DNA of 64,000 nt, taken from NCBI GenBank assembly GCA_011109175.1, contig RDEW01000018.1, positions 803,304-867,303 on the forward strand. The letters run 5' to 3'. The notes beneath the pieces are model-generated. The model saw only the letters and a list, made by a program, of their open reading frames with translations. It ran no database searches and was not told the DNA's origin. The stretch comes from Dicyema japonicum. Taxonomy: Eukaryota; Animalia; Dicyemida. Shown piece by piece: positions 1 through 64,000 of this stretch. How positions within the stretch are numbered: position 1 is the stretch's first letter; the number at the start of each line of letters is the position of its first letter. The position numbers and the translations under genes were made by a program.

Positions 1-666
1 CAATTCTCAGTTCTGTTGAATCATAAAATTCAAAGGGATGCCTCCAGATACCATGATTTTTGCAGGATCTAAGTCAAAATTGTTTTTTACTCTTTGAAAA
101 ATTGATAAAACCTGGGAATTGTAGTTAAAATGTGTCTATAGCCCACTAGTTGAAAGAGTGGTATTATTGGAGAACATTAAAAGCCGGAATTGTGGAACCT
201 GCATGGTGGAGGTTGTCATGCCGGTAATTTGATCCCTTATAATAGTGGGAATCCTGATTATTGAGAATAATTTAATAGATAGGATGTACTCTCCGCGGTT
301 GTCGCCTGATTGTGTCCGGAGCCAGAGCGGATGTTTGGCATCAAAGTCTCCGAATAGTAGCAGATTCTTTAGTTTACACAATCTCAATAAGTTGGGGATA
401 TAGAAGTAGTACATGACCCATGAGGCGGGATATAGACATTACACAGTGTATTACATCTCGTCGGAGAAAAGGAAACTAGAAATCTGTTCTAGAATAAAAT
501 CCCCTTCGCAGAGAGAAGATACAAAAGGGGTGACATCCGTAAATTTAAGTCCATCATTAACGATAGTCAATAATCCTCCTCCAAGACTTCTTGTTTGGTC
601 ATTGCGAAGTACACAATATCCAGGAAAACAAGGTGTCAGGGACTTTCTAGAGAGCTTCGATTCTTA
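1..666 (-). mobile_element. Degraded APE endonuclease fragment of the Ingi/Vingi-like LINE (family A)
   Basis: Minus strand reads ESKLSRKSLTPCFPGYCVLRND...GGGLLTIV and GDFDAKHPLWLRTQSGDNRG, paralleling the APE at 10145-10799; stops and frameshifts present. Confidence 0.7.
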
Positions 667-927
667 TTATTTATTAACCCCGGATACACCGAGAAAGAAG
701 TTAAAGTAAACAACTAATTAAGTGTATCCAGTTTCCACTTCTACAGAAACAGAGTACATCCGGAATCAGCATAAAAGGTAAAATACGTCCATAGTTGCAG
801 TTGTGGAAACCCCTCCAGTGGAGTGGGGTAGAGCAAATGATCATTTTTTTTTCGTGTCGGCCTGGCACTGGGCCAAAACTGAAACTTCAACCAATTAGCC
901 ACGAAGCACCACATGGCGCTACCAGGC
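667..927 (-). mobile_element. Non-autonomous element SINE2, internally deleted copy
   Basis: Reverse complement of 7195-7518 (head gcgccatgtggtgc...ctaattggttgaag, tail ccggggttaataaa) with an internal deletion. Confidence 0.75.
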
Positions 928-1093
928 TATTTTAGCTTCGATTCTTGAATAAAAGGCAATTTCCATTACACTGCTTAGAGACAACTACAAACATTAAAGA
1001 AATAATTATTTATATATAGTATTAATAAATATTTTAATTATTTAAATTATAATAAAATAAATAAACACGTTTTTTTAGTCTTATCTATTGTGT

Positions 1094-2792
1094 ATGAATT
1101 TTAAAGAAACTGTGTATGACTTTCCATCGAAAATAAAGACTGGTAAGTCAACAGAAAGTCCATATTGGCAACAATTCAAAGTAAAATAATAAAATAATCA
1201 GAATGTGAGGACAACCAGTGAAGTTGGAAGTATATCTAATATCAGCACAATGAAATGTCCTCCTTACAATGTTGCAGTTACAAATTCAAATCGGGTAAAT
1301 TTATTAATTAATTAAAGGTTGAAATCTACAACTCTGACGCCTCCAAAAAGATTAAGAGTATCACAAACTTCAAAGACAGTGTATACTCGGGAAATTTCAG
1401 AAAAGATGGCAAGCTGTTGGTGGTAGGGGATAACACGGGGCATGTCTCTGTAATAGACACGGCCTCTAAATCTAACCTTCGCACTTTATCCGGCCATTCT
1501 GGGTTGTTTGTTAAATTGACGTGTAGTCCTGTATTTGGATGTTGTTTCTCTCCTCATTCAAATGAAAATCAGGTCATAGTTTCAGTTTCTGACGACCGTT
1601 CTATGAGGATATGGGACATTGGGACAGGAATAGCTACAAGGACATATTTGAATACTAGCACTGTATTTATTATTAATTAAAAACAGGATTATATTCGTAC
1701 ATTAACCGTTGCCGACTTTTGTCCGGATTTGTGCCTTACTGGTTTGGTGATAACTAACAGTTCAGGCTCCTATGACGGAGTGGGGAGGATTTACGATCCA
1801 AGGTTGTCTTCAAATTCCCCAATTTTGTGTGTGGAGAGTAAATCGCCTATCTACAATGTGTGTTGGCTATCAGAGAGTGGTCATTTGTTTGTGACATGCG
1901 GTTGATTGGTGATTAATTTGTAGGGAATGATGGAGTTTATTTGTGGGATTCCCTCAATTCTAAACAGTTTGTTAGTAAATTGAAGGGTCATCACAAGGCA
2001 GTCACATGTGCTGTGTATAATGAATCACTTAATTGTTTGTTGACTGGTTCTCTTGATCAGTTATTTTTATATTAATAGTAGTCATGTTAAAGTGTGGGAT
2101 ATGAGTTCGTTACAGGTTGATCACTCATTCAGATATTGTGACCAAGTCCTTAGTCTGTCCTGTTCGGTTGTAGTATTATTTAATGTAGAATGACGTACTT
2201 ATGTGTGGAATGATAATGGGATCACTTTCTGTTAGGAGTAAACCCCCAACCCCAATGAAAGCAGTGAAGGAAGTGAAAGAGATTGTGAGTACCTCTCGTT
2301 ATGTGAGACAGCCATTAAAGTGTTATGATAGAATGCTTAAAGAGTTTCGTCATTGTGCTGCCTTTGATGAGGCCATCAATGTTGTTATATTAATGATTGT
2401 AGAATTATACAAGGACTAAAGCACCAGAGGAAACTATGGCTGTGTTTTGTCAACTTATTCGTCGTAATAGAATGAGGACTGCTATTTCTGGTAGAGATGA
2501 ACACTCACTTACTCCTTTAATTAAGTTTATTATTAGGTTACCTTGAGTCCTCATTTTAGATATTTTAATGATCAACGATTTACTGTCACAATTGTTAGTG
2601 TGATTGAGACTTTACTTGGTTTGCTTTATTGTTATCATAGATGTTTATATGCCCTTTGATGGATTCTCTGATAAATTTCGTTCCAGATTGGTCTCTCTAC
2701 GACAAATGGTCAATGCTGAGTTGTCCTGTGTTGAATCAATGATGGTCGCACAGGGAACACTTACTGGATTAATCCATTTACTTGATTATTGA
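1094..2792 (+). CDS. UTP15: U3 snoRNA-associated WD40 protein 15 (SSU processome), with 10 GT-AG introns of 21-24 nt
   Basis: Spliced translation MNFKETVYDFP...YWQQFK|...PPYNVAVT...FKDSVYSGNFRKDGKLLVVGD...DYIRTL...LTGSYDG...GHHKAVTC...AISGRDEHSL matches UTP15; frame intact through all introns. Confidence 0.9.
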
Positions 2793-3033
2793 TTATATTA
2801 TATGTTTTATAATACAAAACCTTATGTCTTTAATATTAGTGTGCTTTAATCTCTATAAAAATTATTATTAATACAGTAAACCCTTATTAATCACAACAAC
2901 AAACATTTGGATGTCTTTCGGGTAGTGAAGGGAATATACTGTTTCATTGTAATTAATATAAATAATCTCTCTATTTTTAGCATCTTTTTGGTTGAGGTGG
3001 TGACATGCCTCTCTTGCACAATATGTCTTCTTC

Positions 3034-3920
3034 ATGCATTTAATCTTCCCTGTTCTCTATTGGATCATTCAATGTGAGAGGACTAACATCATACGTAAAA
3101 AGACAACACTTATGTGCGGACCTCCAACGATACGGAATATCTGTATGCTGTCCCAGGAAACCAAAGTCCCCAATGGCCTGGATGAAACAATGAACGGGTA
3201 TAGACTGCTCCTGTTTCCGTCAGACTGCCGACATTATGAGATGGGGTTTGCTATACGCGTGGACGCAGCTGTGGTGGCTTATAGAGCATAGAATATCAAC
3301 GACAGGATTGCCATCCTCCAACTACGCCTGAATACTACTCTATCGATAATCATTGTATATGCACAGACCAAGTGAGGCTTGACAATTTCTACTTGTCCTT
3401 ATCATCGGCTTACTTTTCCCTATCCAACTTCTACATGCTTTTTATAGTGGGAGACTGGAATTCAAAAGTGGGGAAAAAGCGGGACGAATCAAATTGCCTG
3501 GGAAGCCACACTCGAGGGATCAGAAATCTGTCCGGGGAGGCCCTTATACATTTCTGCGAGTCATTTGGAATATTCCTTTGTAATACGGCGTTCCGACATG
3601 CAGCACGACATATTACGACGTGGACAGGGTAGAGGAGAGACTTCTGTAAGAATCGAGTCCTTATATTTAACCAAATCGACTACATACTATGTAAGCAAAC
3701 ACAGAAGGGGCTACTAACGGACTCCCGAACGTACAGTGGCATGATGACCTCGAGTGATCACAGACTACTAGTGGCACGTCTCATTCTAAAGCGACGCTTT
3801 GGAATCTCTGGAGCACTGGCAGCATGTACGCGGAGCAGAACCTTTCCGTGGAAGCTCTATGTGCTTCCGACAATACCCGTATAAAATACGGCGAGAAAAA
3901 ATCGAAACTGTTGGAAAATG
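3034..3920 (+). mobile_element. RTE-clade LINE APE endonuclease pseudogene fragment
   Basis: SQETK, GDWNSKVG, NLSGEALIHFC, NTAF..H..TW, NQIDYIL and SDHRLL motifs; interrupted by stops. Confidence 0.75.
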
Positions 3921-3959
3921 AAAAGCTTCACTATGTCCTATGTATGGTGGGCTGGATAT

Positions 3960-4480
3960 GAATCTGTGAGGTGAATGAATAATAGCCTCACATTCCCCTG
4001 GAATCCAAAACCCTAGCAGAGTCGGGTTAAACTTAAGGCACAGGCAGTTTTGTCAGCAATAGGCGTCTAAATAATTTTTCATAGGAATTTGACATATTTG
4101 TTAGCCTGAAATTTCCATGTCAACGAACTAATACTTTCTGAAAGTGTAAACAATACTTTGTGGATATAGTTGGAAATTTCAGGCCAACACATATCTGAAA
4201 ACCTTTCATGACAAAACTAGGGTCTTTATATTGCTTGGGCGTAGGCCGTCTAGGTCTTCACTGGGAGGAGGAAATATCTGGTTGTACATCAAAAGGCGGA
4301 AGGGGAACAAATATGGAGTAACTGTCTTTTTTGCCATGCTTAGATCTCTTGAGAGGGGTGGGTGTTTAAGGAAATTTGTTCTTAGACGTCTGAGGTACGT
4401 GGAAGTATTTTGTCAATACTTCAAGAAAGAGAAGTTATTTGAGATTAATCAGAGAGTAGCAGACTAGTGTCTTTAGTATC
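3960..4480 (-). mobile_element. Degraded CRE-clade RT fragment
   Basis: Minus-strand remnants DGLRPSNIKTLV, FRRL and LGFWIPGECEAIIHS resemble DGLKPEHLSDLV and QLGVGINGGCEAGIHA in the CRE at 35162. Confidence 0.55.
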
Positions 4481-4699
4481 CTCTTTAACTGTGGTACCTC
4501 CGTTAGTGACCTCTTGTGTCTTTATTGAACCACTAACACCCATTATATCTGCTAATATTATTACAATCTACTATACGGAATTTTGATTGTGGTATAATAT
4601 AATATTGTTAAATTAACTATTAAATTATTCTCTAATAGAATTGTGGAGTAGTTCTACATTTTTATAGACATTTCAGATCACTAACATCACATATAAGAT

Positions 4700-4990
4700 G
4701 GCTTAAAAGAATGAAAAAATGAGATTTTAGCAGTTCTATTATTTTCCAATTAGCAAAGTGGTTTTTGGATGTGGTGACGTGACTCATTGTAAGAAATGTC
4801 TATTGGCTTCATGATTGATGCTTATATGAGAAGTTTTAATCTCATCTGATAAAAATTGAAACACGTGTCCCAATATATTAAAACTTTTTCTATCTAAATT
4901 ATTACCCCAGTTTCGCCAACATGTATGAGCTGGCAATCGTAAAAGCACCGGTAAGGACGTTCCCAGAGATCCGTGACTATCTGGTACGAC
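4700..4990 (-). mobile_element. Possible Penelope-like GIY-YIG remnant
   Basis: Only the short motif YRCFYDCQLIHVGETG; weak. Confidence 0.25.
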
Positions 4991-5089
4991 TTGGTATTAA
5001 AATAAAATTATCATCCTTGTTGTAAAATATGGTGAACAAATAATAATTAATAGAAATGCAGATAAATAACTAATTAAGTTGATCGGTGA

Positions 5090-6337
5090 TCAAAGAGGAT
5101 ATGTAATGGGAGTAACAATGTCTTCTAATGAATGAGTAATGAAAGATAACCTATTCTAAAGCCAGGAGTGATTTTAGATGTATTATGTACCTAAGTAATA
5201 TTAAAAGGTTACTGAATTGAAGATATTATTGTGAGAAGGGTTGACGTTTGGTTCTTCTAAAATAAATGGATTGATTACCATAAGAAATGGTTCGATATAG
5301 CATATTGTTTGGTATTGTGGTTATATTTTGATAGGTCTAAACATTAACCAACCAAATACATCAGCTGATATTTGTTTGCATAGTGGTTTCATACCTCTAC
5401 TAATAAATTAACATCCTAACTTTGACATTAAGTATATAGAATTCACAGCCCTACATTCCACAGGATCCAATTTACTCAGGTTTGGACTATCTTTACTTAT
5501 TTTTTGGAATGAAAAATGTATTTTCTTGGATGAGAGATGTCTCGAACACAATCCATGCTTTTGTGATTCTTTTATACAGTTTTGGGAACTGCACAAACGA
5601 CGCCACTGCTTTCCATTGAATTTTCTTCTTATTCCATTCGACATAATCACTGTCCCCTTTGATATTGATGGCGATTCCTTCAATTTCTGTTCAGTCACAT
5701 CTTTATGAGTACAACACAAACCAGAAGACGACGAATCAGAAGAATTCTTAAAACCAGATCTTTCCGTTATTTGTGAATTAAAAATTTTGATTTCTTCATT
5801 CCATGGGGGAACTAAGAGTCGTGCATTTATCCTGGAAACCCTCTTCTCCTCAAACATTGGGGAAATATCAGAGTTATTATATTTAACCTAATTTTTATTT
5901 TATTAATTTACTCTAATGTAACATTTTTCGAAATCTACAAAAACCGCTAAACCAATGGTGAAAGAGTATTCGTCATCATTGCTTCTATAGCATATCAATT
6001 CCTCCACTTTTATGTCATGTATGTCAGGACAGGAATCTTTAATAACTTGATTAAATTTCTTTTCTAGTATATTGTGATATTTTAGTTTGAATTTGTCTCC
6101 AAATTTAACTTCAACGTAATCGTTTGGGTAGAACTCACTGATTGTCCCAGACTGGTATGAACTGTCTCTCACAGCCAGCACAGGCATTCCAATGAAACCA
6201 TTTGTATAATTTATATTTTCATTTGTCACATTTGCCGGATTATCACTCTCATTTTCAAACAGTGAAGGAAAGCTAAATCCCGTAGAATAATATTTTTTGG
6301 GATACTTCACTGGTTTCTCTTTTAATATTTCACGCAT
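5090..6337 (-). CDS. CIC: Capicua long-isoform N-terminal module (Tudor-like/DUF4819 plus N1 motif), no HMG box seen
   Basis: [17 protein letters not shown] and [34 protein letters not shown] are diagnostic of Cic-L; GT-AG introns of 21-26 nt carry the frame to a TGA at 5090-5092. Confidence 0.8.
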
Positions 6338-7194
6338 AATTTACTAAAATAATTAACCAAAATTACATAAAATAATGGCCTATATTTTAATATTTTATTT
6401 GACCTTTAGGTATATCATGTGTACTTTATTATTTTTTAAATTATTATAATAACATTATATTTTTATATTTTTATTTATTAACATTTAATGACTTTAAACC
6501 TCAAACTCACTAGTTCGGGATCACCTAATGACCGGCCTCCTTAATTGGTCACTAATAACAATTTCTACAAATTATATCCTCATACCCTTTACACATCAAC
6601 CACTTAGAAACCATTTTTGATATATAAATTATTTGTTCTGTTTTGCCACTAAAACTCGAATCAAAAGAATTATTAATGTGGACATGTGGTTAGTGTTGTC
6701 ATAGGTGTGATAGTCATTTTGTGATATGCTGTGACTTGTGGTTTATCCACTAATTGTATTTAATTTCATTAATATTTGTTATTATAAGTGATATTTTGGG
6801 ATCACAAATTAACTGAATACAGAAAGTTTTAGAAAAATAGTGTGGTAATTGCGGTTAAATAATCAAATTGGATTTTATTCATTTATTATTTTGCTTAGTG
6901 TTAATAAAATCATTACAAATATGTTGACCTATATCAGTGATTAAAGAAACATAATGACATGTAATGACTCACAAGTCAAATTGACACAGTTTATCAACGA
7001 TGGCTTGACAAACTCACTTTCATCAGTGAGTGTTAGTAATTTCTCAATATGTGGTTCACTAGTACTATTGTCACATCATGGCTTAAGTTATTGTATGATT
7101 CAAGAGAAGATTAATACCATCAACTTATCAATAGAAGAGGCATATCCTACAAAAAACGACAATTAGAGATTCGACTGACCTTCAATATTAATTC

Positions 7195-7518
7195 ACCACG
7201 TGGCGCCATGTGGTGTTACGTGGCTAATTGGTTGAAGTTTTCTGTTTGTTTTGTCTGTTCCTCCTCTGTCCCTTCCAATTAGAGTGCCGTCATGTGATTC
7301 ACCTGTCTAGATGGTGTCCGGTGCCAGGCTGGCACGAAAAAGGATCATTTTCTCTCCCCCAATTACTGGAGGGGTTTCCACAACTGCAAGCAATGTACGT
7401 ATTTTACCATTAATGCTGATTCCGGATGTACTCTGTTGTTGTAGAAATGGAAACTGGATACACTTAACTAGTTGTTTACTTTAACTTATTTCTCGGTGTA
7501 TCCGGGGTTAATAAAAAA
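7195..7518 (+). mobile_element. Non-autonomous element SINE2: structured head, HDV-like ribozyme fold, family A LINE 3' tail
   Basis: Homologous copies at 667-927 (minus) and 52400-52572; tail actggatacacttaactag...tccggggttaataaa matches LINE 3' ends at 8050-8110 and 52320-52399. Confidence 0.8.
7284..7348 (+). ncRNA. Candidate HDV-like ribozyme fold (diverged copy)
   Basis: P2 gtgatt/ggatcat, P3 cacc/ggtg, P4 tgcc/ggca followed by C-GAAAAA; the P1 3' strand appears shortened. Confidence 0.45.
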
Positions 7519-7639
7519 CCACTCGTATACCCTACGAGTCCTTAGTTTATCGTTAGAACATTAAAATATTGAGTTATAAGGATTATTCGTGAGTTACATG
7601 ACCAACTCAACCACAAACCAATTTTTTGACTGATAAGCA

Positions 7640-8000
7640 AAATAATTAATGGGGAAACAAGTGATCCCTTCCTCTCTCAGCAATAATTTGGTGTTCTTTT
7701 TGAGGTGAAGCCCATCAACCAGGTCTACTCCCAGAATCGTGGAAGATCGTTTAGTTGCGTGGATCTAATTAAAATTTTTTCTTCACCCTTGTTTCACCGG
7801 TCTGATGGCTGATATTACAAGACGGTTGGATACCAACCACGTGTGTACTTCATGCAGTTTCAGTTGTGGTTGCGAGGAATGTGGAACGATTTCTCGTATA
7901 GTAATTAAATCATCTGCATAGAATAGCAGAAAAGAAATAGTTGCAAAACAACTAGAGATGTTTATGATGGATGGAAGATATTCTGTCCAGACCACAAGTA
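7640..8000 (-). mobile_element. Deleted family A LINE fragment (RT to 3' end)
   Basis: FYADDLIT motif and the terminal gggatcactt (WDHL-type) segment. Confidence 0.6.
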
Positions 8001-8049
8001 TTCAGACATTTTAGAATGGGGATAACCTCAAAAACTAAGAATAGTCCTT

Positions 8050-10799
8050 ATTATTTATTTAATAACCCCGAAAAGGGAACACCAAGAAAGGAGTAAACCA
8101 ACTAATTAAGTGATCCCGGTACGCCTCAACAGGATCGAGAGGTTTTTCCTGTGTTCCTTCAGAGTACCCACGGCTTTCCTGAATAGACAACGATCATCTT
8201 TCATTAGAGTTTGAAGAGGGGTGGGTTTTTCCCCAAATTTCGTGTATTTGAGGCCACTAGCCTTGAATGGAAGAAACGACTTGTTTCTTGGCCACACAGA
8301 CCGATGAAGCCGGAGCCATTATTTTTGATTGCGGCGTGGTCAAGCATTGGAAAGGAAAGACCGGGCGTAGATTCGTTAGACGTGCTAGTTTGCCAATTAG
8401 GGAATTGATTTTGAGTGAATTTGATATCTAAGCTCCATAGGCGCATGAGGCACAAGCATACTCAATCGTCGGTTTTAGGAGTTGATTGAACAGGACGACT
8501 GCCTGGACTTCAAGAGCGGTTTAATTATATTAAGTTTCCTGAGACCTTTTGTCATAACGTTCTTCACATGTTGAGAAAATGTCATCAAAGGGTCAAATGT
8601 CACTCCCAGGATAGTTGAACGAATCTGTAGTAATAAGGAGTCTTCATAAATATTCAAATCAGTGTATGTTTTTCTTTTCTGTCCATGGTGAAGATTGTAT
8701 ACGTTGATTTATCCCTGGATATGGAGAGACGATTCAACTTCAACCAGGCTCCCAGGTCGTCAATATGTGACTAAAGCTCTGATTTTGCTGTCCTCAAGTA
8801 TTTGTTCCTGCTAGCGATGATTAAGTCGTCAGCATAAGTGAGAAGCATTGAATCTGGTCCTCCAGGGCAGGGCAAATCGTGGAGGAATAAGTTGAATAAC
8901 ACCTGAGAGAGGGGCGATCCTTGAGGACGCCATTTGGTAGGAGACGGGACCTCGATCTTGCATGGCCTATACAGACACGTCCTCTTCTTCCGGAGAGAAA
9001 ATTGGCTATCCATCTTTTCAAATCCATCTGAATGGTGGTGTCAAAAACCTTCTTCGTGAGTAATGTTCTCGATACAGAATCGAACGCCTTCTGGATATCC
9101 AGGGAAACCACTATTGTCCGTAGATGGCGTTTCGGTACGTTGAACCCTTCTGATATAAATTGAGACAGTGAAGTCAAATGTGTCATAGTTGAACGCTCAC
9201 ATTTGAAACCATGTTGAAAGTGGCAGTCGGGCAAATAGGGTTTAATTTTCCAGAGTACGAGTTTCTCCATTAGGCGCGATAATGCGTTAATGAAATTGGA
9301 CGGTAGGAAAAAGGTAAGGTTTTCGGTTTTCCTGGTTTTAGGAGTGGTATTATAAGTGAGTTTTTCCATTTGCATGGGATGACGTTCTTGTTAGAAGACA
9401 AATTAAAAATTGACGTAATCGAATTGATTGCAACATTACCAAGGTGTTTTAGCAAAATTCCCGGAATACCGTCAGGACCACACGTATAAGATCTCTTCAT
9501 CGATCTTATAGTCTGTGTGACCTCGGCATGCGTAAATAAATTGATCCACAAAGTTGGTTTAAATTCCGAAGGTGACAAGAATGGGATTTCGAGAAGTCCT
9601 TGTGACGTATGGATGCGTAATATTTCATTAGGTTGTTAGCTTGCACAGTATTTGGAGCAGAAAAAGATTCTGATTCATCTGATAAGTTTAGCTTGATTCG
9701 ACGAATAGTTTTCCATAAAAGACTCGTGGATTTCATATGTCCAATAGATGATCATAGGCGGTTCCACGCCCTATCTTTCTTTTCTCTGATGAGCTTTGTA
9801 ATATGATTTAAGCATTTTATATTTTCCAAATCAGAAGAGGTTTGCAGATGATTCATCTTCAGGGAGTTTCTTTGTTTGACGAGGAGACGAGTCTCCGAGT
9901 CCAGAGTAGGCTTGTAGGATTTGTAAACTGCACGTGGTACAAAACTTTTCAGCTTGAAGTAATACATGGTTTAGATATTCCACTGCTTTGTCGATGGAGC
10001 AAAATGAGGTGGGATCAAAATGTATTAGGTTATGGTCAATGAAGAGTTTGAAATTCGACCAGTCAGCTTTCTTGTAGACCTTGAGCTTTAATTCTACGTG
10101 AGTTATTGAATCGGCTCAGTTTTAATATAATCGGATTATGATCACTATGAAAATCGTAGGAGACATGAAATCTTCGGGGCAATCCTAGAGGAAGCAATAA
10201 ATATGTCGGGGGAGGTTGGGTTGTCATTTCTTCGGATAGGTGTCCTTGTGAAGATATTCGGGTGATTCAGAATCACCATTTTTTCGAGAGAGTCGATAAT
10301 TAGACTCCCCCTCTTGTCTGCCGACTGGGTACTAAGCCATTGCGGATGTTTGGCGTTGAAATCCCCACATAGTACACATTTCATTGTCTTCGGAACATAG
10401 TTATTAGGACAGGATCCCGGCGGTGGAATGTAAATGTTGATTAGAATAAGATGTTCTGACCCATTAATAGGATCAATAGAAATTTGTTCCGCGGTCTTGT
10501 CGTGTAGAATTAAATCATCCACTTGCGAGCTCACATCGTGGAAGGATAAACCGTTTTTAATAATTGTAAGTAAGCCGCCACCACGTCCAATGCGGTCTTT
10601 TCTGATAGAGATGTATCCAGGAAAAAGTGGGGTTGTACTCTTTGTAGAAAGTTTTGACTCCTGGATAAGGCAGATGTCAATCTTGTGCTTCGTTAATAAA
10701 CATCGTAACTCCAGAATCTTTGTTTTTATTCCGTTAGCATTGAGTTGCATAATAACAAGGGGTTTTAATCCAGGGTTTTTTTCAATATCTCCAGAAAGC
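8050..10799 (-). mobile_element. Ingi/Vingi-like non-LTR retrotransposon (2A-APE-RT, no RNase H seen), 5'-truncated at the 2A motif, frameshifted
   Basis: 13-bp TSD aagaatagtcctt at 8037-8049 and 10800-10812; LLSGDIEKNPG; APE motifs QLNANG, IQESKL, GDFNA; RT motifs YRPISL, QHGF, LDIQKAFD, QGSPLS, YADD; 3' end cggggttattaaataaa. Confidence 0.9.
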
Positions 10800-10895
10800 A
10801 AGAATAGTCCTTGGTAAATGTTCATTTCGTTTAAATAATTAATATGATTAAAAATGATATAGTAAAATAATATAATTATTTAAATATTAATAAGC

Positions 10896-11702
10896 ATGTG
10901 TTTGTTACAGGATGATCTAATTTACAGAGGTCACTCATATTTATTAAATATTGAAAAATCTACCAATTTGGGTACATTTATTGAGAATAATTACTGCATT
11001 CCATATTATTTATGTGTCTTATATGTAATCGCTGTATTTGCTGGGAGACGTTACATGAATAGCAGACCACGTGCTAATCTGCGGTCATTACTTTTCATTT
11101 GGAATCTAATATTGGCTGTTTTCAGTATAATTGGTACTCTTCGTACATTCTCTGAGTTTGCATTCATTTACAAGAAGACCGGTTTTATTGGGACCATCAC
11201 TTATTCCTCCAATTCCCAGTACACCACAGGATTCTGGACTTGTTTGTTTGTTTATTCTAAAATATTTGAATTTGGTGATACATTCTTTGTGGTGGCTAGG
11301 AAACAGAGACTTGAATTTTTGCATTGGTATCACCATGCCTCAGTATTGATTCTATCCTGGCATAGTTTTTACTACTGCATTTCCATGGGGAGATGGTTTT
11401 GCTTTATGAATTTCTCAGTCCATGCCGTCATGTACAGTTATTATGCTATTAAATCACTGAGGATTACTGTTCCTGTCTTTATTAGTCAGTCTATTACAAT
11501 CATTCAGACTCTTCAAATGATCATTGGATTGATAATCTCTCTAGTTTATTATGCCTGTGTACATTATAAGATTATTCCTTGTAATAATTCATTCCACAAT
11601 TTATTGCCTAGCTTGATTTACTTGTCCTATTTTATTCTATTTATGGATTTCTACCGTCGTGCCTACCTTACCAAGTCTATTAATATGAAAAAGACTAATT
11701 AA
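10896..11702 (+). CDS. ELOVL6: Very-long-chain fatty acid elongase, ELOVL3/6 type, intronless
   Basis: 268-aa ORF with SKIFEFGDT, FLHWYHH, MNFSVHAVMYSYY and TIIQTLQM motifs and a C-terminal KKTN ER-retrieval-like end. Confidence 0.9.
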   Translation: MCLLQDDLIYRGHSYLLNIEKSTNLGTFIENNYCIPYYLCVLYVIAVFAGRRYMNSRPRANLRSLLFIWNLILAVFSIIGTLRTFSEFAFIYKKTGFIGTITYSSNSQYTTGFWTCLFVYSKIFEFGDTFFVVARKQRLEFLHWYHHASVLILSWHSFYYCISMGRWFCFMNFSVHAVMYSYYAIKSLRITVPVFISQSITIIQTLQMIIGLIISLVYYACVHYKIIPCNNSFHNLLPSLIYLSYFILFMDFYRRAYLTKSINMKKTN

Positions 11703-11829
11703 TATTTCATGGCTTTTTGTTATTAATTTTTGTTAGTTTATAGGTCACTATGGTTTTTTATACATTGTTGTTAGTTTACAGGTTACTACAATCCTCATTT
11801 CTTAGAATGCTTTATTGCTAAAATAAAAA

Positions 11830-12200
11830 AGACAATGTCATCAGCATAAACAAGTGAGAGGCGTAATTTGACTGAGATTGGTGTTCTATATTACTCCACT
11901 CATTGTCAGTACACGTTTTGGGAGTTTTCGAGGTATCTGATAAGGATTTTGAAATATATATAAGGGCTCATTTGGAGGTTAGCTAGCCTTCGGGAGACCG
12001 GTGATACTGTTGGTAGCTATTTTGATGGTAGATAACTTTTGTAAGGAAAAGTGTAATTTTTTATACACTTCCTTATTTCGTTAAGGTTATTTGCTGATTT
12101 TAGGGGAAAAGTAATTATCGACCGTCTACAAAAGTCCTCAATTTATTTTTGGTTAAAAAAGGTCCTCCATAACAAGGCTGCACGATGTAACCTCATTTGT
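11830..12200 (-). mobile_element. Degraded LINE RT/3' fragment
   Basis: Minus strand LSLVYADDI near 11850; rest resembles 40380-40560. Confidence 0.45.
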
Positions 12201-12202
12201 TT

Positions 12203-12290
12203 ATTAATAGCCCCGGGTACATCCAATTTCCACTGCTACAAAAACAGAGTACATCCGGAACCAGCATAAGGTGAAAGACGTCTTATGAAG
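12203..12290 (-). mobile_element. SINE2 3' fragment
   Basis: Near-identical to 720-790 (tccaatttccactgctacaaaaacagagtacatccggaaccagcataa). Confidence 0.55.
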
Positions 12291-12299
12291 TATATAATT

Positions 12300-12712
12300 A
12301 TTTATTAAACAGAGTTATCTTGTGGAGAGGCACATACAATTGCCGAAAATTTTATTAAACCATGTTCAAAAAAGACCATCGAGTGTATTTATGGCGAACA
12401 AATGTCTAAGAAACTGGATCTATTTCAAGGCGAATTCAGGAACTTTCGGGAAATATTGAAACGAGTTACTAATTCGTTTGAATAATTGTAATGGTTTTGG
12501 TATTCAAATTGATGAGTTAAATGGAATCCAATCATACATCATTACTTTTCCATACAGAAGTAAGACGTGGAAGGGCGCTGCAACGTTTGTTTGAATTACG
12601 AAACGAGCTTGTTGTGTTTCTCAAGAATCGTAATTTTCCGATTTACAAAAATTTGGAAAACAATCTTTGGTTACAGAGAATTGCATATTTGGTTTCAATT
12701 TATAAAAATGTT
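12300..12712 (+). mobile_element. hAT (Buster/ZBED-like) transposase remnant
   Basis: HTIAENFIKPC, FGIQIDE and LLFHTEVR..RGRALQRLFELRNE...WLQRIAYL are Buster-type motifs; internally deleted. Confidence 0.7.
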
Positions 12713-12714
12713 CC

Positions 12715-15650
12715 CACTTTGAGGAAAAAGGTACCAGCCAAGTCAACTGAGATGTGCTTGTCTTGTCAGATTGTCATAACTCGGAAGCGTGGGATCTCCT
12801 GTCTGCTTGTGAAGATTTTTTCCACTTCGGGTGTATCAAGCTATCCCGAGCCGCATCGAGCGTGCTTGGAATATGACACTACCAGTCAAGCCTCGGCCTA
12901 TGCAAGGGGGTTTCCCGTGCCAGCACAAATGTTAACTCTCCCATTAATTACTCATCAAGCACGGACCCCGAAACATTCCTACGCCTCATCTTTGAATTAC
13001 GTTCTTCACGGACTATCCCTGTGAGGATTCCAAGGTCGTACGACCTATCGCTGCTGAAGCCCTTTCAAAATGATCGAAGATGCCCTTCGGACTAACGCAG
13101 TACAGGATTGGGTGTGCTTATTCAGTTTTGCGCCTTCCGCACTGGGACTTGATCGAGATGGTCACGGAAAGGAGTCTCTCGCTACTACCATGAGGACCAA
13201 CATTCGTTTTTTTTGGGAGGCATTCACATCCCCAGTTCCCCCATGGCTTTTAACTGTACGAAAGAGACACGTGGTCATAGCGAGGAAGTCGAAGTGCTCC
13301 GTCTCAAGAGAATTATCCGTTTGAAGTTAATCGAAGGTGGCACCCGCGCAGCCATCAGCACTTTCTCGAGTGGACCACGAAAACCGACTCACGACGCCTA
13401 CAATATTTTACTGAACAAGCATCCACTGCCACCCCAAAACCTAAGCCAAGTCGCTCCCCATCCGGAGTGAGTCCCCTGATTACATCAAACGATGAAGTTC
13501 TCCTCGCAATACGGAATTTTGCCCCTAGTAGCAGTGGCGGGCTCGACGGAATGAGACCTGGCTACCTGAATGACCTCTTTGTCCGTAGGAGACCAGGGAC
13601 TTCGTCTTACGAATTCAATTACTTCACTTATGAATCGGATCATGTCTGGAGTTCTTCCCGAAGTTATCCGCCATATCCTGGTCTCCGCCAATTTGATAGC
13701 CTTTGATAAGAAGGGAGGCGGAGTACGACCAGTTGCGGTCAGGTTTGTCTTCAGAAGACTGGCTGCTAAAATTGCCTCCAGACATTCTATTCAATCCTTG
13801 AACCTCCCTCAAGTAGGCGTCGGTATTCATTTGGGATGCGAGGCCGCTGTCCATTCAGTGAGGACATTCATAAACCACAGTATAGAAGATTCCCGGGGAC
13901 ATGTCCTGGTCAAACTGGACATCAAGAACGCCTTCAATAGTCTAAGGAGGGATAATATCCTGGAGGCGTATGTTGAAAGATGCCCTAATATTTTCGATTT
14001 TGTGAATCAGTCATACAGCTACCTTCATCTTTACTTTACGGGACTACCTAATCCATTTGTATTTTTGAGTGCAACAGGAGATCCCTTAGACTTTATTGTT
14101 TTGTCTTGCAATGGAGAAAATCACCAAACTTTCGAGCTCGCCCTCAACCTATGGTATCTGGATGATGCGGATACTGTTTTCCGGGATTTGGAAGTGATAA
14201 TTCCAGCTGTTGGAGCTGGACTGGAATTAAATTACACTAAATGCGAAATCTACAATTGCCGACTTTCAGAGAAGTATTCAAAAGCTTTGTCATGTTTCGA
14301 AATTTACTGCCTGGAAGTATTTCCACACCCGATGAAGAACTTATATTCCTCGGATCCCCGATCACCATAAATGCAATGGGAAGAGCTATACGTGAAAAAC
14401 AACTGTCACTAGGAAGACTCTGAACCGCTGTGTCTAGTTGACATATGCATACAGCATTATTCCTCCTGAAAAACAGTTTCAACGTACAGAGGCTTGCATA
14501 TGTCCTGAGGACTGCTGCTTATTTCACTCTGTATGACCAACTCTCAAAGATTAACGAGATTTTCCGTACGACAGCAGAACGTATCTTCAACGTCTGGTTC
14601 AAGGATTACTTATGGAAGCAAGCCACGCTGCCAGTGAGACTTGGAGGACTTGGAATTCGAACCCTATGGACCTTTCTTTCCTTTCATACCTATCATCGCT
14701 AGTGGGCTGTAGCTCCCATGTCAAAAGGATTCTACACTCCTTACCAGAATTCTTAATTGACCAAGACATAACCCACGCACGAGAAGCCTGGAATGCCATC
14801 AACCTCCCCCTGCCTCCTTCACAAGACTGCCAGCGAAACCTGGACAATTTATTGTCCTGGAAATCATTTGGACTCTTAATGGAATCAGCCAATCAGCACC
14901 GACGCGCTTGTTTGCTTTCAGGGGCTTCCCCTGAGAGCGGAGCTTGGCTAAACGCCATCCCAAATGGAGCTCTGGGAACCTTTCTGGTTAATGAATGCGT
15001 TAGAAGTAGTATCTCTCTGCGGCTGGGACTGAAAGTACGTGTACCTCACCCGTGCCGATGTGGTATCCTGATAGACTGTTATGGCATGCACTTTCTCACC
15101 TGCAAAAGGAGGGCTGGAAGATTTCCAAGGCACAAGGTCTCTGAATGAGATTGTCAAACGGGCTATGGATGCTGCTGGATATTCGGCCATTCTTGAACCG
15201 GTCGGGTTATGCAGAAGTGACGGGAAACGACCGGACGGAATGACGACATTTATTTTCAAGAGCGGGAAACCACTTGTTTGGGACGTGACATGTACAGACA
15301 CGTTTACCCCAAACAATCTTCACGAGTGCGCTTCAAGGTCCTGCTCTGCAGCCGTCAAGGCGGAAAAGGCCAAACTCGAAAAATACGACGGCCTTCCGAT
15401 AATGTCCTATTTGTTCCGCTTGCTATGGAGACTTCCGGATCCTACTCCCCCTCTACACTAGAGTTTTTCGGACGTCTTGGAAACCGGATCACCTCATCCA
15501 CTAGAGATCTTCGCGAACGCCGCTGGCTGTTTGAGCGAATTTCGCTTGAAATTCTGAGAGGGAGCAGTCACACAGTGAGGGCGGCAGCTAATTGATGTTT
15601 TGTCCTTTTTTTATTTGATTTAATAAAATATTTTTGCAAAATTTATGAAA
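12715..15650 (+). mobile_element. CRE-clade RLE non-LTR retrotransposon with N-terminal PHD finger, degraded
   Basis: PHD-like CLSC...CLL(C)...HFGC; RT motifs GGVRPVAV, GCEA, LDIKNAFN, WYLDD; CCHC CRCG...H..TC; RLE DGKRPDG, VWDVT, KLEKY, ERISLEILRG. Confidence 0.85.
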
Positions 15651-15976
15651 AACTGAATAAATTTACATTATATTGATTGATTTTCCGTTTTGCAAGAGTA
15701 TCTCGAGAGTATGAACGATACATTTCTTCAGGGAATATGGGAATATAAGATCATTTGGTAATTTTGGACGATAACATTGCGAAATATTTTCAGGGAAAAT
15801 TTGATGACGATTGGGTTCGAAATCCAAAGTTAAAGTAATACCAGCAAATCTAACATCAATTGAATATGAAAATCTTATTAGCATCAAAATCAACGTCAAA
15901 TCAGATATATAAAAATGAATCCTTTTTTAATTAATGGAGAGCATACATTTCAAAATATCCTGATATTTCAGAATAG

Positions 15977-16096
<120 letters not shown>

Positions 16097-16689
16097 TAAC
16101 GCATAACGTTACACAACTATGCGATGATAAAAAATTACCTCAATTTTCACATTACAATTGTTTTTGGTTATTACTATTATGTTTTAAGTGAAATTGTAAT
16201 GATTGAATTGGAAGGGTTCCGCGAGCACTTTAAGGTTGAGTTAAACCACTGGCATAAATAATATGATGAATCTTTCAGATCACTGGGATCGAGATCATTG
16301 TGTGCTTAATGTTTGCAGGACATAATTGAGATTTTGCTGTCTACGCCAGGTAGCTACGTCAATAAAGCATTTGACAAAACAGAATTACCACCTTCCACTC
16401 TCGACCATCTTATCCGCAAAAATGGAAAGGGCTTCTTAGTCCTTCGAAAACTGAAGTGTTTACCACATTCCACCCCTAAAAGCAAAAATAAAAAATACAT
16501 CACACGGAGGAATATATGGGAAACACTCCCTCCCCGCCCGTAGCTGTGCTGGTTCAAAAGTCCAACATCGGGAAAATTTGAGAAGCTTCTTCAGAGTTTA
16601 CCTAATTAATTAATTCCTTTAATTAACTGCTGGTGATTTTGGGATATAAAATCAAAATTTAATTTTTTAGGTTAAAATGTTTTATTGAT

Positions 16690-17000
16690 TTAATTATTAA
16701 CCCCAGACTTACATTCTTTGGTAAGCCCAACAAAAACAATCACAGCTAATCAATCCAAGGAAGGAACCCTATGAAGTACTTCTGTTTGTGCCGACCAAAT
16801 CTATCCTCCAATAGTCTATTACAGGCTTCCGAAGAAAGGTGGAGAAGTAGGTCCGCCCTCTTCCAATTTCTTCGCAAGTCCTACCGTCACGGACATGGAA
16901 TATCTTCAGTGGATTTGGATAGGGAAAAAGGTAGTAAGATCTCTTTCAACAACTGTGTCGTGCAGAAGTCGTCGCCTCAGGGTGGGATCTGTTTTTAACG
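16690..17000 (-). mobile_element. LINE family B 3' end
   Basis: Homologous to 40560-40840 and 34150-34275 (LLEDRFGRHKQ...GFLPW); ends ggggttaataa. Confidence 0.6.
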
Positions 17001-17049
17001 AGAATTGATTTTTAATTATTACATTTAAAAAATAAATTTAAAGATCAGT

Positions 17050-18420
17050 CTACACCAACTTCATACACATTTTGCACGATTCGACTCCAAGTCAAGAAAA
17101 ATCCCTAATAATCCGCTTAAAATAATGTTTAGTCAGGTCTATTTGAAAAAAAAGGCTTTGGAAAAAAGTAGGAACAGCGGTATCTGTTAGAGGACTCGAG
17201 AATGTTTTAAAATTATTTTTGCAAACATTGCTTAGAGTCCGTCGCAGGTCCGGAGATAAATGAAGTACAACTAAGAACGATTCCAGATCTTCTATGGATG
17301 ACCGACTTTTGTCAGAAAAAAAAATTGTAGTATAGAATCTTCCGGACCATGGCATCGGAGACAGCATAAACGAAAAGTTTGCGGGCAGAGAAACATTAAG
17401 AGAGGTTAAAATCCAAATGTGAAAGACAGTTTGGCATATTTCCATTAAACGCTGTAGAAACGAACGTTACAAATGTGATCGGTCTCTTAGCGGAAGAGTC
17501 AATATGTGAGAGAGAAGAAATTGAAGCCATTCTGAAGATATAAGAAATCTCTAAATTAATGACCTGTTATTTAGGAGGAACAGAATGGTATGATGATCGA
17601 GGGTACAGATGATTTTTTTGATGGCCAAAAAGAAGAGGAATGATTCGAGAGGGTTTCCCTGCTAGAGTATGGAGGACGAAAATATTCAATATTCTTCGAA
17701 AAGATTGGACTGGGGTCCATACTACTTGTTTTTTCAGCCATAAATTATAGAAACATTTCTTATACAAGTTTCCAAAATGAAATCTCTTTTAATACTACTC
17801 AAAGTGTTCTTGATGTCGATAACATTTTAAGTTTCTTATCTATAAGATTTTTGCTATATAGACTGCCAAGTCTATTTTATAAAAGGTTTCGGTATCTTTT
17901 GGAGTACTAGCCTTACTCCAACTTCGATTTAGAAATGTACAACCAGGGGGTACATACCTTATGCAGAAGATCCTAGCATCTAACCTCTTGAAAATAAAAC
18001 TGACAATGATCGGACGATTCCACCTCCCTTCTTATCATAAAATAGTTGATTGGGAGGAAACAGGACGTGAAAGATGCCTCGAGGTGATAGAAGATATAAT
18101 AAGGACAGCTGGATCTCAAAGGGTCTTCAAATGCTCAGGTTTTATTCTATTCAGGCAACCGTTGCCCCCTGGGGGAAAATTCGAATCATCAAAAATACTT
18201 CATCGTTCGAGGCGGTTACGGAGTTCACTTTGAGAGACAATGGAATATTTCCCAGATTGTAAGGGGATGGTGGTTGTTTGTCCAACAACACATTGAAGGT
18301 GTCTAATGATGAGTTGTGTAGTTCTTTTGTAAAAAGCACATTAGAGAAGCACGGCATCCCCATTCTAATAATTTGGCGCTCTCTTGAGGGAAGAACATCA
18401 ACATTCTCGTTCTAACCTCT
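17050..18420 (+). mobile_element. Heavily degraded LINE (ORF1-like and RT remnants)
   Basis: EKKIVV.NLPD ORF1-like motif, FLIYKILLYRLPSLF and YAED remnants; many stops. Confidence 0.4.
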
Positions 18421-18439
18421 ATTCCTGACTCTCGTATAT

Positions 18440-18665
18440 GATTACGGGAAGTTGAGTAGTCGTAAAAATCAGTGCTTTCCAGGAAGGATCGAATGCAGTT
18501 TCATGTAAATTATTAAATAATAAATTATTACGAAAACAAGACAATCAAAATAATCCAGCTGATATAATGGAATGACTGTTCTTCTGACAACTGCCAGATA
18601 AATCCTTTGAAACAACCATTCGGTTTCCCGACGCTCGTTTCTGACTTTAGAAATCATTGACTCAA
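18440..18665 (-). mobile_element. CRE 3'-end fragment
   Basis: RRETEWLFQRIYLAVVR matches the RLE C-terminus ERISLAIVRG. Confidence 0.6.
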
Positions 18666-18903
18666 TCGATCTTAAAAGAGACCGTTTGAACTATATTATT
18701 CTGTATTTCTTTGAATAGTCTTGTTAAAGAAAATTTCTTTGAAGGAGTTATAAATATTATGGCTTTCGTGAGAAAGGTTATTAAGAAAAACTGAGCTGAC
18801 GTCGATTGAACCTACACGGATTGATGAAAAGCGGAAGGATACTGAGGATATTGATCGTAGACGGAAAGCATGTATTTAATTGTTAATTATAGTTAAGGTT
18901 ATT

Positions 18904-21900
18904 TTAAATTTCAATTTGTTTATAAGTAGGTTTACGATAAAATCTTAATTGTGCACTCTTATCTGATGGTTTAAAGGGTTGATGTCTTCCAAAGGGTTTA
19001 GGAACTGGTATTTCTTCAGTCGTATTAGGTATATAAGCATTTGGTCGTTGTAGTGCAGTAGTATATGTACCATCTGGGAGAATGTGTATATTATCCTCCA
19101 TTTCAATCTAAATAATAATAATTATAAACATATTGCTTTTCTAATCTGTCCTTCTTTAATCTTGATTCCCGTTCTTGTATCTTTAATCTCTCAACCTCTA
19201 TTTCATTGGATGGTGGTAGTCCCTCATTAATAACCATAATATTAATACTTGCTCTATTCTCTGCTGGAATTGATCCAATTGAGTCTCCTTTTCTATGAGT
19301 TCTTGCTTATATATTGTTGTCTTTGCAATGTTCATGGCCAATTCTGAGACAGTTGCCATTAATTTACGAGTTTTCTTGAAAATTTTATGTTTAAATGTGT
19401 TTATCTATAAATAATCATTAAAGTAACAGTTTTCGCCAATTCTAATGCTGATTCTTTACTATTTTCCACAGTTGTCGAGGTCTCCATGATATATTGGTCG
19501 ATTCTTTCCACCATAAAATTCTTTTCTAATAAAAGTTCCTCTTTGACCATAACACGACTTTCTAACTGTAAATATAAACAAAGTAATACATTGCTGTGTT
19601 TGCATTTATCCTGTCCCTTTATCATTTTAATTCTTTCGTCTTGTTTATTAATTATTTCAATATATTTTTGAGATTCCACAATCTAATAATTATTATAATA
19701 TTACTTGACGATTGAGGATATCACGTTGTTTTTGTAGTTGAATCTGTTTGGGGATTTTATTACGTAAAATGTCCAAATTTCTAATTTCGTTTTTCTTGAT
19801 TAAATTAAGATAATTAATGTCATTGATAAGCTGTGTGAACTGTTCATTAGCATTAATTATGACATTGTCTAGTAATAAATACAACTATTGCCTTGAACAT
19901 TATACTTTTCTTGAAAAATACACAATTCCCCATTTCTTTCAATAAGGCTAACTCCTCTAATGTTAAGTGAATAATTAACTTTATATTACGAAGACGCACA
20001 ACTTTTTCATAATTACTTCGAATATGCACTAATTTGGTTTCAATATTATTTATTTCTTTATTTAGTTTATTTAAATTTGTTTGTTTTTCAAGTTTAATGT
20101 CTTCAAGTGATGAAATTGCTTTCTTTTGGATCCAAATCTCTGATCTGATTGAATCTCTGTTTGTAACGTTTGAGTTTGATTTTACTTTTAATTTTTGTAA
20201 ATGTCTTTGTTTGATTATAAAGTAAACTTTTCATGTTGTAATAAAGTCGTACGTAGAATGCCATATTCATTGTTCATAATTAGTATTTTATCCCTCATTT
20301 CCAGTACTCTCTGAGTTACATTTTGAATCAATCCAACACATTTATTTCTTTCCGTTTCAACACCTTCATACACCTTTGAGAAAACCTTTAGTCTAAAATT
20401 ATTATATTGATTACTTATTCTTTATAATTACATGCTTTCTTCTAATATCATCAAGACAGAGTCTTTTTACTTTGTTTTCATCAACTATTTGTTTGTATCG
20501 AACTCCTGACTTTATCAAATCCTTTGCCTTTAATTCTCTCTCAGAATCCTTCATTTTCAATAATCAAATACATTTGTTACGGCCAGTCTCGCCAGTTCTA
20601 CTACTTCTACTTTTAGGTTGTTTACAATATTAATCAGACTTTCAATCTCATTTACTAAATTCTCTACTTTTACATCCTCAGTTGAGATGACGTAATTCTA
20701 TTCAATAAAACTTATCAACTTTATCAGATATCATATTTCGTGTAATCTCACATTCTTCTTCAATCAATCTTTTACGTTTATTAAAAAATCCATCATTTTG
20801 GTGAACTAGAGAGTGCTACTATTATCACTAATATAACCTGTTCTTTAACTCTGCTGTATATTTCCATCAAATTATCCTTTTTGTCCTTTGCAATACGAAT
20901 TTCTAATAAAATTCTCTTCAATTCTTTATTCGTTTTTATGTACGCACTTTCTTCATCACTTATTTTAAATGTCAGTTTTGATAACTTTTCTGACATTTCC
21001 TTAACTTGTACATCAAAGTCTTGTCTGTTTTATTATATGTGTTACCCTTTATCCTTTAAATCATGCTCTTCCTGTTCATTGTATTCTATCCTCTTCTGCA
21101 TAGAACTCAGACTTTGTTGATGTGTCTCATATATTGCTTTTTGTCGTTCAATTAAAGTAACCAAATTATTCCTCTCGGAATCAATCTCCTCTAATCCACT
21201 TTTTAGTAAATCACATTCATTCATATATTCTACTAATTTATTATTAGTATTCTCTAAAATATCCTCTTTATTTCTAAAATAATTCATTTATTTACGATAT
21301 ATCTCTGCTAAGTCTCTCATTTACTTTAACCACATTATTTTTATCACTTTTAATATCAACAATTTTAATCTACAATCATTATAAATCATACAATAACACT
21401 TTCCTTTTTATTATTCTGTTTCTCCATTTCCTTACTCAATTCACTCATTCCTACTCTCTGTCTCTCAATGTTCTCCTTTACTGACTCCATTTCTGACTCT
21501 TTGTCTAATATTTCACCTTCCACGCTTTCACAATCCTTTTTTAGATTCTTTATAATTTTGTCCAATTCCTATTAATGCTTATTCGTCACTAACATTGGCT
21601 TTTGGCATTCTCTCGTACTCCCTCAACAAAATCTTCTTTTCTTCCTCCAAACTAGCAAATTATTTAATAAATATACGATTCTATTTTATATTCCAGTTCA
21701 TAGAGGTTCTCCTTTATTATTTGTGTTTTATTTCGAAAGGTCAATAGTTGTTTCCTCAATTGAAGACTCTCAGTGTTTATTACATCAGGAAAGTCCTCAT
21801 ATTTCTCCAAATTCATAATATTTTCCTCAATTTTATCATTGTAATGACGAATATTCTTTAATAAACGTGCTTCATTATTTCTCGTTCTTACAAATTACAA

Positions 21901-22116
21901 TAATAAATACGCTTCCAAAACATCCTTTATTTTTGAGTATTTTGTCTTTAATTTGGCAACCTGTGTCGATGTGATTGTACCACTTAAATTAAGCTACATT
22001 GTATTAATATTTACTTCATCAAGCATTTGAAACACTGGCAAACATGATATTCCCCCAGAAGTGTTCTCATAGGCAGTTGGAGTCGGTGGAACTGACATTA
22101 AGTAGTCTTCCTCCAT
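18904..22116 (-). CDS. CCDC146: Coiled-coil domain-containing protein 146 (ciliary, MBO2 orthologue), many 21-26-nt introns
   Basis: C-terminus TTALQRPNAYIP...PVPKPFGRHQPFKPSDKSAQLRFYRKPTYKQIEI is diagnostic; internal KVFSKVYEGVETERNK and GVSLIERNGELCIF align; includes one GC-AG intron (19869-19891) and one candidate GT-TG intron (20558-20580). Confidence 0.85.
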
Positions 22117-22269
22117 TTTATTAATTCACAAATTAACGTCTTGGTAACCTCCGATATGATTTTGTTGTCTTGGTAACTTTTTATTTAAAATATTTTACTG
22201 ATATTCAACGAAATTACTAATTTTATTATAGACTTTCTCGGTACTTGGAGGACGTTAAAGATAATAGTT

Positions 22270-22520
22270 TTAAATCCATGAATTAAGTAATCCCAACACA
22301 AAACAGCAGTGATTTCATTTTGGCAGTGATCCTCTCTGGAGGCAACACACCACGTACTGGGTGGAGAGCAGATCGATAAGACGAATATTCAGCACTATCT
22401 TTTTGAATTAGTTAGTCCATAGATGTCAGAGTTGTTTTTTTAGAAATTTACCGTTTTGACACAACGTATTCTGGATCATTGTTCTTGGTTGAAGGTTCTG
22501 CTGGAACGCGTCAGGATCGA
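22270..22520 (-). mobile_element. Family A LINE 3' fragment
   Basis: Ends REDHCQNEITAVLCWDYLIH, like MEDHRRRMAQLIAEDWDHL at about 52280-52340. Confidence 0.5.
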
Positions 22521-22749
22521 AGAATTAGCTATTTTTGTTTATCCTCAGTTTTTGGAATAATTTTATTTATTATTATTATTATCACGGTCACAGGAACTGA
22601 AATTTTTGTGCTACAGCAGATAATATTTTACAGGCACTACCGATTACCGAGCACTACTTACCAGAGCAGAACGATTAAAGACAAAATTTAATTTAAAATT
22701 AAGATTATGTAAAAATTATTGATCTTTAATTATTTTTTGATACGTTTCA

Positions 22750-24500
22750 TTTGACGAGAAGCATGATTGTCATTACAATTTTCATCATTTAGTGATCCTT
22801 CACAATCTAAAAAATTTGTATTAATCTCACTGAAACAACCTATATCTGTAGTAATCTCATCGACTACCGTGTTTTCAAATAAGATGCTGTTGAATCATTT
22901 GTTGAAGCGATCACATAATGCCATTACATGGGAATTTTTAAAGTGAGATGCCATTTGAAAGATTCATTTTTTAATTAAACCTATAATTTATTTGATAACA
23001 AAGTCCTATCTTTTTAGATAAACCAGGTTTATTTGAAATCTTTCATTCGGCTGAGATGCTATAATGTGATTATCAAGATCTATTTGCTTCAGTGGTGTCG
23101 AAAAACGACAAATATCACATTCTGACATCACTTTCAGAATAATTTCTCTTTTCACGAAAAATATCTTTGATTGCAATACTCTTCCAATACTTTAGGTGGG
23201 TTCAAGAATTGTGTGGTGAGTGGAATAAAATGTCCGGAAGCAATTTTTGCAGCCACTACAACGAGCGAAAACATGTTTGAAAAAGTCGAACAGATTTTGA
23301 TTTGAGTAAACTCATGTTTATATATTCATTATAGTCATCCATTTTGATTTGTTAGTGCGGCCAACATGTATTCTCAAATTATCTTATCCTGGAGCTCTTG
23401 TGTTTGACAAGTTTGTTCTAAGGCATCGGTTTGACATTGAAGAAGCGTAGTTCTTTGCATTCTGATTGAAAAATCTTCCATAATGAGGTTAAATGATGTC
23501 ATAGTGTAGAGAATATGGCCAGAAAGTCGCCAGAGAGATTTTATCACTTCTTCGTTTATTGTCACGCATTTAAATAGCTCGTAAAGAGTTTTGTTTTTTA
23601 AGTTTTTCGGCTGCAGATTCTTACTATTTTTCTCAGCTGATTTTTGCAGTATCCATAAAGTCCCTTAAGTTCGTCTTTTCCTACCCTTCTATAATTCGAC
23701 GTTTCCCACATTCGTACGTTATACAATAGAATTGGTTTTACGACCCATTAAATAACTTTATCCAGAGAATCAAACAACGTGCATTTTACTTGTCCAATTA
23801 CGTTCCTATATGAACAAAATCAGACAATCGTCCTCCCCACTTTTCCCATAATGTCTTATTGACAAACAAAAGACTTCTTGTCAGTTTGCACAGAACAAAA
23901 TACACCTGTTGATTTCTAGAAGCGTCCGCTCTTGTATGTGACGTTCCTGTTAGCCACCGGTTTCCTTCATTCGAAGGGACTGGGAATAAAATAAATAGAT
24001 CTCCCAGAAGTTAGTCAAGCATTTTTATGAACCTCCATTTTTCATCAACCCGCGTAACCACCAATCAATCTCAGCTTAGTTCAGTTGTAAATTTTCAATG
24101 ACCATAATTAAAAATATGGATTAATCCACAGCTGAATTAAGTAACCCACATTGTCAGACACAAAATCTATGTAGTCCTCAAAGACTAGTTCAATTAGATA
24201 TTCGATTAAGTAACCCAATCGTTCCGAACGTCCCTCAAAACATCTTCAAAAAGAGAACCTGCAAAAGTGAATCACCCTGAGAAGTACCAATAACGGCAGC
24301 GAATGTTTCCAAATAACCCCATATTCGCCTTTAGACAAGTATCTACCAGGAAAACTCGTATAATCCTTAGACATTCTTTGAAGGAATTAATTCATAGTCT
24401 CATCAAGGTTATGTCAGTGTCAGAATAATTTCTGGATAATTGAGGGTTTTGTAATCTTATTGAGTAAAATTTGATTAATTGTCCTCCAAAATAACTTAAT
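22750..24500 (-). mobile_element. Degraded LINE RT pseudogene
   Basis: SQGDSL and LFDSLDKVI..VVKPILLYNVRMW remnants on the minus strand; many stops and shifts. Confidence 0.45.
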
Positions 24501-24639
24501 TTTTTATAAATTAAAATCTTTTGGTGTCTCACATGAAGAATGTCTATTTTCACCATTATATCTAATTATTTCTTTTTCTGCTTGCAAGTTAGACATGTGT
24601 AAAAAACAATATGCGAGGTCCTGTTATGATTTTTATTTA

Positions 24640-24900
24640 TTTAAACTCTAAGAACAATAAGAAAGGTTAAACTCATTAATTAAGTGATCCCAGCCTCCAT
24701 TCTCCCAAGCTCTCCTTGAATACTCCGCCAGCGACCCATCTGACCTCCAGAAGTGCCTTCTTTTGTGTCTGTAGAAGAATTCTATTGAGGTGCACTTCTT
24801 TATGGTCGATCGGAATTCCTCTGCATGGACCATCCTTTCATTGAATGGGTTTCCTAGATGGAGAACGTAGGAAACTCGAGGAAAGGGCAAATCTCCAGAC
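24640..24900 (-). mobile_element. Family A LINE 5'-truncated 3' end
   Basis: ORF ending GGWDHLINEF; homologous to 26060-26400. Confidence 0.7.
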
Positions 24901-25167
24901 GGAACATGACCTGATATGATATTTTTTTTATAAAAAATTAAGAAATATTGGCCAACTTACTTGCATCGTGGCTATTTAGTGTAGCTAGGCAAGTTTCTTT
25001 AAAAAAACGAAGCGATTTCCCTCTTATTCCTCGTGTTGTCTCAAAAATAATGGGGTGGTAAGTGAATAGATCCGAAGTATATTTGAAATGTCAAAATTAT
25101 AATTATGCTTATAATATTTTTAATATTTAAATTCAAATATTATTTCTTGTTTGGTGTAATTACCATA

Positions 25168-25564
25168 ATGTTTAACAAATTTGATTTTTACATTCCTGGA
25201 CGAACTCCAAATTTCAAAGAAGAGCCAACATTTGATGCCCATTATGGATTTAGGGGACAGCGTGAGCCACGTGGTTAATTTAATGAAATTACATAAATAG
25301 TAATGAAGGCCAGTTTTGAGGAAATGTCTCAAGCGGGTATTCCACTAAACAGACGTGATTACTGTGCCCACCACTACATAGAACTTATGAAATGCCAATC
25401 TGAGCATATGCCCTTCTTTAATATGTGTAGTCATGTTAAACATGTTTATGATACTTGTGAGAATAATGAGTATTATTTACTTATTATTTTGTTATATTTT
25501 GAGAATGAAAGAATATGAACGAGAAAAAAGATTACTTCAAAGACAAAGGACCAAACAATAATTA
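25168..25564 (+). CDS. NDUFB7: NADH dehydrogenase 1 beta subcomplex subunit 7 (B18)
   Basis: PTFDAHYGF...|MKASFEEM...RRDYCAHHYIELMKC...C.HVKHVYDTCENND|YILRMKEYEREKRLLQR; intron 1 is 27 nt GT-AG, intron 2 is best modelled as GT-TG 25470-25491. Start codon uncertain. Confidence 0.9.
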
Positions 25565-25671
25565 ATAACATTTTACTCATTAAGTTCTAATAGTTTATTG
25601 GATTTAAATAGGAGACGTAATATTTCACTTTTTATAATCTTTGTTTTATTAACATTTACTATCTTAGTTCA

Positions 25672-25989
25672 GGGGGCATAGTGGTTAGGTGTCGGGCTAA
25701 AGTGACTTAGGTTATGGGTTAGATTCTCGCTACTGTTCACCTGGTGGAAAATTCACGCACCAACGATGCATAAAAGGGTTTGACGAGTGACGCCGTCATC
25801 AGTGGATACTCACTGCGGAACTGGATTGTCTAGAAAGGACACTCACACAAGAAAAAGAAAAAAAAGTGAAGATCATTCCTTGGATCTACGATTAGTTAAA
25901 ATTAACTGTTCTTTACTTAAATAAAGTCCTGCCTATGCGGAGCTATAAATATTATGGCTCTCGTGAAAAGGCTGTCATTATTATTACCA
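25672..25989 (+). mobile_element. tRNA-derived SINE (SINE1)
   Basis: A/B-box-like head, body shared with 39899, 44300 and 54897 copies, (tta)n-like tail, 7-bp direct repeat tagttca at 25665-25671 and 25990-25996. Confidence 0.8.
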
Positions 25990-26046
25990 TAGTTCAAGAA
26001 AAATAATGTCTTTTTCTAAACAATGTAACTACTCACTTGATTCCTT

Positions 26047-26571
26047 ATTATTTATTTATTTTAAAACCCAACAAGAAAGAATTAACTTGCTAAATTAAGT
26101 GATCCCAGCCTCCAACACCTCTCGAATTCTCTTCGAATGCTCCGCCAGTGAACCAACAGCGTTTCCTAAGTGTCTTCTTTTATTTCTGCAGAGGAATTCT
26201 ATCGGATGCACTTTTTTAATGCCGATCTGAATTCCTCCACATGAACCACCCTCTCTCTGAATGGGTTTTTTAGCTCATTGCACATATGTAGGAAACCCAG
26301 ACCATTTCTCACCGTCGCTTCCTCTGAATGCAGACTGGGGACGGATGTGGAGTCTAATTGTGTATGCCTCATAATCTTCCTTCTGAGAAAGTTCATAATA
26401 ACGTGGCGTCATGCGATTCACCTTTTGTTGTGGTGGCGCTCAGTGCAAGTTCTGCATGGAAAAAAACCGTTCGACTTTCCCTACCCATCTGCGATCTTTA
26501 GAAGGGTGGCCTATCTATTCCCCTGTTTTCTCTTTACTACTTCTGTCTGGTGATGTAGAACCTAATCCGGG
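26047..26571. mobile_element. Family A LINE insertion with inverted 5' end (twin-priming-like)
   Basis: 12-bp TSD acttgattcctt at 26035-26046 and 26572-26583; 3' end on minus (26047 to about 26402) joined to the element 5' end on plus (about 26403-26571, ribozyme fold plus LLLLSGDVEPNPG). Confidence 0.8.
26405..26470 (+). ncRNA. Candidate HDV-like ribozyme at the LINE 5' end
   Basis: P1 ggcgt/gcgct, P2 gcgatt/aaccgt (one mismatch), P3 cacc/ggtg, P4 tgca/tgca; the putative catalytic C position (26457) is T here. Confidence 0.5.
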
Positions 26572-26639
26572 ACTTGATTCCTTGAAAGAATTTAATTTTA
26601 ATGAAAAACGTGACACTAGGTTGTCTAGTTGAGTCTTTC

Positions 26640-28055
26640 AGGAATTTCTGGGATAAAGGAGCAAGACGTTGAAGATGGAAGATCCGACGCAAAAATTAAA
26701 GAAGATGGAACTTTGTCGACCCCCATGTTCTGTCCCGATTCCAATCGAACCACTTGATCGTCGCTTTCACTAACTTACCTCCTCTGTCAAATTTGTGGCA
26801 TAACAAACTTAAAGAAACTCAGAATCAAATGCTCCATTTGCTTAAACTTTGGACATGTCAACTGTCACAAGCTATAAAGAAGATAATTACTCTCAAATTG
26901 GTATAAGGATCCCCTGCCGCAAAACAACCAATCAACTCCATTGACTCCGACCTACAAAGTGCCTCCGATTGTATAAACTTGTGTCCGAGAGTTATTCCGC
27001 TTCGAATCCAAAAATGTGATGACTAATTGTCACTTTTTAGCTGTCGAGGCTGATTACCAGGGCCATCTAAGATTCCACTCTTGTTCTCTGAGCATACATG
27101 TCTGAGTTAAAAGAAAGAAACCTCAAATCGACTATCAATAAAATCGTCTCAGAATAGCGGAGGTGCTATTTTCATAGTGTCAAAAGCCTTGTTGATACCA
27201 ATGGAAGCATGTTGATGAAACAGAATTAAATCCGTACACAATAAACTGTTACAACGTTGGGTTGTTGTCGATCTTTAAAATCCGTGTTGGAGTTTCAGTT
27301 AGGAATGACTAGTTAATCATCAAAGTACTAGTTTTACAAGTCAGTGAGATCATAAGAACGTTCGTATGTGGATTTTTTCCTAAAAATGCTTTATAGTTTC
27401 ATCTGTATCTTCCAAAAATTGTCGCAAAAGGTTGTCCCATCCGCCCCAAACCAGAGTTTAAGTTTAGTATAATAAAATCAATTATTATGACGTTGAGGAC
27501 CGTATCGATGTGTGGAATAATAAAAAATTGAATAAGGGAGTCGTTAAGCGACAGAAAGATGCTTCTGGGAAAGTTTGCTGACAGATTGATCTTTCTGGAC
27601 AACCATGCTGGACTTTTTATGATCAAAAACTGTATTCGAGAGGTGTCATTGAAGAAAAATAGGGAGCACCTTGAAAGCACTGGGGATACGAGAAGACTTT
27701 CATCATCAAACGGCTGCCATTCAGCAGGTACGTGGCTGAACGCCCATCCATGTTCTGAGATTGGTAAACTGCTGGATGAGGCAGTGAGAATAGCCGTCTT
27801 GGTCATAGTGTTTGTGGAGCGAAAATGTGGTTTTGGACGTATGATCAATCCATATGGCTACCATACACTGTCGTACAGGTTGCAGATAGTCGGAACTTGG
27901 TTTGTGTTGGTAGATATTCTCATAAAAATTTGGCCACTTCAGTCTCAAGCCCAGGTCAAGCCAAGAATCAGAAGAGATGGAAGATCACTTGTTTGTCACA
28001 TTTTCTGTTTAGACGTCAATCGAACCCGTGACCTAACCACTTTGTCCGACTATTA
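26640..28055 (+). mobile_element. Internally deleted CRE element with PHD finger
   Basis: CQIC...IKCSICLNFGHVNC (PHD) and RVIPLRIQK at the 5' end; FADRLIFLDNHAGLFMIKNC and SAGTWLNAHPCSEIG at the 3' part; interrupted by a LINE RT scrap (INKAFDT, minus, about 27180). Confidence 0.65.
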
Positions 28056-28174
28056 ATTTGTGTGGGTAAACTAAAATCTCTAAACAATTACATGAATATA
28101 ATTAATTAAGCCAAGGCCATTTGACTAATTATTAATAAAAATTTGAAAAAAGTGAGTCCAAAAAGCCAAATGAA

Positions 28175-28610
28175 TTAATTATTAGCCTTACGACTATTAA
28201 CTTTATGAAGAGCTGATATTCTCTTACGGGATATCTAAATATATAATAATTATTACATATTTTAAATCAGGTCGATGATTTCTTAGAACCTTTCTTACTT
28301 TACTGCATATACTACGTTCTCCCATTGAGTATTCTATTTGTTTACTCCCTATTAATATATAATCACTGCCAACCAGTATTTAAAACTACTTTATTATCTC
28401 TCAGTTCTATTCCAGCTAGGTTTTTGTGGATTAGTCCATTATTTATAAATGTATTACGTCCTGTTGGATTATTCCGCTCCTATTTATTATTATTTTATTA
28501 CTTTAGAAAATGTGTATCCATTACTTCTAACAAGAAAAGATGAGTTATTCTTTATTATACTCCATACAACATTAGAAGACACCTTAACATGAAATTACCA
28601 CGTCAACCAT
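28175..28610 (-). CDS. RPL28: 60S ribosomal protein L28 (eL28), 4 introns of 22-25 nt; absent from the ORF track
   Basis: M|VSSNVVWSIIKNNSSFLVRSNGYTFSK|ERNNPTGRNTFINNGLIHK...|...NHRPDLKY|ISRKRISAL; matches the eL28 N-terminal WxxxxNxSSFL and NGLIH motifs. Confidence 0.9.
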
Positions 28611-28626
28611 TTAAACACGTTTTAAT

Positions 28627-31600
28627 TTAAATATTTAAAATAATTATTATGTTAAAAAATGGATGATCTATAATTCATCAGCTGACCATCGTAATTTAGG
28701 ATCAATAGCAAAACTAAGACGCAAAAAGTCAATTCCTTCGGGACTAATGACTTGTGGTATTGTAGGAGTATTTCCGAGACCTATTTTGAACATGATTTGG
28801 CAACTATTGGTTAGTTCATGCCATGGTCTCTAATAGTAAAATAAAAGTAATTAACCATTCCAGTGGCCATTTCAACAACAACACAGGCAGCACTCCATAT
28901 ATCTGATGATCTACCATATCCTATTGTGTTACCTACTATTATTTCAGGAGCCATATAACCTAGTATTATTATTTGACTTACAAATTGTTCCTACTAGTGA
29001 TGTCACTTCTCCATACATTGTGGTCATGTTTATTAACTTTGTTGAACTCCCAAAATCACCCAATTTGATGCGATTTCCAGATGCTAGAAATATATTAGCA
29101 CCTAAATTGGTGTATTATAGAACCTTTAATGTCTCTGTGAATTATAGAATGGTTGTGAAGAAAACTGAGTGCGGAAATAATCTGTCTTGTGTAGTTTCGT
29201 ATTGCAGGTTCATGTAATCCAGATTGTGAAATGTGTGACAATGTGCCGTGAGTACAGTATTCCATAAAAATATATAAGTAATCCTATACAATTAGTATAA
29301 TATTTACATGATGAGTTTCTATTCCATAATATTGAACCAGATTTTCATGGTAAAGTCCCTCAATTATTTTTATTTCATCAGCAAGTAATTCTATTTGTTG
29401 AGTAGTGCTTATTGTAATCTGAGATTATAATAATAATTACTTCTTTCATTGCCATAATTTCCCCAGTTTTTATATTTTTGGCAGTATAAACCTTACCAAA
29501 GTTACCCTGTCCTTAAATAATAATAACAAATACCAAGTAACATTCCTCTAGTCCATTTAAACTTTGTTTTTTTAAGTTTAATATTTTCGTTTATTTTAAC
29601 ACTCCCAATGGTTCCACTTCTAAACTAATTATAGTTTAACCTTAAAAGTTTATCATCAATATAATAGTCTATTAAACGACAACAACCAACAATTCTCTCA
29701 CATCTCGGTAGTTTATCCAAATTCAATTCCTCCCCGCAGACACTATAATAATTTATTATAATAAACAGTATCTTCCAATAGGTCTATTTATTACACTATG
29801 TGACGTTGGAATTCCAATTATATAATTCCAACAATTTGTTATCATTCTCTTTATATCCTTTAATACAAATTAACATAATTACTAAATATGATTTATCATC
29901 AAAATAGAAATGAAATGTAAGTCAGTAAAATAAACTCAAATCCATTCTTTGACCATCTTTTGCTAAATATAATAATTACATTGGTTGCTTGCCCTTTCCT
30001 CTTTCATAATATTTATATACAACATCAATCCACACACGCGATAGTTCATCCATTCCTTCATAAATATTCAATCGCTCTAACCCTGACACGTGCTTTAGTA
30101 TTTCTTTATAATACTAACAATTTTAATTAAAATAAACCTCAAATCCAAAATTGAAGGATTGTCTTAGTGTTTCCTTAAATATATCTTGTGAGGTATAATA
30201 TTTGTCTATAAATGTTATTGTAGTTTTTATGAAATTATTTATTTTACAACTCAAATCAATAGCAGATAACTATTATTACAAAATAATACTACTTTTAGTT
30301 CAATATATTTGTCTTTATTGGCGATAATGGTAGATTGATGATCCACCAGTTAGCACAATTCCCAATTATATCAACAAAGTGATTCCTTTGCATAGACAAA
30401 TTGGATGAACAACTCACAATCAAAAGGAGGGATTTTATCAAAATAATATTTATGATTACCTCAAGAGATTCTATATTCTTAATAACAAATTCAGAAATGC
30501 AAATTTTGATGGTGGGTCCTTTCCATTTTTGAGGGATATTATCATCCTGAACAACGAGGATGTAGTTACTCTGAAATGTAAATTAATTACAAACCAAATA
30601 TATTGGTGAATCATCACAAACTTGTATTTGTAAGGCCAAAGTCTTAATAAGTTTGTCAAATAAATGCTTATTAAATACAACATTGAGTGGTGCAAATATG
30701 TGTAGATTGGAGTTATTAGAATAATCAACCTAAAGTAAATTTACATATACCATGACATGTTGTAGTTCTATTAATCTATCAAAAAACTCATCAATTCCGA
30801 CCACAATATCAAAATCAGCAGCAATCTCAATAGTCTATAATGAATAACCAAAATAACAGTTCGAATAGCTGATAATAATGATAGTCCTTTAAAAGATCTA
30901 TCTTTTGCTTGGAGCATATTATTACGAATTTGTCGACATGTATTTATCATTTGTAACCTAAGAGACTCATTTACTGGATTGAATATTGACTCATTTACAT
31001 ATTGTGATATTAATGACAAATGTTTACTTCCTAATTTACTATTTGTAAATTATCAAACAAACGAGAATATTAAAATAGACTCTGATGCATTCTTGCTCCC
31101 AAATTTATAATAAACTTGTTTAATGAAATCCCATTCTGACTTGTAAGTTTGTGTATTTTGAACATTTTCAAACCATTCATACAAATATTGAAGATAAATC
31201 TAGTAATATACAAAAAATACAGAGAAAAAACATTCAAATATGTTATCATATGACTCTAACTTATATTTTATATCCTCACTACAGGTTGAATAAATTATTG
31301 AAATAAAATTGCATCTCCATTCCAACGATAAAAGTAAAGTTTCCTTCCAATCTTTGATAATCTTTATTATAATATATATTACATGGCTTAGAGACAACAT
31401 TGACACACTTAATGGTGGACGATTCTCGTATTTTACTTTTAACACTCCGAAAGCAATATCCAGTGGAATTTGTGAGAGAAATGAAATGTTTGAACGTAAA
31501 CAAGGCAAATTCATATTAATGAAATCATCCTTTAGAAGACACTTTTCTGAATATTTACAATTTTGACACACAAATTCATGTTCATTTTCTAATAGTGCCC

Positions 31601-32351
31601 AATCAAACTCATTCTCAAAGTAAAATCCAAAATCCTAAGTACATTATAAATCAATAATAAAATTATTAAAAATCCATACTTTTCTTATTTCTTTATTTCT
31701 GTAAATTCCACATGCCTTTAGTAACGTGGGGTGTGTTAGTCGTTTCAATGTATTATTAAGATTTGACAAATTATCACTTCTCAACATTTTCTCAATAAAT
31801 GGTTTGTAAATTAAACTCCAATCAAATTCATTATCATTTATTGATTCAGGAGATAACGATGGAGGGTTTGAAACCAAACTTGGCAATCTATTCCTTACAG
31901 GTGTCACACTAAGGGATATCTTCCTTTTGAGCATATTAGAGTATTCTGATAACCTATCACGACTTTTACATGAATCTTCCTCATTTCTGTAATTTATAAT
32001 ATTATTAGGCAAAAAATAATGAAAACATGTTCTAATAGCATCAATGAAGGATTTACAAATGTTATACCAGGTTTGCAAATTACACAAACGAATTATAAAT
32101 AAATTGTCTTTTTTAAGTTCATTTGAAACCAAAAACATACTAAAACTCGGATATAACCCAATCAAGTAATATCCATCATTCAATACACTTTCAATCATAT
32201 TCATATTACTCAATATATGCTCCTCTACGAATATTTGCTGATCGGGCATAAAATTTTTAGAAATAATAAATATAATTTCATCCAATTTTAGTCGAACAGA
32301 ATTATCAAAAACACAACTTGTCGACAAAGTAATATCATGGGGTGTTGTCAC
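28627..32351 (-). CDS. MAP3K4: MAP kinase kinase kinase 4 (MEKK4), multi-exon; several 1-nt frameshifts as assembled
   Basis: Kinase motifs [45 protein letters not shown]; upstream SFNFGFEYYKE and [15 protein letters not shown] are MEKK4-specific. The stop at 28627 assumes one frameshift correction near 28668. Confidence 0.85.
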
Positions 32352-32879
32352 AATAGCAGAATCTGTTCTATCAACAAATTTATATTTTTTGCACGTAAAA
32401 TTTGAATTTATGCAAAATTCATTAATACTCTAATAATATGTACAAACCAAACTTTAATAAAATCAGGGATTAAAGACCGCCTATTAGCGATATATATTTC
32501 TTGTTCTGTTACTGAACGTTCATTCAAATATGCCAATATTTCAATCCATAAGCTAATTATAGTATTTTCACACAAATTCACTTTTTGTGATTGATTGGAT
32601 GGTGATGCACTTATCTATAATATCAATTAGTAACGACAGATGAATTATTAACAAGCTCCCTTAAATTTTCATGGAAACTTATTCTCTCCGGTGGACATTC
32701 AATTGATGATGACTTTCTCAAAGCCTCCCTTGAATTTTTGTAAATATATCTGATAAACAAATGAATTCCTCATTAATGTATTATTAATAAATCAATATTT
32801 TATTATTATTTAAATTATATATTGTATATATCAACATTTTATTAAATTTATTTATTTCATTTATCCTCGCTACCTTTAA

Positions 32880-34130
32880 ATGAATGAATTTTCGATCTGA
32901 GTCACCTCCTTGTGGCGAAACTTGGGATTTCTCAGGAAATCCTTCTGGCTGCTATCGAGATACGCTCCTACAAGTCACTATTTCCGGGTATATCTAAAGA
33001 CCTTAATATCCTAAACTGAATATTAATGATATCTCCCGTAAACGGGACGAACTCAAGGTGTTTCTGACTGCCCACAACATAGACATTGCTCATCTTTTTT
33101 TTCAGGAAACTCTTCTATTTATGAGTAGAGTTGAACTGACAGTGATCTGTTGTTAAAATTAAGGACAACTAGAGTGTAGAAGGTGTGATAAAATTGTGTT
33201 TAGCAAAAGAAAATATTATTAAAATATTCCTGAATAAAGGCAAAAACAATAGCTTCACCATGATAGTGAAACAATTACAATATCAGCATAAGAAATAATC
33301 AATCTGAGAACGTTTGTTGCTAGTCATGTAACTATTATTAACTTAATTATTTGGTAATTACGTGATAATGGTGAGAGGTTGGGTCTATTCGCTACAAATA
33401 TACTTTTCTCCTCTATTAGTTGATCCACATTCGTGTTCTCTCTGGAGTTTTGTGGGTTGTTGAAACCATCTCTGATGACTTGATAAGATTTGAAGAGTGA
33501 GTTGTATTAGATCCCAATTCATTCAGCCCGCTATTTTATAGAAACTCATCAGACGTGATCCCTCTACTAATTTCCTTGGAGATAATTTCCTAGCTTCCGC
33601 TCAGGGCATAACGTCTGATATCTATGCTACTATTGGAGAATATTAAAAAACTGGGACGACCAATGTAAAGATTGTCGGTTATTTCCAAAATTTTGTGATA
33701 ATCCGTAGTTAAGAGAGTATTCTATCAGATTAGTTAAAACCATTCACACTAATATGCAAAGATTGTTAGAACCTTTATTATTCGAGTTTATAGAGTTAGT
33801 GAAATGTTCTGTCATTGACGACTGTGGGATAGTAATAAGTTCAACTGTTTTTGAACACTAGGTTTTCTACAATGGATATTTTCTGGGGGTAGAAATGTGC
33901 CTGATCTCCTCATAGTTCACATGTTACTGTTATCTTGGAAGGATTGTACATTTTTGTTGTTAGAGAAACCAGCGTCATGTATATTAGGACATTGATCGCT
34001 TGGAGATGGTAATCAGCTTAAAGGAGAAAATTAAGTTAGATGTTATTACCAGAACTCTGAACATATATCTCAATTTACAAAGTGCCAGATTGTACGAAAA
34101 TATTGTACAAAATCTTAATGCTGGATAAAG
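32880..34130 (-). mobile_element. Degraded LINE (RT and C-terminal CCHC remnants)
   Basis: VNGF...GLSQ remnant and EQCLCCGQSETP; highly decayed. Confidence 0.4.
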
Positions 34131-34149
34131 ACAAGGAGGTAAAGTTTAA

Positions 34150-34275
34150 TGGACTATTGGAGGATGTATTTGGTAGGCACAAGCAGACATTATCCCTTGG
34201 GTTCCTTCCTTGGATTAATTAGTTGTGACTTTTTTTGATGGGTTTACAAAAGATTGTGAGCCTGGGGTTAAAAAA
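34150..34275 (+). mobile_element. LINE family B 3' end
   Basis: ctattggaggatgtatttggtaggcacaagc...gggttccttccttgga...cctggggttaaaaa, as at 40720-40835. Confidence 0.55.
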
Positions 34276-34389
34276 AGACCATTAACAATTTCAAATATGA
34301 TTTTAGTGATGACATATCTTTCAATTGGCAAAATGTTTACAAACATTGCAAAGATGACTGAATATTAATTAGTTTTCACTATAAATAAC

Positions 34390-34520
34390 TTTCTCATAGC
34401 GAAAAGAAAAACGATAGGAGAGAAAGGAGTTGGCTCATTGAGCGAATTTCCTTGCAAATCGTCAGGGAAATACGTTTTCAATTATGAAAGCAGCCAGCAG
34501 TTGTTAACTGTTAGTTTTTG
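34390..34520 (+). mobile_element. CRE 3'-end fragment
   Basis: RERSWLIERISLQIVR. Confidence 0.5.
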
Positions 34521-35099
34521 CGTTTAAATAAAATTGGTTTTTGAAAAAGAAAATAATTTAATAATATCAAATCAATTGTATCAGAATTGAATATTTCCCT
34601 TTTCACTAATATAAATAATAATATTTTGAATATTAAAAATGCTTCTCCTCAACGGATTATCAGTTTTATTATGTTGTTCAAAGAGTAATTCACCCAAAAC
34701 ATATAATTTCCTGTAACTTAAGAATGACATTTGTGTTTAAATTCAATAATTTACACCTTTACATAAAATGATGACCTCAAATAACTGACCAGAATTAACA
34801 AGATCGTCGATATTTCAAGTTTGTAAATTAGTACTTAAGTCCCCAATAGTTTCCTTGTATGCAAATATCAATGACTGTCTTAATTTTGTAATTATTAGTG
34901 TGCTTCGATGTACTCAAAATACATTTTTGACTAAATAAAAATATGAGAAATTTTATGAGTAATGTAATGTCTTTTGAGAACCTCATAATCTTGCATAAAG
35001 CAGTCAAAAGTCAAATGATAATTTAATACTTCTTTCCATTTGTTAAAGTCACCTTATATCATTATTTTTGCTATTATTTTTAGAATTGATTACAGGTTA

Positions 35100-38090
35100 A
35101 GGTTGTCGGTTTTCGTTGTTGTGGTCGTTAATATATACATTCTCTCTCCTATTATTTATTCATGTCTGTTTTTTATGATGTACTACACGAAGACACCTCA
35201 TGCAAAGGGTGCAGAGTATCCAATTCTCGCAAGTGCGGGATTCGATGTTCTGTATGTGTTGGTTACTACCACATAGGTTGTGAAAAACTATCCAAGAAAA
35301 TTGCTCGATCACTTCCCTCGTGGTCGTGCCGACTGGAACTCACTAAAATTGAACCTCATGATCATTTTGTGTCATCATCATCTGTATCAGATCTTCTGGA
35401 AGCCATGTCTCCGGAGGATTTTCTGGTTTTATTATCAAACACGCGACAAAGGAAGATTATCCCTGTCAGGATCCCCAAGGCTTCCAGAATCTCAATTGCT
35501 TCAGCCCTTTCTTCTTGCATTGAGATAGCTGTGTCCAATGGCTCGAAAAAGGATTGGATGGTTCTTTTCTCTTTTCCTGTCCTGGCTATGGGGTTAGAGC
35601 GTAAGCCTGCCCCATCTTCTCGGAAACCCTCTCTATCCCATGTCCTGAAGAAGCGCGTGAGTGCCTTTATGGATTCATGGGAGTCCCTGGCTGAAGAATT
35701 ATTTGTTTCCCCAGTTGATTACTTCCCAAAGTCCAATTCCAAACAATCCAGTATGGCTCCTGAGAGGCTTCGCTCTCGTGTCAGGAGGAAATTGATGGAG
35801 GGCGATCTTACTGCTGCAGTTCGAACTGTTTGTACGGATTCTGACCCGGTGAAAGTCACTCAGGAGACACTCTGTATATTGGGACAGAAACATCCTCCAG
35901 AACCAGAAGATTTTTGTAAACCTGTTTGTCCAGAACAATCTATGCATGATATTTCCACTTCAGCCATTTACAACGCTCTTTGTTCTTTCCGAAGAAGTAG
36001 CAGTGTAAGAGTTGACGGTCTCAAACCTGAACATCTATCAGACCTGGTGTCCCATTCTGTCGGCAGGCCTGGATCGCTACTCTTGGAGCGAACCCGGGAT
36101 CTCGTAGCTCGCATGCTTTCCGGAAACGTTTCCGATTTTGGTCGGAATCTCCTCTTTTCAGCGAATCTAACGGGCCTTGGAAAGAAAGATGGTGGTATTC
36201 GCCCCATTGCAATTGGAAACGTATTTCGACGTTTATCCGCAAAAATGGCTTGTCGTTTTGTTATCTCCCGAATTTCAGCCGAATTTTGTCCTTCGCAGCT
36301 TGGTGTCGGAATCAATGGCGGCTGTGAAGCTGGGATCCACGCAGTGAGAGAATTTGCGTCACAATCAGCTGAATTGAATGTTGAGGACAGAGTTTTATTC
36401 AAATTGGACCTCCGGAATGCCTTCAATTCAGTCAGAAGGGACACCGTTCTTGATACCTGTAGGAGGAGGATTCCTCAGATTTATCCCTTTGTATATCTCG
36501 CGTATTCGGATCCATCCCCTCTTGTTTTTGGCAGTGGAATTATTTCATCCGGATCCGGAGTTCAACAGGGGGACCCACTCGGTCCTCTTCTATTTTCTTT
36601 GTCTATCGACCATATTGCCCAAGACTGTTGCACTCCACTAAACGTCTGGTATCTGGACGATTGTATTCTTGGTGGAAGTCCCGATGATATTCTCTCCAAA
36701 GTGGAATCGATCAGACGTTTGTGTGGAAAAATCTGTCTGGAATTTAACAATGAAAAGTGCGAAGCAACTAATCTGAATTTGAGTTCCGATTCATTCTACC
36801 TTTTTCATAGAAAACTCTGCGAAATCATCCCAGTGGTTAGGGAGACTCATATTGATTCTCTCGACTTCCTTGGTGTGGGATTTTGGTAAACCGGGTGAGG
36901 GAGTTATTGGAAGGCAAGAGGACTAATTTACGTCAGTATGCCGACAGGATGAGTTTTTTGGACCGTCATGTCGCCTTTTTTATGCTGAAGAATTGTCTCC
37001 TTCTCCAAAACTCCTTTTTATTTTACGGGGATCCCCATGCTACGCCGAAAAAGACCTTCTATCGTTAATTATATGGATATCCGGTCAACGATGGGGTCCA
37101 TTCTTAATGTTTGTTTTGATGATTTCGGATGGTTACAGGCCTCACTCCCTGTAGCCTACGGTGGTTTGGGTCTTTCTCTTCCTTCGGACGTTACTTTGGG
37201 CGCCTATTTATCTTCGTTCGGCTCGTCAAGGCGTTTAGTGGATACGGTCCTTCACTCTACTTCCGGACTAAACGTACCGTGAGACTAACGTACCGGGAGC
37301 CTGGGATGAATGGATGAATTTGTACCTGAATGCTCCGGCCAATTGTGATAAGCAAAAGTCCTATTTGTTTTGTGTCTTCGAAAAGAAAAAGAGTCCCTTG
37401 AAAAGACGGAAGATGTAAGAAGGCTTGCCTGCCTCAAAACAGCCAGTTGTCACTCGACGGGGGCCTGGATGAACGCTTATCCATCTGCCGAAATTGGAAA
37501 CCTGTTAGATGATGAGGCTGTGAGAATAGCTACCTCGCTTCGTCTTAGTCTTAAATTGTGTGCCGAAAGAAAATGCCGCTGTGGACGTTGGATCGATCTT
37601 TTTGCTTGTCATGCAAGTGAGTGCGGGTCGTTTCCCCAGGCACTCCTGTCTTAACATGACATTAAAGAATTCCCTTGCCTCTGCTGGACACCATTGCCTG
37701 TTAGAACCTGCTGGTCTTTCCCGAAACGATGGAAAACGCCCCTTTTCCATTGTGTTTGATACTTATTCCCCGTCTAATTTGGTTACTTCTGCTTCAGACC
37801 CAGGACATGCTTCAAAACAGGCCGAGGAACGTAAGAGGAGGAAGTACCAGAGAATTTCGGAGGAGTATCTTTGTGTTCCATTCGCGGTGGAAACGTCAGG
37901 AATCCTTGGCCCCCAAGCAGATGAGTTGGTTCGTAAGATCGGCTCCATGATTCAAGCTGTGACCAAGGATCCGCGAGAGACTGGTTGGTTCCGAGAACGT
38001 ATCTCGTTGGCTATTGTTAGGGGAAATAGCATGGCCATTCAGATGCCTTAATTTAATATTTATTCATTTGATAATAAAATTATTTGTGAA
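35100..38090 (+). mobile_element. Near full-length CRE-clade RLE retrotransposon with N-terminal PHD finger; 575-aa open 5' ORF, then frameshifts
   Basis: CKGC...CSVC...HIGC...WSC; KKDGGIRPIAIG, LDLRNAFN, GVQQGDPLGP, WYLDD; CRCG; DGKRP, RKRRKY, VPFAVETSG, ERISLAIVRGN; short A-rich tail at about 38090. Confidence 0.9.
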
Positions 38091-38204
38091 AAAAAAATTA
38101 TTTACTTGAAAATAATTACCAATTTTTCTATTTACTGACAAGTAAATATTTTGTGCCTTTTATAATTAAAAGTCATAACGTTGGTTAATTTAATATGATT
38201 ATCC

Positions 38205-38560
38205 TAAATTAAAATCCAGCCGTCTCAAGATAGCGCTTCACGATCTCGTTAATGGGGCCACACTTCCGTAACCGGCCAATGCTGGGTGGACAGGAGAGTG
38301 GGTGAAGCATTTTGCGGTCAACAACAGACCCGCACTGGCAAGGATAAGGCTGCCAGGTCAACTCAGAGATGGACGGAAAGATCGATTCGAAGAGCATCAA
38401 GATTTAAAAAAAATCCAATAGATAAGGAAGAGAATCTATTCAGCCTGCAACCTCTGTAAGGGGAAAAGGCTGACAGGATGCATGTCCCACGGTGTAAGTT
38501 GTTTGTTTCCAAAAAAAGATTGAGAGATTTTGTTCTTCGATTTAAGGTAATGCCCACAAA
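38205..38560 (-). mobile_element. CRE fragment (CCHC/RLE region)
   Basis: PYPCQCG..VDRKMLHPLSC...INEIVKRYLETAG. Confidence 0.6.
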
Positions 38561-38709
38561 TTTGAGGGGTAAGAAGCATCATATAACTTTATATTTACAA
38601 TATTTTTAATATATTTAACAATGAGTAACTTTCTTGATATGGCATAACTTTGATTACTTTAATTTATTAACTCCGAATCACGAGCACGAGCATTACTTTG
38701 ATTATTATT

Positions 38710-39590
38710 ATTATTAAAAACCAAAAATCACCGACAAATTAAATAACTACATGGCCGTCAGGTGATTCCGGCCGCCTCAAGTAGCCATCTCATTCTTGCT
38801 CGGTGTTCTTCCCGGGTTCCAACGCATTACCGGATTGGGCGGGGGTTTCTAACTTTTTTGGAAGGTAGTAGGGCTCCGGTTTTCCTCACTAATTCCTCAA
38901 AAGGTGTAGGGTTTAGAGGTGTCCAAGAAAACCTTTGCAAAGCCTTACTGGTCATTTTTGTAAGGTATTAATTTTTTCTATATTCGTGTTTGATAGGTTG
39001 GTTCCCCATGCAGCAAACCCGTAAGTTAGAGACGGTTGAAAATACTGCACGTAGAGTGAGTCCAAATTTGAGTTGAAACACCATTATATTGTCCAAGGAG
39101 TGTTTTAACAAAATTTAGCTTTTGTAGTGCCGAAGAGATGACGTTGTCGATGTGTTTGCTGAAGGTCAAGAGTGGGTCGTAAGTTACGCCCAGTATCTTG
39201 ACCGAGTTGGTCGTGGAGATTGAGTTTCCATTTATGGTTACACATGGAGCAGAGTTTGTCAATCTTCTGTTTGTTGTGAAAATTATTGTATAAGACTTTT
39301 CGTGACTTGTATGTAGAATGTTCTTAACGAGCCAACAGTTCAGATCGTCCAATGAAGCTTGTATCCGGTAAACAGCAGTGTTAACGCACTGGTCTTTGAC
39401 TGTGACGATTATATCATCCGCATATGTCAGAACCAGAGTATCGTCACTGGTAAGGGAGGACACATCATTTAAGAATAGGTTGAATAGGTGTGTGAAAGTG
39501 GAGATCTTTGAGGGACCCCATTTGGAAGGAACTTGGTCACTGATCTAGTTTTTCCAGCAGTTACTCTTCCTTTTCTTCCATTTAGGAAAT
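38710..39590 (-). mobile_element. Family A-type LINE, RT C-terminal half and 3' end
   Basis: LTYADDII and KILGVTYDPLLTFSKHI; AT-rich tail at about 38710. Confidence 0.75.
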
Positions 39591-39679
39591 TTGATAATAT
39601 AATAATAGTATATTATATATTTTGGGATATTTCTTCATTTAAATTATTTATTTTTTTATTTTTATATTAAAGACAATTA

Positions 39680-39860
39680 TTTAACAAAAAAACAAATGTT
39701 AGTTGAGGAAGCCGGCTGCGTGAATCGCGAACGAGTTCCCTCGGAGTATGGCCATTCCAATCTTTTTTCTCAGCCAGAACCCTTCTCGTTAATCCTTTTC
39801 ATTCTGGCAAGCATTCCTCCAGTTCGCGCAAGAACTCAGCGTCATTAGACCAATTATTTT
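39680..39860 (-). mobile_element. Short LINE 3' fragment
   Basis: Resembles the C-terminal coding segment at 38760-38880. Confidence 0.4.
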
Positions 39861-39898
39861 TTATTATGTAAATAAAATTCTTTAAATCCTAATTACAT

Positions 39899-40215
39899 CG
39901 CCGGGTGGCACAGTGGTTATGTGTCGGGCAAAGTGGCTTAGGTCACGGGTCCGATTCTCGCTGCTGTTCACCTGGTGGAAGGTTCCAAGCATCTACGATT
40001 CTAAAAGGGCTTGACGAGTGACGCCGTCATCACTGAGTAGCTGGATAGTCTAAAGGGACATCCAAGAAAAAGAAAACAAAAAAGTGAAGAGCATTCCTTG
40101 GTTCTCCCTCTACGATTAGTTATAATAACTTCTTTACTTAAATAAAGTGTGTTCTGCAGGAACGAAACCCTAGGTATTTTACGTGCTTATGGAAACTTGG
40201 AAGTGCTTACTTTTT
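39899..40215 (+). mobile_element. SINE1 copy (diverged subfamily)
   Basis: 12-bp TSD tcctaattacat at 39887-39898 and 40216-40227; tRNA-like head; shared body. Confidence 0.8.
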
Positions 40216-40254
40216 TCCTAATTACATTTGGAATATATATTATTACTTTCTTTA

Positions 40255-40560
40255 ATTTAAAAACCAAGAATCACCGACAAAAACAAAGGAAGATAGGTGA
40301 TCCAGGCTTTTTTGAGCAGCCGCCTCATCTTTCCTCGGTATTCCTCCTGAGTGCCTACGCACTTCCTGTATGCACGAATCACTTTTTGGAAGTTTAGGGT
40401 TTTGGCTGAGCTCCCGTTCTCCTCACGAGTTCCTCGAACGGAGTTGGTTTTAATGACGAGGAGGATCTCTGTAGGGTTTTCGCTACTGTCTCTTGGAAGG
40501 AGTTTAATTTCTTTTGTTGGTGTGGGATATGTTAGTACTCCATGCCATGCAGCAGTAACT
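40255..40560 (-). mobile_element. Family A-type LINE 3' end
   Basis: aaaaccaagaatcaccgacaaa...ggtgatcc terminus, as at 38715-38770. Confidence 0.6.
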
Positions 40561-40840
40561 GATTGACGGAAGTATAAATTTGTTGACCTTCTACCTGAAC
40601 AAATCCTCTGGTAGAGGTTACATTATGAAAACTATTGCGCCGAATATTGAAGTTATGTCCGCGATGGTAGAAATGGAAGAGATCGGACCTACTTCTCCAT
40701 CTCTCTTCGGAAGCCTGTAGTGTACTATTGGAGGATGGATTTGGTCGGCACAAGCAAATGTTCTCCCTTGGGTTCCTTCCTTGGAGTGATCGTTATGACT
40801 GATTGTGCTGGCCTTATCGTAAGCGTGGGGTTAATAATAA
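40561..40840 (+). mobile_element. LINE family B 3' end
   Basis: KWKRSDLLLHLSSEACSVLLEDGFGRHKQMFSLGFLPW then ggggttaataat; homologous to 16690-17000. Confidence 0.65.
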
Positions 40841-42225
40841 ACTATAGAATACAACTTAGCTAACACTAAAGATTTACAAGAATGAAAATGTCCCCAATCA
40901 ATTATGACTTATTTAATCTTTTGTTAGCCAATTCATGACATGTCATTTTCTAATAATAATAAATACTACCTTTGTCAGTTTATCCATTTCATCCTTTTGT
41001 CTATTTACTGCAATATAATATAAGACATACACAACTCCTTAAAATATAAATGAGGGGGATATGTGTGGGGGAGTATACTCTCTATAATAATTATAATATT
41101 AACCTGAGGGAAGTTTGATCCATATTCATCAATCTTCAAAAACTGAATAATTTTCTCATAAATACTGTAATAAGTGCTAATATTACCATGGATTTCTAAA
41201 GTCCTTCCTAGACATTGCTTCATTTAAATCATAACCATTCTCTGCATAATTATCAAATTTATTCTATATTATAATTTTTATTACTTTTAATTCTGATGAA
41301 ATGTTATTTAATTTATTATTTGACTCACATTCCATATCATTGCACTCCTCTTTATGCTGTATCTAATAATAAATAATAATAAACATCATCCATTTCATCC
41401 TCGGAATTATATGATATTATTAATTTATCCATGTCACACAATATTACTTATTTTTAAATTAATATTATTTTTTAATATATATTTGAGTTTTTATTATTAC
41501 CAAAACTTTAGTTGACTCTAGTTGACGTTTGAAAAAATCAGTTCATTACACGAGAAAAATACGTTCTATACGACGTCTAATTGGCACTCGTTCTTTCCTG
41601 CTGGAGTCGTCAAGAAACAGTAAATCCAATATGTGTGTCCATGTCACTACCGGCAAATGGTCAGTTCTTCTTTAGACGTCATTCTTATTTCGATATTTAA
41701 CATCTCTGAGTCGCACATGAAGCAATAATGATTATCACGTTTTAGAAGTCTTAATCAAGATATTTTTGGAGGTGGAATATGATGAAAGTAATTGTAATGA
41801 TGAGCACTTATATTACTGCATCTACAAACTGTAGATAAATCACCCCCAAATATTGAATAGGCCTGTTTCGCGTGGAGATTTGCGATATCCTACCCATGAC
41901 TGATAAACTAAACTTAATCAAACGAAGAACTTTACATCTTATTCCTGCATCTATCCATCTCGCCCCCACCACTCTCAAATTCAAGAGAAACCATTTGATG
42001 ATGATGCAAAGCAAGAAAGTGTACTAGTATTAACCGATTGAGTTCCTTTGTATGAATTCACTGTATATTTTGTGTTCAACACATAAAATCCCGCAAGGAG
42101 AGTTGTGGATTATTTGAAACTGTGAACACATAATTATTGGTTATTAATATATTTATTGTTGGTGATTAGGTTTTCTAATAATAATATTGTAAATGACAAG
42201 ATATTGAATAAAGTAAAGTGAAAGA

Positions 42226-43906
42226 TTAAGGTGGTCCCCATATAATGACCTTCTCATCATCTGAACAACTAGCAATCATCATGTGATTGATAGGATTCCA
42301 GTGAACAGCATTAACAGTAGCCTTATGTTGATCAAGTTTAAAAATGGTTTTATTTTTGTGAATATTCCAAATACAAACGTGATTATCTAAAAAGAAAGAA
42401 GGTAGAACTTTGAGAGCCAGAAGCAAAGAATGATTGTCCAAGTCCTCCAAATGATGCTCTAATATTGAATATAGAAATATTAGCACCAATAAAAGTATTA
42501 AGTTTAACCTTATTCCTAAAATCCCACAAAGTAATAGTCTATTGAATAATATAAAATATACAGAATTATTTAAAGAGAGTAAAAGATATTCTTCTAAGGA
42601 ATCAAACTCAATGGAGACAATTGGATAGTCTTCTTGAATGAGAACAGTAAAGTTGACATTAATTAAGTTATAAGAGACAATTCTATTATGAGTGTCAGCT
42701 ATAACAACACATCCACTCCTGAGACAGTAAAGTCCTACACATCTGATTCCCTGATGTGAGAATACAACATTTCCATTTAAATTCTAAATAAATGATATAA
42801 TTACTGATAATATAAGATTCCCACATTTTCCTCCTACAATAAACTGTCCAGTAGTAATAGTATCCCAGGTGGCATGCTGAATATCACAATTAAATGTAAT
42901 TCGTCTGTGAGAATTATTCTATTAGTAATTACAATAATAAACCTCCATATCAAAGAGAATAACAAAGTTTGATGGTTTAGAGGCTATTGAACACAATAAA
43001 TATTCTCCATTCGAATTCCAATGTAAATCAGATATTGGTGCATCATCATTACAACTTACTACACATTTTCTTGTTATTTTATATTTCTAATATTAATACT
43101 CACTTACATTAACATTAAATATTACTAAATTACCATCACTAACACCAACAGCCAAATGTAAACCATTAGGAGAAAATTTACATGACAATACTGCATCTGA
43201 ACATTCTATTTCTTTAATATTATGGATTGGAATCGATTCCCTTTATTTATTATTATTTATACTTTGCACATGAATGATCCACTAATAAACTAATATTTGA
43301 TAATTCTTTATTATGGTAATCACAATTCTTTATTTGCATTTGTATTGCCTGATTTAGTAATATACGTAGACGATTAGGTGGTACAATAACATCACAAGGT
43401 AATATATTATTTATTTTATTTACTAATCCTACTCTTTCTTCATTACTATTTTTCAATAATAATTTTGCAATTTCCAATATGTCCACACAATTTGATTTTA
43501 ATATATCTATTCGCATACATACAAATGCTTCCTCATAATTACCATTCTCCACCAATTCTATTAACTTTCTCTTCAATATTAAATATTTTATTTTCTAATA
43601 ATCATCATCATTCATACTTCAACTAATGAACCTTCCAACACATCAATCAACAACTTTGTCTTCTCATAAGCCTATCATTATATTATATATTACATCATCC
43701 CATTTTCCTTCCATTATGCATTCATTTATAGTCATTACTATTGAGTTTTCCATTATAACACCTGTCTCTTTCCTCAATTCACTTAATGTTGAACTAGTAT
43801 TCTTTATTATTATATACTTTAATCCCAAGTACTTCAATTCTTGACCAATCAGTCTTAGTCTTTCCTTCTCACGTACTGAAAACTCTTTTATATCATCACA
43901 ATCCAT
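42226..43906 (-). CDS. WDR26: WD repeat-containing protein 26 (GID7/CTLH complex), many 21-24-nt introns; one homopolymer frameshift near 43210
   Basis: RLIGQELKYLG (LisH), MEGKWDD (CTLH), VPPNRLRILLNQA, ADTHNRI, IQEDYPI, SFGG...FASGS, HKATVNAVHWNP...IASCSDDEKVIIWGP. Start codon uncertain. Confidence 0.85.
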
Positions 43907-44299
43907 TAATTTTATACGTTTTGCCGACGATGTATTATCAATCACTAACAATAATAACAACACATACTATTTTTAAATTATATATTTATTTTATTTTATA
44001 AAATTATCATTAATCTTTTTTAATGGATATACAGTAGGTGTGATTTAACATCACTGTTTTAGGCATCCTCGTAATAATTTAGTAATGCCGTATACCAACT
44101 GAGAAGTTATATCGATCGGATCTGATCGGCTCTGAAAACAGTGTTATTTTGGGAGTTTGGATGGGATTGTACATCAACTAAACGATAGCACATATGTTCA
44201 AAAGTGAGCTCATAAACAAACAAGAACACTGTCCCGTCTGGGTGGCACTTATACTATACAGGACATTTCTTTTGCTGCTGCTTTTCTTGCGACTGATAT

Positions 44300-44590
44300 T
44301 TCTGTGAGTGTAACGGTTGCCGGAAAAGAGGCCTGAATGTCTCTAGTTCAAATCCCGATACTCTACATTTCGGTTGAAGGTTCCACGCATCAATAGTGAA
44401 CACTTCACTGCGGAACTGGATCGTCTATATAGGACATACATCCAAGAAAAAGAAAACAAAGAAGTGAAGAGCATTCCTTGATTCTCCCTCGTCGATTAGC
44501 TATGATAATTGGTATTTGCTTAAAATAAAGTGTGTGTTCTGCCAGAGGGTAGCGATAGCTGCTATGGCTCCTCGGAAAGTGCATTGTTTT
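44300..44590 (+). mobile_element. SINE1 variant with a different tRNA-like head
   Basis: B-box-like agttcaaatcc; body gaaggttccacgcat...cactgcggaactgga...gaagtgaagagcattccttg shared with the other SINE1 copies. Confidence 0.65.
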
Positions 44591-44639
44591 TTATATTTCT
44601 GTGAATGTTATATATGACTTACAAATCAGACCATAAACC

Positions 44640-44940
44640 AAATCATTTTGAGAATTACAAAAAAACAAAGGTTTCCGTTGGTCCGTCTTCAACGTCTTTC
44701 GCAGCCTATTGATTCTGAAACACGAGCTCTCATTCATACCAGAAATAAACAGTCAATGAACGTCAGTGAAAGGATGTCAAAACTAAATAACAAAATCATG
44801 CGGAACATCACAAAACACAACAAAGGACGTTTAGAAGCCATGCTGAATACCACTATATTATGGAGTTCTAAAAGGAGGCCCAAGAAGTGTTCTTCACAGT
44901 TAATTGCACATAGTGAGCCGTGACAAAATCCCAATGACTT
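44640..44940 (+). mobile_element. Family A LINE fragment (APE-RT linker)
   Basis: IDSETRALIHTRN...KLNNKIMRNI parallels LDSETRLLVKQRN at 9750-9970. Confidence 0.5.
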
Positions 44941-45129
44941 TATGGAATAATAATATGTGAATATCAGTCATAAACCATATTCAAAGATCTGTATCTTCGT
45001 TCAGGTCATGTTCGAAAGAATAAATGTCCCAACATAATTCTAAGCTGTAATCGTATAATCATAATAATTTTAATGCTCTTATTCCAATAACTCTAATCCT
45101 CTTTGTAAAAGTTTTTATTAAGAAAAGAA

Positions 45130-45800
45130 AAGAGAGTAAACCGTTATATAGCGGCTGAGATCCACCATGTTAGGTCATCGTATGCCCGCTGTCCTGCATA
45201 AATTATGTCCGTTATCTCGTTAAGGTCATCAAGGGGTTGCATAGTAGTATAGTTGGATATCACAGCAATTCAATTCATTAAGCAAATCAACTCTGACCAA
45301 TTTGAACGGTGTCTTTTGAGTATAAACTCTTGTATCTCGTGGGATAGAGCTAGCTCCTTGATTTGAACATTCAAAGCCTCAACACATATTCCAATATATA
45401 CAGATTTTACTCACTGAGCTTTTTCGGAAATTTTGCGGACTGAACATCTTTTACATTCATCCTCTCTTCTCTGCCTTAAGCAGTTTATTGACTTTGGATA
45501 TGCCTTTATTAGTGGAGAAGCGGTAATTGAAGGAGTCAGGGATCAGTTGCCATTCTCCACGAGGGATCCTTCCAAACCTAGCTTTGGAACATTTAAAAAC
45601 ATCAGTCATCCACTCGCATTTTTCTGAGCTGTCAACACTAGCGATTAAATACTTAAGAGGAAGGAGGTGCACAGGTCGTTTTTCAAGGTCCTGACAAATA
45701 TCACGGGGTTCACACAGTACTGAATCCGCCGTCCAACTCCAGGTTCTGTATTTTCATTAATTGTCTCAGTAGGAGGGCCACCATAATTTGTTTTTTCTTT
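45130..45800 (-). mobile_element. Older R4/Dong-like N-terminal fragment
   Basis: LNEITDIIYAGQRAYDDLT resembles LGDISLVLYAAQITYEELT in the 46164-49629 element. Confidence 0.45.
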
Positions 45801-46163
45801 TGCGAAAACTGACAGCCAAGTGAAATTCAAATTAAAAATTGTAATAAAAAGGTATATAAACATATGCACTAAAGATTTTTTTGTTTTAATTTGATGTAAA
45901 CGTTGTGTAAAACATTAGTTAATTCTGATTCTCCATCAAAAATGAGCTCTCTCAGAAAAAAAATTATTTTATTTATAAAAACTTACAAATTTTCTATAAA
46001 TATTAGTCATAAAATTAATAGCATTTAAACAACATGACATTTGTTTTGTTTATTACTTAATTTATTGCATGCAAATTGTTTAGTCAATTGTACAGATTTG
46101 TGATAATCAATTTGATTATTTGATGATAAAATTCTATTAATTCTACAAATATAATAATATATA

Positions 46164-49100
46164 AGCCCCACTTTATTTAACAAACAATAAAAAAAAGTTA
46201 ATATATTTATTAATCAACAACCTTCCTCGCCTGCCTGTTCGCCAGCCTCCTCAGGCAGGTTCGATTCTGGTTGCTGAAACAACTCCGAGAGCGCTTTGTC
46301 TAATTGAACCCTCTGCCCATATGGCATCTCAGGGCTCTGCCTCCTATACTCCAGTGTCAGGCTCTCTAGGGTCCGCTTTAACACAGTGGACTGTAGATAG
46401 GCCTGGAGCTTCCTATCTACCCCCAACTGCTTCAGATAACCCTTGTGGTACTTTGTTGCAATTCCTTCCCACGTCATTACTATAGGAATAACGAGGACCT
46501 TGCAACCAAGCATCTGCCCCATCTCGTTTGCAAGAAAGTCATACTTCCTTTTTTTCTCCACCTCCACAGTCTGCAAACGGTCTTGAGACGTGATGCCAAC
46601 CTCTATGATAAGGACTTGGCCAGACTCCTTATCGTGTACCACAATGTCCGGTTTATTGTGCTTGACTAGCACCGAGGTACGGATAACACTGTCTACCTTA
46701 ATTTGGACCCTGGTGTTCTCTACTACAGATTGCACCTTATGAGTCCGCAACTTTCTGGTGTGGCGAATACCATACTTATTGCATAGTAGAAGATGAAGAC
46801 TCCTTACTACCTCGTTGTGCCTCCACACATAGTCGTGGCAGAGCATGGATCCACATCGAGTGGCTAAATGATCAACCGACATGCTCCTTGACTTACAGTG
46901 GGGACATGTATTTGTTGATCGACCCCAAAAAATATTGCGGTCTTGCATATACGTGTACAACGCCTCCGATCGAGGTGAGTTGTCACCGTATTTTAGCCAT
47001 ATTGTCGACGACTTAAGGTCGACATGTGGGTTGTCCAATGCTCTGAAGAGGACCTTATGAAGGCTTTTTAAGTTGATCTTTTCCATCAAATTATTATATT
47101 GTAATTCGATCAACGCCTTCACATTTACTAGCCCACCATCATCAACACCATACTTAGCAGACAAAAAAGGTCTGATAGTGCCTAGGTGGGTTGCCCGTGT
47201 TTTCTCGGTCGTTATTATGGCGTGCTTCCTAGCAGACACACTTGACCCAGCTATCAGGGTGTCGTGCATTCGCATTAGGATGCGCTCACTTAGTTGGACT
47301 ACTCCACACAGTCCACGGCCGAATTTATCACGGGGTAAATATAGTCTCTCCTTATTGGCTGCCAACACATGGACATGGTTCTCTCTGAGTACTCCACGGA
47401 TCATAACATCCATCTCATCATACTCTTTGGGCTCAAACTCCACAACACCTATGTAGTAGTTTAGCAGCGAGACAGCATACTCATTTAATGCTAGGAACAA
47501 ATTCCTTGCATTTAGAGACGTCTTACACAATAACGCTGCTCTTTTACGGATGCCTTCAGTAATTTGTCGCTTTGTCTCAGGCATTATAAGGGACTTTGGA
47601 GATTCGGTAACACCCAGATACTTATATCCTTCGTGTTCCTCTAGGACTCTTACTAACTCGCTACATACTTGCGTGTTAGTCGCAGACTTTGAATAATTCA
47701 AATCTAGCCCTATACTCTCAAAGAATTCCCTGGCACAGACCCCCATGGAGTAGAGCTCCTCGGCTGTTCGAGCATACATCTTCAGTCATCGATAAAAAGA
47801 AGGTGATTTGTACTGAAACAGACCCCTTCACAATGAACTGGTATTTGCTCAAACCGGTCATTGAGGCGGCGACTCAATGGCTCCAAACAGAGAACAAAGA
47901 GTAGCGGAGACATGCTATCCCCCTGAAGGATCCCCCTCTTGAGTTTTACCTCGCCTATCCGGTGCCTATTATAGTTCAGATGAATACTCCACCTATTCAT
48001 CACAGCCACTACAAAGCTGATGAACCACACAGGCATACACAGACTGTGTAGGCACTCGACAAGGTAAGAATGATCAACTGAATCGTAAGCCTTCTTCACA
48101 TCCACCCACATAGACAAAAGTGAGTTTCCGTGAGACACAGAAAGGCATTTGTTGATCAAAGCCTGCTCTTTTGCCCCCTGACAATTTCGAACAGTTCCCA
48201 ACTGATTCTCGGAGAGAATCCCATTTGCGTCTACAAAGCTTCTGACCTCATTAGCCACTAATTTGGTCATCAGCTTATACAGGGTTGGCATGCAGGTTAT
48301 CGGTCGATAATCTGCAGCAGACTGGGGGTTGTCCAGCTTTGGGATCAAATAAGTTGTCCCTGTGCATGCCCAATCAGGAATCGTTTCCGGGTTAGTGATG
48401 CTTTTCTGTAATACACGACACATAGACTCGTGTAATGAAGTGCATCTTTTGATAAAGAAATTATAAACTTTATCGACCCCGGTCGTCTTCCAATCAGGGA
48501 GATGTCTCACTACCGCCTCAAATTTCTTGCGAAAATCGAAAATTCCGCAAGATTCCGCCAAGAAAGGAGCGGCGCTGTACGGGACATTCCACGCATTTCC
48601 TCTGCGTGGTTTAGCCTCCCACATACTACCCCATGTGGAAAGCATTTCCGCGTCCTGCTGGGAACATACACTATGGCCATTTTCGTGTAGGCGACGGTAA
48701 AACAATCTGCGATTAAACTCAAACAGATTATTTTCTCTCCTTCTCTTACACCGACTTTCATGTGTATAGAGTTTCCTCTTATACACCATTATTGCCCCCT
48801 CTAACTCCACCTTTGCCCTCCTCAACTCTTTGAGGTCCCATTTGGGAACACGGAGTTTACTAATTAGCCCCTTTACTATAGCCGGTGCTTTTCCTCTAAC
48901 CCCTCTCGCCACACTACTTATGTGCCCCTCCAGTGCTTCCAGCTCAGTCTGTCTCCAAGCAATCTTGGCACAGATCTGCTCCCTCCATTTACTGGGTGGT
49001 CTGGGCTTGTCCGTCAATTCCTCATAGGTGATCTGTGCTGCATACAGCACTAGGGAGATGTCACCCAATGACCCTACTGGCTTAGCCTCCACCGCATAAG

Positions 49101-49629
49101 CCACAGCCTTATTGATGCAGGTTAACACTCCACCGTTAACCTTACAATGAGGAATCTTGCGGGTAAATCTACGGTCCTCAAGTGGGACATCTGCCGCTGC
49201 AGCGAGATTCCGCGCAAAGACCTCATAAACATGCTTGAGCTGCAACGTATCACAGCTCTGGTGCTCGTGCTCTCTTTGACAGTTGTGGTCACCTGGTCCC
49301 CGCCCCTTTAGACCAGTACCCTCTTTGCCTACAGCCATCTTCTTGAGTTCACTCACAGATATAGCAGTACTGAATCTGCCACTGCAGAGCTCCGCCAAGT
49401 ATGGCCATCCATTCCAGGGCATTCGAGATAGCCTGCTACGTACCTGCAGGACTACCTGCCTCGCCCATTCTTTTGGGTCATCTGCCACAACGCTCTCGGA
49501 TATGGCAAGAATTACATTCATACCATCAGGTAACGCAAGTGACCCTTCTCCTTTTTTCCTTTCAACATTTTTGCCAACTCGAGAGAGTTTTAACGCCACC
49601 GAATCGAACGCACGTTGCATGTTATTTAT
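46164..49629 (-). mobile_element. R4/Dong-like RLE non-LTR retrotransposon, near intact (single -1 frameshift just after FIDD), GC-rich
   Basis: 20-bp TSD tacaaatataataatatata at 46144-46163 and 49630-49649; 612-aa and 521-aa ORFs join at about 47782; YRPITC, DVKKAYDSV, GILQGDSMSPLLF, FIDD, YKYLG, ERLYLPR, CPHC...H...C, RHNEV, KPDIV, IIEVG, KKRKYD. Confidence 0.92.
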
Positions 49630-49869
49630 TACAAATATAATAATATATACTTTTCATGTATTTTTTCACAATCTTCTGATAGTTTAAATAAATTTATTAT
49701 TCCCTATTATAATTATTAGTGTCATACATTATCACTCATTATTATTTGTCACTTAGTTATTAATTTATATTAAACAAATATATTAGTTTTAAGTCTATAA
49801 TTTTATCAAATAAAAAAGATTATAATTTTGCCTTAAATTAATTAATTTTGCATGTGAATAAAAATTCTT

Positions 49870-50130
49870 CCGATTAGGGATTATTTCATAGATTAATTTA
49901 TTGATAAATGTAAAACATCGGACCATTCGTCCCACTGCCTTTTGCTTTTCACAAACAAAAGGAGAATCATATTTACGGTGATAAAGTTCGCATTCTTTAA
50001 ACCATTCCAGACATTGATCCCAGTCAGTCGCACCTTAAAACGATTCACCACTGGGTTTCTATTAATATAATCAAAACCCCTGCTACTAACAAGCTTCTGG
50101 AATCTCTTTCCCTCCACATTGAAGGAAACA
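49870..50130 (-). mobile_element. CR1/L2-like LINE C-terminal remnant
   Basis: FKVRLTGINVWNGL resembles the CR1/L2 terminal G.K.WN.L motif. Confidence 0.35.
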
Positions 50131-50384
50131 AAACTTCACTACCACCGGAAATTTGTGCCCTCTTGGTACACCTTTGGTCCTGTCACTATATGGCTATTTA
50201 AATAAAATCGACTTTGCTGTTTTGTTCATTTTGTCTTCTAGATTAATAGAAGTGTCACATTTTCTCTTTTCCGTTTTCAGGTTCTGCGCCACCACATCCT
50301 CTCAGGATCGTTGGCACATGGTTGTGACTTTCTTGTTAGTCACCTGTTTTCACTTGAAGGTACCGGGGTGAATAAATATTAAAT

Positions 50385-50650
50385 AAAAGAAACAAATCAA
50401 ACACTAACTGCCAAATGAGAGTAGGCATTAATGTGAAAGATGGCAATTCCAAGACGTTCACTGAACCAACGCCGCTTCCGAGGATCAACAGACCTGGATG
50501 AGATCGAACTATTTTCGGTGAACCTCTCTGATGACAAGCCAGACCACAGTCGAAGTCTTAAATGCAATTGGGACAAAATGGAAAAGGTCGCCAAGTGAAG
50601 AAAATTTCTCCATCCGGCAAAGTCAGAAGTAGTGCAGTCCGACCACAATT
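50385..50650 (-). mobile_element. CRE 3'-end fragment
   Basis: DPRKRRWFSERLGIAIFHINA. Confidence 0.55.
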
Positions 50651-50759
50651 ATAAAACAATTTAATTCCCACTGCCCATAACCAAAGAGACCTTCTAATAT
50701 TATACACAAGTAAATTCAGAGCCAAGAAAAAGATAAGAAAATATCCAGCCCAGCAGTTG

Positions 50760-52399
50760 CGTGGACAACTCAAATGAGTGGGAGATATAAAAAAAGATGC
50801 CATCTGATGGACCTGGAGTCCTTGACAGCCCTCAGACATCTGAATAAAAGGATCAGTCAGAGTATAAAAGAACACAAGGACAAGAGATGGCTAGTTAACC
50901 ACCTCGACAGGAAAAGTACATCCCGACATTTACAAGTCAAGTCGGAGCTGGATGATGCAGACGGAACCGGAAAGTCTTTTCCTGAACACTTATGCCACCT
51001 ACATCCTAACACCCTTATGAAACATTACGCTGGAATTAGCTTCAAACCATTCTCGAAACACCTGGACATTAAGGTGCGTGCCCATAAACCGAAGAAGAAA
51101 CCTTACCACGAACTATTCTCAGATGACCAAGTCTTGGATGTGATCACCAGATTAAAGAGCTCACGGGCGTGCGGGCCTGACAAAGTATCTTCTATTCACC
51201 TAAAACATCTAAGCCACTACGCAATTTGCAACCTCACGCATATATACAACCTGTCCATCAACTATAATATTACTCCCAAGATTTGGAAGAATTCTATCAT
51301 CAGACCGATATTGAAGGATGGGAAACCAGAGACAGAACCTACCTCCTACAGGCCTATTTCCGTTACCATCACACTGTCAAAAATTATGGAGAAACTTGTA
51401 CTATCAGTCATTATTCCGTATCTTCCACGTCCTATATTTCAACATGGTTTCCTCCGCGGTAGGTCCACCGCTACATACTTGGCAACCCTATCGCAGTCCA
51501 TTGCCGACGGTTTTAACACCCATCCCCCGCCTCACAAACGCACAATCTTGGTTTCTATTGACATCAACAAAGCCATTGACACTGTTTCGAGGAAAATCCT
51601 GGTTGGAAAAATATTTTCTACTAATATTCGTCCGAATGTGAAATTATGACTGGCCAACTTTTTGTCTGGAAGACGTGGAAGAGTATTCAGTGGTGATCTC
51701 AGATCTAGATCACGATTACTACCGAACGGGGTACCCCAGGGGTCTCCACTTTCACCAATTCTATTCAACCTATTCCTACACGACCTACCTAATGATGGAG
51801 ACGAAGATTCCCTGCTATCATCCTACGCAGACGATGTAGTCATTGCAATACGAAACCGCTCGACGCAAATCGCATCCCTTAAAACTCAGACAAAATTGAA
51901 CACTCTCCACGATTAGAGGACCACGAGGAACATGGACTTTTCCGTTTCTACCCTCTACCAACAAACAATCGCGCCTGCCGTTGAGTATGCCTCCGTTGCA
52001 TGGAGATTCGCGCTATCGGAGTCTATGGTCCAAAGAATCAACTCGATACACCGGAAAACAATCAGTACGCTAATGGATCAACAGTCGACCCACTACTCAT
52101 GGAAGCTAAGATCCGTAGTCGTGGCTCCGGATTTCTTCGCGTCTGTGAGGAAGATGGTAATTCGCTTCGCCTGATCCTTTCCACGGCAAGAGAAAACCGA
52201 TTGGATAAGAAATTCCCCTCCCCGATCGGATTCCTTTGCAAGATCGAGAGAAGGCTCTTCCGGAAAGTAGTGGGGACGATGGAAGATCACAGACGCCGAA
52301 TGGCACAATTGATTGCCGAGGACTGGGATCACCTAACTGTTTAACTCTTTTGTCTTTCTTTCTCGGTTTCCCGGGGTTATTAAAATAAAATAAATAAAT
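50760..52399 (+). mobile_element. Family A LINE, 5'-truncated and internally deleted
   Basis: SRACGPD, SYRPIS, QHGFLRGRST, DINKAIDTV, GVPQGSPLSP, YADD, then a jump to the C-terminus WDHL and tail cccggggttattaaaataaaa. Confidence 0.85.
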
Positions 52400-52572
52400 G
52401 CCGCGTGGCGCCATGTAGTGCTTTGTGGCTAATTGGTTGAAGTTTCAGTTTTGTTCGTCTGTTCCCCTTCTTTCTTCCTATTAGAGTGGCGTCATGTGAT
52501 CCACAATTCTAGGTGGCACCCAGTGCTAGGCCGGCACGGAAAAGGATCACTCCCCCACTCCACTGGGGCTTT
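52400..52572 (+). mobile_element. SINE2 5' part (head plus ribozyme fold), 3'-truncated
   Basis: Colinear with 7195-7370. Confidence 0.75.
52488..52550 (+). ncRNA. Candidate HDV-like ribozyme (best-folding copy)
   Basis: P1a ggcgt, J1/2 cat, P2a gtgatc, P3a cac, L3, P3b gtg, P1b gcacc, cag, P4 tgct/ggca, C52537-GGAAAA, P2b gatcac; helix order matches HDV. Confidence 0.6.
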
Positions 52573-52641
52573 GTTGATGTCATTCTCAGACGATAAAGAA
52601 ATCGTCATATGAGAATGAATTAAACTGACTAAATTAAAGAC

Positions 52642-53503
52642 ATGTGTGATAAGTGGATTAGCAAAGTGTAAATAATAATAATTGTAGGAAAGGGATACAT
52701 TAACAAATTATTTGATTCCTCATTGTAAAGAGAATGATGAAATAAACTCAATGGTAGTGAACCGAATATTGGATATGAAACTAAATATGTCATCAATACT
52801 AGAATAATTAGACCAAGAATATATAAATAATTATTTATTAGAAACATTTTCATTATTGTGATCATGTCCAATTGGACAAATAAAGTTAGGAGTGTCATAA
52901 TAGATGGAGTAATATATAATATAGTTAATAAAACAAAATGAGGAATTACAGGAAACTATGAAAATACTGAGTAATATTGTAGATGGAATAAACATTAATA
53001 ATTATACTTTGTGTGATTTAATAGTTGAAAAGTATTATTATAATAAAGTATTCAAGAACATTTACAGCAAGTAAAACAATTAAATTGGATAATATCAAAT
53101 TATAAGAATTACAGGAATGTTGTATACTTTTGGGTATTTATAATATTAATAGATGAATATCCCTTTAAACCCTTTTTACTATCATTTGAGGAATCATTGA
53201 AAAGTGATTAAGAGAGTTTATTATATAATGTTATATTTTTATTATATTTAGGAATTTGAGGCTGTTAATTATAGATTGGATGATTTACTCTAATGGATAA
53301 TACTTGCTTAGATCTTAATTACATTACCCATATTATAACATTGTGATGATCTAATTACTCAATTTACACAATATGTCTATACTATTATGGATCCACTATC
53401 ATTATTGGAATCTCATAAGCATATTATTGCCTTTTTAGGGTCTTTTGAGGGATCATCGATATCAAATGATTTATCATATACTTTCGGAAATATTAGACAA
53501 TGA
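52642..53503 (+). pseudogene. Unknown intron-containing gene or pseudogene; opens only with six in-frame TAA/TAG codons or with several indel corrections
   Basis: Six GT-AG AT-rich micro-introns (22, 23, 16 or 31, 25, 19, 22 nt) keep one frame to TGA 53501; no homologue recognised. Confidence 0.35.
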
Positions 53504-53689
53504 TACTATTTCATATGCTGGAGGTTGTCTATTTGTGTCATCAATTTCATTCATTTATTGAGGATTTGTACTTTTATTATTTAGATTAAAACATAAAATT
53601 GATTTTCTACACACAGTCACACAATACTCAACATATTATTTATTGTTTAAAGACATATTCACTTTTTCTGTAGATAAAGTCAAAATTTC

Positions 53690-54100
53690 GAGTCATGTCG
53701 TCCCCAAGCACCTCAATGCATTTTTTGTACTTTTGACATAAGGCACCTAGCACATATGTGCACAGATTACATCTGCAATCGATCTTCCTTTCCACTTTGT
53801 CCAGATATAAAAAACTGTTAACTTTGTTTTTTATTCAGTACAGTATAATAAGGGATAATTCTTTCCGTAATTTCGTTAATAGAATAATAGGTTTTAGATA
53901 TGGAGGTCCTTTTGGTTTTCCTGGCTTCTGTATGGGGATTAACCACTCGCTGCCAATATCTAGTTCAGTGGTTCTCAACTCACCCAAATTGGGCGTTGGA
54001 AATTTTACTTTTGGGCGGTGGGATTTGTAAATATTGATTTTTTTTATTTTTGATAGAAATAACGAAAGTATTAATAGAAAGAATAAGAAGACAACCATAA
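53690..54100 (-). mobile_element. RTE-clade RT fragment
   Basis: LIPIQKPGKPKGPPYLKPIILL..LRK and IEVLG.DMTRNFD. Confidence 0.6.
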
Positions 54101-54896
54101 ATTATTAAGAAGTGTGAAATAAATTTCTTCGTGATGAATTCAGCCCGTAATTACTAAATTATATTCTTATCATTTGGGTTTATTCCAAGTCCCATTGATG
54201 ATACAAAGTCGCATTGCCTAATATGCATTATTAATTTGTCAAATGAAGCAATGAAACATTAAAACTATTGTTGCATTGTGAAGCAAGCATTTTTCTAAAC
54301 TTGACAAACCTTTCGAATATTTTGAAAAACAAACTGAGTACAATTTCAACACTCCTACAATCAAACAAAATTATGGTCTCGACTTATCGGAATCATGATC
54401 GTAAATTATGAAAAAAAATTCACTCAGCCGTCGAAGAATCGACAAAATGGGAATAAATATTGATTTGGGTTTTTAAAAACTTAACGAGGTTTCTATAAAT
54501 TAAGATTACTTTTAGGTATCTTTGTATCGTAGATGCGTGGAACCTTCAACTGAAATGTACAGTCATTAGACCTTTTGTGGCATTCGTCACGTTGGCTTTG
54601 GAAACTGTTATTCACATAATAGATGCTCAAAGAATGATAAAATATTTTATGGGAAAAATCTACCTACCCGATTTTATTTTAATTTTAAAACAAAAAAGAG
54701 TTAGTTAAAACAAATTCCATAATAGGTGGTAGTGGACTCAAGTCCATAGTGTCGACATATGTTATCTATGGTGATAATATAAAAATTTCAGCCATTATGC
54801 TGCTTTCCACGATCTCTTTTCTGATATGGTGACTCCAAAAATCCTGTGCAAGCTGGTGATTTTTGTGATTGAATTTCATTTCTCTTATATTGAAGC

Positions 54897-55213
54897 GGGT
54901 GGAATAGTGGTTAGGTGTCGGGCTAAAGTGACTTAGGTTACGGGTTCGATTCTCGCTGCTGTTCACCTGGTGGAAGGTTCCACGCATATACGATGCTAAA
55001 AAGGTTTGACGAGTGACGTCGTCATCAGTGAATACTCACTGCGGAACTGGATTGTCTAGAAAGGACACACACACAAGAAAAAGAAAAAAAGAAGTGAAGA
55101 TCATTCCTTGGATCTACGATTAGTTAAAATTAACTGTTCTTTACTTAAATAAAGTGTGTGTCCTGCCTATGCGTAGCTATAAATACTATGGCTCTCGTGA
55201 AAAGGCTTTATTA
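54897..55213 (+). mobile_element. SINE1, best-preserved copy
   Basis: 12-bp TSD ttatattgaagc at 54885-54896 and 55214-55225; A-box-like tggaatagtgg and B-box ggttcgattc; nearly identical to 25672-25989. Confidence 0.85.
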
Positions 55214-55550
55214 TTATATTGAAGCTTCCAAGTGAAAATGTGGAAGACGTTGTGATTCGCGAAAAAGAAATATCTGTAACTGATAGGCACGTCACTACTT
55301 CATCCAAAAAAATCCCACAAAAAATATCATAACTCTGCATTGTTTTTTCCCACAATCCTACCCTTCATGAAGCCGTCTGAAATCCTGCATAACCCCTTGT
55401 ACTTACAGCACTAAGAACACTTAAAAATTGTTTTCAGACAGATGCAAGCTGAAACCTCGATGAATCTGTGCCCAAAATTGAATTTTCCTAATATGGATTG
55501 GTGAGGATTCGTAAATGTAATTGGTATTAAAGAATGTAATTTTTATTGAA

Positions 55551-56592
55551 TTAAAATGTAATAACAGGAGAAATGGCAACAGATGAAATGACATTATTAT
55601 TAAATAATATATTATGAGAATATAAATCATTAATAATATTTGATGGTAAATAAGTCCAAAGCAGTTGATTGTTTTGATTGCACATAATTGTGTTATATAT
55701 AAAAGTGTATTAGAATTAGAGACAATACCATAACACCTAGAAATAGATAAAACCTCCAAAGTATTATTTAAGTTTTGACATAAGAAAGGTATAACTTTGT
55801 GTGATAGAGAATAAGAGTCATCAATATCAAGTCTTTGTAAATTATGACAACGAGTAATAATTGTAAATAATTCTAATATTAAAATAAATAAAACGATTGT
55901 CGGATAAACAGGTTCTACTCCCACTAAGATTAAGAAATATAACAGAATGTGGTATTAATTGAGACAAAGTTTGGAATCCGTGACAATCAATCATTGTCCA
56001 TGATAAACTTAATGAAATTAGACTAAAATTATTATTATATTACTTTTTTAGATAACATATTGATGTAATCCCCTTTGATGTTAGTCCTTTCACTGATGAT
56101 AAATCAATTGCTTTAAGATTTGGATTTAAACTTAAATATTCACATATTGAATCAGAAATAATATTCCTACAAAGACAAACTTCAATAAGTTGGTGACATT
56201 TACTCAATAAATTATCAAGATTACTTTCAGACATACAAATACAACTAACATTAAGATATACAAGTTGACAGTCATCAAATATATCATCTAATCATTAAGT
56301 AAAACAACAACCACACACTTTAGCTGATGTTAAATCTAATATTTTATTCCTCTATTAATTAATGTACTCAAACTAGATCCACCAAAATAACATTTACTAC
56401 CATTTACTCTTACCCACAATGATGAATTACATCTAATTTTATTACAAAACAAACGAAGCTCTTCTCCAACTACGGCTTACTAGACTACAACACAATAATG
56501 ATTTTATTGGTAGATATTTAAAAATACATGTGATAATATCTGATGGCAACATTTCCAACGGATCTATTATTATTCATATTATAACCACACAT
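55551..56592 (-). CDS. SKP2: F-box/LRR protein, S-phase kinase-associated protein 2-like; at least two 1-nt frameshifts as assembled
   Basis: F-box LPSDIITCIFKYLPIKSLLCCSLVSRSWRR; LRRs LLSKCHQL, LNLSGSR, CHNLQRLDIDDS, LEVLSISRCY; ends near VISSVAISP, similar to the SKP2 IARP region. Confidence 0.75.
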
Positions 56593-56839
56593 TAGTCTTA
56601 TTTTAATTAATTATTTTTAAATTTATAATTAATATAATTTAATAATATCAGTTTCTTCTCTACAACTCACCTTACCTGTCTATCAAATTCATTTGAAATT
56701 CAAATCAGGACATCCAAAGTCCGTTTTATGTTTGATTTAAATACAAAAGGCTTTTGACTCAATCATGAGAAAGTTATTGACAAGAAATATCTACGCATCA
56801 GATATCACAAGCAAACCCAAAAAATGAATTGCTCACTTT

Positions 56840-57130
56840 CTCAGAGGCAAAAGTCCACAGCTCAAACATGGCAAAAAAGCCATGGTCCACAAAGTCGTAA
56901 ACCCATTGCCATAATCTGGAGTTTAATCTCATAAGGGCCTATCCGGTTCGGTGTTCTCCACAAATCTAACGCTTCGTTAGTCTGAAAGTCCACTTTTGCA
57001 TATCCTCGATCTTCCTCATATTTGTCCAAGATATGGATGGTCCCTACGAGGGGCATGCATATGAGAAACATGGCTCGATGTACTGTTTGTACACGTTCAT
57101 CAGGACCGGGTGAGTACCACGCATCCATAT
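56840..57130 (-). mobile_element. Possible LINE ORF1 (gag-like) remnant
   Basis: RGYAKVDFQT..A...P.RIG and a degenerate LCG..CH knuckle; weak. Confidence 0.3.
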
Positions 57131-57461
57131 TCTCGATAAACTTTTAATACGTTCAATGTATATTCGCATTTCCATGTCGATAATTATGCAATTGAGTGAT
57201 TACAATGTCGATTTGGTATTTATAATATTATTAACAACCAAGGATCATAGTGTTGCTAAAGACATATGATCAATGTTTCTCTGAATTCGATGGATCTTAA
57301 GTAAAGATGATAATTTTCTTTGTTTAGAACTTGGCTTTGATATCTTCGACTCTGAGAAAAAGGAATACAAGATTCTCACAGTAAGCAATTTTAATTTTTT
57401 AGAATTAACGATTTATTATTTAACAAAAGAGATAAGGAGTTTTCTGGAGGGTATTACACCT

Positions 57462-58675
57462 GGAGTGCGGAAAAAAAGTCAAGTGGAAAAAAGGTCAAGC
57501 GGAAAAAAAGTCAAGTCCGTAAGCGGAAAAAAGTCAAGCGGAAAAAAAGTCAAGTTGTCTTTTTTAGTTTATATCGCATTTTTGTGATACTACTAGCATT
57601 TTAATTTTTTAAAATTTTTTTACTTGATTTTTTTCCGCTTGACTTTTTTTCATTTTTGAAATTTTTCCCTTATAAATTTTCGAAATTTAGCGCAAAACGG
57701 AAAAAAAGTCAAGTCCGTTAACGAAATTACGGACTTGACTTTTTTTCCGCTTTGGTATAATCGCTTTGACTAAATCAATTTAAGAATTTCAAGGTAATAA
57801 TAAAAAATTTTTTTTTATTATAAAATGAATAAAAATTAAATTAAGGCATCTGAATGGCCATGCTATTTCCTAACAATAGCCAACGAGATACGTTCTTCGG
57901 AACCAACTAGTCTCTTGGATCCTTGGTCACAGCTTGAATTGGAGCCGATCTTACGAACAACTCATCTGCTTGGGGGCAAGGTTCCTAATTAATAAAATTG
58001 ACTTAATTTTTTCGCTTGGTTTTTAATCTTTTTGACCTTGACTTTTTTCGCTTTGTGTTTAATCTTTTGACTTAATCAATATACGGATTTTAAGTTGAAT
58101 TTCCCAAAGAAGAATTTCTCAATCACGAATTTGACGAAAGTCAAATAAAAAGATGAAAATTGTGCATTGAAGCAAAATTATTGCTAAAACGAGTCAAGAA
58201 ATCCCTTACAAATCTATTCAAAAGTTGTGTCTCAATGTGAAACAGCAACCAGAATTATCTCCCTTCTGCAGATCTTTTTAAGCGAACACTAAGGAATCAA
58301 CGCTTTGTCTCTACATATTCCAAAAAATATTTTCGATCTCGGAGATATTCCATCGTTTTATCTTAACTCTTGGTCCAGATTCAGAAAATTGGTTTAGTCA
58401 AAGCGATTATACCAAAGCGGAAAAAAAGTCAAGTCCGTGATTTCGTTAGCGCGACTTGACTTTTTTCCGTTTTGCGCTAAATTTCAAAATTTATAAGGGA
58501 AAAATTTTCAAAAATGGAAAAAAAGTCAGTATTGAAAAATTTTTAAAATTAAAAGATGCTAGTAGTATCACAAAATGCGATATAAACTAAAAAAAGACAA
58601 CTGACTTTTTTTCCGCTTACGGATTGACTTTTTTTCCGCTTGACCTTTTTTCCACTTGACTTTTTTCCTACAACC
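57462..58675. mobile_element. Non-autonomous Mutator (MULE/Phantom-like) foldback element
   Basis: 9-bp TSD attacacct at 57453-57461 and 58676-58684; about 300-bp TIRs built of GCGGAAAAAAAGTCAA repeats; internal remnant PSADLFKRTLRNQR...IPKNIFDLGDIP. Confidence 0.85.
57808..57985 (-). mobile_element. 5'-truncated CRE 3' end nested in the MULE
   Basis: Near-identical reverse complement of 37900-38090, including the 3' UTR and A-rich tail. Confidence 0.8.
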
Positions 58676-58685
58676 ATTACACCTG

Positions 58686-61600
58686 AGTCTACTATAGGCT
58701 TGGACTCCACACCTGGACTTCCTCCTTTTTTTATTAATTTTTTTCAGGACGTTTCTCCCAGCTTTATATACGTGTCCTGGATCTTTGATCTCCTCCTGAA
58801 ACTATTTATCCGATCCTCCACAATCCTGCTAATCGGTTCTAAGAGCTTGTTTTCGTCTTCGCTTAGACAGCCTTTCAGTTTCTTGTTTAATGAGAGCTAA
58901 ATTGCAGCTCTCCTAGTCTTCTCTAAGAGGGATAAGATCTTCTTCCTCTTCGGAGAGAAGAACCACCCCTCGCACCCATAAAGTAGGTTAGGAAAAATAA
59001 CTCCCTTGAAGATGAACAGGTCGGTGTCGCGGCTAACGTGTAACTACCGTGTATGTAGGAGCGACTGAAAGGCTCTATTTATCCTCCCCTTTATGTCGTC
59101 CATTTAATTGCCTGCGTGTCCATAGTCGACCCCCAGGTAGTGCAGACTGTGTGCATTGTTTACTCCCAGTGTGTATTCTTGTTTCAGGTGATTTTTCACA
59201 TTGCTTATTCTGAGTGCGCAAGATTTTTCAGCAGAGAGCTTTAGCCCTCTCAAGTTGCACCAATGCTCAATCTGGTCAACATACTCCCGGATTCTTCTTT
59301 TAGATATAGAAGATTTTAAAGATGTGTCCACCATGATTACGTCATCCGAATAAAAAGAAGACTAGTATTAATATTCCCCGGACGTGGAGAACTCGCCATG
59401 AATATATTAAACAAAATAGGTCTCAATACCGAACCTTTTGGTACTCCCCTCTTGAATGATATTGCATCGGATATATTTTCCACACACTTTCACAAAAGAT
59501 TGTCTTTCCTGAAGATAATTTCTTAGCCAAACAAATAGGTATCTTGGAACACATGCTGATACAAGCTGCTTTAACAACGCTTCATGCATACACTGTCGAA
59601 TGCTTTCGAGATGTCAAGACATAATAAGTTTATTTGCCTTTGGAATCCTTTGCTTTCATGATTTCAAAATTCAGTAGAAAGAAACAGTCTACACAGCCTC
59701 TTCCGGGACGAAAACCCCACTTCTCTGAAATCAGAAAGTCATTCTCTTTTATATGTCTGCTTAGCCTCTTGAAAATGATACGTTCAATCAATTTCGCGCA
59801 AGAACATATTAAGCTAATTGGTCTGTAGCTTGCCGGATCTCTCTTTGGCTTCCCTGGTTTTGGAATCATCCTCACAACAGCTTTCTTCGATATTAAAGGG
59901 AGGTGGCCAAGTCGTAAACACCCATCATAAAGACATCGCAGATAGTCAAATAAAATATCCGGACCTTCTTTGATAAATTTCATTGATATGTGGTCATATT
60001 TTGGAGCATTGACCTTGCATTCGCTGATAGCTGTCGTCATTTCAAGACGCTAACAGTGCTATCAACAATAGGCAGTTCCTCGTCGGAGTGTTTAAGTATA
60101 TCGGCAGACACCTTTTTTTTGTACACGGATCGACACCCTGAATTTTTTGGAGCTGATCTCTGAATATCGAAGGTGAATCCTCCGTTATGCACACTCTTCC
60201 GTCTGGTTTATTCAATATAATTTTTTTATGCTCCGACTTCGGACACATTATCTTCTGATGGCATTTCCAAAAAGAGGGATTCTTCATATCAATTTTCGCA
60301 GCCTCAGCCTTCCATATACGGTCAGTCTCTTCCTTCGATATACTGCTGATTGCTTCCTTCATCATCCTGATTCTGGCTAATATGAATTCCCCGTCTATTT
60401 TGTCTACACAACGCCTTTGCTTTGCCCTTAGGCGATTCCTCTCACGAATAAACCTCATAATAATTGACGACACAAAATAATGATTATTTTTTTAGAAAAC
60501 TTCGTGCATATAGGTGAAGATATGATGAGATTTGTTAGTTCTTGACTTGCAGTATTGATATCTTCTATGGTTGAGAACTCTTTCGGTAGAACACACAAAT
60601 TATTGTATGTGAAGACCCTACATTGGACCCAATCCAATTGAGATATGTTGAACCTCAAGAAAACATTTTCCATAACATCTGGCCTCATACTAATAACTAA
60701 TTCTTGTGGAATATGGCCGCTCCCGATATCCCATAGAGTTTTTGGCTTTCCACATACACAGATAGAACTGGCGATACTAGGAATACGCCGAGTTTGTCGC
60801 CATTATGATAAGAAAAATGATTTGGGTCATTCGACGTAAGGATCACAAAGCCACATGAATCAGACAATAATTCTAAACTTTGTGTCCATCCTGATTTGTC
60901 TTGCTACAACCATAACAGTGTTCTTCGAATTAAGATAGTGTAGTGATTCTTGTTGTAGAACTCAGTGATATCTGTAGAATAAGTCTCATTATGCTTTTCC
61001 CTAAGGATCAGGCATTCACTAGCACTACTTTTAGTCCTTGCTTCAAACATCTGGGTTACCTTGCTTCTTCAATGCCAAGGTCACCGTTTCCATTAAATCC
61101 ACATGTGCAATCGAGCACAGATAGTTTAGCCGTGACATAATCTCCAATATTTTAGTGTATATCTTATCTGATAGATTGGGTGGGACATCGTTCGGTTTTC
61201 GACGAATTTTAGTTGCCGACTTTGACGTAACTGTCTTTGCTGTCCAAGTTCTCCCAATATCGCTTATTATTGCCTGTCCATCGCTTTTAGTTGCTCTCCT
61301 CTGATCAGATTTCTTGGCGGCTGGGCATCCACCATATCTGGCACAATGTGAGGACGAGCCACAATTTATGCAATTCATTGTGTTCCAGCAGTTTCTCCAC
61401 AAGCAGTAGGGTTCCCTGCACAACGGAGACATCTTGTCTTCTCCTTACAGAAAGAGGATATGTGTCCATAGCGTTGGCATTTGAAACACCTAGGTGGGTC
61501 TCTTATGTACCATTCACATGTAATCGGCACGTGGGTAATGTTTAAACCAAGACGGACAAGTGATGTAGCCTCCTTTGTGGCTTAATCTGATAGACCCTGT

Positions 61601-62040
61601 CAAATCGAACGAGTACAGTACGTTAGAGATTTTGATGGCTCCATACTCGACGTAACAGAGATTTGTATAAAACATTCCCAGAGTATTCAAAGCAGGTTCC
61701 AGAGACAGATCCTTATTGTTTTCAATACAACTCTTCTTTAAAACCTCTCCAGAAGTAGTGTGTTTTTATTCTAGTCTTTGTAGGAGCTTTTTTAACGACA
61801 GCATCACCAACCAAGGTAAGTCGTAAATTCTGTTATTTCACAGTAGCAAACAGATAACAGATAACATGATTTATTCGCAAAACCCCAACTAACTAAGGTA
61901 AGAGCATTACTAAAGAGGAAAGTCAAGATTTGGGGTCGTGGCATGCTCTCATGAGACACCGTATGTCTCTTCTCCGTAAAAAGCCCCAATTACAATGCGA
62001 GTTTTCCACAAGCAATGTAATAAATCACCAATTTTCTCGT
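58686..62040 (-). mobile_element. Two-ORF LINE (Jockey/I-like): ORF1 with three CCHC knuckles, ORF2 APE-RT; degraded
   Basis: CFKCQRYGHISSFC, CLRC, CINCGSSSHCARYGGC; VVLVNA.SL APE start; KPGKPKRDPASYRPISL, GFRPGRG, LDISKAFDSV, YSDD. Confidence 0.8.
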
Positions 62041-62084
62041 TTTTCTTTCGTATTCGTCATCAATTTCAGATGCTAAATCCAATC

Positions 62085-62870
62085 CATGTGCTTTTTGTTG
62101 TTATAATTAGAACTTCATCTGGATCGTGTGGCTATAGCAACCAGCACTGAGGCCCGTTTTCCGAAGAGAACGGGCATTAATCAGGGTTATCCTGACTACT
62201 TTGGTTTTTTCGGTGGCTGCCCTCTCTTCTTAAGAGCACCACTCTCTTCTCTGTGTTGAAGCTTCTACTGTTTCTTTTTTTAGAAGGTTTTCTTATTATA
62301 TGTCGTTTCCAGCCAGTCTGCCCATACATTCTAAACTCTGACTTTATTTTTATTAGTTCCAGTTTTGGAAACTTCACTTCTCCATTATGGGCATTTCTCG
62401 TTTTAGAAATAATTTTCCATTCGATTCTTTCCTTTTTTGGTCAATTTTGTTTTTCTTCGCAATGTTAGCTTCAACGCATTTGGGCATCTTCCATAATTTA
62501 GTTTCGTTATAATTAGAAATCCTCTGGATCGTGCTGGCTATAGCAACAGCACTGAGGCCCGTTTCCAAAGAGAACGGCATTAATCGGCTATCCTGACTAC
62601 TTCTGGTTTTTTTTTTTCGGTGGCTGCCCTCTCTTCTCTGTATTGAAGCTTCTCTGTTTCTTTTTTAGAATGTTTCTTATTATATGTCCTATTCCAGCCA
62701 GTTTTAATTTCTTATTCGTTCCAATTTTGGAAACTTCACTTTCTCCATTAATGGGCATTTTCTCGTTTTTAGAGATAATTTTCCATTCGATTCTTTCCTT
62801 TTTGGTCAATTTTGTTTTTTTTTCGCTATGTTAGGCTTTAACAGCCTTGGGAGATCTTCCATAATTGGCA
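62085..62870 (-). repeat. Imperfect tandem duplication (about 420 and 360 bp) of a LINE ORF1-end/ORF2-start junction
   Basis: Both units share ttataattagaa...gctatagcaac...gcactgaggcccgttt...ttccataatt; minus strand reads ...KTKVVRITLINARSLRK. Confidence 0.75.
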
Positions 62871-62879
62871 AAGTCGATG

Positions 62880-63080
62880 GATGAACCACAATTCAAAGGA
62901 CTTATTATTGTTGTTAACCGGACACTGCGATCTTCTATGTGAATCAGAACAAACATGGCATCTTTCAACACATTTCCATTAGGCTTGAAGTATGTTTCTC
63001 AAACTCGTAGTATATTTCTTCGTCTTGTAGCACCAGTGGCACCACTTTTTCATTAGTCACAGTAAGCAAAGTAGACATTA
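62880..63080 (-). mobile_element. LINE ORF1 zinc-knuckle remnant leading into the duplicated unit
   Basis: CHWC...WKCVERCHVCSDSHRRSQCP. Confidence 0.4.
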
Positions 63081-63119
63081 AGCGTAATAGTAATAGTACA
63101 TATTAAACAATTTTTGTTA

Positions 63120-63679
63120 AGTAATTAATACTTTGTTATTTAACAATTGAAATCATATAAAGTATTCTAAGTGGTTAATTATTTAATACTTTCAATTTAT
63201 TAAATTTTATAATTTCATATTTATTAAAATCATTAATTTTTGACAGAATTTCAATTTCATTATTTTGACTTTAATAATTTAAATAATATACTTTTAATTG
63301 TTCTTTTAATATTAATATTGCTTTTTTGTATTTATTTAGTTGTTTAATTTCTACATTTTTCTCTTTGACTTTATTTTGAGTTAATTCATTTAATTTTAAT
63401 TTTAAACTGTCGTTCTGTCAATTAAATATAATTAATACTTCTAACTTGAGTTCTCTTACAATCTCAGTCTTTTGATTCAACATTTTTATTTTATTACTAT
63501 TCTCTTCATTCCATTTGATTTGCTTTTCATTAAAAATATTATCAATTTTAGTTAATAAATCTGTCATGAGACCTTCAAAGTATTTAAATAATGGATTTGT
63601 TAATATTCTTAATTATAATTATTGTTTACTCAATTTCATTACTAATTAATTCTTTCCACATATTATTAATACTACTCAT
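63120..63679 (-). CDS. Unknown coiled-coil protein with 22-24-nt introns
   Basis: MSSINNMWKELISNEIE|ILTNPLFKYFEGLMTDLL...ELKLE|NDSLKLKLNEL...; canonical micro-introns; 3' end uncertain. Confidence 0.5.
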
Positions 63680-63839
63680 CCTAATGTTACCATGGATTCA
63701 AACAGTTAGTAATTTCTTTAAGCGTTCATTTAATTTAGAACTTAATTCAAATATTCATTGCAACATCATAATTACTATTACATAACCGACCTGGTTCTAA
63801 AATAAAAAAATGTCCTTTTTCTCATAATTTGAATAAACT

Positions 63840-64000
63840 CTTCACGCTGGCGTCATTCAATTTTCGAAGCCTTAAAGATAGGTGGAAACCCGTAGACTTG
63901 AGCAGAGACCCAACAGCTTGCAAAATCACTCTATACAGTTTTCAAGAAACTAAATTAATGGAGGGAGTCCAGTCTTGATAGAGAATCTATAGAGTGTAAG
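63840..64000 (+). mobile_element. LINE APE N-terminus, running off the window end
   Basis: TLASFNFRSLKD...SFQETKL. Confidence 0.5.

Follow-up and report, generated by a model that had tools for sequence, protein, structure and literature searches.

The window, a 64,000-nucleotide stretch of Dicyema japonicum contig RDEW01000018.1, contains SINE and LINE copies that have a motif of about 65 nt in common (Table 1). A pattern search of the window with the 19-nt 5' half of this motif returned positions 7284, 26403 and 52486 on the forward strand with 0-1 mismatch (0.00 matches expected), and the 3' half was found at the same three forward sites and additionally at 848-870 on the reverse strand (0.19 expected). 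When the window was scanned, with filters off, by a covariance model built from the three copies, those copies scored 97.5, 94 and 80.6 bits and the partial copy at 848-873 (-) scored 18.9 bits, with no further motif copy in the window at E<0.5. The first-pass annotation had described the recurrence of this motif at three forward sites and, in part, at a reverse site; chance expects none, and the recurrence was reproduced at all of these sites, while the starts given for two of them were off by 2 nt and are corrected here to 26403 and 52486. Motif sequences readable for analysis amount to three and a half copies, all of them in the window. A query of protein databases with the RT gave three distant matches, the best relative being 39% identical, and a 563-kb ENA contig from one of these three matches carries no motif. 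Scans of metagenome, genome and viral contigs for the motif returned nothing except one chance bacterial match, and a HMMER search with the leader peptide returned repeat proteins only (LLLSG..EPN-like units), which we regard as spurious. For the host ELO gene, the best protein match reached 45% identity.

Table 1. Motif copies, the elements that carry them and related features of the window.
Feature	Position	Strand	Remarks
Motif copy A (n1-n65), in SINE copy A	7284-7348	+	Pattern and covariance-model searches
Motif copy B, in SINE copy B	52486-52550	+	Candidate catalytic C at 52537
Motif copy C, start of LINE 5' fragment	26403-26470	+	ATG at 26411 inside (J1/2-P2a)
Partial motif: P4, J4/2, start of P2b	848-873	-	Pattern and covariance-model searches
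Full-length SINE copy A: head, motif, spacer, LINE-type 3' tail	7195-7518	+	
SINE head, ~88 nt	7196-7283	+	First ~16 nt GTGGCGCCATGTGGTG, resembling motif start
LINE-type 3' tail of SINE copy A	7393-7518	+	~125 nt, terminus CCGGGGTTAATAA
SINE copy B, 3'-truncated	52400-52566	+	Directly behind a LINE 3' tail
SINE copy with 13-bp target-site duplication	667-932	-	Duplication AAGAATCGAAGCT; without 5' half of motif
Copy A, 5' helices	P1a 7286-7291, P2a 7294-7300, P3a 7301-7303, L3 7304-7309, P3b 7310-7312	+	
Copy A, 3' helices	P1b 7313-7318, J1/4 7319-7320, P4 7321-7325 with 7331-7335	+	
Copy A, end	J4/2 7336-7341, P2b 7342-7348	+	Candidate catalytic C at 7335
Leader ORF, 73 codons, opened inside motif	26411-26629	+	Runs into GDVEPNPG
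2A-like motif GDVEPNPG-L	26549-26575	+	GDVEPNPG itself 26549-26572
Related LINE with APE, RT and short 2A-like leader	8055-10825	-	Tail CGGGGTTATTAA
2A-like GDIEKNPG-L in related LINE	10766-10792	-	
3' tail of LINE with RT at 50774-51649	52322-52395	+	~70% like SINE tail
Terminal signature sites	671-683, 7502-7514, 8059-8071, 12204-12216, 16694-16706, 34262-34274, 40825-40837, 52371-52383		

The SINE family begins with the 5' end sequence AGCCGCGTGGCGCC, and the four parts of copy A bear out the proposal that its motif sits between a head and a LINE 3' tail. About 45 nt of the spacer after the motif can still be aligned to the leader region of the LINE; the tail shows 68-84% likeness to LINE tails and has the terminal CCGGGGTTAWTAA in common with the LINE 3' ends of the window. 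By BLAST, SINE copy A is 88% identical to the copy at 667-871 (-) and 78% to copy B, and the LINE 5' fragment is 71% identical to SINE copy B over 72 nt. The motif is common to the SINE family and to a LINE 5' fragment with a 2A-like leader, as had been annotated, and the hallmarks of a LINE-mobilised SINE are present, namely a short, non-coding and abundant element with a target-site duplication and a 3' tail shared with LINEs. The LINE to which the 5' fragment belongs is a candidate source of the SINE 3' tail. In the SINE motif the ATG is directly followed by TGA, therefore coding cannot explain the conservation of the motif in the SINE. The 5' end AGCCGCG-TGGCGC has the look of what we take to be a tRNA 5' end with an A box; ARAGORN and Rfam found no tRNA in the SINE head.

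The abundance of the family was assessed with Logan contigs (not reads) of four public runs, which were placed on positions 7150-7560 at a likeness of at least 80%. Contig depth is more than 100-fold higher inside the SINE (7192 to 7513) than outside, with 8,453 contigs of the largest run, X2, placed on the SINE region; judged by contig depth, the SINE family is very abundant. Full-length SINEs dominate the family in the contig data, and 82 X2 contigs end at the true SINE 5' end, 7199. Copy A proved to be an outlier of its own family, the majority letter being different at positions 7287, 7299, 7311, 7315, 7317, 7320 and 7330, and at these seven positions the majority letters are those of copies B and/or C. 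A majority version of the motif was obtained by replacing these seven letters of copy A, which were chosen regardless of structure. Further polymorphic sites of the family are n4 (C or G), n16, n20, n31 (G or A), n43 and n47. Run X4, a different sample, holds no contig that is at least 99% alike and has zero depth on the unique flank, yet the SINE family is present in it; X4 is probably another strain or species, or an RNA sample.

On the LINE side, no APE or RT was found after the leader ORF at 26411-26629, and the LINE segment at 26403 is a fragment or an internally deleted element. The LINE copy at 8055-10825 (-), whose leader is shorter than that of the fragment and whose tail is of the same type as that of the SINE, has no motif upstream of it. 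A paralogous flank did not reveal the 5' boundary of the LINE fragment, because the homology dwindles about 100 nt upstream. The segment had been described as running into a 2A motif, and GDVEPNPG is indeed there, while the next residue is L and not P: both 2A-like motifs of the window read NPG-L and depart from the signature GD(V/I)ExNPG-P. The 2A/StopGo signature ends in P, and a change from PGP to PGD abolished activity in one case (PMC3708506). NPG-L occurs in two different LINE families, which do not use the same codon for this Leu (CTT, TTA); unless both copies are decayed, the lineage uses a non-canonical StopGo signature. As 2A sequences are present in several animal LINE clades (Rex1, Crack, L2, L2A, CR1 and Ingi; PMC3708506), the 2A-like leader is no pointer to the Ingi/Vingi affiliation that had been put forward for this system.

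The folding potential of the motif was analysed with a relaxed HDV descriptor (P1: 4-8 bp, with its start within the first 3 nt; J1/2: 0-6 nt; P2: 4-8 bp; P3: 3-5 bp, closed by an L3 of 4-10 nt; P1' immediately 3' of P3'; J1/4: 0-4 nt; P4: a hairpin; J4/2: 1-8 nt). The majority version fits this descriptor with four helices in strict HDV order, without mismatch and with 22 bp in total. P1 pairs n3-8 with n30-35 (6 bp, GGCGUC/GGCGCC), P2 pairs n11-17 with n59-65 (7 bp), P3 pairs n18-21 with n26-29 (4 bp, listed as 3 bp in copy A) and P4 pairs n38-42 with n48-52 (5 bp). The same letters permit an alternative register with a P3 of CCAC/GUGG, a P1 of GGCG/CGCC (4 bp), a P2 of 5 bp and an 8-nt L3, whose UG could pair with the CA of J1/4 as P1.1; from the present sequence analysis, the two registers are indistinguishable. 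The majority version can form the P1.1 pairs U21-A37 and G22-C36 only with a 3-bp P3, and on the three window copies 50% of the P1.1 cells pair. Our first model, with an 8-bp P1 from n1 containing a G.G mismatch and with no P3, was rejected (-11.2 versus -17.9 kcal/mol for comparable nested parts).

This total of 22 bp was reached by 1 of 200,000 dinucleotide-preserving shuffles of the majority motif. As a statistic, the plain base-pair count was abandoned, since AU and GU are counted fully in it and it is unsafe in an AT-/GT-rich genome, where about 45 start positions of the window reach 22 bp if wider spans are allowed; we therefore rescored with GC-weighting (GC=3, AU=2, GU=1). The majority motif obtained a score of 56, whereas the maximum was 51 among the 127,880 start positions on both strands of the window and 52 among 150,000 shuffles. 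The best background match to the descriptor (39164-39237, forward strand, score 51) is found opposite LINE RT coding sequence, in antisense orientation, does not recur as a unit and is taken as chance. In the three real copies, 87% of the pair cells hold standard pairs, versus 32-55% with the partners slid. Three pairs change on both sides among these copies, two in P2 and one in P4, the latter going through C-G, U.G and A-U and including a transversion pair from C-G to A-U.

The covariation itself is weak in the three window copies (40 of 500 column shuffles match it), each of which breaks 2-3 pairs, and of the eight frequent polymorphisms that the family has at paired positions, five leave the pair intact. 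The nested-fold energies of the real copies are unremarkable (z about 0), and that of the majority version has a z of -1.3. The helix order reported in the first-pass annotation stands and, with the majority letters of the family, is far beyond chance. Two of its details had to be amended: a P1 of about 5 bp and a P1.1 that was not evident give way, with the majority letters, to a 6-bp P1 and a possible 2-bp P1.1 (UG/CA). The compensatory changes claimed for P2 and P4 are present as the double changes described above; two P2 pairs are broken in the LINE copy. Taken together, the descriptor, shuffle and pair statistics imply that the master sequence of the family truly has the interleaved order of helices. 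The reading of the motif with the best support is a structured RNA module with HDV topology that is derived from a LINE 5' end and carried by a SINE.

The question of whether this module is a ribozyme leads to its core. In HDV, P1 has 7 bp and P3 has 3 bp, both lengths being geometrically linked; here P1 is 4-6 bp long, depending on the register, and P3 4-5 bp. In the HDV-like family, P1 begins with the cleaved nucleotide and has a G.U wobble as its first pair. The P1 of the module starts at n3, two bases inside the conserved block, with G1-U2 being conserved in the LINE, the SINE core and the SINE head, and it opens with a G-C pair in the SINE and with a G.U pair in the LINE copy. The J4/2 of HDV carries C-G-A-A directly after P4. 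These letters follow P4 directly in the module too, C-GAA being present in all SINE copies of the window. The candidate catalytic C (n52) is a U in the LINE copy, is replaced by A in about 45% of the depth in X4 (A is below 1% in X1 and X2 and absent in X5), and is unpaired only if the pair G38-C52 opens. The SINE has its motif about 86 nt in from its terminus, so that a cut would remove the head, yet full-length SINEs dominate. Among the loose ends listed (24 of 578), which are contig ends and unable to show RNA ends, there is no pile-up at 7284-7286. Rfam gave no match on the window at the gathering score, nor on any copy at E<=10, which is weak evidence because the HDV-family models are narrow. 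Non-GC P1.1 helices occur in fast HDV ribozymes (PMC13635239). A twister variant was considered and rejected, its signature blocks GUCCCAAGC and GAGGG being absent. Because the core features are inconclusive and the curated models are without match, we do not count the module among the HDV-like family; it may nonetheless function as an HDV-like ribozyme does.

We propose that the 65-nt block may be a structured RNA module that originated at the 5' end of an APE-type LINE having one ORF and a 2A-like leader, and that the SINE may have been assembled from a head, about 110 nt of LINE 5' sequence and a LINE 3' tail, with the module as its core. The RNA is predicted to fold into a nested double pseudoknot of HDV helix order that would hold the LINE start codon in J1/2-P2. 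The likeliest specific mechanism would be an HDV-type cut just 5' of P1, putatively between n2 and n3. Such a cut would free the LINE RNA from an upstream co-transcript and would leave a folded, uncapped 5' end beside the AUG, as in R2 and L1Tc. The predicted HDV-type self-cleavage of the module in its LINE context is plausible, and we favour it tentatively, stopping short of an even chance; catalysis, cut site and role of the module in the SINE are all things that we infer. It is rather improbable, in our judgement, that the module would represent a new, compact form of the HDV fold, or else a ribozyme class of its own with the same helix order, having a short P1, a long P3 and the start codon in the knot, which would both process the 2A-leader LINEs of a divergent animal lineage and prime their translation and would form the central domain of a SINE superfamily.

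The structural statistics would be the same for a real pseudoknot that does not cut itself. Such a structure may be a predicted handle for the LINE protein, in the way that R2 5' RNA binds the R2 protein, or may act in cap-independent initiation or 5'-protection around the AUG, with the SINE mimicking the LINE RNA. A pseudoknot of this kind would explain why the core is non-canonical, why the candidate C varies and why the motif lies inside a SINE that is mostly full-length, and the AUG inside the fold would suit it as well. It would, however, turn the C-GAA after P4 into a coincidence, and at LINE 5' ends, to our knowledge, the folds with HDV helix order described to date have turned out to be ribozymes. 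We consider a purely non-catalytic role possible, if somewhat doubtful.

The motif might also be without any function at the RNA level and owe its conservation to descent alone, to a DNA-level internal promoter or to coding in the LINE, the SINE being a passenger of chimeric origin. Copies of transposable elements resemble each other through descent alone, each window copy has 2-3 broken pairs, one SINE copy with a target-site duplication lacks the 5' half of the motif, and in the LINE the block encodes the N-terminus; moreover, Pr77 of L1Tc is also a promoter (PMC1874656). A passenger sequence is, however, not expected to hold 22 bp in one interleaved order (p<1e-5), the double changes between the LINE and SINE versions preserve the pairs, and coding is powerless in the SINE with its ATG-TGA, all of which makes this explanation unlikely. 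It is highly improbable that the HDV-like order is merely the chance product of a G/C- and GU-rich repeat: the base-pair count alone is weak on this point, in view of the roughly 45 window positions that reach the same count with full AU/GU and wider spans, but the GC-weighted score is unmatched in the window or in 150,000 shuffles.

HDV-like ribozymes occur at the 5' ends of several LINEs, among them R2, L1Tc and several insect LINEs. We know of the combination of a ribozyme, a 2A leader and a motif-bearing non-autonomous partner in trypanosomatids only. There, L1Tc/NARTc carries an HDV-like ribozyme and a 2A sequence (PMC3185411, PMC3383444). The elements described here resemble L1Tc/NARTc and ingi/RIME, with their Pr77/L1TcRz, in having an element of HDV topology in the first ~77 nt of a single-ORF APE LINE, an N-terminal 2A-type leader and the same 5' element in the non-autonomous partner (PMC3185411, PMC3383444, PMC4035085). 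They differ in the animal host and in the extra head of the SINE, hence the internal motif. L1TcRz has a 7-bp P1 from nucleotide +1 of the element and demonstrated cleavage (PMC3185411), whereas the module has a P1 of 4-6 bp from n3 and a predicted fold only. There is no sequence homology to L1TcRz, as the shared 8-mer GTGCCAGG falls in different helices.

R2 and its SIDE derivatives are alike in that a 5' ribozyme fold and the 3' UTR are kept together in short non-autonomous elements (PMC3414825), and R2 also has its fold beside the translation start; unlike the LINE studied here, R2 is a site-specific LINE with a REL endonuclease and without 2A, and its ribozymes fit the canonical core. Leishmania SIDER2, a short degenerate retroposon with one Pr77 signature at its 5' end and a second one inside (PMC4035085), recalls the echo of the motif in the SINE head, except that the first 'signature' of our SINE consists of only the first 16 nt. 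Perere-3 of Schistosoma mansoni, an animal LINE without site specificity, has a 5' self-cleaving ribozyme whose cut adjoins target-site duplications (PMC8501958), but this ribozyme is of another class, the twister-variant one. With HDV, CPEB3, C. briggsae and other HDV-like ribozymes the module has in common the helix order, the C-G-A-A after P4 and a possible 2-bp non-GC P1.1. It departs from them by its short P1, its long P3, an L3 of 4-8 nt depending on the register, the G-C as first P1 pair in the SINE, a longer, A-rich J4/2 (6-9 nt) and the missing Rfam match.

An animal counterpart, if true, would mean that the trypanosomatid design arose or persisted far more widely. It would also widen the limits of sequence and geometry within which HDV-type ribozymes are searched for, and would give a molecular, testable function to the conserved core domain of an extremely abundant SINE family. 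If the module is non-catalytic, it would still represent a well-supported conserved pseudoknot around a LINE start codon, with a bearing on the translation or recognition of uncapped or co-transcribed LINE RNAs.

Several further observations concern the build of the SINE. The first nucleotides of its head echo the start of the motif over 16 nt (GTGGCGCCATGTGGTG versus GTGGCGTCATGTGATC; 7196-7215 versus 7284-7299, and also at 52401-52420). The GGCGCC of this echo is self-complementary and could replace P1a by pairing with P1b across about 85 nt. In 40 X2 contigs, the SINE head runs up to ...CTTCCTATTAGA (7267) and is followed by a different body, ATGGGGGTATTTGCAA..., an arrangement suggestive of a modular superfamily of SINEs whose cores can be exchanged; in these head-sharing contigs the module boundary falls where the motif starts. 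In most runs, contig depth over P4, J4/2 and P2b (7318-7359), which make up the 3' half of the motif, exceeds that over the 5' half by a factor of up to about 10. This excess is partly an artefact of alignment clipping, because copy A differs at five positions between 7311 and 7320; alternatively, the 3' half may be common to more families.

The SINE flanks in the contigs are AT-rich, and the SINE seems to prefer A/T-rich targets for insertion. Copy B begins right after the A-rich end of a LINE tail (52371-52400). Finally, a terminal signature, C(C/T)GGGGTTAWTAA, was found at no fewer than eight LINE or SINE 3' ends of the window, with 11 matches versus 2.9 expected, which points to a putative 3' recognition element common to several LINE families.
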